A DNA stretch of 43,083 nucleotides, taken from NCBI GenBank assembly GCA_002293845.1, contig DBEA01000016.1, positions 30,836 through 73,918 on the forward strand, given 5' to 3'. Source of the DNA: Patescibacteria group bacterium UBA918. GTDB lineage: Bacteria; Patescibacteriota; Minisyncoccia; Phycocordibacterales; UBA918. Below the pieces are notes generated by a model, which was not told the origin of the DNA, did no database searches, and was given only the letters and a program-made list of their open reading frames with translations. Shown piece by piece: positions 1 through 43,083 of the stretch; the first letter of the stretch is position 1, and each line of letters begins with the position of its first letter. Made by a program: the position numbers and the translations under genes.

Positions 1-107
1 AGCCCGGCGCCGCCTGCGGTATAATCCTGCGAGGGGTCATTTTATACGAGCAGCAAGAGTGAATTTGATATTTTCAACTTTACGCTTTCGATCTAACTTT
101 AATTCAT

Positions 108-701
108 ATGTCAGTTATCAAGCACCCGGAACAACGGGTAGCCATACTCATCGACACACAAAACCTTTACCACAGCGCTAAGAATCTTTATAAGTCCAAG
201 GTCAATTTCGGAGCGGTGGTCAAGACCGCGCTCGGCGGGCGCAAACTCATCCGAGCGCTCTCCTACGTGGTCAACACCGAAAGTGGGGAAGAGGCCCCGT
301 TCTTCGAAGCCCTAGAAAAACTCGGTATCGAGATCAAGACCAAGGACCTCCAGGTGTTCTATGGCGGAGCAAAAAAGGCCGACTGGGACGTCGGTCTAGC
401 TATAGACGCCATCAAGCTCGCCCATAAGGTCGACGCCATCGTCATCGCCTCCGGCGACGGTGACTTCGTGCCTTTGGTCGAGTACATCAAATCGCAAGGT
501 TGTCAGGTCGAAGTCGTCAGCTTCGGCCGCTCGTCCTCGCAAAGATTGCGCGACAGCGTCGACGATTTCACCGATATGGACGCCGACCCTAAAGAATTCC
601 TGATCGGCTACCGCCCGATGCGGGCTCGCAGAACTCAAAATGGCAACGCCTCAGTATCGGACCGCATCAAGACCGTCGGCACCGATACCGATGGTATATA
701 A
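108..701 (+). CDS. NYN / LabA-like (DUF88) PIN-fold domain protein
   Basis: 197-aa ORF with ATG at 108. 'RVAILIDTQNLYHS' and 'DAIVIASGDGDFVPLVEY' match the acidic-residue pattern of NYN/LabA proteins. Confidence 0.75.
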   Translation: MSVIKHPEQRVAILIDTQNLYHSAKNLYKSKVNFGAVVKTALGGRKLIRALSYVVNTESGEEAPFFEALEKLGIEIKTKDLQVFYGGAKKADWDVGLAIDAIKLAHKVDAIVIASGDGDFVPLVEYIKSQGCQVEVVSFGRSSSQRLRDSVDDFTDMDADPKEFLIGYRPMRARRTQNGNASVSDRIKTVGTDTDGI

Positions 702-722
702 CTCCTGATCGTAACGCACAGG

Positions 723-748
723 AAAACCGCGCCCCTGGCGCGGTTTTC
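723..748 (+). terminator. intrinsic terminator after the NYN gene
   Basis: 11-bp stem aaaaccgcgcc/ggcgcggtttt with a 3-nt loop, followed by a short T run. Confidence 0.7.
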
Positions 749-798
749 TACGCACGACGAAAAATATTTCGCTAGGCATGCGATAATGGGAACGAAAG

Positions 799-2457
799 AT
801 GTCCGGAACGACGACAAAAATTCAAAGAGTGAGGACTTTTCAAAGCGACATAGCGTCTGCCAAAGGCTCCGTGCCCGAAACGCAGCCGGCGGCAAGGACG
901 ATGGATCGCGCGCCCCGCATCACGTTACCGCCGGTTCTAAACGAGAAAAAACCGGAGCCGATACCTCCACCTGTGCACATCCCGCCGGCGGCGACATTAA
1001 CTACCGAAACTCCCGTTTCGAATCAAGCGATATCGTCAGCCCTCGCCGCACAGCCGATCGCCGGCGGCGACTCGAATACAATTTCTGAGACATCAAGCAA
1101 GACCTCGCTTGACGATAAAAAAGACGGTTCAATCAAGACGTTACCCGTCATACCGACGTACGAGCCCGTTCGAGTGACCGGCGTTACGGACGACACCGAG
1201 AGTCGCGGCACCGTCATCACCGATCAAAAGCGTAAGCGTTTTAGGTTGCTACCGGCGATCTGGGAAGCATTGACTCAGTGGTTTGAAAAAACAGAAAACA
1301 AGATCCAGAAACGAGCGGAAGCGAAGCGCGCATCCATCCCTACAGTGCGCAGTGCCGAAGCTAGGAAGGAAACGATTCAAAAAGCCGCCGCCGTAAGTGC
1401 CATCTCGCCGAAAGACGATCATACCAAGTTGACGGAAAACCTCCCACCAGTTTTGAAACGAGAGGCGCCCACGTCCGGGTCGCCAGTGGTCATCGCTAAG
1501 AAAGAATCGGTACCTGCGCCGACTTGGAGCCACTTCGACGACACGGGCGTTCAACATAATGACACCATCGCGACCGATGCCGCACCTCAAGCGCCGGCGG
1601 TCAAGATACCAGCGACTCCTGTGATCCCGCCTCCTCCCACCATTCCCCAACCTAAGCCGAGCGATCAAAACGACAAGGTGCGCGTCGAAGTGGAACCGAT
1701 AACCGTCGACATCGGTCGGCGTTCACCGCCCGTAACCACCAGACGAACCCCGGCTCGAGGACGTCGAAATTTCCGCTGGTTGTTTTATGTCGGGGTGACG
1801 ACCACGGCGATAGTAGCGACCGTGTCGGGAGTCGCCGTGGTGAATTGGCTATTGCACGTGCCCTCGACGACGACCCTTCCGATCGCGACGCCCGATCTGC
1901 CAGCTACTTTCGTCACGCCTGTGCCTCAAGCGCCAGTAGTCAAAATACCTCTGACCCGCACTCGTAGCGAATGGTACGCGGCCGTTTCTCAGGCCACCGG
2001 TAGCGACACGATCACGATAGTGCCGATCATCAACATCGGTGGTGCAGAAAACCAGATAGCGACAGAGGACATGCTCGCTACCCTCGCTCTCCGAGTCGAG
2101 CCGGCACTGACGAGGTCGATAAAAGACATCACGTTCATGAAGTCTGCCGGCAAACCGGTCATCGTCCTTAAAGTCGCTTCGTACGATTCCAGTTTCGGCG
2201 GGCTGTTGCTGTCGGAAAATATGTTGAGTACTGAACTCGAACCTCTATTCGGCTCGGTAGTGACCGCCACTTACAAACCCGGGACAGGAACGGTGCCTCC
2301 GGAGTTCGTCGACGAACTGGCCGACAACCACGACGTTCGGGTGTTGAAGGACGAGGTCGAGACAGAGAGGTTAGTGTATGGATTCGTCGATCAAAGCACG
2401 GTGATAATTGCGCCGGACAAAGACACTTTCGTTTTCATAGCCTCACTGTTGCGCTAG
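799..2457 (+). CDS. hypothetical Pro-rich single-pass membrane protein
   Basis: 552-aa ORF. The N-terminal ~340 aa are P/T/A-rich and low complexity. One hydrophobic helix (FRWLFYVGVTTTAIVATVSGVAVVNWLL) precedes a ~180-aa C-terminal domain. No family recognised. Confidence 0.6.
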   Translation: MSGTTTKIQRVRTFQSDIASAKGSVPETQPAARTMDRAPRITLPPVLNEKKPEPIPPPVHIPPAATLTTETPVSNQAISSALAAQPIAGGDSNTISETSSKTSLDDKKDGSIKTLPVIPTYEPVRVTGVTDDTESRGTVITDQKRKRFRLLPAIWEALTQWFEKTENKIQKRAEAKRASIPTVRSAEARKETIQKAAAVSAISPKDDHTKLTENLPPVLKREAPTSGSPVVIAKKESVPAPTWSHFDDTGVQHNDTIATDAAPQAPAVKIPATPVIPPPPTIPQPKPSDQNDKVRVEVEPITVDIGRRSPPVTTRRTPARGRRNFRWLFYVGVTTTAIVATVSGVAVVNWLLHVPSTTTLPIATPDLPATFVTPVPQAPVVKIPLTRTRSEWYAAVSQATGSDTITIVPIINIGGAENQIATEDMLATLALRVEPALTRSIKDITFMKSAGKPVIVLKVASYDSSFGGLLLSENMLSTELEPLFGSVVTATYKPGTGTVPPEFVDELADNHDVRVLKDEVETERLVYGFVDQSTVIIAPDKDTFVFIASLLR

Positions 2458-2490
2458 AGCGAGACGCCGTCGCTCTGATATACTGTAAAG

Positions 2491-2856
2491 ATGAACATAG
2501 ACAGATATCGCAAAGCTCTGGAGGAAGAGGCCTCTGAACTAAAGTCCGAACTTGAGGGTGTGGGAATACAGAACCCCGAAGTGAAAACCGACTGGGTAGA
2601 GCGGGCAGACGACCTAGACACGGTCAATGCCGACCCGAACGACGTGGCCGACCGCACCGAAGAGTACGATGAGCGCCGCGCCGTTTTGGCGACGCTCGAA
2701 GGTCGTTACAATGACGTCAAGCGCGCGCTCAACAAGATCGACGACGGCACTTATGGCGTCTGCGAGGTCTCCGGCGAACCGATCGAGGAGGATCGTCTCG
2801 ATGCCAATCCGGCCGCCCGCACCTGTAAACAGCATATGGACCGACAAGCGGCATAA
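2491..2856 (+). CDS. DksA/TraR-family protein (non-Cys4 variant)
   Basis: 121 aa with an N-terminal coiled-coil and a C-terminal 'YGVCEVSGEPIEEDRLDANPAARTCKQH'. This matches the TraR/DksA finger region but has only two Cys. Confidence 0.7.
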   Translation: MNIDRYRKALEEEASELKSELEGVGIQNPEVKTDWVERADDLDTVNADPNDVADRTEEYDERRAVLATLEGRYNDVKRALNKIDDGTYGVCEVSGEPIEEDRLDANPAARTCKQHMDRQAA

Positions 2857-2893
2857 GACAACTCTCTGGGTAATCCTACGCCATCACCACATC

Positions 2894-4411
2894 ATGTCTA
2901 TCGCTCGCACATTCACAGCACAACCTGGCGTATCTCGAGGAGACATGATCACCATCGAAGCAGACCTCTCTCGAGGTCTGTATTCGTTCGCGGTCGTCGG
3001 ACTTCCGGGAAAAGCCGTCGAGGAAGCTAAAGATCGGGTGAGTGCCGCCATAAAAAATTCCGGCTTTAAATCGCCTAAGAGCGATAACAGCAAGATCGTC
3101 ATCTCCTTAGCACCGGCGGACCTAAAGAAAGACGGGCCGTTATTCGACCTACCGATCGCCGTCGCCTACTTACTTGCCGCCGGTGCCATAAAAGGCGACG
3201 TCGAGAAGACATTGTTGATCGGTGAATTGTCACTGGACGGTACGTTACGCGAAGTGCGAGGTGTTTTGAGCGCCGTCGCGGCCGGGAAGCAAGCGGGCTT
3301 TACTGAAGTCATCGTGCCCGAAGGGAACGCCGCCGAAGCGGCGCTGATCGACGATATCATCGTACGCGGCGCCGCCTCGCTTAAGGACGTCGTCGATCAT
3401 TTGGACCACGCACGCGACACTCATCGCACCTTACCGGTAATTCCTGAAACTCGGTTGTCGGATTCTTGGGCCGAGACGCATGTGCGTTTAGAAGACATTA
3501 AGGGTCAAGAGAGCGCCAAGCGGGGCCTGCTCATCGCCGCCGCCGGCCTGCATAACCTGATCATGGCCGGGCCGCCGGGCACCGGCAAAACCATGTTAGC
3601 GCGCGCCTTCCAGGGTTTATTGCCGCCACTCTCTAAAGAAGAAGCTTTGGAAGTGATGGCTATTCATTCGCTGGTGGGTCCTTTGTCCGACCGGGTCTCT
3701 TCGTTACCTCCGTTTCGCACCCCGCACCACACTGCCAGCCACACTAGTTTGGTAGGCGGTGGGGCAAACCCTCGCCCGGGCGAAGTGACACTATCGCATC
3801 ACGGCGTGCTTTTCATGGACGAGTTTCCCGAGTTCGACCGGCGCTCGCTCGATGCCCTGCGACAGCCGCTAGAAGATCGCTACGTCACCATCTCTAGAGT
3901 GAAAGGAAGCGAGAAGTTTCCCGCCGACTTCGTGCTCCTAGCCGCTCTGAATCCTTATCGCGGAGTCGAAGACGGTTCGACCGACTATGCCGCGGCGATG
4001 ATGGACACTTACAAGAACAAGATATCGGGACCGATCCTCGACCGCATCGATCTATGGCTCAACGTGCCACATGTGGATTACGAAACATTGACCACGAAGA
4101 CGGCCGACAACGACGAAACCAAAAGGGCCCGGGAACGAGTACTCCGAGCGCGAGAAAGACAACGAGCGCGGTTAGAGAACAAAAAAGCCGCGGTTAATTC
4201 TCGAATGTCGAGTCGTGAACTGGAAGAGCTGGTGCCCTTATCACCGGAAGTGAAAGATATATTACGCCAGTCGTCCACTAAGTTGAATCTTTCGCCACGC
4301 TCGTTGCATCGACTGATCAAAGTCGCCCGCACTATCGCCGACCTAGAGGATACCGACGACCTGGCGTCGGCACATATATATGAAGCTCTGCAGTATAGGG
4401 TGAAGTTTTGA
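2894..4411 (+). CDS. comM: YifB/ComM-family Mg-chelatase-like AAA+ ATPase
   Basis: The ORF-track frame is open from 2627, but homology starts at ATG 2894 (MSIARTF...), just after the dksA stop. Walker A is GPPGTGKTM, Walker B is LFMDEFPEF, and the N-terminal domain is Lon-like. Confidence 0.9.
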   Translation: MSIARTFTAQPGVSRGDMITIEADLSRGLYSFAVVGLPGKAVEEAKDRVSAAIKNSGFKSPKSDNSKIVISLAPADLKKDGPLFDLPIAVAYLLAAGAIKGDVEKTLLIGELSLDGTLREVRGVLSAVAAGKQAGFTEVIVPEGNAAEAALIDDIIVRGAASLKDVVDHLDHARDTHRTLPVIPETRLSDSWAETHVRLEDIKGQESAKRGLLIAAAGLHNLIMAGPPGTGKTMLARAFQGLLPPLSKEEALEVMAIHSLVGPLSDRVSSLPPFRTPHHTASHTSLVGGGANPRPGEVTLSHHGVLFMDEFPEFDRRSLDALRQPLEDRYVTISRVKGSEKFPADFVLLAALNPYRGVEDGSTDYAAAMMDTYKNKISGPILDRIDLWLNVPHVDYETLTTKTADNDETKRARERVLRARERQRARLENKKAAVNSRMSSRELEELVPLSPEVKDILRQSSTKLNLSPRSLHRLIKVARTIADLEDTDDLASAHIYEALQYRVKF

Positions 4412-4445
4412 GTTAGCTTAAAGCGAATAGCTTATAGGGAACAGG

Positions 4446-4474
4446 AAACGGCCGCCCCTTCGGGGCGGCCGTTT
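4446..4474. terminator. bidirectional intrinsic terminator between convergent comM and the M23 peptidase gene
   Basis: aaacggccgcccc-ttcg-ggggcggccgttt, a perfect GC-rich stem with A/T runs on both sides. Confidence 0.8.
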
Positions 4475-4631
4475 GACTATATATTAATGTATCAAAGCTA
4501 GCGCGAAAATGGATACTAGAAATCTCGAATCCTTTCTAGAATGAAATGCAAGGCGCGCCAGGAAAATAATACGAGCCGCATATGGACATACGGTGAGAAT
4601 TATTTTACCGCAGCGCAATGCCGCAGTTCGC

Positions 4632-5687
4632 CTAGAAAGGGTTCGAGGCGCCGCGGACTTCGAAGTGGAGATGAGACCCTGTCGACTTACCGGTATTGCC
4701 GACCCCACCAATCGACTCGCCAGCGTCCACTTTTGAACCTACGCCGACGCCGACACTGGACATGTGCGCATAGAGAGTCTGCACGCCATTGGCGTGTTTG
4801 ATGACGACGTAGTTGCCGTAACCACCGTTCCAACCACTCGATTTAGCGACAATGACCTCGCCCGAGGCAGCGGCCCTGATCGAAGTTCCGACCGCCGCGG
4901 CCAAGTCGACGGCGTTATAGCCATGGATCCCTTGCGTGCGCACAGCGCCCGGAACCGGATTGACGAAAGATCCGCCACCAGTACCCTTGCTCGCTGTGCG
5001 GGTAGGGGACGAAGACTTGGTCGACGATTTTTGCGGTGTAGCTTGATGCATGACCCCGCCTGGCACCACCACAGTATCGCCGACAGAGATGTCGCTGGCC
5101 GAAGCGAGACGATTATAGGAAAGGATGTCACTCACCATGCCTTCGACTTGTTCGCTGGTCTCGGCGCCGTACTTCTTAGCGATCGAAGCTAAGGTTTCCT
5201 TCTCCTTAACCACGTGCCTGACGCCGGTTATCGGCAAGATCACTAGCGTATCTCCAGGTTGGACCGACTTAGGATCATCGATGTCGTTGGCCCACAAAAT
5301 GGTATTGACGGACACTCCGTACATCTCGGCGATATGTGACAGTGTCTCGCATCGCTCGGGGGTGCAAGGCCTGACCACGTGGACGCTGATCTCGCCACCA
5401 GACTTGTCCGTACCTGAGCTCTCGAGGTCGAAGGGGCCACTCGAAGCTAAGGTGCCCTCGTCGACTATGATGTCACCGCCGCCTTGGTTGGCTTTCAGGT
5501 CAGGACCGGTCGAGGCCGACAATAGCTTTATATCTCCGGCCGCGCGCTTGCCGGCCGACTTCTCATATACAAAAGTGCCTCCCGAAAAAATGCCGCCGAC
5601 CGAACTAAACACTCCGGCGTGCACCGATAACGGAATGATCACCATCAAGAAAACGAGTGCCCCGCGCCCGATCTTGCCTGCAGGCAA
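4632..5687 (-). CDS. secreted LysM-domain M23 (LytM-type) metallopeptidase
   Basis: 351 aa with a TTG start and a signal-like N-terminus. Two LysM-like segments (TLSHIAEMYGVSVNTILWAN, TLASIAKKYG) precede a C-terminal M23 core ending 'NTGKSTGSHLHFEVR'. Confidence 0.88.
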   Translation of the reverse strand: MPAGKIGRGALVFLMVIIPLSVHAGVFSSVGGIFSGGTFVYEKSAGKRAAGDIKLLSASTGPDLKANQGGGDIIVDEGTLASSGPFDLESSGTDKSGGEISVHVVRPCTPERCETLSHIAEMYGVSVNTILWANDIDDPKSVQPGDTLVILPITGVRHVVKEKETLASIAKKYGAETSEQVEGMVSDILSYNRLASASDISVGDTVVVPGGVMHQATPQKSSTKSSSPTRTASKGTGGGSFVNPVPGAVRTQGIHGYNAVDLAAAVGTSIRAAASGEVIVAKSSGWNGGYGNYVVIKHANGVQTLYAHMSSVGVGVGSKVDAGESIGGVGNTGKSTGSHLHFEVRGASNPF

Positions 5688-6071
5688 ATAGGGGACTCGT
5701 CTGGCTATGGCCTGAAAAGGTGTCGGTTTACCATCACCACCTTCAGTTTCTGTCTTACTGCTTGTTATATGTTCTTAGTTAAGGTCTCGCCGCCAGGCAA
5801 CCGCTACGGTATCTCAAACAAAAAGAGCGTCTAACGCTCGGAGCGAAACCCGGCCGAGGGCCGGGTGCATACATGATACTAGAGAGGTAGGTAGAGACAA
5901 TTGACTAAAGGTGAGTTTTCCACTGATGCGAAAAACGGCGTTTCCGAGCTTGTTTATCTGGCTTTTTTAGCTATTGACAAACTCGGATGATGTTACATGC
6001 TTTTGAAGCCGCTCCGTGGCGGTCGATTCGGCTTAGGAATATTCTCTCCCTCAACTATAATAGACGCTCGC

Positions 6072-8048
6072 ATGAACTATTTAAACGAGCTGAACGAAAA
6101 ACAGCAGGAGGCGGTGCTCGCCACCGAAGGTCCGTTGTTGGTATTGGCAGGCGCCGGTAGCGGCAAGACCAAGACCATCACCCATCGAATAGTCCACCTG
6201 ATACATGCCGGCGTGGCTCCAAGAAACATACTGGCGGTCACCTTCACCAATAAAGCGGCCAAGGAGATGCGCGAACGGGCCATGGACCTTATCCGGCGGT
6301 TTCCCGGGTCCGCACGTTCGCTAGATGACGGTTCGGTGCTGGTGACCACCTTCCACTCGCTCGGCGTGCGCATCCTGCGCGAGTTTCACGAAGCCGCCGG
6401 ATTACGGAGACATTTCACGATCTACGACCGTGCCGATAGTGTAAGAGCGATCAAGGCGGCACTGGAAGCGACCGGATACGACCCCAAAGAATTCGAACCG
6501 AGGAAGATACTGTCCATGATCTCCAGAGCCAAGGGGGACGCCCTGTCGCGCGACGATTTCGCCGATAGCGCCGCTTCATATCCCGAACGGGTGGCGGCAG
6601 AGGTCTGGGAAAGATACGAAGAGAGATTGCGCGACGATCACGCGCTCGACTTCGATGATTTGCTCTTAAAAACGCTCCGACTGCTTCAAAGCAACCCGGC
6701 GGTCAGACAAACTCTCCAAGATCGTTGGCGCTACATACATATAGATGAATACCAAGATACCAACCGCGTCCAGTATGAAATCGCCAGGATATTGGCCGGA
6801 GAGAGACGTAACATCTGCGTGGTAGGGGATATAGACCAGTCGATATACTCTTGGCGGGGGGCCGATATCAAGAACGTTTTGCAGTTCGAAAAACATTTCC
6901 CTCAAGCCCAGACGATATTGCTCGAAGAGAACTATCGGTCGACCAAGACCATCATAGAGGCATCGAATAAAGTGATCGAGAAGAACAAAAACCGCGTACC
7001 CAAAACCGTCTTCACGCAAAACGACACCGGAGAGAAAATAACGCTTTTCGCCGGTTTCTCCGGAGCTCACGAAGCCGAGTATGTGGCGATGTCAGCGAAG
7101 AAACTCATCGAAACCGGAGCCGCCGCTTCCGACATAGCCGTGTTGTTTCGCACCAATTTCCAATCGCGAGCTCTCGAAGAGGCGTTCTTGAACATGGACG
7201 TTCCGTATCAGGTGCTGGGCGTGAAGTTCTTCGAACGCAAAGAGGTCAAAGACGTTTTATCCTATCTGCGGCTCGCGCTTAATCCTGGTTCGACCGCCGA
7301 TCTGGCGCGGGTGATAAACATGCCCGCCCGCGGCATCGGCCCTTCGACGGTACTCAAGATACTCGAAGGCAAGCGCGACGAACTTAAAAGCGCGGTCCTC
7401 AACAAAGTCGAGGCCTTCGACACTATGATGATGGACATCGCCGACTCGGCCCGAACCGAAAAGCTTTCACAGACGCTCAAGTTCATTATCGGCCGTACCG
7501 GTATCGAGATGCACCTTAAAAAGAACGGTACTGAAGAAGACCTGGAACGGTTAGAGAACCTGCGCGAACTCGTGTCACTAGCGACCCGTTACGACGAGAT
7601 GGGTCCGGAGGAGGCGGTCGAAGCCTTGCTCGAGGACGCCGCCCTGCAAAGCGATCAAGACGAGATCAAAGATAAGGAAGAAAAGGACGCAGTTCGTCTC
7701 ATGACAGTCCATGCGGCTAAGGGTTTGGAATTTCCATACGTGTTCATCACTGGTCTAGAAGAAGGACTTTTTCCACATCAACGGCTCGATGAGAAAGGGA
7801 TAGACGAAGAGGAGGAGCGCCGCCTCTTCTATGTGGCGCTCACCCGCGCCGGCAAGAAACTCTGGCTCACCTATGCGCATTCGCGAGTGATCTATGGTTC
7901 TTCTGGGGTCAATCTCCCTTCGTCATTCCTGAGCGATATCGATGAGACTCTACTCGAGATCGATGGTGCGGCCAAAGGACGCGGGCAGGAACGCCGAGGC
8001 GGACTACTAGATGACTGGGACGACGATCTGCCCACCATTAGCCTCTAG
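6072..8048 (+). CDS. uvrD: UvrD/PcrA-type SF1 DNA helicase
   Basis: Start placed at ATG 6072 (MNYLNELNEKQQEAV). Motifs present: AGAGSGKT, DEYQDTN, TVHAAKGLEF, YVALTRA. Confidence 0.92.
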   Translation: MNYLNELNEKQQEAVLATEGPLLVLAGAGSGKTKTITHRIVHLIHAGVAPRNILAVTFTNKAAKEMRERAMDLIRRFPGSARSLDDGSVLVTTFHSLGVRILREFHEAAGLRRHFTIYDRADSVRAIKAALEATGYDPKEFEPRKILSMISRAKGDALSRDDFADSAASYPERVAAEVWERYEERLRDDHALDFDDLLLKTLRLLQSNPAVRQTLQDRWRYIHIDEYQDTNRVQYEIARILAGERRNICVVGDIDQSIYSWRGADIKNVLQFEKHFPQAQTILLEENYRSTKTIIEASNKVIEKNKNRVPKTVFTQNDTGEKITLFAGFSGAHEAEYVAMSAKKLIETGAAASDIAVLFRTNFQSRALEEAFLNMDVPYQVLGVKFFERKEVKDVLSYLRLALNPGSTADLARVINMPARGIGPSTVLKILEGKRDELKSAVLNKVEAFDTMMMDIADSARTEKLSQTLKFIIGRTGIEMHLKKNGTEEDLERLENLRELVSLATRYDEMGPEEAVEALLEDAALQSDQDEIKDKEEKDAVRLMTVHAAKGLEFPYVFITGLEEGLFPHQRLDEKGIDEEEERRLFYVALTRAGKKLWLTYAHSRVIYGSSGVNLPSSFLSDIDETLLEIDGAAKGRGQERRGGLLDDWDDDLPTISL

Positions 8049-8076
8049 CGTCTTGGCCGATCAAGGCGCTTTTTTA
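8047..8076 (+). terminator. intrinsic terminator after uvrD
   Basis: 9-bp stem agcgtcttg/caaggcgct (one G-U) with a 6-nt loop, followed by TTTTTTATTT. Confidence 0.7.
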
Positions 8077-8093
8077 TTTGGCGAGAATCACGT

Positions 8094-8921
8094 ATGCTGG
8101 CGATCATGAACGAAAAGTTCGAGACCAAGAAATCCCTGGGGCAACATTTTCTGAACAGTGCGGCCGTTCCGCGTCTCCTATGCGACGCTGGGGACGTCAA
8201 AAAAGACGACCTGGTGTTGGAGATCGGACCCGGCACGGGCGTTCTCACTCGGGAGATACTCGCTCGCGGCGCGACGGTCATAGCGCTCGAAGCCGACCGC
8301 CGCGCCATCGAGGTGTTAAAACGCGACTTTGCCGCCGACATCTCGTCCGCGCGCTTGCGCGTCGTCGAAACCGACGTCAGAAAACTAGATCTACGCTCTC
8401 TGGGGTTGGCCGACCACTCGTTCAAGGTGGTCGCGAACATACCGTATTACTTGACCGGTCATCTCTTTCGTGTGTTTTTAGAAGGCGATACGCAGCCTAG
8501 AAGTTTGGTTTTTTTGGTGCAAAAAGAGGTAGGTAAGCGCGCGGCGGCAAACCTCTCTCGTGGAGGCAAGGAGTCTTTGTTGTCTCTTTCTATAAAAGCG
8601 TTCGGGGAGCCGGAATATATGAGGACGGTAGGGAAAGGACATTTCACTCCGCCGCCCAAAGTCGACTCGGCCATCATACGCGTCAGTGATATCGGCCGAG
8701 AACGTTTCGGGCGACTAGCTCCAGCGGCATTTTTCGAAGTCCTGCACTTAGGTTTCGGTGCCAAGCGCAAACAACTCTTGGGCAATCTAGCCAAAAGATA
8801 CGACCGCCAGTCAGTGGCCAAAGCGTTCGAAGCGCTCGGGTTAGCGTCAGACATTAGGGCCGAAGATATAGACATCGACACTTGGATCAAGCTGGCTAAG
8901 AAATTGTCCTCTATGGGATAA
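8094..8921 (+). CDS. rsmA: 16S rRNA (adenine1518/1519-N6)-dimethyltransferase
   Basis: 275 aa with 'LGQHFL', the SAM-binding motif 'EIGPGTGVLT' and 'NIPYY'. Confidence 0.9.
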   Translation: MLAIMNEKFETKKSLGQHFLNSAAVPRLLCDAGDVKKDDLVLEIGPGTGVLTREILARGATVIALEADRRAIEVLKRDFAADISSARLRVVETDVRKLDLRSLGLADHSFKVVANIPYYLTGHLFRVFLEGDTQPRSLVFLVQKEVGKRAAANLSRGGKESLLSLSIKAFGEPEYMRTVGKGHFTPPPKVDSAIIRVSDIGRERFGRLAPAAFFEVLHLGFGAKRKQLLGNLAKRYDRQSVAKAFEALGLASDIRAEDIDIDTWIKLAKKLSSMG

Positions 8922-8946
8922 CGTTTCCAGGACGTCCCTCTTCGAC

Positions 8947-8955
8947 TGTTATAAT
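8947..8955 (+). promoter_or_regulatory. extended -10 promoter element (TGtTATAAT) heading the T4SS-like operon
   Basis: tgt-tataat at 8947-8955. TATAAT overlaps the TTG at 8955 and lies 11 nt upstream of ATG 8967. Confidence 0.45.
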
Positions 8956-8966
8956 TGGAACGTATC

Positions 8967-9818
8967 ATGACGAGATTCAATCCTCGAATCGTGGTGGCGT
9001 TCGCGCTTGGCTTGGTCTTGGTCGGCGGTTCTTTCGTGATGACCCGTGATCGAGATCCAAAGGAACCGGCGTCGATAGTGAAATCCGGAGAGACCGCTGG
9101 ATCAGATCGAGGTAGAGGTTTCATACCCGTTGACGATGCCGATGATGATGGCCTCCCGGACTGGCAAAACACCTTCGATATCGCCACCGTCTACGTTGAC
9201 GACACGACCGAGGACACGCTATCGGTGACCGGGGCTTTGGCCGTAGAACTAGCCAGCTCGCTAGGCACGGGGCAGGCGGGAGCGAACCTCGCCATGCCCA
9301 GTATCGGCGCACTAGTGGTTCGAGAGATGGTGGACAAAGACTACACTTCCGCCGACATACTCATCGGCAACGACGATAGTTATGCCGCCAAGAAAGCCTA
9401 TGGAAATCGTGTGGCCCAGATCGCTATCGAAAACGCGCCTCCTAAAGATACGGAAGGGGAGTTAGTGATTTTGAACCGCGCCTTGTTACGAGACGATCCA
9501 ACGGTGCTGATCGGACTCGATCCGACCATCCGTGCCTATGAAAAAATGTTAAGCGAGATGCTGAAGACTCCGGTGCCGCCATCGCTGGAGCGAGAACACC
9601 TCTCTCTCATCAACGTCTACCAGGCGATTCTCAACGATATCAAATCCTTCCGTCTCACTTTTGAAGACGCTTTGCCGGCCATGGCCCGTTTCCGCCGCTA
9701 TCAAGCCGACGCCGAAGCTTTATACACGGCCATCGTACTTTTGTACCAAAAGCTAGACGCCGAGGGGATACAATGGACTGATCAGGACCCGGCATCGAAA
9801 TTGATAAAAGTAGGCTGA
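8967..9818 (+). CDS. hypothetical membrane-anchored protein with a DxDxDG calcium-binding-like motif
   Basis: I prefer ATG 8967 over TTG 8955 because of the overlapping -10 box. N-terminal TM helix (IVVAFALGLVLVGGSFVM). Motif 'DDADDDGLPDWQ' at 9132-9179. Confidence 0.6.
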   Translation: MTRFNPRIVVAFALGLVLVGGSFVMTRDRDPKEPASIVKSGETAGSDRGRGFIPVDDADDDGLPDWQNTFDIATVYVDDTTEDTLSVTGALAVELASSLGTGQAGANLAMPSIGALVVREMVDKDYTSADILIGNDDSYAAKKAYGNRVAQIAIENAPPKDTEGELVILNRALLRDDPTVLIGLDPTIRAYEKMLSEMLKTPVPPSLEREHLSLINVYQAILNDIKSFRLTFEDALPAMARFRRYQADAEALYTAIVLLYQKLDAEGIQWTDQDPASKLIKVG

Positions 9819-9819
9819 T

Positions 9820-11355
9820 ATGAGATTTAAAGTCACCATTACGACCTTGTTGATGACACTGACCTTTTCCGGGTCGCTCCTGTTAAGCGCGCCCTCAAAG
9901 GCCGAAGCACAGCTAGGCGGACTTCTCGGAGGAATAGCTGGTCTACTCGGTGGCGGGGAACCAGTCCGTATCGTCAGCGATGTTTCGGAAACTACTATCG
10001 CTAACACACTAAAAACTGCCCTGATTGAGTTATCAAACGCCTTTATCGGCGGCGAAATATCGTCGATCAACCTCAAGGAAACCGTCCTCGACCCGATAGC
10101 TTGGAACATGGCCAAACAGCTCCAACAACAACTCACAGGAAATCTTTTAAAGTGGCTGGGGGGCCAGCTACCGGGACAAAATGGTCAAGCAGCTTTCATC
10201 CAAAATTACGGCAAGTACTACGCCCAACTGTCGGACGCGGTAGCGGGCGAATTCATCTTTGGAGATCAAGTCAGTGGTTTATGCTCGCCGGAGGAGGACC
10301 ACCAGATCAAAGTACAAGTGTACGAATCTTTCGTCCAACAACGTAAGGAGGAAGAAGGAGCGATCTTTCAATGCTCTGATGAAAAAAACACCGGGCCAGA
10401 GAGTAGCGACCTAGACCAGATGTTCTTCGGTATCATGAGTTGTAGCGACGCCAATTGCGCTGGTTTCAAGGCTGAATATAAGCTATCCGTCAAACAACTA
10501 AACGCCTTTGCGAACGAGAAGCAAGTGCTCGATTATTCACGCGGCATGAGGACCCAGAAGATCTGCCAAACCGTCGCGGGTAGCGGTGGGACCGGCACCA
10601 GCACGGAGTGTGGCCTGGTCAGTCCGGCCTTTCTTTCAGCCGATACCACTTCCTTTATGTTGGCTCAGATGCCCGGGTTGCAACTCCTCGAAATGGACGA
10701 GTTCAACGAAATCGTATCGAACCTGATGTCGAACCTGACCAATCAAGCGCTTACGGGTCTTACTGGTGTCTTAGGACTGTCCGGCAATCCGACCTACAGT
10801 CGCAATGTCTTCGGTGAGGGAGGCAACCTGTCCTATGTCGACGCTCTTATTGCCGACGATATAACCAGTTACCAAACAGCGACCGGTAACCCTATAAGGG
10901 AAGCTTTGAACGTGGAAAAAGAATACGAAGCAATGCAGAAGGAAATAGCTGCTGAGCTCAAGGTAATCGAAGACAAATTAACGGCCGACACTGCCGAGTT
11001 TGCCGGCTGTTTCGATCTCGAACTGACTCCTGAACTCGAAGAGGCCAAAGCCAACAACGCCACCGGTCTCGCTATCGCTTCCACCTCTATCGCCATCCTG
11101 ACGACACTCGATGCGCAATACGCCAGCTCGACCTCTGCCAGCGCCAAAGGCGCGGTCATGAGTACTTTCATCAGCTACAAGAACCAGGGGCTATTCCGTA
11201 CCGACTACGACAATCAACAGTTTAAGGTAACCTATCTCGACTACACCTTCGCGGAAATGACCGACAAATTCAGGTATGATATAGCGGTAGAAAGACAATC
11301 ATGCGGCGGCGAGTTCGATTACGAGGGAGTCTTGAATCCGCCCGACGACGCCTAG
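9820..11355 (+). CDS. hypothetical secreted Cys-rich protein (T4SS-like operon)
   Basis: 511 aa. Signal peptide ending 'SAPSKAEAQ', about 10 Cys, coiled-coil-like segment. Starts 1 nt after the upstream stop. Confidence 0.6.
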   Translation: MRFKVTITTLLMTLTFSGSLLLSAPSKAEAQLGGLLGGIAGLLGGGEPVRIVSDVSETTIANTLKTALIELSNAFIGGEISSINLKETVLDPIAWNMAKQLQQQLTGNLLKWLGGQLPGQNGQAAFIQNYGKYYAQLSDAVAGEFIFGDQVSGLCSPEEDHQIKVQVYESFVQQRKEEEGAIFQCSDEKNTGPESSDLDQMFFGIMSCSDANCAGFKAEYKLSVKQLNAFANEKQVLDYSRGMRTQKICQTVAGSGGTGTSTECGLVSPAFLSADTTSFMLAQMPGLQLLEMDEFNEIVSNLMSNLTNQALTGLTGVLGLSGNPTYSRNVFGEGGNLSYVDALIADDITSYQTATGNPIREALNVEKEYEAMQKEIAAELKVIEDKLTADTAEFAGCFDLELTPELEEAKANNATGLAIASTSIAILTTLDAQYASSTSASAKGAVMSTFISYKNQGLFRTDYDNQQFKVTYLDYTFAEMTDKFRYDIAVERQSCGGEFDYEGVLNPPDDA

Positions 11356-11375
11356 TGCCAGCGGGGGTAAAAATC

Positions 11376-13544
11376 ATGGGAGTTTTAAATAGAAAAACGA
11401 TAACGACAGTGCTCATCGTCATGCTCAGCGCGGTGATGTTTTTCTTTTGGACCAACACACCGGCTAGAGCACAGGACGGCAGTGTAGCCGAACAAATGCA
11501 ATCCCAGGTGCAGCAGGCGACCCAGAAAACCCAAACGGCTCCGACATCTCCGACCCCTGATGACGACTACGGTATCGGCACCGTCGCGGAAAGTCTCAAG
11601 TTAGACGGAATAAACTACTACCTGTTCGTTATCATTGCCGGCATCGGTTCATTGATAGCTTGGCTCGGCGGTATTCTTTTCGACCTTTCTCTAAGCGCCT
11701 TCACGGCCAATATGGCCCCGCTAGTTGAAGAATTGGGATTACAGATAGCTATAGGTGAGATGTGGACCATCGTCAGAGACATCTTCAATCTCCTGTTCAT
11801 CTTCGGTCTTATCTACGCCGGATTCAGGATCATCCTCGACGCCAACGATTCGTCTTCAAAAAAGACCATCGGCACCATAGTGATAGCGGCACTCATCATA
11901 AACTTCAGTTTATATTTCACCCAAATAGTGATCGACTTCACCAACGTGGCGGCGTATCAGATACACCAGATGATAGTCGGAAACAATTCGACCCAAAAGC
12001 ATTTCGGATCTATACCCGTGCCCAGTACCTCCAGCCAGTTCTATCTTCTCTCGGGTCTAAACGAACAAAGGAGTGGCGGCGGCGATTCCATCAAAAACGA
12101 GATCGGGGCTGTAGCGGGAGGCAAACAGCCTTCGGACTCAAGCAGTCCGATCGGGGCCATCGCGCTCGGATTCATATTTTTGATATTCTATTCCTTACTC
12201 GGTTTCGTGTTCATTGCGGCCGCCGCGATGCTTATCACCCGCTTTTTCGCTCTCATTTTCTGGATGATCTTTTCGCCGATATTGCTTTTAGGACTGGTTT
12301 TGCCAAAGATGCAGTCACAGAGCGACAAGTGGCTGAAGCAATTTTTCAACCAGGCATTAGTAGGGCCGGTATTGGTCTTTATGATCTACCTTTCACTTCG
12401 CGCTCTTCAGGGATTGGGGGGCAGCGGTCGCGAACCTGGTCTCATGGCCACCATCATCTATTTGATGGTGGTTATAGCCTTTTTAGCGGCTTCGCTTAAG
12501 GTAGCTAAATCCTTCGGCGCCTATGGCGCCGACCGGGCAATGAGTATCGGAAACGGAATAAGGGGAAGCGTACAGGGGTTTGTGGGCAGAAATACTTTGG
12601 GACGAATGGGAGATGCTTATAATCGCCGCCTGGAAGAGCGCGGGGTATCCGATAAAAGTTGGCGACGTGGTATTGCTTCTTCCTTAGCTGGCTCTAAATA
12701 CGGCAGTTCATACTCTAGAGAGACAGCAAGGAGTTCCGATGAAAAAGCAGCACAAAAGCGAGCCCGCTATGACCAAATACATGGGGCCCCAATTAGAGTT
12801 CCCGGTACAAGTAAGGCTATACCTTTCACACGCGGAAAAGGAAAAGACCGGCAAGGAATCGTGCAAAATATTGCCGCTGGCGGCATAGACATGGAAAAGG
12901 CAATTTCTGGTGCTTCTAATGAGCAAATCCTGGAGTTACTTGGTCAATACAAGCCCGGTACCGACGAGTATACCAAGTTGGTTGCAAACATGAGTGCCAG
13001 TCAATACGAAGCGGTTATGAAAGCCAAGCCCGAAGAGATGGACGACGGGGCTAAAGCCAAACTAAGCGCACAAAGAAAGACTGCGGTTGAAACATATCTA
13101 AACAAAAACGGAGGCTCTTTGGTTCAAAACATCAAGAACGCTAGCGATGCTCAACTGAAAGTCATCGGCGCAGAAGATATCGCTAAACATGCAGCTGACC
13201 TTAAACAGTCACAGTTTGACGACATTATGAAGAGTAAAGAGTACACTGAGACTGAGAAAAGCAATATTCGTACGGCGAGAGAGACCGAGTTGGATAATAG
13301 GTTCCAATTGAACCCTGCCACATTCTTTACAGGACGCAAAGACAAGGACGTTGCAAAACTCCCTAAGAAAATATTGGTCGACAGCAAAGCTGCACCTTAT
13401 ATCACCGGTGCGGCCTTAAAACAAATCCTTCATGAAGATACACTAGAACCTGCTGACCGCGTTACCGTCAGAGCCAATGTCACAGCTACGGGTAACGCGG
13501 CGGCTAAAAAATGGCTTATTACTCCCGAGGGGCGGCTTTTCTAA
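11376..13544 (+). CDS. VirB6/TrbL-like polytopic membrane protein with a long hydrophilic C-terminal extension
   Basis: Start at ATG 11376 (MGVLNRK...). At least 6 hydrophobic helices between about aa 100 and 400, then a ~330-aa Lys/Glu-rich tail. The TrbL/VirB6 assignment rests on topology and gene context. Confidence 0.6.
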   Translation: MGVLNRKTITTVLIVMLSAVMFFFWTNTPARAQDGSVAEQMQSQVQQATQKTQTAPTSPTPDDDYGIGTVAESLKLDGINYYLFVIIAGIGSLIAWLGGILFDLSLSAFTANMAPLVEELGLQIAIGEMWTIVRDIFNLLFIFGLIYAGFRIILDANDSSSKKTIGTIVIAALIINFSLYFTQIVIDFTNVAAYQIHQMIVGNNSTQKHFGSIPVPSTSSQFYLLSGLNEQRSGGGDSIKNEIGAVAGGKQPSDSSSPIGAIALGFIFLIFYSLLGFVFIAAAAMLITRFFALIFWMIFSPILLLGLVLPKMQSQSDKWLKQFFNQALVGPVLVFMIYLSLRALQGLGGSGREPGLMATIIYLMVVIAFLAASLKVAKSFGAYGADRAMSIGNGIRGSVQGFVGRNTLGRMGDAYNRRLEERGVSDKSWRRGIASSLAGSKYGSSYSRETARSSDEKAAQKRARYDQIHGAPIRVPGTSKAIPFTRGKGKDRQGIVQNIAAGGIDMEKAISGASNEQILELLGQYKPGTDEYTKLVANMSASQYEAVMKAKPEEMDDGAKAKLSAQRKTAVETYLNKNGGSLVQNIKNASDAQLKVIGAEDIAKHAADLKQSQFDDIMKSKEYTETEKSNIRTARETELDNRFQLNPATFFTGRKDKDVAKLPKKILVDSKAAPYITGAALKQILHEDTLEPADRVTVRANVTATGNAAAKKWLITPEGRLF

Positions 13545-13555
13545 GATGGCAAAAT

Positions 13556-14116
13556 ATGGATAGTGTATTAGATAAAAAAAGCAGACTGGAGCTATTGAAA
13601 AAGGCACCGATTGAAGTACAAGAAATGTACGGCAATGAGGATTTAGGTGACACTCTCTTATCTTTGGCCAATGTGTTAAATATGAACGCGGATTCAGCAT
13701 ACGATAACTTGGCCTTGACCGTGGGTGACGTCATTTTACGTCTGTATAAAAAAAGTTTATTGCCACAGGTATTAAAAGACCGATTAGGCCTCAACGAGAA
13801 CCAAATAACTATTGTTGTGGATGCTCTGTCTCCTTTCTTGGAAAGAATACCGGAATTACCATCTACGCCGGAACCCGTGCCAGCGATTCCGCCAACATCA
13901 ACAACTGCACCTAACATTGAAGATGCGGCGAATAAGATGGTGCCGCCAAATGCATTGAATCTAGCTCCCCTAGCCGCGGTCAAACCCATGCGCACTTACT
14001 CCGACGACGTCAACATGAGCCGCGCTCACAGCTACGGCGCCTTCAGACCACAAGCAGAAGACGATACGGACGAGCCGACACACAGCAGTAGCCAGGACGA
14101 CTTGATGAGAAAATAG
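13556..14116 (+). CDS. hypothetical soluble protein (T4SS-like operon)
   Basis: ATG at 13556 (MDSVLDKK...), 12 nt after the upstream stop. No TM helix, P/T-rich centre. No family recognised. Confidence 0.5.
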   Translation: MDSVLDKKSRLELLKKAPIEVQEMYGNEDLGDTLLSLANVLNMNADSAYDNLALTVGDVILRLYKKSLLPQVLKDRLGLNENQITIVVDALSPFLERIPELPSTPEPVPAIPPTSTTAPNIEDAANKMVPPNALNLAPLAAVKPMRTYSDDVNMSRAHSYGAFRPQAEDDTDEPTHSSSQDDLMRK

Positions 14117-14518
14117 AAATTAGAGAGTAGAAAGTAGTAGTAATGAGCCAAACTAAGTCATTTAAAGACCTGATCGTATGGCAGAAAGCCAAGGCTTTAG
14201 CCATAATGATCTACAAAATTACCGATGACTTTCCAAAATCAGAGCAATTCGGATTATCGAGCCAAATGCGACGATCAGCGGTTTCAATATCATCCAATAT
14301 CGCTGAAGGATACAGGCGTTTTCACGCCAAAGAAAAACGTCAATTCACCAGTACAGCATTCGGGTCCGGTGCCGAACTTGAAAGCCAGCTAGAGATAGCT
14401 AAAGAGATTTACAGGGAATGTTCCTATCAGGAGGCGGAGGATTTGCTTGCTGATATAATGAAGATACTGAACAGTTTCTTATCGAAGTCATGAGTCCACT
14501 TCTACTCTCTACTTTCTA
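14114..14518 (+). repeat. inverted-repeat-bounded cassette 1 (arms 14114-14132 and 14500-14518)
   Basis: Hand pairing gives 18 Watson-Crick pairs in 19 positions. The 5' arm is C-free and includes the upstream TAG stop. The 3' arm is G-free. Confidence 0.75.
14143..14493 (+). CDS. four-helix-bundle protein (23S rRNA intervening-sequence protein / Avd-like family)
   Basis: 116 aa with 'FKDLIVWQKAKALA...', 'SQMRRSAVSISSNIAEGY' and 'GSGAELESQLEIAKE', the hallmark pattern of this family. Confidence 0.9.
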   Translation: MSQTKSFKDLIVWQKAKALAIMIYKITDDFPKSEQFGLSSQMRRSAVSISSNIAEGYRRFHAKEKRQFTSTAFGSGAELESQLEIAKEIYRECSYQEAEDLLADIMKILNSFLSKS

Positions 14519-14539
14519 ACTTACTACTTACTAAATCAT

Positions 14540-14950
14540 ATGAGATTCGAAGTTCCGCAATTCATCGAGATCGAGGATAAGATATTCGGTCCTTTGACCT
14601 GGAAGCAATTCGTGTACGTCGCCGGGGGAGCGGGGGTAGCGGCCGTGCTTTTCTTTTTCACTCCGTTCATAGTGTTTTTGATACTAGGTCTGCCGGTCGC
14701 CGCCTTTACCTTCATCCTGTCTTTCTATCCGGTCAATAATCGACCCTTTTCCATATTCTTAGAGGCCGCGGTCCGATATTTCAAGGGCACGAAATTATAC
14801 CTATGGCGCAAACGGGGAAGTGGCGTATATAGCCAGCAACAAGCCGAAGAAGCGACCGCTCCGGTATACATGCCGCCCAACGACACTGGCCATATCGCCT
14901 CGCTCTCGCGCCGATTGGAAATGAAAGCTATCCAGAAAGAAAACATCTAG
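14540..14950 (+). CDS. PrgI-family (VirB3-like) membrane protein
   Basis: 136 aa. 'VPQFIEIEDKIFGPLTWKQFVYVAGGAG' followed by two TM helices, the typical PrgI pattern. Confidence 0.85.
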   Translation: MRFEVPQFIEIEDKIFGPLTWKQFVYVAGGAGVAAVLFFFTPFIVFLILGLPVAAFTFILSFYPVNNRPFSIFLEAAVRYFKGTKLYLWRKRGSGVYSQQQAEEATAPVYMPPNDTGHIASLSRRLEMKAIQKENI

Positions 14951-14980
14951 TCGCCTGAGCAAGGTGTTATCATACTGGTG

Positions 14981-15619
14981 ATGCCGGCTCAGAAAAACAC
15001 CACGCAGACATTCGTACCGTTGCGTGACATCAAAGACAACGTCGTGATCCTCAAAAATGGCCAGATGAACATGGTCATGTTGGCTTCGTCGATCAACTTC
15101 GCGCTCAAGTCGATCGACGAGCAAGAAGCGATCCTGAGACAATTCCAATCTTTCCTCAACACCATCGATTTTTCGATCCAATTTTACGTACAATCGCGAC
15201 GCCTCAACATCAGGCCATATCTGGAACTACTGCAAAGCCGCGAAGAGAAACAGGACAACGATCTGATGAAGATCCAACTCCGCGAATATATGCAGTTCGT
15301 AAAAACTTTCACAGCCGAGGTCGATGTCATGAGCAAGAGCTTTTTCATAGTCGTACCTTATACACCGACCGCAGCGAACATTCAGAACAGCTTGGAGAGT
15401 TTCAAGAACGTCATAGGTAGCAAAAAAGAAGTGTACTTCGACGACAAGAATTTCACGGAGCACAAACTCCAGCTGGAGCAAAGGGTATCCTTGGTCGAGC
15501 AGGGTCTTTCGAGCATCGGCGTACGAACTATACTTCTCCAAAATGAGGAGTTGGTGGAGTTGTATTATCATATATTCAATCCGGGCGAGGCCGGCAACGT
15601 GGCGCCGAGTAGTAAGTAG
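14981..15619 (+). CDS. VirB4 N-terminal-domain-like protein (no ATPase domain)
   Basis: ATG at 14981 (GTG at 14978 is also possible). 'FVPLRDIKDNVVILKNGQMNMVMLASSINFALKSIDEQEAILRQFQSFLNTIDFSIQFYVQS' resembles the N-terminal domain of monoderm VirB4/TrsE-type ATPases, judged from memory. Confidence 0.5.
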   Translation: MPAQKNTTQTFVPLRDIKDNVVILKNGQMNMVMLASSINFALKSIDEQEAILRQFQSFLNTIDFSIQFYVQSRRLNIRPYLELLQSREEKQDNDLMKIQLREYMQFVKTFTAEVDVMSKSFFIVVPYTPTAANIQNSLESFKNVIGSKKEVYFDDKNFTEHKLQLEQRVSLVEQGLSSIGVRTILLQNEELVELYYHIFNPGEAGNVAPSSK

Positions 15620-16011
15620 TTTTTAGTTGTCAGTTTTTAGTGAATAGTGAATAAAATCAACTCTTTTAAAGACCTAACCGTGTGGCAAAAGTCATTTGAT
15701 TTGGTCCTCAATGTCTACAAATTAACCGACGGTCTACCAAAGATCGAGCTGTACGGCCTATCTGACCAAATGAAACGATCGGCAACTTCTATCCCCTCTA
15801 ACATCGCTGAGGGTTCAAAACGCGGGTCAAGAAAAGATTTCAAGCAATTCGTCAGAGTTGCCTACGGGTCATCTGCGGAATTGGAAACTCAATTGCTGTT
15901 AGCCAAAGAGTTGTATAATGTCGATATATCGAATCTGATATCAAACCTTAGCGATATACAAAAAATGTTATCGGGGCTTATCAAAAAACTAAGCACTGAC
16001 AACTAAAAACT
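15618..16011 (+). repeat. inverted-repeat-bounded cassette 2 (arms 15618-15641 and 15988-16011)
   Basis: Of 24 positions, 22 are Watson-Crick pairs, 1 is G-U and 1 is a mismatch. The core is a perfect 17-mer, agtttttagttgtcagt/actgacaactaaaaact. The 3' arm overlaps the last HB codons and the stop. Confidence 0.8.
15647..16006 (+). CDS. four-helix-bundle protein (23S rRNA IVS protein / Avd-like family), second copy
   Basis: 119 aa with a GTG start. 'FKDLTVWQKSFDL', 'DQMKRSATSIPSNIAEGS', 'GSSAELETQLLLAKE'. Roughly half of the residues are identical to the first copy by eye. Confidence 0.9.
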   Translation: MNKINSFKDLTVWQKSFDLVLNVYKLTDGLPKIELYGLSDQMKRSATSIPSNIAEGSKRGSRKDFKQFVRVAYGSSAELETQLLLAKELYNVDISNLISNLSDIQKMLSGLIKKLSTDN

Positions 16012-16016
16012 TCTCT

Positions 16017-17816
16017 ATGGGCATTTTCGATCTTTTAAAAAAAGGTGGTACCAAGCAAGAGGGTATTCTCGATACCGAAAGCGCTTTGATGACGCTCGAG
16101 GACGTAGTGGCTCCCTCGGCCGTCCGAGTCGACCCGCGTAGCATAAACATCAGCGGCATGAACGCCCGCGTGTTCTTTGCCGTGTCATATCCGCGCTATC
16201 TCAACGACGGCTGGCTCGAACCGATACTCGACCTCGAGAAAGAACTCGACGTCTCTATAGTGATACACCCGATCGACACCGCCGAAACTTTAAAGAAATT
16301 TCAAAAGAAAGTAGCCGAGGTCCAGAGTCAGATCAACGCCAATGAGGAGAAGGGGATGGTGCGCGATCCACAACTCGAGGCCGCTTACCGCAACCTCGAA
16401 GACCTACGTGACAAGCTCCAACAAGCGGAGGAGAAGCTCTTCGACGTCGGTCTCTACATCGCGGTCTATGGCGCCGACGAGGAATCCCTCAACAAGACCG
16501 AAGCGGAAGTGAAAGGCATATTGGACTCGCGTCTGGTATATCTAAAGCCGGCTCTGTTCCAGCAGGAACAGGGTCTCAGGAGCGTTCTACCGACCATGAC
16601 CGACGAGCTTATGGTGCACAGCAAGTTCAACTCGAGCCCGCTATCGAGTTTCTTCCCGTTCACTTCTTTCGACCTAACCTCGGACACCGGCATTTTATAC
16701 GGCATTAACCGCCATAACTCCAGTCTGGTCCTATTCGACCGTTTTTCGCTTACCAACTACAACTCGGTCACTTTCGCCACTTCGGGTGCCGGCAAATCCT
16801 ACACCACTAAGTTGGAGATCTTGCGTTCCTTGATGTTCGGTACCGAAGTCATCGTCATCGACCCGGAAAGGGAGTACGAATACTTGGCCGAAGCCACTGG
16901 CGGACGATTCTTCAACATTTCGCTCTCGAGCGCTCACCACATTAACCCTTTCGATCTGCCCGATCCGGAAGAGAATGAGGACCCTGAAGACCTACTACGT
17001 TCCCACATCATCGAACTGATCGGTCTGATGCGATTGATGCTCGGGGGATTGTCGCCCGAGGAAGAGACGATAATCGACCAAGCTCTACACGAAGTATACG
17101 CGCTCAAAGACATCAACGGCGACGCTTCCTGGAAGGGTATGGAATCGCCCCTTTTGACGGACTTCGAGATGGTACTGGCCGGCATGGATGGCAGCGACTC
17201 CTTGATCGCCAGGCTCCAAAAATACACCTCCGGCACTTGGTCGGGCTTCATGAACCAGCCCACCAACGTCGACATAAATCAAAAGTTCGTCGTTTTCTCG
17301 CTTCGCGACATGGAGGACGAACTTAAGACCGTGGCGATGTATATCATCATGAACCATATCTGGAACATGGTGCGCCGTCGACTACAAAAGCGCCTCATGG
17401 TCATCGACGAGGCCTGGTGGATGATGAAGAGCGAGGACACCGCCTCTTTCTTGTTCTCGCTGGCTAAACGGGGTCGTAAATATTACCTCGGCATCGCCAC
17501 CATCACTCAAGACGTGGATGACTTCCTTCGTTCTCCTTATGGCGTGCCGATGATCACCAACTCATCCCTGCAATTTCTGATGAAGCAGTCGCCGACATCG
17601 ATCGATCTCGTGCAACGCACTTTCAACCTGACGGACGAGGAGAAACTTCTACTTCTCGAGAGTAATGTGGGGGAGGGCATATTCTTCGTCGGTCTCAAGC
17701 ACGTGGCCATCAAGGTTATCGCCAGCTACACGGAGGATCAGATCATCACTTCCGATCCGCATCAGCTCCTACAGATCAAACAAGCGCGCGCCGAACTAAA
17801 GGCGGCGCAGGGGTAG
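16017..17816 (+). CDS. virB4: VirB4-family type IV secretion ATPase
   Basis: 599 aa. Walker A 'TSGAGKSYT', Walker B 'LMVIDEAWWM', 'ATITQD'. The N-terminal 'YPRYLNDGWLEPIL' region is typical of VirB4. Confidence 0.88.
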   Translation: MGIFDLLKKGGTKQEGILDTESALMTLEDVVAPSAVRVDPRSINISGMNARVFFAVSYPRYLNDGWLEPILDLEKELDVSIVIHPIDTAETLKKFQKKVAEVQSQINANEEKGMVRDPQLEAAYRNLEDLRDKLQQAEEKLFDVGLYIAVYGADEESLNKTEAEVKGILDSRLVYLKPALFQQEQGLRSVLPTMTDELMVHSKFNSSPLSSFFPFTSFDLTSDTGILYGINRHNSSLVLFDRFSLTNYNSVTFATSGAGKSYTTKLEILRSLMFGTEVIVIDPEREYEYLAEATGGRFFNISLSSAHHINPFDLPDPEENEDPEDLLRSHIIELIGLMRLMLGGLSPEEETIIDQALHEVYALKDINGDASWKGMESPLLTDFEMVLAGMDGSDSLIARLQKYTSGTWSGFMNQPTNVDINQKFVVFSLRDMEDELKTVAMYIIMNHIWNMVRRRLQKRLMVIDEAWWMMKSEDTASFLFSLAKRGRKYYLGIATITQDVDDFLRSPYGVPMITNSSLQFLMKQSPTSIDLVQRTFNLTDEEKLLLLESNVGEGIFFVGLKHVAIKVIASYTEDQIITSDPHQLLQIKQARAELKAAQG

Positions 17817-17820
17817 AATT

Positions 17821-18450
17821 ATGTCGAATCTAGCACGGAAAGTAGTCAAAAAGGTGAGCAGGCGAGCCGATGCGGCGCTAGAACGTCCCGAATTACTGCG
17901 CAGAGTCAGGGCTCGCGAGCGCCGGAGAGATCGGGAACGCAACCCGCTCACACCAGAGGAACGCTCGATTCAACAAGCGAACGCTCGAAGACTTACCGGC
18001 GGCACTAGAGGACTGATCCGCCTCGCTCGGGGCAAAGGTCCGGCCAGTGCCTCTTTAATAATGGTAGCCACCGCTTCATGGGCCATCATCGCCGGCACAG
18101 CTTTTTTATGGCCGGTCCAAGCGATCATGGCTGTTGTATCGATCGGCACACTGGGTACCTTGCTGGTCTTGGACACGGAATGGGTCGGGTATCTCGATCT
18201 GTTCGGCTGGGTCTCTAGTTGGGGACAGGAAATGTTTTTTATCTCCCTCATTATCGTCTTCATCATCGGCTTTTTAGTGATGCTGACGGCTATATCCGTT
18301 TACACCATCAGGGGAGTCAGTATCGGCCAAAACCTCAGTATATTTGTCATGGCGATTTGTTTAGCCCTGTACGCGGTGCCAGTCGCAAATCTATTTCCTT
18401 GGATGTGGTTGTGGTGCTTCTACGTGGTGAAAAGCCAAGCGGACAGGTGA
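17821..18450 (+). CDS. hypothetical 4-TM membrane protein with an Arg-rich N-terminus (T4SS-like operon)
   Basis: 209 aa, starting 4 nt after virB4. Arg-rich first ~70 aa, then four hydrophobic helices. Confidence 0.6.
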   Translation: MSNLARKVVKKVSRRADAALERPELLRRVRARERRRDRERNPLTPEERSIQQANARRLTGGTRGLIRLARGKGPASASLIMVATASWAIIAGTAFLWPVQAIMAVVSIGTLGTLLVLDTEWVGYLDLFGWVSSWGQEMFFISLIIVFIIGFLVMLTAISVYTIRGVSIGQNLSIFVMAICLALYAVPVANLFPWMWLWCFYVVKSQADR

Positions 18451-18474
18451 CGAGTTGCGTTATACTTTAGGGAC

Positions 18475-19209
18475 ATGAACAGTTCGATCAAATCGACCGT
18501 CTTTCTGGGGTTTTGGCTGTTGCCCAGCATCGCGGCCGCGCAAATGTTTGCGCCTATCACAAGCATGCTCACCACCGCGAACGAAGCTCCCACACCTTCC
18601 GGATCCGTCGACGTAGTGATCGAGGGACAGACCTACAAACCCTCTTTCTACTCAGGTCGCGCCGAGCCCACTACCGGTAATGTTATTAGATTAGTGGCCA
18701 TACCAGCCGGACGAGACCCTCAAGACTTCACCTACCAATGGACGGTGAATGGTAACGGCATCGCGGCAACCGGGCCAGTGGCCACTTTCTCAGACCTGTT
18801 CAGTACCAAACTGCGCGTCTCAGTGAACGTGGTCGATAATGACGGCGCCTTGTGGGCACGGAAAGACGAGATGATAACTCTATCAAAGCCACAGGTAGTA
18901 TTCTACGAAGAGAATGTGCTTAGGGGTCACGGTTCGCGCGCCATAGTCGACAGCCACACCCTGATCGGGGAAGAGGGAGTGATCCGTGCCGAACCATACT
19001 TTATCGGCCTGCAAGCCGATCCCGCTTCGTATCGCACCGCATGGAAAGTAAGCGGTGGCCCAGTCGATTCCGGCGGCGATTGGCGCGAACTTTTGTTACA
19101 ACGACCACAAAGTCCGCTCTCCAACTACCGGATCGAATTTTCCGCTCGCAACAATGACAACCTCGCGGAAGTTATCAGCGGGGGTTTCGACCTCAACTTC
19201 GGCCTATGA
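18475..19209 (+). CDS. hypothetical secreted protein with Ig/PKD-like repeats
   Basis: 244 aa. Signal peptide (FLGFWLLPSIAAAQ). 'FTYQWTVNGNG...VSVNVVDNDG' looks PKD-like, and a second similar module follows. Confidence 0.5.
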   Translation: MNSSIKSTVFLGFWLLPSIAAAQMFAPITSMLTTANEAPTPSGSVDVVIEGQTYKPSFYSGRAEPTTGNVIRLVAIPAGRDPQDFTYQWTVNGNGIAATGPVATFSDLFSTKLRVSVNVVDNDGALWARKDEMITLSKPQVVFYEENVLRGHGSRAIVDSHTLIGEEGVIRAEPYFIGLQADPASYRTAWKVSGGPVDSGGDWRELLLQRPQSPLSNYRIEFSARNNDNLAEVISGGFDLNFGL

Positions 19210-19706
19210 AATACTTAATCCTTATACCCGTCACCATTTGCTTGCCACTACTGGCACATGCCGAGTTCGAGCCTTTTCAGACCTTGCCAGGACTACAAAA
19301 CGCCGGCAGTTTGACCACCCAGCAGTACATCAACGCGCTTTACGTCATCGCCATCGCGGCCGCGTCCATACTGGCGGTCTTTAAGCTTATGTGGGCGGGG
19401 GTGCAGTACATGCTGTCGGATGTCGTTACTAGCAAACAAAAGGCTAAAGGTGATATTCAAGGTGCTCTTCTTGGTCTCTTGATTATCCTGGCGGCTGTCA
19501 CCATTTTGAACACTATTAATCCAAATCTCACGCAGATTAATTTTTTGCGAAATGCCGCTCCTGTTAATCCAGTACAAGGCAGCAATACAACACCGGAGGA
19601 AAATATAGTTAACGTCGTAGAAACTGAAATTGACTGTGGGGAAGAATTACGTTCATGCGGGGCGACAGATGAATCTGGAATGAATAATTGCACTTGTATC
19701 GACTAA
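19206..19706 (+). CDS. VirB2/TrbC-like pilin candidate with a Cys-rich C-terminal tail
   Basis: 166 aa overlapping the upstream stop by 4 nt. Signal peptide ending 'LLAHA', two hydrophobic helices flanking a basic loop (SKQKAKGD), and a tail with 4 Cys. Confidence 0.55.
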   Translation: MKYLILIPVTICLPLLAHAEFEPFQTLPGLQNAGSLTTQQYINALYVIAIAAASILAVFKLMWAGVQYMLSDVVTSKQKAKGDIQGALLGLLIILAAVTILNTINPNLTQINFLRNAAPVNPVQGSNTTPEENIVNVVETEIDCGEELRSCGATDESGMNNCTCID

Positions 19707-19707
19707 A

Positions 19708-20970
19708 ATGAAACGAACATTATTTATCATCATAGGAGGGGCGGCCTTGTTCCTGATATTTTCTTTATGGCTCTACTTGCTCCTTTTTGGGACACCGCGC
19801 TCGGTAAGTGAGGTGGTTGGCGATTTTGGTTTTGGTGATGTGACCGTCACCCCTATAAGTCCCGCCGAAACATCCACCGACGACACCACGCGGCAAATCG
19901 ATCTTTCGACTGCCGGTACGCTATATCAACTAACATCCAAACCAGTCGCTGGTTTTGCTATCACGGCTACTGAAGACGGGCTTCGTGTGCTCTACGCTGA
20001 ACGCGGCACCGGTCACGTGTATCAGATTGATGTTGTCACCGGCGAAGAAACCAGGTTGTCACAAAAGACATTGGTAGCCGTCAACCGGGCCTTCTTCGCT
20101 CCAGACGGTAGTGCCGTAGTACTGGTAGGGGAGACAACCGTTGGTTCAGTCGCGCACTTGGAAGAGTTGACTACCGATAGCCTAACGCACAATTTCCCAG
20201 AGAATGCTGACAACATTGCATTCACTGACAACCGAGAGGTTCGTTACACCGTCACGAGCCAGAACGGCACCGCCGGTTATGTCTATGACTTGGAGGCGGC
20301 CGCGACTGCCCAATTATTCGCTACCCCCCTACGAGACGTGCAGGTAACCTGGAACACGGACGAGCCTTTGATATACCCTCGCACCGCCCCAACCTTGCGC
20401 GGTCGGCTCTATAGTGTTTCGGGCAGTAGTAACTTAATGCCCACCGGTACGGCCGGGGTTTCTTTCAGTGCTCTCGCCAGTCCTGTTTTCTTGGGTTTAA
20501 AAATTGAAACGTACACGCATCCTAAAAGTGGAAACTTAGTCTCTTATGCCAGCCTTGGCGATGCTGAAACCATTACTCTGGGCACCACCGCCTTGCCGGA
20601 AAAATGTGCCTTCGACCCAAGCTCAATGGTGTTGATCTGGTGCGCGTCGCCGGTTGGGCTAATGACACCAAAAAGCCAAGCCGATTGGTACAAGGGGCTA
20701 ACGAGCTTCACGGACTCTTTGTGGCGCATCGACCTAACCAATAACGGCACGGCTACGGAGGTCGATAACCTCACCAAGACCAGTGGCCGACAGGTTGACG
20801 TCACGGATCTCCAAATTGACGCCACTGGTAGCACTCTCTTGTTTAAAAATAAAAACGATGACACCCTTTGGCTTAAGCGCCTATCACAACCAACATCGCC
20901 AGACCTAAACGCGGCGACGGATGAAGAACTCTTGGGCGATGGCGAAGAGGTTACTGACGGTGAAATATAG
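19708..20970 (+). CDS. hypothetical N-terminally anchored protein (possible beta-propeller), last gene of the operon
   Basis: 420 aa. N-terminal TM helix (LFIIIGGAALFLIFSLWLYLLLF), beta-rich body. The acidic tail is encoded antisense to the yidC 3' end. Confidence 0.55.
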   Translation: MKRTLFIIIGGAALFLIFSLWLYLLLFGTPRSVSEVVGDFGFGDVTVTPISPAETSTDDTTRQIDLSTAGTLYQLTSKPVAGFAITATEDGLRVLYAERGTGHVYQIDVVTGEETRLSQKTLVAVNRAFFAPDGSAVVLVGETTVGSVAHLEELTTDSLTHNFPENADNIAFTDNREVRYTVTSQNGTAGYVYDLEAAATAQLFATPLRDVQVTWNTDEPLIYPRTAPTLRGRLYSVSGSSNLMPTGTAGVSFSALASPVFLGLKIETYTHPKSGNLVSYASLGDAETITLGTTALPEKCAFDPSSMVLIWCASPVGLMTPKSQADWYKGLTSFTDSLWRIDLTNNGTATEVDNLTKTSGRQVDVTDLQIDATGSTLLFKNKNDDTLWLKRLSQPTSPDLNAATDEELLGDGEEVTDGEI

Positions 20971-21627
20971 GGCCACCGAGGCGGACAGGGTATAGGCAAT
21001 AAAACCAATCATAACCGGGAGTACGTACCGCATGTTGAGATGCATACTGCGCGCAAAGTCGTCCTTCATACTGGACGGTCCATCCTTCTTCGGCGGCAAG
21101 GCAGGTAGCGAGATCTGGGCTTGAACGAACTGTGTCACGCCGGCCAATATCGCTAGCGGCAGACTCTTGGCGGCAATGTCGACGAACCCGAGGAATATCA
21201 TGTCGGCGGTTTCGGGAGTGGGAATGAACGAATATAACAAATCGGCATTGATGCCGGGAAGCGGCACGCCACCGCCTCGGGCCACAGAGAAGTACAAAGC
21301 GATGACGATCGGTATCTGTAGGAACATCAGGAAGATCCCTGAAAAAGGATTGATACCGGCCTCGCGATAAATTTCCATTGTGGCGCGCGCCAGCGCTTCG
21401 CGGTCGTCCTTATGTTTTTCGCGGATATCGTTCAATTTCGGCTCCACTTCCTTCATCATCTTTTGCATCCTCGATGCCTTGATCGATAGCGGCAAAAGCA
21501 CGAATTTTACCAAAATGGTTATAGCGACGATCGCCAGACCGACGTCGCTTCCAGGAATAATGTCGATAAAAAAGACGAGACCGTTGTAGATCGGATCGAA
21601 GAAGAAAGTGTGCCACACGTAGCTCAT
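20905..21627 (-). CDS. yidC: membrane protein insertase YidC (short form)
   Basis: 240 aa. 'LPLSIKASRMQKMMKEVEPKLNDIREKHKDD...MEIYREAGINPF' and multiple TM helices. Lies in the conserved rpmH-rnpA-yidC order. Confidence 0.9.
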   Translation of the reverse strand: MSYVWHTFFFDPIYNGLVFFIDIIPGSDVGLAIVAITILVKFVLLPLSIKASRMQKMMKEVEPKLNDIREKHKDDREALARATMEIYREAGINPFSGIFLMFLQIPIVIALYFSVARGGGVPLPGINADLLYSFIPTPETADMIFLGFVDIAAKSLPLAILAGVTQFVQAQISLPALPPKKDGPSSMKDDFARSMHLNMRYVLPVMIGFIAYTLSASVALYFTVSNLFAIAQEFFIRRRV

Positions 21628-21632
21628 AGGTT

Positions 21633-21962
21633 TTAGTTTTTAGCTGGTAGTACCATCGATCGCTCCAAACATGCTTTCAAATCAGCAAACTTCGCTCCCG
21701 CGGCGGCGGGCCTTGTCAGGATAATATACACGCCCTTGAGATCTCGGTCACGCGAAAGGCGATAGAGGATATTGTAAATACGACGACGCAGTCGATTGCG
21801 GTCGACCGCGCGCTTGTGAACCTTCTTGCCGACCACGACAGCGCCATGGAACGAGTCGGACTCCTGGAATACCAGGGTGAAAAGTGTCTCATGACGCCGG
21901 CGGCCGGTAGCAAAAAAGCGATCGAACTCCTTTTTGGTCAATCGCTCTTTTTTCTTCAACAT
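21633..21962 (-). CDS. rnpA: ribonuclease P protein component
   Basis: 109 aa, basic, with 'AVDRNRLRRRIY' (RNR motif). Sits between rpmH and yidC. Confidence 0.88.
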   Translation of the reverse strand: MLKKKERLTKKEFDRFFATGRRRHETLFTLVFQESDSFHGAVVVGKKVHKRAVDRNRLRRRIYNILYRLSRDRDLKGVYIILTRPAAAGAKFADLKACLERSMVLPAKN

Positions 21963-21966
21963 AATT

Positions 21967-22063
21967 TTAGAAAGTAGTGATTAGAAAGCGGTAAGTAGTA
22001 TAACGACAACCGCGCAAATGGCGAGTCGCCGCCCACTTTCTAATTCTACCGACTACTTACTAG
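21967..22063 (-). repeat. ORF-less long hairpin of the AGTAG/CTACT motif family filling the rpmH-rnpA spacer
   Basis: Outer stem 21967-21978/22052-22063 (11 of 12 positions paired). Inner stem 21979-21988/22036-22045 (10 bp). It covers the rpmH stop and ends 5 nt from the rnpA ATG. Confidence 0.6.
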
Positions 22064-22202
22064 GGCGCACGGCCAGCTGAGCGCGACCCTTGCGACGACG
22101 AGCCTTGAGAACATTGGTGCCCTTAGGGCTGTTCTTGCGGGCCAAAAAGCCGTGAGTGGTCATGCGCTTCTTTTTGCTCGGTTGATAGGTTCTTTTTGGC
22201 AT
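22053..22202 (-). CDS. rpmH: 50S ribosomal protein L34
   Basis: Absent from the ORF track because it is under 60 aa. My translation is [49 protein letters not shown] (49 aa plus TAG). Confidence 0.93.
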
Positions 22203-22225
22203 ATCGAAATTAAAATGTTTCGACA

Positions 22226-22253
22226 ACTATACACCATTTCGAGCCTTTGTCCA
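22226..22253 (-). promoter_or_regulatory. candidate rpmH promoter
   Basis: On the minus strand: TGGACA, 16-nt spacer, TATAGT. The -10 box lies about 25 nt upstream of the rpmH ATG. Confidence 0.5.
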
Positions 22254-22370
22254 CCCAACGACGACTCTCATGTGGTGCCGAACACCAGACACGATACTTG
22301 GTCGTTATTGGAAGTCGACATTGTTAAAAGAAAAAAATGTTGCTGAATTGTCGAAAAGTATGCCGATCGG

Positions 22371-22398
22371 TTTACAGTATCGGAGTCCGGAGTATAAT
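22371..22398 (+). promoter_or_regulatory. candidate dnaA promoter
   Basis: TTTACA (22371-22376), 16-nt spacer, TATAAT (22393-22398), 29 nt upstream of the dnaA ATG. Confidence 0.55.
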
Positions 22399-22427
22399 TC
22401 TCTCTACTTGCAGTAGAAATAGGTGTT

Positions 22428-23807
22428 ATGTCTCAAACCTCTCCATCGATCATCAATAACATCCTACAGACGGAACAGGTGGACACCAAAAAATTATGGG
22501 ACGATGCTTTGGTGGCCATAGAGCTAGGAATAACCCCCGCGAACTTCAAGACATGGTTCCGCGACACTCGTATCGTGTCGCTAGAGGACGGAACTGTGAC
22601 TTTGGGAGTGCCTAGTGTTTTCGTGCGCGACTGGCTTCAAGACAAATTTCAATCGATGATACTGCGTGTACTGCGAGAAAACACTCCCCACGTACGTAAC
22701 ATCGAATACGCTGTAGTCGCCAGAACCGAGAAAAAGCAAGAGAACCGCACCCAAAGCGTCAACGCCGCCCTACCACTCGAAGAATACTACATAAACAAGA
22801 GCGACAACCTGAATCCCCGATATACGTTCGACACGTTCGTGATCGGCCCTTTCAATGCCTTGGCCCACGCCGCGGCCAAGACAGTGAGTGAAAAACCCGG
22901 CATTACTTACAATCCACTGTTCATCTATGGAAAGACCGGCCACGGCAAGACGCACCTGATTCAGGCGGTGGGAAACCAACTCAAAAAAACCGGGAAAAAA
23001 GTGTTTTATGCGACCGCTGAACGCTTCACTGTCGACTACTTCAACTCTTTGCAGAACGGCACCGCCAATAGTTTTAAGGACAAATATCGTCAGTACGACG
23101 TGTTAGTGATGGACGATGTACAATTCCTCAATAGTAAAGAAAAAACCCAAGAGGAGTTATTCCACCTGTTCAACACCCTACACGACAACAATAAACAAAT
23201 AGTGTTTTCGAGTGATATCCATCCCGCGCTCCTATCCGGTATGGAGGAACGTTTACGTTCACGTTTCGCGGCCGGCATGATAGTGGACATACCGGCACCA
23301 GACCAAGAGTCTAGAGCGGCCATCCTGAGGGCTAAAGCCGCCCAAAACCACCTCACTTTGAGCGAGGATGTTATTCAACATTTGGCGGAGTCGATCAATG
23401 GCAACATTAGGGAATTGGAAGGTGCTTTAAACTCGATAATGTGCCAATCACAACTACTAGGCAGGATACTGCCGCTCGAGGAGGTGAAGGATATAATCAA
23501 AAACAGCGCCCGACCAAGAAGAAGTATGGCCATAGACGATGTGGTGGAAAAGGTAGCCAACTTTTTCAACATCGAACCTGCCTCTATTTATGAAAAGACG
23601 AGACGCAAAGAGGTGGTGAAGCCGAGGCAGCTCATAATGTATATCTTAAGGGAAGACTTTGCTGTGTCTTATCCGACGATCGGACAAAAACTAGGCGGCC
23701 GCGACCACACCACCGTTATCCATTCGTGTGAAAAGATCAAGAACGAATTAAAAAATGGCGGGGAACTGGAAGAGGAGGTGACCCAAATACGCGCCCTATT
23801 AAAGTGA
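22428..23807 (+). CDS. dnaA: chromosomal replication initiator DnaA
   Basis: 459 aa. Walker A 'GKTGHGKTHL', Walker B 'VLVMDDVQFL', and a C-terminal DNA-binding region 'GGRDHTTVIHSCEKI'. Confidence 0.95.
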   Translation: MSQTSPSIINNILQTEQVDTKKLWDDALVAIELGITPANFKTWFRDTRIVSLEDGTVTLGVPSVFVRDWLQDKFQSMILRVLRENTPHVRNIEYAVVARTEKKQENRTQSVNAALPLEEYYINKSDNLNPRYTFDTFVIGPFNALAHAAAKTVSEKPGITYNPLFIYGKTGHGKTHLIQAVGNQLKKTGKKVFYATAERFTVDYFNSLQNGTANSFKDKYRQYDVLVMDDVQFLNSKEKTQEELFHLFNTLHDNNKQIVFSSDIHPALLSGMEERLRSRFAAGMIVDIPAPDQESRAAILRAKAAQNHLTLSEDVIQHLAESINGNIRELEGALNSIMCQSQLLGRILPLEEVKDIIKNSARPRRSMAIDDVVEKVANFFNIEPASIYEKTRRKEVVKPRQLIMYILREDFAVSYPTIGQKLGGRDHTTVIHSCEKIKNELKNGGELEEEVTQIRALLK

Positions 23808-23822
23808 GCATTGGCGCCCTTA

Positions 23823-23852
23823 AGCAAAACCGGTCCATGGACCGGTTTTGCT
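23823..23852 (+). terminator. perfect palindromic hairpin after dnaA
   Basis: agcaaaaccggtcc/ggaccggttttgct is a perfect palindrome. It starts 16 nt after the dnaA stop and is followed by T-rich sequence. Confidence 0.7.
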
Positions 23853-24132
23853 TTATGTTGATAATTATGTTGATAAACCACCAACAATACCTGCTGTGGT
23901 TGTGACCTTCATATGGATAAATCGGTCCTAGAACGGGTTTTGTCTTGGTATTTACGCCATGAGTTCGGACATACCCATATTTATCCAGGGTCAACGATAG
24001 TGATCGTTGGTTATTTTGTCCATATTTATGAGCATATTATTCAGTTCTCAACATTTCCACACCCCTAATAATAAGGGTGTAAAAAAGATCGTTGGGCGAC
24101 AATCCACAGGGTGGTGGGTTATAATTCCAGCT
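23853..24132. promoter_or_regulatory. candidate oriC (DnaA-box cluster plus AT-rich stretch) in the dnaA-dnaN spacer
   Basis: Tandem tgttgataa (reverse complement TTATCAACA) at 23856-23864 and 23868-23876. tatggataa (reverse complement TTATCCATA) at 23912-23920. TTATCCAGG at 23981-23989 and cAATCCACA at 24100-24108. AT-rich run at about 24020-24055. Confidence 0.5.
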
Positions 24133-25230
24133 ATGAAAGCCGTATTGGATCAGGGTGAGTTTCTGGAAAAACTAGAGTTAGTGGCCAAAGTCAGCACCAA
24201 ACACGTCACGTTGCCGGTGTTGCAGTGCGTCTTGTTGGTGGCCGAAGACGAACACCTGATCATTCGTGCTACCAACCTGGAGGTCGCTATGGAGGTCGTG
24301 GTCGGGGCGCGAGTGGGGGAGTCGGGGGTGGTGGCTGTTCCGGCGGCCGTACTGCTTCAAACAGTGATGCTTGGTGGGCAAAAAGAAGTTTCCCTCAGAA
24401 GTGACGGTGGCAGTTTGGTCGTCGAAGGTTCTGGTTCTGAAACTCTCATTAAAACCGTATCACATGAGGAGTTTCCTTCGATACCTAAGATCGAAGGAAA
24501 AGGCCAAGTCATCGGTAACCACATGTTCAGTTTGGGTATAAAAGCATCCGCTTTTGCCGCATCCTTATCTTCTATTAAACCAGAATTAGGCAGTATCCAT
24601 ATTTTTCAAAAGAAAGAGCAGTCGCTGACTTTTGTGGCCACCGACTCGTTCCGTTTGATGGAGAAGACCGTTCCCCAAAAAGGTGTGGTGTTCGAGTCCT
24701 CGGTTCTGTTGCCGCAAAAGAACGCTCTGGAGATATCACGGGTTTTAGACGCCAACACGTCCAAAGATCCGGTTTGTCGTTACAATGACCACCAGTTTTC
24801 TTTAGAGTTCGATAATGGTGTCTATATCACATCAAGATTGGTTTCCGGATCCTTCCCTGATTACGAGCAGATAATGCCCAAAGAGTTCGTTGCTTCTGTG
24901 ACCGTGTTAAAAGAGGATCTGTCACACGCTTTTAAGAAGACCAGCATATTTCTCAATAGATTTTTTCAGGTCGGATTACGAATCGAAGACTCGTCTTTGA
25001 CGGTTTCTGCGTCTGGTGGTGAGGTCGGCACGACCACCGAATCGATAAAGGCCGAGGTTTCCGGAGAAGTTTTGGGTCTCAACTTCAACCAGCGTTACAT
25101 ATCGGATGTGCTCCCACATTTGGTGGACGACAGTGTTGTCATGCAGTTCTCTGGCATAGGGCGCCCGATGGTCATGAGGGGTTTGGGTGATCCTTCGGTG
25201 CGTTACTTGGTGATGCCGATGAATAAGTGA
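24133..25230 (+). CDS. dnaN: DNA polymerase III beta sliding clamp
   Basis: Start at ATG 24133 (MKAVLDQGEFLEKL...). The upstream frame extension from 24007 is non-homologous. C-terminus is 'RYLVMPMNK'. Confidence 0.9.
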   Translation: MKAVLDQGEFLEKLELVAKVSTKHVTLPVLQCVLLVAEDEHLIIRATNLEVAMEVVVGARVGESGVVAVPAAVLLQTVMLGGQKEVSLRSDGGSLVVEGSGSETLIKTVSHEEFPSIPKIEGKGQVIGNHMFSLGIKASAFAASLSSIKPELGSIHIFQKKEQSLTFVATDSFRLMEKTVPQKGVVFESSVLLPQKNALEISRVLDANTSKDPVCRYNDHQFSLEFDNGVYITSRLVSGSFPDYEQIMPKEFVASVTVLKEDLSHAFKKTSIFLNRFFQVGLRIEDSSLTVSASGGEVGTTTESIKAEVSGEVLGLNFNQRYISDVLPHLVDDSVVMQFSGIGRPMVMRGLGDPSVRYLVMPMNK

Positions 25231-25239
25231 TACATCTCT

Positions 25240-25518
25240 ATGGCCGAGTTGAAGAAAATATCTTCTCTATTCGATAAGTACAAAAAAACACTAGTGGCTC
25301 CAGAGTCTTCGGTAGTCGGTGTCTTTGTCGATGTGGTACAAGATCTTTTAGGTGTTGAGTGTCAAAAAGGTCAAGTGCGCTACAATCCGACCACACGGGT
25401 CTTGTCGTTTTTGGGGGGTGGTGTGTTACGTGGCGAGTGTAAGACACATGAAGCGGAGATATTGGCTCATTTGAGGGGTCGTTTGGGGGACAAAAACGCA
25501 CCCAGACACATTCTTTGA
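25240..25518 (+). CDS. DUF721-like small protein (possible DciA-type)
   Basis: 92 aa directly after dnaN. 'RVLSFLGGGVLRGECKTHEAEILAHLRGRLG' resembles the DUF721 pattern, judged from memory. Confidence 0.45.
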   Translation: MAELKKISSLFDKYKKTLVAPESSVVGVFVDVVQDLLGVECQKGQVRYNPTTRVLSFLGGGVLRGECKTHEAEILAHLRGRLGDKNAPRHIL

Positions 25519-25521
25519 CTT

Positions 25522-27780
25522 CTATCGTTGTCTGGTGCCAACGTCAGCACCCTCCTCTGTCAGAAGATCGTCAGCTTCGCCGGCGCCCACACCACTGGCT
25601 CCCAACAAAGAAATGAATTGGGCGTTCTTCCACTTGGTCACACCGTATTCCCATAAAATGTATTGCCCGTCACTTGCGGGGTTGTTGGGGTACGGACCAC
25701 GCGGGTCGTCTTTGTTTACGTAGTGCAATATGGAGTGGGTGTTTTGATAGAGGGCCAGCAACAACGCCGCTGTGTCAGGCTCGTCATTTAGGTTGTTCAC
25801 CAGGCTACTAGCATCTACAAAGTAGCCGTTGGAACGTAAAACCGGCTTTATGTCGTCAGGGATAGCGGGTGGTTCGGCAAAAGATTCCTCCGGGCGCTTC
25901 TCCATGGCCACATCCATATAAGCGCGCCATAAGGGCGAGATGATCAGGCCGGATATCTCATTCATCGATCGGTTGTCGTTGTTTCCAGCCCAAGCGCCGA
26001 CGACCAAGTTCGGTGTGTATCCGAATATCCAGGCGTCACGGCGGTCGTTGGTGGTACCGGTTTTGGCCGCCACATCTTTCGATCCGAAGTAGAGAAGAGA
26101 ATTTGCGCCGTAGAGCGGCGTTCTGGCCACGTTGTCGGAAAGTATGTCGGATATCTCCAGGGCGGCATCGCGGTCCATGACCCTTTGTCCTTCCGGTTCG
26201 TCCTTGTCGACCTCTTCCAATACCGAACCGTCGTTGTCCTCGATCTTGAGAATACTCCGGGTGGGCTTCTTTACCCCTTCGTTGGCGAAGACGCTATAGG
26301 CGCCGGTCATGTCGAGTAGGGTCACTTCGCCGCCGCCGAGCACTAGTGTCAATCCATAGCGTCTCCAGTCGGTCAGGGTAGCCAAGCCGGCATCGCGGGC
26401 TAGTTTTATGGATTCTTCCATGCCGGCTAAGTACAGTGTTTTCACTGCTGGGATGTTCAATGATTGAGCCAAAGCGTTTTTCATCGAGACTGGGCCACGA
26501 AAACGGTTGTCGTAGTTTTGTGGGGAATAACAGCCGTCTTCCGAGGTGAAATTATCAGCGGCGCAAGATGTAGAAAACTGTGTCTGTACATCGAAGAGGG
26601 TCGTGGCTGGGGTGTAACCCTTTTCGAAGGCTTTGGCGTAGATGAATGGTTTAATGGCTGATCCCGGCTGCCGTTCGGCGATGGCGATGTTGTAATTGCC
26701 GTCCACTGCTTCGTCGAAATAGTCGCGCGAACCTACCATGGTCAAGATGTCTCCGGTTCTGGGGTCGATGGCGACCAGGGCGGCGTTCGACGCGTTGAAT
26801 TGCTTCTCGTTCTTGAGGGCGTATTCGTTGACGATCTTCTCTGCCTCGGTCTGCAGTTCGATGTCTAGTGTGGTTATCACTTTTAGTCCACGAGTAGCAA
26901 GTTCGTCCTCGCCAAAACGTTCGGCCAGTTGTTCGCGCACATACATCACGAAATGTGGCGCTCGAATACCAGTATTAGCATCGCCTACAAAGGTCACAAC
27001 TTCGTTCTTGGCCGCATCGTATTCGTCTTGTGTTATGAACCCGAGTTCTAACATGCGGCCAAGTACCCGATCTTTGCGGTCCTCGAGGGCCGCACGGTTG
27101 TTTCCGTGGGGAGAAAAATATGTGGGCGCTTGAGGTATGGCAGCTAGATACGCCGCCTCGGCCAAGGTCACATCGGACGCCGATTTGCCGAAGAAGGTGC
27201 GACTAGCCTCTTCGACACCGTAAATGGTGCCGCCGTAAGGCGATTCGTTGAGGTAATACCAGAGTATCTCCTCCTTGGTGAGTATTTGTTCGAGTCGGAG
27301 GGCTAGGATAGCCTCCTTCATTTTGCGGATGTAGGATTTTTCGCGGCTCAAAAGCGCGTTCTTTATCACTTGTTGGGTGATGGTGGAGCCGCCTTGGCCA
27401 CGCAGGTCGCCGCCGGTGAAGTTGTAGTAAAGCGCTCGGACTATGGCTAGCGGCCGGACTCCCCAGTGGCTAAAGAAGGTGTCGTCCTCGATGGCGACCG
27501 TCGCGTTTTTGATGTGGTGCGAGATGTTTTCGTAGGGAATGACCGTGCGTTTGACGTCTTGGTTGAGGTCATAGAGGACGATCTCGCCAGTGCGGTCGTA
27601 TATTTTGGTGGACTGCAAAACTCGGCGCTGTTCGAAGGCCGACAGGTCCGGGATGTCGAGGGTAGATATGAATATCAGGAGACCTCCGGCCGCTATGAAC
27701 CCTAAGACTGTGGCCACGACGACCCCGTCCATCAACCAATCCTTCCAGTGGATTCCGGCTCTATTTTTAGAGTTTTTCAT
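25522..27780 (-). CDS. class A penicillin-binding protein (PBP1A; GT51 glycosyltransferase plus transpeptidase)
   Basis: Start at ATG 27780 (MKNSKNR..., followed by a TM helix). GT51 motifs EDDTFFSHWG, GGSTITQQ, RKMKEA. Transpeptidase motifs SAIKP, SLN, KTGT. Confidence 0.92.
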   Translation of the reverse strand: MKNSKNRAGIHWKDWLMDGVVVATVLGFIAAGGLLIFISTLDIPDLSAFEQRRVLQSTKIYDRTGEIVLYDLNQDVKRTVIPYENISHHIKNATVAIEDDTFFSHWGVRPLAIVRALYYNFTGGDLRGQGGSTITQQVIKNALLSREKSYIRKMKEAILALRLEQILTKEEILWYYLNESPYGGTIYGVEEASRTFFGKSASDVTLAEAAYLAAIPQAPTYFSPHGNNRAALEDRKDRVLGRMLELGFITQDEYDAAKNEVVTFVGDANTGIRAPHFVMYVREQLAERFGEDELATRGLKVITTLDIELQTEAEKIVNEYALKNEKQFNASNAALVAIDPRTGDILTMVGSRDYFDEAVDGNYNIAIAERQPGSAIKPFIYAKAFEKGYTPATTLFDVQTQFSTSCAADNFTSEDGCYSPQNYDNRFRGPVSMKNALAQSLNIPAVKTLYLAGMEESIKLARDAGLATLTDWRRYGLTLVLGGGEVTLLDMTGAYSVFANEGVKKPTRSILKIEDNDGSVLEEVDKDEPEGQRVMDRDAALEISDILSDNVARTPLYGANSLLYFGSKDVAAKTGTTNDRRDAWIFGYTPNLVVGAWAGNNDNRSMNEISGLIISPLWRAYMDVAMEKRPEESFAEPPAIPDDIKPVLRSNGYFVDASSLVNNLNDEPDTAALLLALYQNTHSILHYVNKDDPRGPYPNNPASDGQYILWEYGVTKWKNAQFISLLGASGVGAGEADDLLTEEGADVGTRQR

Positions 27781-27841
27781 GTGACGTACGCTATCCTGCC
27801 ATAATATCAGGAACACGCCAATTGTGATAAACTCGATGGGT

Positions 27842-28984
27842 ATGAAATTGTCAGATGAGCTCAAAAATAGGGGTCTGATCCAAGACGCTTCGGCCGACTT
27901 GGACACGATATTGGGTGAAAGACGCGTTCTTTATATCGGTACAGATCCTACCGCCGACTCTTTGCATGTCGGTCATTTGGCATGGGTAGTACTCATGAAG
28001 CGCCTCGCGGACGCCGGACATAAGATCGTTCTTCTTGTGGGTGGAGGTACTGGCATGATCGGCGACCCTAAGGAGAAAGGGGAACGGCCGCTCTTGACGG
28101 TAGACGATATCGATAAGAATGCCGTCGCCTTAGCGGCGCAACTCAAAGCCATCCTAGGAGATCGTGCAGATTTCACGATGGTGAATAACGCCGAATGGTT
28201 ACGTGAGGTCAAGTTGTTGGATTTCCTGCGAGATACCGGCAAACACTTTACCGTGAACGAATTGATCAAACGTGATTTGATCAAACGCCGGCTTTCTAAC
28301 CCGGAAGATAGTATTTCTTACACCGAGTTCACTTACTCCCTGCTCCAGGCTTACGATTACCGGGAACTCAACCAGCGTTATGGGTGCGATCTGCAGGTGG
28401 GCGGAAGCGACCAGTGGACCAACATACTTTCCGGCGTGGACTTGATCCGCAAGCGCGAAGGAAAAGAAGTGTTCGCTTTTTCGATACCGCTCGTCACCGA
28501 CCGGTCTGGCCGCAAGTTCGGCAAGAGCGAAGGCAATGCCGTCTGGCTCGACGCCGTCAAAACGTCTCCCTATTTGTTTCATCAGTTTTGGCTCAATGTG
28601 GAGGATGAAAAAGTGATCGATTATCTGAAGATCTACACTTTTTTGTCTCTATCTGAAATAACGTCTTTGGAGGATGAGTGGAATAAAGACAGGAGTACGC
28701 GCTTGGCGCAGAAACGACTCGCCGATGAGGTGACCAAGTTCGTTCATGGAGAAGCCGTCGAATTGGAGACGGCCGTAGTCAATGTCGCCACAACAGACCT
28801 GATCGTCGATGTGTTGGTGTCGACCGGTTTGGCCTCGAGCAAAAGGGAAGCGAGAGAATTCATCGAAAGCGGCGCCGTCACTCTAGATGGTGAGAAGGTC
28901 TCTGATGTGACCGCTCAAGTGCGAGCCGGCGAGTTGCAGCGTGGTAAGCGCAAGATGAATAGTGTTCGTCTAGAAGTGAAGTAG
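27842..28984 (+). CDS. tyrS: tyrosine--tRNA ligase
   Basis: Start at ATG 27842 (27836 or 27824 also possible). HIGH motif 'HVGHL', KMSKS motif 'KFGKS', C-terminal S4-like domain. Confidence 0.92.
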   Translation: MKLSDELKNRGLIQDASADLDTILGERRVLYIGTDPTADSLHVGHLAWVVLMKRLADAGHKIVLLVGGGTGMIGDPKEKGERPLLTVDDIDKNAVALAAQLKAILGDRADFTMVNNAEWLREVKLLDFLRDTGKHFTVNELIKRDLIKRRLSNPEDSISYTEFTYSLLQAYDYRELNQRYGCDLQVGGSDQWTNILSGVDLIRKREGKEVFAFSIPLVTDRSGRKFGKSEGNAVWLDAVKTSPYLFHQFWLNVEDEKVIDYLKIYTFLSLSEITSLEDEWNKDRSTRLAQKRLADEVTKFVHGEAVELETAVVNVATTDLIVDVLVSTGLASSKREAREFIESGAVTLDGEKVSDVTAQVRAGELQRGKRKMNSVRLEVK

Positions 28985-29042
28985 GACGAGAAAGGCCGGC
29001 ACCTAATTTCCAAATTAGAAACTAGTAGCTAGAAAAGGCGAC

Positions 29043-29071
29043 GCTGTAAGCGTCGCCTTTTCGCACCCTGA
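29043..29071. terminator. bidirectional intrinsic terminator between tyrS and the convergent ruv operon
   Basis: 12-bp stem aaaaggcgacgc/gcgtcgcctttt with a 5-nt loop. Confidence 0.8.
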
Positions 29072-29084
29072 TAGATCTTGACCG

Positions 29085-29333
29085 TTAAAGGTGGTCTTCG
29101 TCGTCGAACGAATCGTAGTCGACATCCTCCGCGTCCTCCTCCAGACCGGGGTCCTTTTCCTCCTCTTCCTCCTCTTCCCCGGCGTCTTCCTTGATATGGC
29201 CGAAACCTTCGGTGTCATCGGCCTCCACTGGATCGTCGCTCAATTCCTCAAGCATGGAATCGTCGATACTGGCTTCGGCTTCGCCCTCTTCCAGCTCCTC
29301 CTCTTCGTTTTTCATTTCGTGATCGGATGTCAT
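29085..29333 (-). CDS. hypothetical extremely acidic small protein
   Basis: 82 aa, about half Asp/Glu and almost no basic residues. ATG lies 42 nt downstream of the ruvC stop on the same strand. The 327-aa ORF on the opposite strand is antisense to ruvC/yebC and is rejected. Confidence 0.5.
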   Translation of the reverse strand: MTSDHEMKNEEEELEEGEAEASIDDSMLEELSDDPVEADDTEGFGHIKEDAGEEEEEEEKDPGLEEDAEDVDYDSFDDEDHL

Positions 29334-29375
29334 TTTGTCGCTGTTTTATATGTTTCGAAAACAGATTTTAGCGCA

Positions 29376-29846
29376 TTATCGATGATGTGCAAGTGCGGTC
29401 ACCGCCACGGCGATAGCATCGTATTCGTCGTCCATAGCTTTCAGGGGGATATTGGGCACAAGACGTCTGAGCATGTCTGTGACGGCGGTCTTGTCGCTCT
29501 TGCCATAACCGGTCACCGCCACCTTAACCTCGGCCGGACCGAATTCTTTCACGGCGGCGCCGTATTCTCGTGCCAGGAAGATGATCGCGCCCCTGGCTTC
29601 GGCCACCGCCACGGCGGTCTTTTGGTTCTTATTGAAGAAGAGCGTCTCGATGGCCACTTGATCAGGTCGATGTTCGGATATTATCGACCTGAATTGGGCG
29701 CCCGCTTCGCCGATACGCTCCGGCAAGGCGGCTTTTTTGTCGGTCAAGATACAGGTGGAGAAGATCAGCCGTTCTTTTCCGCCGTCCTTTTCCATCACGG
29801 CCACACCCAACCTGTCGTACCCAGGGTCTACGCCTATGACTTTCAT
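29376..29846 (-). CDS. ruvC: crossover junction endodeoxyribonuclease RuvC
   Basis: 156 aa with 'MKVIGVDPGYDRLGVAV', 'VTGYGKSDK' and 'DEYDAIAVA'. Confidence 0.9.
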   Translation of the reverse strand: MKVIGVDPGYDRLGVAVMEKDGGKERLIFSTCILTDKKAALPERIGEAGAQFRSIISEHRPDQVAIETLFFNKNQKTAVAVAEARGAIIFLAREYGAAVKEFGPAEVKVAVTGYGKSDKTAVTDMLRRLVPNIPLKAMDDEYDAIAVAVTALAHHR

Positions 29847-30397
29847 GAGTCTTCGATAGAATCAGGACTATCAGCCGCGGTGAATATTTCCTGTACGTCG
29901 CTCTGTTCCTCGAGAGCTTCTATCAGTTCGGCCAGTTTCTCGCCGTCGATATCGGAAAGTTCCATCGGGTTCTGCGGCACGAAGCCGGCGGTCGTTTTGG
30001 TGAACGCCCACATCGAGGTGCCCGGGGACCCGAGCGCGTATCCGGTTTTGGTGAAAATGTGGCGAATCTCCTGAGAGGTGCGGTTGTTGTTATCAGTGAC
30101 CGCGGTGACTATCATCGCCACGCCGCCGGGGCCAAAAGCTTCGAAGATCACCTCCTCCAGCGCTTCGCCGCCGGCCCCGGCGCCTTTTTGGACCGCGCGG
30201 TCGATGTTTTCTTTCGGCATCGAGTCTTTTTTGGCGCGCTCGATGACGGCGGCGAGACCTGGGGAGTTGACGTCACCTTTGGCCTTGCGAGATTCCATGG
30301 CGATCAGAGTCGAATGTTTGGAGAACACACGGCTCTTGACCGCGTCGGTCGCCGCCTTCTTGTGTTTGATCTTGCTCCATTTGTTATGTCCGGACAT
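29843..30397 (-). CDS. yebC: YebC/PmpR-family protein (short form)
   Basis: 184 aa with 'SGHNKWSKIKHKKA' and 'TDNNNRTSQEIRHIF'. Overlaps the ruvC start by 4 nt. About 50-60 aa shorter than the typical family length as I recall it. Confidence 0.85.
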   Translation of the reverse strand: MSGHNKWSKIKHKKAATDAVKSRVFSKHSTLIAMESRKAKGDVNSPGLAAVIERAKKDSMPKENIDRAVQKGAGAGGEALEEVIFEAFGPGGVAMIVTAVTDNNNRTSQEIRHIFTKTGYALGSPGTSMWAFTKTTAGFVPQNPMELSDIDGEKLAELIEALEEQSDVQEIFTAADSPDSIEDS

Positions 30398-30454
30398 AGG
30401 TTAGTAATTAGTCAGTAGAAAATAGTAAGTAGTAGTTCGTCTAATCCAAATCGT

Positions 30455-31441
30455 TTATGTCGTTTGCAGGTGGTCATGAGCAGTGGCGCTTGCGACGCGC
30501 CCGCGCGGAGTGCGCTCGAGTAAGCCGAGACGTATAAGATAAGGCTCGATGACATCTTCGATGGTCGAAGGTTCCTCGCCGGTCGCGGCCGCGATGGTGC
30601 CTAGACCCACCGGCCCGCCGCCGAACTTGTGAATGATGGCCTCTAATACCGCTCGGTCCGGTTTACCCAAACCTAGTTCATCGACCTCCAAGAGAGCGAA
30701 CGTACGCTCGACGATGTCGTCGGTTATGTCGGTTCCGTCCAGTTGGGCCAAGTCGCGACAGCGTTTCAGAAGATAATTGGCGGTACGCGGCGTGGCGCGA
30801 CATCGTTTAGCGATACTCTCCAGCACTTTACTATCGGCGTCCATACCGAGAAGGGAAGCGGAACGCCTGAGGATGTCAGCGATCTCGTTCTCGGAGTAGA
30901 AGTCGAGACGGAAAGTGCCCCCCGAGAATCGGGAACGCAACGGGGAAGAGAGCAACGAAACGCGCGTGGTGGCCGCGACCAGTGTGAACGGCGGCAGATC
31001 GAGTTGGACGGTGCGGGCGGAGGGGCCTTTACCGATGATGATGTCGAGTACACCGGATTCCATGGCTGGGTACAACACTTCCTCGATCGACTTGGAGAGA
31101 CGATGAATCTCATCGATGAATAAGACGTCTCCGGGCGAAAGGTTGGTCAAAATGGCGGCCAAGTCTCCTACGCGTTCTATGGCCGGACCGGAAGTGACCC
31201 GCATATTTGTGCCCAGAGTCTTCGCGATCAAGTGCGCCAGAGTGGTCTTGCCCAAACCTGGCGGACCATATAGAAGCACGTGCTCGGCGGCGTGTCCCCG
31301 TTCGCGCGCGGCGGTCAAAAGAATGCGCAAGTTTTCCTTGGTTTTCTCTTGGCCGATGTAGTCTTCCCAATTTTGCGGTCGCAAAGTTTGGTCCAGATTG
31401 CCAGAGGCTTCTTTGGTGAAGGTGCCGGAATCGTTCGTCAT
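30455..31441 (-). CDS. ruvB: Holliday junction branch migration helicase RuvB
   Basis: 328 aa. Walker A 'GPPGLGKTT', Walker B 'VLFIDEIH', C-terminal winged-helix region. Confidence 0.93.
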
Positions 31442-31447
31442 AACACC

Positions 31448-31453
31448 ATTATA
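31448..31453 (-). promoter_or_regulatory. -10 box (TATAAT) 6 nt upstream of the ruvB ATG, implying a leaderless transcript
   Basis: The minus strand reads ctgTATAATggtgttATG. Confidence 0.5.
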
Positions 31454-31499
31454 CAGAAATTAGCCCGACGGTGGCGAAAAAGGCAGGAACGGGTCATGC

Positions 31500-31527
31500 T
31501 TGACATTTTTTCTAAATGTGCTAAGAT
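31500..31527 (+). promoter_or_regulatory. near-consensus plus-strand promoter with no downstream ORF
   Basis: TTGACA (31500-31505), 16-nt spacer, TGcTAAGAT extended -10 (31519-31527). Confidence 0.5.
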
Positions 31528-31560
31528 ATACCTGTTCTTCATAAAAGTGAAAAAACAAAA

Positions 31561-31597
31561 CACCGCGGCCTTAGGCCTTCGGTGGCTTGTTTTTTCT
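31561..31597. terminator. bidirectional terminator-like hairpin inside the pilB-ruvB spacer
   Basis: caccg-c-ggcc-tta-ggcc-tt-cggtg, flanked by an A-rich run upstream and gcttgttttttctttc downstream. Confidence 0.55.
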
Positions 31598-31742
31598 TTC
31601 GAGAGGATAGCTCTCTAAGCAATTGGGTGGTGTGGCGAGGACTTCCTGGTCCTTACCCTTGAGTGAGATCGCTGGGAATTCCCTTAGCGCATCACTCACT
31701 TTCATATCTGGAAAGCTTGCTTAGAGAACTATATTCTCGAAA
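31597..31742. ncRNA. candidate structured small RNA of unknown family, strand unresolved
   Basis: Long-range inverted repeat 31599-31622/31717-31740 (21 Watson-Crick pairs, 1 G-U, 2 mismatches in 24 positions). It closes ~90 nt holding two hairpins: aggac/gtcct, and 31661-31697 containing the palindrome GGGAATTCCC. No credible ORF. Confidence 0.3.
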
Positions 31743-31760
31743 AATCACTTTTTGAACCTG

Positions 31761-31789
31761 CAAAACCGACTATAGCATAGTCGGTTTTG
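31761..31789. terminator. bidirectional intrinsic terminator after pilB
   Basis: 12-bp perfect stem caaaaccgacta/tagtcggttttg with a 5-nt loop, 16 nt beyond the pilB stop. Confidence 0.75.
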
Positions 31790-31804
31790 TTGTCTCTATT
31801 GAAA

Positions 31805-33520
31805 TCACTCTTGAGCCGTGTCGTGAATGGCGGCGGAGGAAGGTGACTTCCGCACCAACGTTAGGTCGACCACGCGCTCGAGTTCGGCGAGAGACGTGAC
31901 TCCTTGTAGCACCTTGTCCATACCGTCTTCGGCCATGGTGGGAATTCCTTGCGGCGTGGCCGCTTCCAAGATCACATGTTCGCGAGGGTCGCGGATAACG
32001 GCTTCCTCCACCGCTTCGTCCACCTTGATGGCTTCGAAGACTCCTTGCCGGCCCTTGTAGCCGGTGTGGCCGCATTCTGGACAGCCTTTGGCATCGAAGA
32101 TCTGTAGGTCGCCGCTTAGGTCCGGAGCCAGAGGGTGTCCGGAGATCACTCGGACGATCTTCGCTTTCTCCTCGGCGCTGGCGGTGCGCGCCACCTTGCA
32201 CTGTTCGCAAAGTTTGCGTACCAGCCTCTGCCCTAAGACGATGTTCGTGCTAGAACCGATCAAACGCGAGTCGACGCCGAGATCGATGAGTCGAGGGAAA
32301 GCCCCAGGCGCGTTGTTGGTGTGCAGGGTAGAGAACACCAGGTGTCCTGTCTCGGCGGCATGGACCGCGGTCTCGGCCACCTCGCGGTCTCGGATCTCGC
32401 CGACCATGATGATGTCCGGGTCTTGGCGCAAGATGGAGCGGAGTCCCTGGGCGAAGGTATACCCCTCTTCGACCTGAGTCTGCACTATGCCGTCCACCTT
32501 GTATTCCACAGGGTCTTCGATGGTGATGATCTTGACTTCGGGGTTATGCACGGCGCGCAGGAAGGCGTACAGGGCAGTGGTCTTTCCCGAACCGGTCGGG
32601 CCGGTGGTGATAATCATGCCGTTGGGGCGTTTCAGCTCTTCTTCCATTACTCTGTGCATAATTGGATTGAGCCCGAGCTTTTCCATGTCGAAACTGGCGA
32701 CCGTGGGGTCCAAAAGACGCATGACGATACTTTCACCGGCCGAACCGGGTATTACTGAGGTACGCACCTCGATCTTCTTTTCGCCGCTATCGAAGGTGAA
32801 GCGACCATCCTGCGCCTCATTTCTTTTATTGATGAGTAGACCAGCTAATAACTTGAGACGCGAGGCGGCACGAAAGTAGTCTTCTTTTGGCAAGCTGATG
32901 ATGTCCTGTAAAACGCCATCGATGCGGTAGCGGACGCGCACGTTGGCGGCTTCTGGCTCGATATGGATGTCAGAAGCGTCGAGCGCGAGGCCGCCAGCAA
33001 ACAGTACTTCGAGCATGGCGCTGACGCGCCGAGCCGGATTCAAAGTCCGCACCTCCTCGACTTTTTTCCGCACCCCGTCACCAGTCCGGAGCGTAGTCGC
33101 CATGCGTATGATTTCGTCAGAATCGATATCTAAAACACCTTTCTTGACGGCGACGGTAGCACGCTGGTCGGCGTAGCGCGTCCAGGCGTGCTCGAGACTG
33201 CCTTTCGAACACATATACAGGGAAAGTTGCCAAGAACCTTTTAGCTGTTCGATGACCTGTTGTGTTGCCGGGTCGTTCGGGTTCTGTATAGCGACAGAGA
33301 CTAAGCGGTTCTGTTTTTCAAAGGCCACGATGTTTGCCCGGTAGGCCTCTTTCTCGCCTATCAATACTAAGGCTTCCGGATTAATGCTGATGCCATGCAG
33401 GTTCACGTAGGGGAGACCGTGTTGACGGCTGAGCGCTTTGATCAGGTTTTCTTCCTCGGTTTGTCGGTACTCAAGGTACTTTTTGCTTTCGAGGACGTGT
33501 TCGTCGAATTTAGGACTCAT
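31805..33520 (-). CDS. pilB: GspE/PilB-family type IV pilus assembly ATPase
   Basis: 571 aa. Walker A 'GPTGSGKTT', 'GEIRD', His box 'GHLVFSTLHTN', and the tetra-Cys region 'CEQC...CPECGHTGYKGR'. Confidence 0.9.
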   Translation of the reverse strand: MSPKFDEHVLESKKYLEYRQTEEENLIKALSRQHGLPYVNLHGISINPEALVLIGEKEAYRANIVAFEKQNRLVSVAIQNPNDPATQQVIEQLKGSWQLSLYMCSKGSLEHAWTRYADQRATVAVKKGVLDIDSDEIIRMATTLRTGDGVRKKVEEVRTLNPARRVSAMLEVLFAGGLALDASDIHIEPEAANVRVRYRIDGVLQDIISLPKEDYFRAASRLKLLAGLLINKRNEAQDGRFTFDSGEKKIEVRTSVIPGSAGESIVMRLLDPTVASFDMEKLGLNPIMHRVMEEELKRPNGMIITTGPTGSGKTTALYAFLRAVHNPEVKIITIEDPVEYKVDGIVQTQVEEGYTFAQGLRSILRQDPDIIMVGEIRDREVAETAVHAAETGHLVFSTLHTNNAPGAFPRLIDLGVDSRLIGSSTNIVLGQRLVRKLCEQCKVARTASAEEKAKIVRVISGHPLAPDLSGDLQIFDAKGCPECGHTGYKGRQGVFEAIKVDEAVEEAVIRDPREHVILEAATPQGIPTMAEDGMDKVLQGVTSLAELERVVDLTLVRKSPSSAAIHDTAQE

Positions 33521-33594
33521 TTTATAAGTTATTGTAAGCCGGAAAGGCCGAAATCGAAAATTACAGGTGGAGATTAAAATGGTAGGATGGACGC

Positions 33595-34038
33595 ATGGAA
33601 GCCAGCCGTATCGATATTACCCGCTTGGAAAACCTGACTGTGACCGCACGCGAGTTGTTGCGGGAATCCGGGTCAGACACCCTGGACCACGCTCGCGTCC
33701 TGGCGCTATATGGTGATCTGGGCGCCGGCAAAACGGCCTTTACCAAGATACTCGCTAAGGAATTGGGTATCATCGAAGAGGTTACCAGTCCGACCTTCGT
33801 GGTCATGAAACGCTACGACATCGAAAAGGGGCCGTGGCGGTCTTTGATACACATCGATGCTTACCGCTTGGAGTCGGAGGAGGAGTTGCGGGTGCTGGGC
33901 TTTCAAGAATGGCTGCTCGATCCGAACGCCTTGATCGTCATCGAATGGGCCGATAAGGTAGAGTCGTCATTGCCGGCAGACACTCTCAGGCTCCGATTCG
34001 TTCTCGAGGAGGAAAAGCGTTTCTTGGAGCGTCTGTAA
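33595..34038 (+). CDS. tsaE: tRNA t6A37 biosynthesis ATPase TsaE
   Basis: 147 aa with P-loop 'GDLGAGKT', 'SPTF' and 'HIDAYRL'. Confidence 0.85.
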   Translation: MEASRIDITRLENLTVTARELLRESGSDTLDHARVLALYGDLGAGKTAFTKILAKELGIIEEVTSPTFVVMKRYDIEKGPWRSLIHIDAYRLESEEELRVLGFQEWLLDPNALIVIEWADKVESSLPADTLRLRFVLEEEKRFLERL

Positions 34039-34041
34039 TTC

Positions 34042-36432
34042 ATGAAAAAAACCACCGATACAAAGACCCTCGTACTTTTGGACGCACACGCGATCCTGCA
34101 TCGCGCCTATCACGCCTTGCCGGAGTTTACTTCGCCTGCAGGCGAAGCTACCGGCGCTCTTTTTGGCGTAGTCTCGATGATTTTGAAGATCGTCGAGGAT
34201 TTGAAGCCGGATTATCTGGTAGCCTGCTACGATCTGCCGGAGCCTACCCATCGTCACCAGGCTTTCGACGGATATAAAGCGCATCGGGCCAAAACCGATG
34301 ATTCGCTAGTGACCCAGATCGAGCGTTCACGGGACATATTAAAAGTATTGCACATACCTATATATGAACGGCCCGGATTCGAAGCCGACGATATGCTGGG
34401 CACCATCGTCGAACAGACGAAGGGCGAAAAGAACCTCCGCGTGGTGATAGCCTCCGGCGACATGGACACCCTCCAGCTCATCGATGGAGAACGAGTGAGA
34501 GTGTTCACGCAACGCAAAGGGGCCGAAGTCGTCATGTTCGACGAAAAAGCCGTGAAGAACAAATTCGGATTCGGCCCCTTGTTGACCATCGATTACAAAG
34601 GCATTCGTGGCGATGCGTCGGATAACATCCCGGGAGTCCCTGGCGTGGGAGAGGGCAGCGCCATGAAATTGGTCGCCGCTTATGGGCCCATCGAGAAAAT
34701 ATTCGCCGCCATCAAGAAAGACGGCGTCGAGAAGGTGTCAGAAAAATGCGGAGTGCAAAAACGTTTCGTCGCCTTGGTGGCCAAGCATGAAGAAGAGGCG
34801 GTGTTTTCGAAGATGTTGGCGACGATCCGCCGCGACGCGCCCATCGATTTCCATTTGCCCGAGCGACATTGGAAGGACTCGATCGACGTAGAGGCGACTC
34901 TGGCCCTTTTTAGCGAGCTCGGCTTCCGCTCGCTTGCCGGCCGTTTTCGCCAGCTTATGTCCTTGGAGGATAAAAAAGACGATGCCGGGGTCGAGGGAAT
35001 TCCGGCGCCCGAGTTGGCCGAGGGTGCCGTGTTGTTGTGGTTGCTCGAGTCCGACCGTACTAACGCCACGGCGGCCGATCTTCTGGACTACGGCCGCTCG
35101 GTGTTCAAGACCGCCGAATGGCCGAAGATCAAAGAGGAACTCGAGACCGAGGTCAAGCGTCAGGGCCTGTGGGAGGTCTTTTCGACGATCGACAAGCCGC
35201 TCTTGCCGGTCATAGCCAAGATGAATCAGGTCGGCATCAAGCTGGATATCGACTACCTGAGAGAACTGTCTGCCAAATTCCGATCCGAACTCGGCAAGCT
35301 CGAATCCAAGATCCACGAATACGCGGGCGCACCTTTCAATATCAATTCTCCGAAACAGCTAGGCGACGTTATCTACGATCGTCTCGGATTGAAGCCAGCG
35401 AAGCAGAAAAAGACGGCCGGTGGCGCACGTTCCACTCGTGAAAGCGAATTGCGGCAGATGGCCGATGACCACCCGATCATAGACGCTATTTTGCGTTATC
35501 GAGAGCTCTCGAAGCTGGTCTCGACTTACGTCGACGCGCTACCTCGACTTGTAGGCGAGGATGGCCGTGTCCGGACCACTTTTTTGCCGACCGGAACGGT
35601 CACAGGACGCGTAGGTTCTCGCGACCCGAATCTACAGAACATCCCGATCCGCACGGAGGACGGCCGCGCCGTGCGCCGCGCTTTCGTCGCTGATCCCGGT
35701 TTCGTGCTGGTCTCGATCGATTACTCCCAGATCGAATTACGCATAGCGGCCATACTCTCAGGAGATGCGAAGATGATCGAGATATTTAAGGAGGGCCAGG
35801 ATGTGCACAGCGCGGTCGCGAGTCGAGTGTTTGGTGTGGCCGAGGGGGATGTGACACCAGACATGCGACGCAAGGCCAAAGTGATCAACTTCGGCATTCT
35901 TTACGGCATGGGGGTCAACGCTCTTCGTGGCAATCTAGGAGAGGGAACTTCGCGGGAAGAAGCTCAAGAGTTCTTGAACGCCTACTTCAATACTTTCACG
36001 CGTTTGGCGGAGTATCTCGAAGATACGAAACAATTCGCGCGCGACCATGGCTACACCGAGACTATGTTCGGCCGCCGACGCCACTTCCCAGGTATCACTT
36101 CGAGCGCGCCGATGATCCGTGCCAGCGCCGAGCGCATGGCGATCAATGCGCCGATTCAAGGTACCGAAGGAGACATCCTTAGGATAGCGATGGTCGATAT
36201 CGATCGCTATATCGAGGAAAACGGACTCACTGGCGAGGTGCGAATGCTTCTACAAGTGCACGATGAATTGGTCTTTGAGATCGAAAAGGGATCGGTGGAT
36301 GTGGTGGTGCCGCGATTGCGGACGCTTATGTCCGGCGTTCTGAAAGGCAAGGAAGATCATGGCGTGCCGATCGCTGTCGAAGCCAAGGTCGGAACTAACT
36401 GGGCAGAGATGGAGAAAATTTCAACTTTATAA
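34042..36432 (+). CDS. polA: DNA polymerase I (5' nuclease plus polymerase, short middle domain)
   Basis: 796 aa. 5'-nuclease N-terminus (LLDAHAILHRAYHA), motif A 'DYSQIELR', motif B 'RRKAKVINFGILYG', motif C 'QVHDE'. Confidence 0.93.
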   Translation: MKKTTDTKTLVLLDAHAILHRAYHALPEFTSPAGEATGALFGVVSMILKIVEDLKPDYLVACYDLPEPTHRHQAFDGYKAHRAKTDDSLVTQIERSRDILKVLHIPIYERPGFEADDMLGTIVEQTKGEKNLRVVIASGDMDTLQLIDGERVRVFTQRKGAEVVMFDEKAVKNKFGFGPLLTIDYKGIRGDASDNIPGVPGVGEGSAMKLVAAYGPIEKIFAAIKKDGVEKVSEKCGVQKRFVALVAKHEEEAVFSKMLATIRRDAPIDFHLPERHWKDSIDVEATLALFSELGFRSLAGRFRQLMSLEDKKDDAGVEGIPAPELAEGAVLLWLLESDRTNATAADLLDYGRSVFKTAEWPKIKEELETEVKRQGLWEVFSTIDKPLLPVIAKMNQVGIKLDIDYLRELSAKFRSELGKLESKIHEYAGAPFNINSPKQLGDVIYDRLGLKPAKQKKTAGGARSTRESELRQMADDHPIIDAILRYRELSKLVSTYVDALPRLVGEDGRVRTTFLPTGTVTGRVGSRDPNLQNIPIRTEDGRAVRRAFVADPGFVLVSIDYSQIELRIAAILSGDAKMIEIFKEGQDVHSAVASRVFGVAEGDVTPDMRRKAKVINFGILYGMGVNALRGNLGEGTSREEAQEFLNAYFNTFTRLAEYLEDTKQFARDHGYTETMFGRRRHFPGITSSAPMIRASAERMAINAPIQGTEGDILRIAMVDIDRYIEENGLTGEVRMLLQVHDELVFEIEKGSVDVVVPRLRTLMSGVLKGKEDHGVPIAVEAKVGTNWAEMEKISTL

Positions 36433-36441
36433 ACTCTTTTC

Positions 36442-37143
36442 ATGCTCGCGGTCTTTTACGGAAACGACACGGTCAAAGTGAGGCTTAAGGCTCGCGATTT
36501 CGCCGAATCGAAAAAACAGGAAATGACGGAAGTGGTCGATTTGGAACTGACAGAATTAGGACCCGGACAGCTCGCCGGTCTGGCCGGTAGCGTTTCGCTG
36601 TTCGGCGGCGCACAGGTCTATGTTATCGACGCATCCACAGCGCTGGTCGAAGCTAAGTCGGAGCTTCTCGAGGCACTTCCGGAGCTCGCTCGTTCCACGG
36701 ACACCTTTATCGTCATCGATGGTCCGCTATTGGTCGGGACATCGAAGATCTATAAGGCCGCAGCAGATCATATAGAGGAGCACAAAAGGAGAGACGATGC
36801 CGGTTTCAATAATTTCGCTTTGGCCGATGCTCTCTTAAAAAGGGATAAAAAGTCGCTATGGTTGCTGTTGGCCGAAGCTCGATTGGCCGGCTCGTCGGAC
36901 GAAGAGATCATCGGTATCTTATGGTGGCAATTGAAGACGATGCGGCTAGCGGCCGCCTCGACATCGGCCGACGCGGTTGGTCTCAAGGATTTTCCGTACA
37001 ACAAGGCCAAGCGCGCGTTATCAAAATTCAAGCCAGGAGAGATAGAAGGGTTGTCGCGAGCGCTACTCTCAGTGTTGCATGAGAGTCGCGCTGGCAGGGG
37101 AGATCTGGATGTTGCGTTAGAGCGATTCGTGCTCGAGGTCTAG
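36442..37143 (+). CDS. possible DNA polymerase III delta subunit (HolA-like)
   Basis: 233 aa, helical. N-terminal 'YGNDTVKVRLKA...VYVID' and C-terminal 'ILWWQLKTMRL' fit a short HolA only loosely. Confidence 0.4.
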   Translation: MLAVFYGNDTVKVRLKARDFAESKKQEMTEVVDLELTELGPGQLAGLAGSVSLFGGAQVYVIDASTALVEAKSELLEALPELARSTDTFIVIDGPLLVGTSKIYKAAADHIEEHKRRDDAGFNNFALADALLKRDKKSLWLLLAEARLAGSSDEEIIGILWWQLKTMRLAAASTSADAVGLKDFPYNKAKRALSKFKPGEIEGLSRALLSVLHESRAGRGDLDVALERFVLEV

Positions 37144-37229
37144 AAATACCGGCCCTTTGTGTTATAGTGCAGTCGTTCCGTGCGATCGAGCGCGGATAGA
37201 ACCTTCGTATAGTACAATATTAAGGTACC

Positions 37230-37302
37230 CCGCCCGTAGCTCAGCTGGTAGAGCAGGCGCCTTTTAAGCGCAAGGTCGCAGGATCGTAACCTGCCGGGCG
37301 GA
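37230..37302 (+). tRNA. tRNA-Lys (anticodon UUU), no encoded CCA, atypical T-loop
   Basis: Hand-folded cloverleaf. Acceptor CCGCCCG/CGGGCGG, D-arm GCTC-AGCTGGTA-GAGC, anticodon arm GGCGC-CTTTTAA-GCGCA, variable loop AGGTC, T-arm GCAGG-ATCGTAA-CCTGC, discriminator A. Confidence 0.85.
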
Positions 37303-37304
37303 CA

Positions 37305-38135
37305 ATGCAAAAATCCTTCAAAGAACTTTGTATCGAGTTACGGAAGAAGGACCTCACTCTCAATGAGATAGTGGCCATCACTGGTCGGGCAAAAACATCG
37401 GTCTATGCTCACATCCAGAGTGTGCCTTTAAGTATAAAAAAGCGAAAACAGATAGCAGAACGGTCTAGGCAATCAGCGTTAGGGTTATCTAGCTCTAGAC
37501 GAGGCGTGGCGTTGCGACCTTTTAAAGCTTTTGAAAAGTGGACACCAGAGACAGTTTTGCTGACGGCACATCTGATGTTCGATGGTCGCTTGGCCAAGTC
37601 GTGCGAATACAACAACCGTAGTGCGTTTTTGATCGGTCGAGTCAAGAAATTAATGATGACAGTTTATGATTTCCCTCCTAAGGTCTACCCGAACCATGTC
37701 ACAGGAGTCACAAGGATTAGCTACCATAACGTGGCCATGGCCGATTTCTTTAAACGTAAAGTAACGGAGTTACTCGACAATATCGAAACCCTGCCCGTGT
37801 ATCTTCAGAAAGAATTTCTGAGAGCTTTCTTTGACGATGAAGGGTGTATGTATTACAAAATTTCCAAGAACAAGCGACAGATACGAGGTTACCAAAACAA
37901 CGTCGCGGTGCTAAAGACCATAAGTCGCCTTCTAGCGAATCTTAATATTGACTCGAACTTGCGAGGTCGCAATGAAGTTATGATCAGCGGCAAGGAACAC
38001 CTGATCAAGTTTCGAGACCAGATAAATTTTTCCAAAGGCGTACGCATCAACCCCAATCGCGCCAATAGTCTTTGGAAAAAGAATCTAGAGAAAAGAAAAT
38101 TACTAGACATGGCCATTGCCTCCTTTAAAAAATGA
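37305..38135 (+). CDS. free-standing LAGLIDADG-family homing endonuclease-like protein with an N-terminal HTH
   Basis: 276 aa. Two LAGLIDADG-like motifs, 'LLTAHLMFDGRL' and 'FLRAFFDDEGCM'. HTH 'LTLNEIVAITGRAKTSVYAHI'. Hand-counted G+C is about 44% over 37861-37980, versus visibly higher flanks. Confidence 0.7.
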   Translation: MQKSFKELCIELRKKDLTLNEIVAITGRAKTSVYAHIQSVPLSIKKRKQIAERSRQSALGLSSSRRGVALRPFKAFEKWTPETVLLTAHLMFDGRLAKSCEYNNRSAFLIGRVKKLMMTVYDFPPKVYPNHVTGVTRISYHNVAMADFFKRKVTELLDNIETLPVYLQKEFLRAFFDDEGCMYYKISKNKRQIRGYQNNVAVLKTISRLLANLNIDSNLRGRNEVMISGKEHLIKFRDQINFSKGVRINPNRANSLWKKNLEKRKLLDMAIASFKK

Positions 38136-38596
38136 AATTCGTCATTCTCGACAATATTAGGAGTGCGCATAACGTCGGTTCGATATTTCGCACGAGTGAC
38201 GGCGCGGGGGTCGCGAAGATATTTTTGGTGGGCGTGACGCCTTGTCCCGTCGATCGGTTCGGCCGACCGCAGCCGGAGATCGTCAAAACCTCGCTCGGCG
38301 CGGCTGGGATCGTGCCGTGGGAACAGGTAGGCGACGCCGACGCGGTTTTGCTGGTGCGGCGTTTGCGCAGTGAGGGGGTTACGGTGGCGGCGGTAGAGCA
38401 GACTGCGAACGCCGTTTCGCTCGACGATTTTCAAGTACCGGAGAACGTGGCTTATATTTTAGGAAACGAGGTCGATGGCGTCAGTGACGCGCTCATAAAA
38501 GAATCGGACCAGGCCCTAGAGATACCGATGGCGGGGGAGAAGGAGTCGCTTAACGTCTCGGTCGCGGCCGGCATCGTGCTTTTCAAAAAGAGCTAA
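38132..38596 (+). CDS. SpoU/TrmH-family (SPOUT) RNA 2'-O-methyltransferase
   Basis: 154 aa with 'LDNIRSAHNVGSIFRT', 'ILGNEVDGVS' and 'IPMAGEKESLNVSVAAGI'. ATGA overlap with the upstream ORF. Confidence 0.85.
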   Translation: MKFVILDNIRSAHNVGSIFRTSDGAGVAKIFLVGVTPCPVDRFGRPQPEIVKTSLGAAGIVPWEQVGDADAVLLVRRLRSEGVTVAAVEQTANAVSLDDFQVPENVAYILGNEVDGVSDALIKESDQALEIPMAGEKESLNVSVAAGIVLFKKS

Positions 38597-38640
38597 ATAG
38601 AGCCAAGAAAACGACATATGCACAGGTTGCCCACAGTGTA

Positions 38641-38669
38641 TTGCTTTTTAGGTCATTTTGTGATATAAT
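38641..38669 (+). promoter_or_regulatory. strong promoter candidate
   Basis: TTGCTT, 17-nt spacer, TGaTATAAT extended -10 (38661-38669). An AAGGAGG Shine-Dalgarno follows at about 38705, and the ATG is at 38717. Confidence 0.6.
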
Positions 38670-38716
38670 ATAAATTGGTGGGCTTAGGCCCGAGCAAATT
38701 GAAAAAGGAGGTTCGC

Positions 38717-39259
38717 ATGCGCATATTAGTGGCATTCTTGTTTGTGGTCGCAGCTGCTTATGCCATTGCGGCCCGTAATCACTGGTTGCCCGAGTCCATC
38801 GACTCGGCGGCCACCACTTCCTCGATTCCCGTTTCGGAGCACATCGTGCTCCAGAACCGCGAGATCAACAAAGCGCTCGTCGCCGCACGCAAGGCGTGCG
38901 GCGACATGACGCGCGCTATGGAGCGCCTGAAGACCGGCATCGGCGACGAAGACGGCGAAGAGAGGGCTATCTCGTACGACGAGCTGGTCATCGACGTCGT
39001 CGATTCGCTGCTATCGGACGGCATGGTTCCGAAAGGGTGCCTTTACGCGGTCCGCAACGACCGCACGTACGGTCTCTACGGACCGTACGAAGGCGAGGTT
39101 CTGGTTCTCCTTTCGACAGAGGGAGATGTCGCCATAGGCTTCGCCGGGAAGGCGGTCACTCCATGGTCGAAGGTCATGTATGTCTTCCGTCCGGACATTC
39201 TTCTGGTGAAGGACAGCCCACTAGTCATCAACCAGGACGCCGTCCTAGCGCAGCGGTAA
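38717..39259 (+). CDS. hypothetical N-terminally anchored or secreted protein
   Basis: Start at ATG 38717, 7 nt after AAGGAGG. Hydrophobic N-terminus MRILVAFLFVVAAAYAIAA. No family recognised. Confidence 0.6.
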   Translation: MRILVAFLFVVAAAYAIAARNHWLPESIDSAATTSSIPVSEHIVLQNREINKALVAARKACGDMTRAMERLKTGIGDEDGEERAISYDELVIDVVDSLLSDGMVPKGCLYAVRNDRTYGLYGPYEGEVLVLLSTEGDVAIGFAGKAVTPWSKVMYVFRPDILLVKDSPLVINQDAVLAQR

Positions 39260-39280
39260 CGCTTGCGCCTCCCATCGAAA

Positions 39281-39326
39281 ACCCCCGTCGCGAGCTACCA
39301 AGCTTGCGGCGGGGGATTTTTCTTTT
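39281..39326. terminator. bidirectional intrinsic terminator between convergent genes
   Basis: About 15-bp stem cccccgtcgcgagct/agcttgcggcggggg (two G-U pairs) with loop acca, followed by TTTTTCTTTT. Confidence 0.75.
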
Positions 39327-39338
39327 CCATGCTCTCAA

Positions 39339-42300
39339 CTACTCGATAATCACCTTGATGCTACGATCGTCGACTCCGAACTCGTTGTTTCTCTGACCGC
39401 CGCACTCGAGGCGGTAGGTCGCGCTCGCTTCCGGCACGTCGTAACCTTCGCTCTCAGTGTTGCCGGTGGTCATCTTGCCGCCGCTGGCTTTGAGCGCGTA
39501 GATACCGTTGTCGTTTAGGAAGGGCAGACACTGCTCGTAGTCGCTGCCGTCCCAGCGGAAATACAGCTGGACCGTACTGCCGACTCTGATCTCGTTGGCG
39601 ACGCTCCAGTCGAGCAGGGTTTGTCCTTGGCTGCCCACGGCCTTCACTTCGAACACGACGTCGTTGGTGAGGTTCGGCACGTATTCCTGGTCCTCGCCAT
39701 CCGGAACCGTGGCCGGAGTCGACGTAGCGGCTGGCGCCGCCTCATCGTTTTCGCCAAGGAGGAAGCTAAGGTCCAAGTCCTTGAAGAGGGCGAAACGGAT
39801 CATATCGGACATCGCCTGGCGGTCGATGGTGCCGACACCATCGAAGGTTTCGAAGTGAGCGGCTATCTGCTCCACGAAGTCGGCCTTGTCGCCGCCACCG
39901 CAACGTACCGCGCGGAAGGCCTGATCGGCGGTAGCGCCGGAGATTGCCGCTTGCGCGATGACGATCTCGTAGAGGTACGGACGATCGAGTCCTGGCGCGA
40001 GCGGACATTCAGCTTCGACATCTAGCAAGACCGTCACGTTACGGATGTCGGCCATGGTGATCTCGCCGTCATCGGACGGTGTCAGATTTCCGAAGTCGGT
40101 GACCACCGGATTTTCCGCTTCGTCGTCGCGGAATATATCGACCACCGACAGCCCGATCTTCTTGAAGGTGTCCACGATGGCCGATACGCCGCCCCTTGAC
40201 GGGGGAGGGACTTCGACCGACTCGGCGATGAGAGCGGTCACGTTGCCGGTGAATCCGGTCTCGGCGAAACGCTCGCTCATGAAGCGGTACGAAGTATATC
40301 GGGGTACAGTGGTGCTACGGGTGCCGCCGCCGTTTAGATAGACGCGGTAGATGTAGTATTCGTCGGCCGGCACTTGTTCGTCGGGATCGACGAGGGCGCG
40401 GGTGATGGTGCCGACATCCTCCAGCCCGTACTCGTCGCTACTTGAGAAGAGATTTCCGAGCAGGTTGGTGAGGGGATTGCCTTCGGGCAGTACTCCGGCG
40501 TTGTCCGCCGCGGCGACCAGCTCGCCATCAAGGTAATATTCGACGGTGTAGACGTAGTTTGGATCGTCGGCCGATTCGTACCATACGCCGTCGATCACTA
40601 CCGGCGCATAGGTTCCGTCAGAGTAGAGGATGTTGAGGCGCTCGTCGTCGAGGGTGATGCGAGGTTGATCATATGGTGAATCTCCGGTTGCTTCGTTATC
40701 GGGCTCTTGCTCTGCGTAAGAGTCAGTGTCAACCAGTAGCTGTCCTCTTTGGTCGTAGACGCCAGCGATGCTGAAATACATGTCGCCGGAACCACCGTCC
40801 ACCTGGATCAAAACGTTGACGGTAGGCGTGGTCGATGCAAAGCCGTGTTCTGTTCGGGTCGATATAGGTGTGGTGGGGGTCGGTGCGGTCGGTGATGTTT
40901 CTATGGAGTTCGGCGGCGTGTCTGTAGGTGTTCGAGAAGGAGCATCATTCGTTTCGGTGGGCGCGACGGAGGTCGGAATCGCAATTTGAACTCCTGTACC
41001 AGTTGTTCCAGAGGCCTCTTTGCTGTTTTCGTCAGGGACGTTCAGATCAGTGCCAAGGGCGTTGTTCAACGCGGTGGCAATGAGGCCGATCATGGCATAG
41101 AAGGCGGAAGACGCGGCACCAAGCACCCCAGTACCTTTTGAACCAGGACCGGTGCCACCCGTGCTTTGATAGTCAGGCGGTGTGCCGGAATTACTTGCGG
41201 GCGAAACGGAGTCGTCGTTCTGTCCAGATGAGGATGGATACCCGGGATTGCTAATACCGTTCGCGTTTGTCGCGTCAGCTACAGGGTCAGCTGTTTGTGA
41301 AGTCGGTGCTGAAACTGCGGCCTCTGTTCCAGGTTGTGGGGTTGTGGCTTGGACAGGGTTAATTTGAGTGGTCACCGTTACCGGTATCGTCGCTGGTACT
41401 GGTGTGGTATCAGGTCGTGGAGTAGGTATAGCCGTAGTTATAGCAGGAGTGGCTTGCGGTGTTTGGGCCTGAGAAGCTTTATACGCTGCCAGGTCGAATC
41501 CTTTAGCGTCGGCTAGACCTTTCTTGTGCGCGGCCGTTAACCACCCTGGCGCATTGGCGACTTTTCCGCCAGCCCCCCATGCAAGAGCGGAACCGCCACC
41601 GATGTGTATAGTGTTAGGTCCCATGTAAGCTACTCCGGCACCGACCCCTGTGACTCCTGCTTTTACAGCTTCAGCGATGAACAGCTCAAAGCGCGGTAGG
41701 TCCTTGGGATTAGTGAAGTCTAATACCCTGCCCGTGTCGGCATCCTTGAGATAACCGTCGACAGCGTTTCCGTGGTCGTGTCTATTGGATCCTTTTCGAT
41801 CGGTTAGTGCCGCTAGTCCCCGAGCTACGTCGGCCTTCGAAGGTTGTCCGCCAGATGTTCCTACAAAGACCACCCCGGCCTTTTCCGCCGCGTAAGCGAT
41901 TTGATCTTTTAATTTTGGAGTGATGTCCAAGTCTCTCTTAGCGTTTTGATTTTGCATGACTACTCGAGTCGGAGCTGGAGTAGGGGACACTTGTGCTGGA
42001 GCCTGCGTTTGCGCGCTAGGATTCGTCGCGGTCGGCGTTGATGGATTCGCGACGGCCGGTTCAGCTGTCGGCGCTTTCGTCTGAGGGAGCGCATCCGCGA
42101 TGCGACTAAGACCTGCCGCTTGAACCTCAAGTGCCAATGATATAGGTGTGCTCTTAGAGAGTTTGTCCGCTACGGCCAGCAATGTCTGTGCCGGGGTCTG
42201 AGTAGCCGGTGCCACAGTCGCGGGTGAACCGTTCCTAATATTATTGAGCGTTACTTGATCGGCCGGATTTGTCGGAGCGTATACCCCGTCTACAAGCGTA

Positions 42301-43082
42301 GTAGGTATCGACGGTAGGGCCGTATAGGCGGCGACTCCCTTCACTGCTTCCGTGGTCGGCAAATCTATACCTTCTTCTGCTTTAGCGAAACCTTTGACTA
42401 AGCCGACGCCGACTGGTCCTTTCAAATCTGCTAGGGTGATGGGGGTATCGGCAGTGAAACCGGGTACGTCTTTGGCTGCGACCGCGGCGATATTGTTGGC
42501 GTGCTGAGCAGGATTGTTGTTGTCGCTGGCTGGGGAGTATTTAGGAATGATGTTGTTTAAGGTTGCTGGTGTTTTGGAGGCTTCGAGTCCTTTTATTTTG
42601 TTTTCTAGGTCTCGCAACAAAGCCCTGGCCGCCGTAGTATTGTCTTCAAATGACAGGAAACGCGCATCGTCTGCCACGGCACCGACGAAGTCTTGGGTTG
42701 CCGGGGTCTTTTCCAGATTGGCGAAGTTGACGGTTTTGGCGGGTTGGGAAGCCGCTGGCTTAACACCAAGCAACTCGTTGAAAGCATCCGTCAGACCCTT
42801 TCCGATCGTCGACAGCGCGTCACTCACTGGGCCAAGTGTCGATGCTGGGGCCTGAACAGCGGGGGAGGCCGCTATCGGAGCCGGTTGTGCGGTCGCTGGA
42901 GTAGAAGGACCAGTCTGTGCGGTCGCTGGTGAGGTCTGGTTGGTTGAGGGAGTGGCGGGAGCCTGTGTGGCGGCCGGCGCTGTTTGATTCGCAGGAGTCG
43001 CAGCGGTTTGATATCCAGCGGCGTTAGGGTTGGCCGGATTATTTCCAGTACTTGCCGGTGATGTCTTTCCCGCGGTAGCACT
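39339..43082 (-). CDS. giant P/T-linker-rich protein with an M15A-like (LAS-fold) peptidase domain and a mid-chain TM helix; 5' end runs off the window
   Basis: The track calls a 1162-aa ORF from GTG 42827. I translated the same frame upstream to 43082 and found no stop, and the composition stays P/T/A-rich. M15A-like core at about 41508-41945 ('RHDHGNAVD', 'GVGAGVAYMGPNTIHIGG'). TM helix at about 41055-41129. Confidence 0.65.
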   Translation of the reverse strand, partial: SATAGKTSPASTGNNPANPNAAGYQTAATPANQTAPAATQAPATPSTNQTSPATAQTGPSTPATAQPAPIAASPAVQAPASTLGPVSDALSTIGKGLTDAFNELLGVKPAASQPAKTVNFANLEKTPATQDFVGAVADDARFLSFEDNTTAARALLRDLENKIKGLEASKTPATLNNIIPKYSPASDNNNPAQHANNIAAVAAKDVPGFTADTPITLADLKGPVGVGLVKGFAKAEEGIDLPTTEAVKGVAAYTALPSIPTTLVDGVYAPTNPADQVTLNNIRNGSPATVAPATQTPAQTLLAVADKLSKSTPISLALEVQAAGLSRIADALPQTKAPTAEPAVANPSTPTATNPSAQTQAPAQVSPTPAPTRVVMQNQNAKRDLDITPKLKDQIAYAAEKAGVVFVGTSGGQPSKADVARGLAALTDRKGSNRHDHGNAVDGYLKDADTGRVLDFTNPKDLPRFELFIAEAVKAGVTGVGAGVAYMGPNTIHIGGGSALAWGAGGKVANAPGWLTAAHKKGLADAKGFDLAAYKASQAQTPQATPAITTAIPTPRPDTTPVPATIPVTVTTQINPVQATTPQPGTEAAVSAPTSQTADPVADATNANGISNPGYPSSSGQNDDSVSPASNSGTPPDYQSTGGTGPGSKGTGVLGAASSAFYAMIGLIATALNNALGTDLNVPDENSKEASGTTGTGVQIAIPTSVAPTETNDAPSRTPTDTPPNSIETSPTAPTPTTPISTRTEHGFASTTPTVNVLIQVDGGSGDMYFSIAGVYDQRGQLLVDTDSYAEQEPDNEATGDSPYDQPRITLDDERLNILYSDGTYAPVVIDGVWYESADDPNYVYTVEYYLDGELVAAADNAGVLPEGNPLTNLLGNLFSSSDEYGLEDVGTITRALVDPDEQVPADEYYIYRVYLNGGGTRSTTVPRYTSYRFMSERFAETGFTGNVTALIAESVEVPPPSRGGVSAIVDTFKKIGLSVVDIFRDDEAENPVVTDFGNLTPSDDGEITMADIRNVTVLLDVEAECPLAPGLDRPYLYEIVIAQAAISGATADQAFRAVRCGGGDKADFVEQIAAHFETFDGVGTIDRQAMSDMIRFALFKDLDLSFLLGENDEAAPAATSTPATVPDGEDQEYVPNLTNDVVFEVKAVGSQGQTLLDWSVANEIRVGSTVQLYFRWDGSDYEQCLPFLNDNGIYALKASGGKMTTGNTESEGYDVPEASATYRLECGGQRNNEFGVDDRSIKVIIE

Positions 43083-43083
43083 C

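Follow-up and report, generated by a model that had tools for sequence, protein, structure and literature searches.

Intervening sequences (IVSs) in bacterial rRNA genes have been known since 1990, yet where they come from, how they move and what the S23p/four-helix-bundle (HB) protein does are open questions in the field (PMC4990558). In Coxiella burnetii, the IVS is 428-444 nt long, is closed by a 28-bp terminal stem and carries an S23p ORF inside, and RNase III cuts within the stem (PMC4990558). In CPR bacteria, non-intron insertions in rRNA genes encode 23S_rRNA_IVP or GIY-YIG proteins (PMC11270868). HB genes within cas operons have been noted before, in a report that leaves their flanks unmentioned (PMC3936711). 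Beggiatoaceae, cyanobacteria and Bacteroidetes have TAACTGA heptamer arrays that extend into the ends of the preceding ORFs and finish just 5' of start codons with no ribosome-binding site; they have been proposed to act as translational regulators (PMC4679880). The Correia elements (nemis) of Neisseria are MITE hairpins co-transcribed with genes; RNase III binds to their stem, which is cleaved or stays protected, and the expression of neighboring genes changes (PMC2649163).

IVSs, HB proteins, RNase III-cleaved MITE hairpins and stop-rich heptamer arrays are each known separately. What appears to be new here is a heptamer-armed, IVS-type gene cassette living in mRNA operons, a combination that we did not find in the literature searched. 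The search covered HB/S23p and heptamer arrays (STRR, TAACTGA); it returned no HB genes flanked by such arrays, and none of the 30 top-ranked matches was a paper joining STRR and S23/HB terms. An earlier sequence-only reading of this DNA was not aware of a description of the arrangement, which agrees with the outcome of this search.

The window analyzed here is the whole stretch of 43,083 nt, and the host operon in it is a chromosomal, T4SS-like operon of a Paceibacteria (CPR) bacterium. All genes in the row point in the same direction: a TrbL/VirB6-like gene (11301-13544), a 201-aa ORF without a family match (13511-14116, plus strand), HB1, a PrgI/VirB3-like gene (14540-14950, plus strand; PF12666, E 3e-10), an ORF for the N-terminal, TraC-like/TrsD-like part of VirB4 (VirB4-N; 14978-15619, plus strand; conju_CD1110 positions 11-168), HB2, and an ORF for the C-terminal VirB4 ATPase (VirB4-C; 16017-17816, plus strand; NF045971, 373.9 bits, positions 179-733). 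We interpret the two HB genes and their flanks as two copies of a promoterless, mobile, IVS-type cassette inserted in very short intercistronic spacers of this operon, a reading to which we assign a probability of roughly 60%. Both copies lie between protein-coding ORFs and not inside the helix of an rRNA gene; Rfam gave no match for the cassettes and no rRNA match anywhere in the 43-kb window.

Cassette 1 separates the 201-aa ORF from the PrgI gene. Its cargo, HB1 (14143-14493, plus strand), had been assigned to the four-helix-bundle family from the letters of its 116-aa translation, and profile searches place it there: the match to PF05635 is full length (E 2.7e-33; 114.8 bits, cutoff 33.8), TIGR02436 scores 110.6 bits (cutoff 24), and PDB entry 2GSC (XCC0516) is matched at E 1e-16. 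The 5' arm (14103-14142, plus strand) consists of the units TAGAAAT, TAGAGAG, TAGAAAG and TAGTAG, with a period-7 repeat called by Tandem Repeats Finder (TRF) at 14108-14137. The 3' arm (14497-14538, plus strand; TRF period 7 at 14498-14533) is a complementary array of the ACTTACT type that adjoins the PrgI ATG. The inner arms pointed out by the sequence-only reading, 14114-14132 (TAGAAATTAGAGAGTAGAA) and 14500-14518 (TTCTACTCTCTACTTTCTA), are indeed complementary at 18 of 19 positions when recomputed, the former free of C and the latter free of G because the arms are TAG-bearing heptamer arrays and their complement. Its other observations on the junction hold as well: the inner 3' arm finishes 21 nt 5' of the PrgI ATG (14540), and the TAG of the 201-aa ORF (14114-14116) lies inside the 5' arm. 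This stop proves to be the first TAG of the heptamer array. With units of period 7, successive TAGs fall in all three frames, and those at 14114, 14121 and 14128 occupy three different ones. The minimum free energy (MFE) and centroid RNA folds both predict a closing stem of about 33 bp, pairing 14103-14141 with 14498-14538 (z = -4.3). The MFE register is 7 nt off the one proposed before, since these arms are heptamer arrays.

A second cassette of the same build, not reported earlier, lies 1.5 kb downstream of cassette 1, between the two VirB4 ORFs. Its 119-aa cargo protein, HB2 (15647-16006, plus strand), matches PF05635 at E 8e-36 and 123 bits and TIGR02436 at 124.4 bits, and is 49% identical to HB1. 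The 5' arm (15604-15653, plus strand) is made of TAGTTTT, TAGTTGT, CAGTTTT, TAGTGAA and TAGTGAA (TRF at 15617-15641 and 15638-15653) and contains the TAG stop of VirB4-N (15617-15619). The 3' arm (15985-16022, plus strand) overlaps the final codons of HB2. Its inverted repeat, 15615-15641 with 15988-16014, is the longest in the window at 27 nt and 89% complementarity, and the VirB4-C ATG stands 2 nt past the arm; in the MFE fold, the pairing extends into that start codon. The predicted closing stem measures about 32-33 bp in both MFE and centroid folds (z = -3.1). Each of the 80 relatives described below has two ORFs for VirB4, even where the cassette is absent; the two-ORF layout is thus ancestral, and cassette 2 splits no gene. 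For this reason, and because there is no Rfam match, we rejected an intron or intein interrupting VirB4.

When the whole window was scanned for 19-nt arms with at most one mismatch and a loop of 300-450 nt, only two pairs were found, one around HB1 and one around HB2; the same scan on 30 dinucleotide shuffles of the window gave no pair. The cassette arms are also the only period-7 arrays that TRF detects in the 43 kb, and they have the build of stop-rich heptamer arrays, with period-7 units and stops in three frames. For both upstream ORFs in the window, the array's earliest in-frame TAG serves as the stop codon. The two cassettes have in common terminal inverted repeats and a long enclosing stem predicted by folding, while their arm sequences are unrelated to each other: the cognate duplexes reach -27.8 kcal/mol (cassette 1) and -36.4 kcal/mol (cassette 2), versus -10.7 and -21.4 kcal/mol for the cross-cassette pairs. 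GC content is 0.39-0.41 in the cassettes and 0.46-0.53 in the flanks.

To compare related operons, we scanned GTDB genomes with the VirB4 ATPase and obtained 80 syntenic Patescibacteria (Paceibacteria) loci. The closest relatives by VirB4 identity, L001 (91%) and L002 (90%), lack an HB gene at both junctions, as do most of the 80 loci. At the VirB4-N/VirB4-C junction, the empty sites read TAGTTTTATG in L001 and TAGAATGTTATG in L002, with a spacer of 4-9 nt; at the upstream/PrgI junction, stop and start overlap as ATGA in L002, and in L001 they are separated by a 47-nt spacer in which we saw no arm-like repeat. The homologues of the 201-aa ORF in L001 and L002 terminate at the equal residue position, although no cassette is present there. 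This pattern of sporadic presence and absence among close relatives, with empty sites at exactly the two occupied junctions, supports the earlier suggestion of an inserted IVS-like cassette, and on sequence comparison the insertions are lineage-specific. The accompanying suggestion that the stem is the insertion target finds no support, since the empty sites are stemless, with stop and start overlapping or at most 47 nt apart.

The same junctions are occupied differently in more distant relatives. HB cassettes are found at the upstream/PrgI junction in seven loci (L037, L045, L058, L061, L068, L069, L079), at PrgI/VirB4-N in three (L068, L069, L079) and at VirB4-N/VirB4-C in four (L033, L038, L050, L061); their arm sequences differ, and each pair is still complementary. 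Heptamer hairpins without an ORF sit at these junctions in L030, L045, L053, L062, L042 and L079, with two copies of one such element in L045. Other cargo occurs at them too: a PDDEXK_3/GxxExxY cassette in L030 and GIY-YIG cassettes at upstream/PrgI in L072 and L011. One more GIY-YIG cassette, in L053, lies elsewhere, 3' of VirB4-C.

The bracketed, IVS-like build is not peculiar to this site but is present in most metagenome HB genes and in cyanobacterial operons. A metagenome scan with an alignment of 7 HB sequences (an alignment of 15 was too diverse) yielded 80 loci. We scored the arms by ungapped Watson-Crick pairing in place of RNAduplex energies, which were dropped as a discriminator because values down to -35 kcal/mol were seen for control ORFs as well. 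A score of 12 or more was obtained for 59% of HB genes versus 2% of 193 size-matched control ORFs (p = 7e-22); about 40% of the metagenome HB genes have no clear ungapped inverted repeat. Stops in all three frames occur in the 45 nt 5' of the HB start in 45 of 76 cassettes, compared with an average of 19.7 and at most 29 in shuffles. TAG is the dominant stop in the metagenome 5' arrays, and a period of 7 is the commonest periodicity. The stop of the upstream gene is TAG in 59% of cases versus a background of 29%, with stop type agreeing with array type, and the median distance from this stop to the HB start is 41 nt. Among HB genes with two assessable flanks, 33 lie in sense orientation between co-oriented ORFs and 2 are antisense. 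HB clades share their own arm heptamer type (e.g., TAGCTTN), arm 6-mer sharing increases with HB identity (p = 2e-20), and of 66 pairs within clade G1, 64 stand next to unrelated genes. As a clade-specific arm type persists amid unrelated contexts, the HB gene and its arms appear, from these comparisons, to move together as a unit.

Similar genes are found in cyanobacteria. On cyanobacterial plasmids, an HB cassette lies between cmr2 and cmr3 in L163 (Picosynechococcus PCC 7003), and in L164 (Nostoc edaphicum) one lies antisense between nrdB and nrdA with 34-nt (TAGGGAG)n/(CTCCCTA)n arms; in L162, an HB copy stands between cas6 and cas4 with heptamer arrays that are direct, not inverted. The likeness in geometry to 23S rRNA IVSs, which had been argued from the window alone, is reinforced by plasmid AZO_p2 of Azospirillum lipoferum 4B, where an HB ORF lies inside a 23S rRNA gene (Rfam LSU at 2792-5990 of L182). 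This IVS consists of an HB gene and inverted, heptamer-based arms of 36 nt (3945-3980 and 4378-4413; units CAGAGGA, CGGATGA and so on), which are predicted to close the element in its MFE fold. None of the 80 metagenome HB loci is embedded in rRNA.

Because IVS-type cassettes sit in the gaps between operon genes, such elements are not confined to rRNA. Under our preferred reading, the cassette would be co-transcribed with its operon, as suggested by a promoter and terminator scan in which signals were no higher than chance and by the ATGA overlap in L002. In the transcript, the two arrays would pair into a 19-33 bp dsRNA stem, with the upstream stop opposite the downstream start codon. By analogy with rRNA IVSs, RNase III would then cut the stem, and the cut would free the HB mRNA and part the flanking cistrons, each with its own start. 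The stop-rich arrays would serve as frame-independent translational insulators and, because they would insulate in any frame, insertion would be nearly neutral for the host operon. Points against this reading are the direct arrays of L162, the share of HB genes that show no clear inverted repeat, and the chance that translating ribosomes hold the stem open.

It is also conceivable, though in our view unlikely, that the heptamer arrays are the ends of a DNA-level transposon, i.e., inverted binding sites for the HB protein or a trans factor in excision and integration, with the RNA stem as a by-product. Short repeated sites in inverted arrays are typical of transposon ends. Arm type and HB clade are inherited together, and MITE-like hairpins without an ORF occupy the same junctions, including the pair of copies in L045. 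The mismatches between arms likewise favor this explanation, as they show no bias of G.U over A.C (56 versus 61) and so give no sign of selection on a sense-strand RNA stem; arm pairing could therefore be kept by a DNA-level or symmetric process rather than by sense-RNA selection. As to substitutions within the arms, the cassettes are identical in more than 20 contigs from many samples and so offer no informative changes; samples in which this organism is present include JGI 3300005690, JGI 3300038816 and SRR5325116. Between L045 and L079, by-eye comparison shows one substitution that is compensatory (C-G to T-A) and another that is disruptive. However, we found no transposase or recombinase in the cassettes or their surroundings, the two window junctions show no target-site duplication against the empty sites, HB is a 116-aa helical bundle without a known catalytic fold, and the same stem in rRNA is demonstrably an RNA-level processing site (PMC4990558).

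We consider it still less probable that the arms work as a translational relay and insulator with no RNA cleavage, a role akin to that proposed for stop-rich heptamer arrays before RBS-less starts (PMC4679880). Here the TAG array would halt the upstream ribosome, in any frame, just 5' of the HB start, and the stem would hide the HB and downstream starts until upstream translation opens it, preserving the coupling of the empty junction. The layout of the junctions accords with this: three of the four empty junctions in the closest relatives have a 4-9 nt stop-start gap or ATGA (the exception being the 47 nt at upstream/PrgI in L001), the upstream stop is inside the 5' arm, the base of the stem touches or includes the downstream ATG, the HB start follows the upstream stop at the short median distance given above, and no Shine-Dalgarno sequence is visible by eye 5' of the HB1 or HB2 start. 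Yet the same inverted arrays bracket HB in 23S rRNA, without any upstream translation, and RNase III would in any case be expected to act on near-perfect dsRNA of 19-33 bp. That HB simply belongs to the operon as a resident component or regulator, and the repeats generic intergenic hairpins or chance, we regard as very improbable. The co-orientation and tight packing of the genes speak for it, but the closest relatives and the majority of the 80 syntenic loci lack HB, operons of other kinds (cas, nrd) and rRNA hold HB genes with the same arms, and the repeats are unique in the window and absent from all 30 shuffles.

A wider reading, which we offer tentatively and think rather doubtful, is that rRNA IVSs, operon HB genes (cas, restriction, nrd) and many heptamer arrays form one widespread class of mobile hairpin cassettes, defined by inverted clade-specific arrays with or without HB, GIY-YIG or PDDEXK_3 cargo. 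Such a cassette could settle in any transcribed RNA, be it an rRNA helix or a stop/start junction, and would neutralize itself through its stem, an RNase III cut and all-frame stops. A pentameric HB would recognize its own arrays to drive spread, possibly via an RNA/cDNA intermediate, an idea that arises because HB is kin to Avd.

IVS-type cassettes in mRNA operons provide a comparative system for studying how IVSs move and what the HB protein binds, as their insertions can be dated, empty sites and ORF-less derivatives are available for comparison, the cargo varies and the heptamer arms are clade-specific. They also explain an annotation puzzle, the "four helix bundle protein" genes wedged in cas and other operons (PMC3936711), offer a rationale for stop-rich heptamer arrays, and suggest a natural, self-insulating design for adding a gene to an operon.

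Several known systems resemble the cassettes in part. Avd, the accessory protein of diversity-generating retroelements (DGRs), belongs to the same four-helix-bundle superfamily (PF22296, E 6e-7; NF033474, E 4e-5). The HB protein was rejected as an Avd, with 23.9 bits for NF033474 (cutoff 80) and 30.3 bits for PF22296 (cutoff 40), both below; the neighboring ORFs scanned include no reverse transcriptase. An integron gene cassette was rejected too: the arms flank the ORF on opposite sides, about 370 nt apart, unlike an attC hairpin 3' of the ORF, and no integrase is present among the ORFs scanned. With respect to MITEs and DNA transposons, the arms are shared only within HB clades. Correia elements are similar in being inverted-repeat elements inserted between genes. 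They are about 100-150 bp long, lack an ORF, end in conserved inverted repeats and duplicate their TA target, whereas the window cassettes hold a 116-aa gene in the loop and have clade-specific heptamer arrays as arms.

TAACTGA and STRR arrays share with our arms the period of 7 and the stops in all three frames, and the Nostoc HB cassettes have STRR-like arrays such as (TAGGGAG)n. Those arrays have been described as direct repeats tied to no gene; the window arrays, in contrast, are inverted, enclose the HB gene and are inherited with it. CPR rRNA insertions share cargo families with the elements at the T4SS junctions of the relatives, where GIY-YIG, PDDEXK_3 and HB cassettes all occur, but they are catalogued in 16S and 23S genes only, with inverted heptamer arrays undescribed (PMC11270868).

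The closest likeness in overall build is to the rRNA IVSs of Leptospira, Coxiella and Azospirillum, which are about 400-470 nt long, have terminal repeats forming a 19-36 bp stem, carry a PF05635 ORF in sense orientation within that stem, have a GC content below that of the host and are sporadically distributed. Excision by RNase III is experimentally established for rRNA IVS copies and would apply to the window cassettes by analogy. The differences are that the host RNA of the window cassettes is a polycistronic mRNA and not an rRNA helix, and that their arms are rich in TAG, provide a stop in each of three frames and directly adjoin a stop codon on one side and a start codon on the other.

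HB1, the PF05635 four-helix-bundle (HB) gene at 14143-14493 of the window, has a counterpart of 67% identity in a metagenome locus, L081. There the HB gene (2954-3379) occupies the same junction between the upstream gene and PrgI, with (TAGTAAG)n arms. L081 belongs to a distant host, its PrgI being only ~37% identical, yet the junction is empty in closer relatives. An HB1-like gene in a distant host together with empty junctions in closer relatives suggests either repeated insertion at the upstream/PrgI junction or multiple losses from it.

HB genes are not the only cargo found between inverted repeats. Among the syntenic Paceibacteria T4SS-like loci, short genes for a GIY-YIG nuclease (PF01541, E 1e-15 to 1e-17) with inverted repeats on both sides are present at the upstream/PrgI junction in L072 (4519-4779) and L011 (4350-4721), both on the minus strand and antisense to the operon, and downstream of VirB4-C in L053 (4281-4550). 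A PDDEXK_3/GxxExxY gene (L030 4730-5137) sits in an element with arms of the (ATACGAA)n/(TTCGTAT)n type, and the same locus carries hairpins of this arm type that enclose no ORF at the upstream/PrgI, PDDEXK_3/VirB4-N and VirB4-N/VirB4-C junctions (within 4150-6000). Two copies of an ORF-less heptamer hairpin likewise occupy two junctions of one operon in L045 (5054-5171 and 5818-5962); they are near-identical in the loop (ACAATGCAAACACAAGATACAATTCA.GGCATCCTC). L053, L062 and L042 have similar mini-hairpins, with an AATAC..CATGC motif common to their loops. Two further small ORFs, one of 117 aa and the other of 150 aa, for which we found no family match, lie inside long inverted repeats at L056 3254-3683 (25/25) and, with arms of the TAGCTTT type, at the metagenome locus L097 (4799-5251); the 117-aa product appears hydrophobic. 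The PrgI/VirB4-N gap of L071 holds two minus-strand ORFs of 100 and 64 aa (4632-5282), a pair that could be a toxin-antitoxin-like insertion; a family match was found for neither.

In many relatives (L003, L007, L018, L021, L026 and others) the stretch just upstream of PrgI contains a GC-rich hairpin that resembles a terminator and, after it, a TGTATAAT box that lies ~10 nt ahead of the PrgI ATG. The arrangement suggests that in those lineages PrgI is the first gene of its transcription unit, whose leader would be very short. Both hairpin and box are absent from the window and from its relative L002.

Elsewhere in the window, a perfect palindrome of 16+16 nt lies directly 3' of dnaA (22428-23807), and after it TTATGTTGATAA occurs twice, both times resembling a DnaA box. 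This stretch (23822-23876) probably represents the dnaA terminator and the surroundings of oriC, and it shows the T4SS-like cluster to be chromosomal. On the minus strand, intergenic positions 31548-31745 (~200 nt) are predicted to fold (MFE -93.4 kcal/mol, z = -10.2) into a long closing stem (31597-31622 with 31717-31742) and three inner hairpins, then a terminal terminator hairpin and U-run. An Rfam search gave no family match for this predicted structured RNA, even at E <= 1.

An HB gene is also found in a cyanobacterial setting, between cas6 and cas4 on the Pseudanabaena galeata plasmid pPg_01 (L162 2900-3480), where the flanking arrays are direct rather than inverted, (GCTAAAA)x13 upstream and (GCCAAAA)x10 downstream.

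Follow-up and report, generated by a model that had tools for sequence, protein, structure and literature searches.

Genes and arms at the virB4 junction

The window (the whole 43,083-nt stretch analysed, from Patescibacteria group bacterium UBA918) belongs to a CPR (Paceibacteria-like) bacterium and contains a conserved type-IV-secretion-like operon of its chromosome. Its plus strand encodes two portions of VirB4—orf213 (14978–15619, 213 aa), a stand-alone N-terminal TraC-like domain (PF26593) matching the N-terminal ~11–170 positions of the NCBIfam VirB4 models, and the ATPase body (16017–17816, 599 aa; Pfam P-loop_TraG, AAA_10 and the end of TraC_F_IV). All 120 relatives listed (of 5,300 matches) likewise encode the N-domain as its own gene of ~211 aa; what the first-pass annotation termed the upstream gene is this separately encoded TraC-like domain of VirB4.

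Placed precisely between the N-domain stop and the ATPase ATG is a unit of roughly 395 nt, cassette 2 (15617–16014, plus strand), an intervening-sequence (IVS)-type element built around the HB2 gene (15647–16006, plus strand). HB2 encodes a 119-aa four-helix-bundle (HB) protein of the 23S rRNA intervening-sequence (S23p) family, matching PF05635 (23S_rRNA_IVP; E = 8e-36, 123 bits, cut-off 33.8), TIGR02436 (E = 2e-36, 124 bits, cut-off 24) and XCC0516 (PDB 2GSC; E = 2e-18). The gene runs on the operon strand, sense relative to the host transcript. Against its counterpart in the related genome L005, pN is 0.19 and pS 0.75; dS is saturated, so we give no dN/dS, only pN << pS. The HB2 ORF is under purifying selection.

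A second unit of the same design, cassette 1 (14114–14533, plus strand), was recognized by inverted repeat, folding and heptamer pattern between orf201 and a prgI/VirB3-like gene (14540–14950). It comprises a left arm (14114–14141; TAGAAAT TAGAGAG TAGAAAG TAGTAGT), the HB1 gene (14143–14493) and a right arm of CTA-type heptamers (14498–14533), all on the plus strand. HB1 and HB2, previously estimated as about half identical, measure 49%. No transposase, integrase or reverse transcriptase was found in the 27 larger ORFs scanned (of ~35 of at least 140 aa in the window), and the same scan revealed no RNase III gene. Profile searches detected no recognizable nuclease, recombinase or reverse-transcriptase domain in the HB protein.

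The arms of cassette 2 are each composed of ~4–5 tandem heptamers. The left arm (15617–15658, plus strand), delineated by sequence, inverted repeat, pairing probabilities and a heptamer pattern match, reads TAGTTTT TAGTTGT CAGTTTT TAGTGAA TAGTGAA TAAAATC and has stop codons in all three frames. Its first TAG (15617–15619) doubles as the stop codon of the host gene, its fifth heptamer contains the GTG start of HB2 (15647), and its first 24–27 nt pair with the right arm. Heptanucleotide arrays are defined by at least three tandem 7-nt units in an intergenic spacer, abutting a start or stop codon; here, five to six run from the TAG stop. The right arm (15988–16014, plus strand; inverted repeat and pairing probabilities) carries the complementary heptamers ACTAAGC ACTGACA ACTAAAA ACT and codes for the C-terminal tail of HB2 (..LSTDN); its core, CTGACAACTAAAAACT, is also found in L005 and L179.

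The first-pass annotation had described these arms as a 24-position stem (15618–15641 and 15988–16011) with a perfect 17-mer at its core, beginning inside the upstream TAG stop and ending, past the last HB codons and TAA (16004–16006), 5 nt before the virB4 ATG (16017). Recomputation returns the same picture, with 22 Watson–Crick pairs, one G–U and one mismatch (23/24 paired), and an inverted-repeat search lengthens the arms to 27 nt at 89% complementarity (15615–15641 and 15988–16014). Its view that the stems of the two cassettes are unrelated needs refining, both being arrays of TAG-initiated heptamers. The heptamer substructure had been overlooked. Its hand-counted G+C values stand (42.3% over 15661–15960; 66.7% over 16081–16140), the latter being a local peak against 53.1% for the whole of virB4, 52.7% for the window and 40–42% for the HB genes. 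Six contigs assembled independently from other samples match cassette 2 with 100% identity across 500 nt, so it is no assembly artefact.

Cassette 2 as an insertion with arms as termini

Around 77 of 80 related genomes, including the closest, have no HB gene at the orf213–virB4 junction. At these empty junctions the orf213 stop and the virB4 ATG lie within ~100 nt of one another, usually <30 nt, and 2–8 nt where the sequence was read; the closest relatives have TAA-TT-ATG or TGA-TT-ATG. Relatives of 90–92% identity are without the cassette here, and the arms are absent at empty sites. Because the empty junctions are so short, the whole ~395-nt unit is assigned to the insertion, arms included. 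Comparison of the junctions thus shows cassette 2 to be an insertion whose arms are its termini and travel with the ORF. The site of cassette 1 is likewise empty in one relative (L165).

HB cassettes occupy three junctions of the virB4 operon in differing genomes, and the genomes with the virB4-junction (site-3) cassette form a polyphyletic set in the host-gene tree, both of which agree with independent insertion. The comparative data support the earlier contention that these are foreign, independent or old insertions which kept a functional stem, as opposed to a duplication scar. The ends of the cassette in L179 are compatible with a TA...TA duplication, those of the window and L005 not clearly so; none of the three has a clear target-site duplication, and the TAG phasing of the arms would obscure one.

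The arm cores of the window and L005 agree at 22/24 and 21/23 positions (~91%), even though synonymous sites of the ORF are saturated (pS 0.75); the arms are therefore under selection. This constraint supports the claim of a functional stem, in which either the RNA helix or the DNA sequence may be what is selected. A search of the three orthologous site-3 cassettes (window, L005 and L179) for compensatory changes came up empty, the arms showing plain conservation instead.

Folding of 15600–16030 gives a minimum free energy (MFE) of −113.6 kcal/mol, relative to −92.4 ± 5.6 for shuffled controls (z = −3.8; 0/100 as good), a comparison that the first-pass annotation had proposed. The closing stem appears in the MFE structure as well as in the centroid, with arm-to-opposite-arm pairing probabilities of 0.9–1.0 at nearly all positions (mean 0.89). 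This stem dominates the predicted RNA ensemble. Cassette 1 folds alike (z = −4.0, mean arm pairing probability 0.84).

An Rfam search (gathering and E-value thresholds) found no known RNA family at cassette 2, and no rRNA anywhere in the window; the neighbours of cassette 2 are protein-coding. A promoter scan yielded nothing at the cassette borders. The stem of cassette 2 is A/T-rich, followed by CTTCTCTATG, and a scan of 15600–16030 found no terminator-like site and no T-run. An intrinsic terminator, which is a G+C-rich hairpin plus T-run, was ruled out on these grounds.

HB genes and their arms in other genomes

We extended the comparison to HB genes at large, scoring arms by local alignment (score of at least 24) against 409 size-matched displaced segments. 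RNA duplex folding of long flanks was dropped in favour of these scores and controls; it is a poor statistic because controls already reach ~−31 kcal/mol. A cross-locus control is inflated by the heptamer families that different cassettes have in common. Inverted arms flank 74 of 84 HB genes (88%) compared with 11 of 409 controls (2.7%; Mann–Whitney p = 7e-41), in line with the suggestion that such flanking is systematic. None of the 84 sampled genes has an rRNA context.

The heptamer organization is similarly general. Lag-7 autocorrelation is 0.44 and 0.42 in the HB flanks versus 0.26 in controls, period 7 is the best lag in 57/84 left and 59/84 right flanks, and arms average ~4.4 heptamer units each. 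Viewed from the other direction, 62 of 103 period-7 arrays border HB genes. The upstream neighbour is co-directional with the HB gene in 72 of 76 cases. Relative to the upstream stop (TAG in 48/64), left arms begin at a median of −1 nt, and right arms most often end ~6–8 nt before the next start; 55% of left arms, and 3% of control windows, have stops in all three frames. In part, this close fit to the flanking codons follows from the 2–8 nt spacers of these compact genomes.

Arms are more alike where the HB proteins are (Mantel rho 0.26; none of 999 permutations reached this value), and HB paralogues within one genome each have a separate heptamer family (the two cassettes of the window, those of L005 and three in L154). 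Mismatches average 17% across HB stems. Over 70+ stems these divide into 75 G–U versus 87 A–C, with transversions dominant; there is therefore no signal of selection specific to a sense-strand RNA helix.

Orthologues of XCC0516 in Xanthomonas and Xanthomonadales sit at the accB|accC junction with inverted GGGAATC arrays on either side. These arrays are without stop codons, and so stops in three frames are not universal. One architecture is thus shown to be common to most sampled HB genes, the Xanthomonadales loci and the Coxiella 23S rRNA IVS described in the literature.

Some hairpins have the arms and no ORF. The window has one of cassette-like design between rpmH and rnpA (21968–22062, minus strand), identified by its heptamer pattern: reading along the minus (sense) strand, a TAG stop leads into TAG heptamers, a ~50-nt loop, CTA heptamers, 5 nt and the rnpA ATG. 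L162, L088 and L119 have comparable hairpins without an ORF, whose heptamers are also those of the neighbouring HB cassette.

Intervening sequences and competing readings of the arms

IVSs encoding S23p lie within the 23S rRNA gene, at helix 25 or 45, in Coxiella, Leptospira, Brucella and others. To our knowledge, their origin and mobility, and the role of the protein, have stood unexplained since the early 1990s. The Coxiella IVS is formed by an S23p ORF, a 28-bp terminal stem that RNase III cuts internally and tandem GACAGAT heptamers upstream of the ATG (PMC4990558). Cassette 2 and this IVS share a sense-oriented PF05635-family ORF, terminal inverted repeats giving a stem of ~24–28 bp around it, tandem heptamers in the 5′ arm just before the ORF start, a length of ~400–450 nt and a sporadic distribution among relatives, of a kind seen as that of a selfish element (PMC4990558). 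They differ in location, cassette 2 lying not in rRNA but among protein-coding genes, where one cistron of an operon stops and the next starts, and in the cassette 2 heptamers, which open with TAG and serve as stop codons. The HB2 ORF is under selection whereas that of Coxiella was judged to be decaying, and for cassette 2 RNase III excision is a candidate process, suggested by a predicted helix that is substrate-like. The match to 23S rRNA IVSs had been overlooked in the first-pass annotation.

On balance, we favour reading 15617–16014 as a selfish cassette of the IVS type that lacks a promoter and whose terminal helix RNase III probably cuts. The unit would be transcribed by read-through of the operon, with the TAG heptamers ending upstream translation in any frame. 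By analogy to the rRNA IVSs, its arms would form a helix of 24–27 bp in the transcript and be cut by RNase III, which would excise or insulate the HB segment such that the flanking host cistrons remain functional. The retention of arm sequence without compensatory change is explained equally well, if not better, by a specific sequence being recognized than by a generic role as double-stranded RNA.

Recognition of the arms at the DNA level is a strong rival, though we consider it the unlikelier account. Here, the heptamer arrays would be terminal inverted repeats and iterated binding or recombination sites. They would be read either by the HB pentamer or by a recombinase, of the host or acting in trans, responsible for moving or maintaining the cassette. 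Helix formation in the RNA would then be incidental, and the ORF-less hairpins would be non-autonomous, MITE-like derivatives. Conservation of the arms extends beyond pairing alone to their sequence while synonymous sites are saturated, their regular period-7 build of ~4.4 units is iteron-like and there is no excess of G–U over A–C, all in favour of this reading. XCC0516/S23p is homopentameric (PMC4990558, citing Lin 2006). The heptamer family particular to each HB paralogue, the match between ORF-less hairpins (L162, L088 and L119) and their neighbouring HB cassette, and the 62/103 period-7 arrays at HB borders point the same way, as do the ~70 convergent GGGAATC pairs of Xanthomonas, which has few HB genes (PMC4692102). 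Set against this, the HB protein has no known catalytic domain, the window ORFs scanned include no transposase, integrase or reverse transcriptase, and no clear target-site duplication was seen. The sense bias (72/76) is unexpected for a transposon with symmetric termini unless selection on expression imposes it, and co-variation of arm and protein is also predicted by plain co-inheritance.

The Correia elements of Neisseria (CREE/NEMIS), and bacterial MITEs more generally, are a known parallel. They are likewise small, bounded by inverted repeats and located in transcribed intergenic regions, with presence/absence polymorphism among related strains, and as RNA the CREE/NEMIS hairpin is one that RNase III can bind or cut (PMC2649163). 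The ORF-less hairpins (window 21968–22062; L162) resemble MITEs. HB cassettes differ in having a conserved ORF (119 aa in cassette 2), where MITEs are by criterion non-coding and <300 bp, and in arms that are heptamer arrays in place of the unique 26-bp Correia repeat. A TA duplication is at most compatible with the L179 ends, and the two cassettes in the window are diverged in sequence, not near-identical.

A translational device is a doubtful third reading, in which the stem would join the upstream stop to the virB4 ATG and so keep termination–reinitiation coupling, and could in addition control how HB is translated from a weak GTG start. Coupling is implied by the 2–8 nt between stop and start at empty sites; in filled sites the base of the helix sets the two 5 nt apart, and arms hug the codons generally (left, median −1 nt; right, mostly ~6–8 nt). 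This geometry is, however, largely imposed by tiny spacers, a ribosome arriving at the stop codon would unwind the helix, and both heptamer periodicity and sequence conservation are left unexplained.

A chance inverted repeat, duplication scar, intrinsic terminator or remnant of a diversity-generating retroelement (DGR; Avd) is very improbable: AT-rich DNA can yield inverted repeats and HB1 weakly matches bAvd (PF22296, 30 bits, cut-off 40), but none of 100 shuffles folds equally well, arms accompany 88% of HB genes against 2.7% of controls, cassette 2 has neither T-run nor terminator-like site and the larger ORFs scanned contain no reverse transcriptase. As a specific candidate, DGR Avd was ruled out by NF033474 scores of 17.6 and 23.9 bits (cut-off 80), with no reverse transcriptase found in the ORFs scanned. 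The resemblance to Avd is one of a homologous four-helix-bundle fold in a pentameric family (the weak PF22296 match); no reverse transcriptase or template/variable repeat pair lies near the cassettes of the window.

Returning to the IVS-type cassette, a broader proposal can be made tentatively: that PF05635 genes are the protein-coding core of a widespread class of mobile cassettes not recognized before, defined by inverted heptamer arrays and distributed across distant phyla. In such a class, the pentameric HB protein would recognize its own heptamer family, as RNA or DNA, and aid spread or processing. ORF-less hairpins and many 'simple-sequence' arrays (Xanthomonas, cyanobacteria and Beggiatoa) would be non-autonomous derivatives, and split genes such as CPR virB4 may stem from cassettes. 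The 23S rRNA IVSs look like one landing site of a far more widespread cassette, and would be merely that.

The published heptanucleotide arrays (Xanthomonas GGGAATC, Nostoc GGGGA(T/C)T and Beggiatoaceae/cyanobacterial TAACTGA) resemble HB arms in having period 7 and abutting start or stop codons, and the Xanthomonas HB gene is bordered by exactly GGGAATC arrays. TAACTGA arrays supply a stop in each of the three frames, and a start codon often follows them after 1 nt (PMC4679880); convergent pairs of GGGAATC arrays are frequent (PMC4692102). In the passages searched, such arrays are interpreted as translational signals, G-quadruplex motifs or simple-sequence repeats, with no mention of S23, intervening sequences or helix bundles (PMC4679880, PMC4692102). 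HB arrays differ in being the paired termini of an ORF-carrying insertion.

No link of non-rRNA HB genes to inverted heptamer arrays was present in the literature searched, mostly outside subscription journals, where only the Coxiella IVS report and the two on heptamer arrays bore on the subject. The cassettes described here show an IVS-like element away from rRNA, complete with its ORF, terminal stem and heptamer arrays, at points where one gene of an ordinary operon stops and the next starts. Natural filled and empty pairs in genomes ~90% identical, together with ORF-less derivatives nearby, would make a general cassette of what was an rRNA curiosity. This joins three literatures that appear unconnected in the sources searched, on IVS/S23p, bacterial heptamer arrays and Avd-like four-helix bundles. 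The 'four helix bundle protein' genes scattered in conserved CPR operons would be explained likewise, as cassettes.

A heptamer-armed cassette at the virB4N–virB4 junction

Cassette 2 (15617–16014) carries the second HB gene of an operon ordered virB6/TrbL – orf201 – (HB1) – prgI – virB4N – (HB2) – virB4, in a window that represents the chromosomal origin region (dnaA, dnaN, rpmH–rnpA–yidC, polA, uvrD and ruvB) and whose relatives are Paceibacteria-type CPR bacteria. The 213-aa upstream ORF, virB4N, encodes the N-terminal, TraC-like domain of VirB4 (PF26593), to which the first ~170 residues of NCBIfam VirB4 models align. It is a gene of its own (~211 aa) in 120 of the 120 relatives listed (of 5300 matches), so the whole lineage has a split virB4, with cassette 2 at the junction of the two parts. 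HB proteins are four-helix bundles of the PF05635 family, and the closest solved structure to HB is XCC0516 of Xanthomonas (pentameric; PDB 2GSC).

The arms, 15618–15641 and 15988–16011, pair as the first-pass annotation described (22 Watson–Crick pairs, one G–U and one mismatch, with a perfect 17-mer core), and a repeat search lengthens them to 27 nt with 89% complementarity (15615–15641/15988–16014). Their reported placement is also exact: the 5′ arm starts inside the upstream TAG stop (15617–15619), and the 3′ arm comprises the last HB codons and TAA stop, ending 5 nt short of the virB4 ATG (16017). Folded as RNA, 15600–16030 is predicted at −113.6 kcal/mol and its shuffled versions at −92.4 ± 5.6 (z = −3.8), with the terminal stem present in both MFE and centroid structures at pair probabilities near 1.0; cassette 1 (14114–14533, carrying HB1) shows the same predicted behaviour. 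G+C over 15661–15960 is 42.3%, in line with the hand-counted ~42% that had been taken as consistent with a foreign origin. The contrasting virB4 value recurs (66.7% at 16081–16140) but is a local peak, since virB4 overall stands at 53%, as does the whole window, with both HB genes at 40–42%. Six contigs from other samples' assemblies match 500 nt of cassette 2 at 100% identity, and it is thus no assembly artefact.

Both left arms are heptamer arrays: TAGTTTT TAGTTGT CAGTTTT TAGTGAA TAGTGAA TAAAATC in cassette 2 and TAGAAAT TAGAGAG TAGAAAG TAGTAGT in cassette 1. The right arms are complementary ..CTA arrays. Because 7 is no multiple of 3, a TAG every 7 nt provides a stop in each of the three frames. 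HB proteins have a variable C-terminal tail (K-L-x-T-x-N/T; alignment columns ~118–126) that is encoded by right-arm heptamers (15990–16006 in the window), and the ORF ends at whichever CTAA or CTGA falls in frame; some of the protein's sequence is therefore dictated by the repeat.

Scanning genomes with the virB4N protein gave 80 related loci. In about 77 of these the virB4N stop is followed by the virB4 ATG with no HB gene in between, at a distance within ~100 nt and mostly <30 nt; the closest relatives (90–92% protein identity) have AAG TAA TT ATG or AAA TGA TT ATG there. These empty junctions show that the window's DNA from the TAG to ~5 nt before the ATG was inserted, with the inverted arms as its very termini; cassette 2 is thus an insertion. 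From genome to genome, HB cassettes are found at three junctions of this operon: orf201|prgI in the window; prgI|virB4N in L001, L005, L006, L161–L164 and L179; and virB4N|virB4 (site 3) in the window, L005 and L179. A 90% relative, L165, has none. In a neighbour-joining tree of host proteins the three site-3 carriers fall in three separate clades, each with sister lineages without the cassette, and the cassette must therefore have been gained three times or more at site 3, or else lost precisely several times. At one site shared by L161 and L164, the flanking genes are 92% identical, the HB genes only 53%, and the arms differ.

The two-gene VirB4 layout (~211-aa TraC-like N-domain plus ~600-aa ATPase; 14978–15619 and 16017–17816 in the window) occurs in every relative examined among the 80 loci, with stop and start 2–30 nt apart. 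As a cassette brings three-frame stops and abuts the downstream start, an ancient HB insertion could, speculatively, have created the split.

Inverted heptamer arms around HB genes

A metagenome scan with the HB alignment gave 80 further loci, bringing the complete HB genes whose flanks could be used to 84. Lag-7 autocorrelation is 0.44 and 0.42 in left and right flanks versus 0.26 in controls, and period 7 is the best lag in 57/84 left and 59/84 right flanks. The first-pass annotation had asked for a test of whether HB genes are systematically flanked by inverted repeats, and the left flank does align with the reverse-complemented right at a score ≥24 in 74/84 genes versus 11/409 size-matched displaced segments; at ≥34 the counts are 52/84 and 0/409 (Mann–Whitney p = 7e-41 across scores). 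Median stem length is 31 positions (~4.4 heptamers), mismatches make up 17%, and three-frame stops occur in 55% of left arms versus 3% of controls. The upstream neighbour is co-directional in 72/76 cases, its stop is TAG in 48/64, the left arm starts at a median of −1 nt relative to that stop, and the next gene mostly starts a few nt past the right arm. Under a stringent definition, 103 period-7 arrays occur in the 0.98 Mb searched, and 62 of them touch HB borders, which make up 2.6% of that sequence.

Away from HB borders, such arrays number ~40 in ~0.3 Mb of HB-centred loci and one in ~0.65 Mb across the 80 mostly HB-free T4SS loci, which, under biased sampling, hints at a genome-level association between arrays and HB genes. 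One metagenomic contig (L154) holds three HB cassettes in 3.2 kb (920–1285, 2501–2875 and 3717–4091), each with its own heptamer family (AGCTGCG, GGGTCTG and TTAGGGA). This suggests that each HB paralogue has a family to itself, and that there may be local hot spots.

The HB protein is under purifying selection (pN 0.19, pS 0.75 between the window and L005 site-3 ORFs, with synonymous sites saturated). The arm cores of the same pair are 22/24 and 21/23 identical and common to L179 too; the arms, like the protein, are under selection, in their case at sequence level. Across 70 cassettes, arm similarity correlates with HB protein identity (Mantel rho 0.26, 0/999 permutations as high), so arms and ORF evolve as one unit.

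Relation to rRNA intervening sequences and competing readings

The kind of element is already known: an S23p ORF in a terminal stem with heptamers, seen as selfish. In the Coxiella 23S rRNA intervening sequence (IVS), the terminal stem is 28 bp long and is cleaved internally by RNase III, and the ATG of the S23p ORF is preceded by tandem GACAGAT heptamers (PMC4990558). The window cassettes therefore match IVS structure in all but rRNA location, and none of the sampled HB genes has an rRNA context. Across Xanthomonadales (Xanthomonas and Rhodanobacter; L167–L172, ~1925–2440), XCC0516 orthologues occupy the accB|accC junction, flanked by GGGAATC/GATTCCC-type inverted arrays ending 0–2 nt before the accC ATG. 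These are the published GGGAATC simple repeats, described as G-quadruplex-forming, with ~70 convergent pairs in X. campestris (PMC4692102); term searches of that paper find neither 'S23' nor 'intervening'. The accessible literature yielded no report of IVS-type elements at stop|start junctions of protein-coding operons, of inverted heptamer arrays as general around PF05635 genes across phyla, of filled and empty natural site pairs for S23p elements, or of their ORF-less derivatives.

We lean, by a little, towards an IVS-type, promoterless selfish cassette. Operon read-through would transcribe it, and TAG-heptamers would end upstream translation; the virB4N stop in the window is the cassette's first TAG, where the closest relatives have TAA or TGA. 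By analogy with rRNA IVSs, RNase III may process the terminal helix, which would cut out or insulate the HB segment and leave the cistrons on either side usable. The strongest rival, possible but less likely, is that the arrays act at the DNA level and are recognised by the HB pentamer or a trans-acting recombinase, with ORF-less hairpins as MITE-like derivatives. Stem mismatches display no G–U excess over A–C (75 vs 87), and no compensatory changes were found in the arms, so these data do not separate an RNA-helix role from DNA or protein recognition; the recognition reading is in any case compatible with an IVS-type cassette. That the stem, set between one cistron's stop and the next one's start, serves translational coupling seems improbable. 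Chance, duplication-scar, terminator and diversity-generating retroelement (DGR) readings are rejected on the shuffle folds, the 74/84 versus 11/409 contrast, a terminator scan that gave no site at the cassette, Avd-model scores far under their cut-off, and the lack of a reverse transcriptase among the window's larger ORFs, where no transposase or integrase was found either.

ORF-less hairpins and solo arrays

An ORF-less hairpin at 21968–22062 (sense on the minus strand) has the HB-cassette layout, with inverted TAG/CTA heptamers around a ~50-nt loop placed exactly between the rpmH stop and the rnpA ATG; it could be a derivative that is non-autonomous, or what a deletion left behind. Similar hairpins occur in L162, L088 and L119, each sharing its heptamer family with an HB cassette within ~2.5 kb. 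In L162 (1940–2040 and 2590–3000), a 92% relative of the window, the hairpin lies at orf201|prgI, the junction of HB1 in the window, and its TAGAACG/TAGTTCG heptamers are those of the HB cassette arms at the same contig's next junction.

The window also holds solo arrays at gene junctions. CTA-type ones lie at 21620–21654, across the rnpA 3′ end and the yidC start, and at 30398–30440, where five units end 5 nt before a yebC-like ORF (29843–30397, minus strand). At 29016–29062, 3′ of tyrS, TAGAAAC TAGTAGC TAGAAAA runs into a perfect 14-bp terminator-like hairpin.
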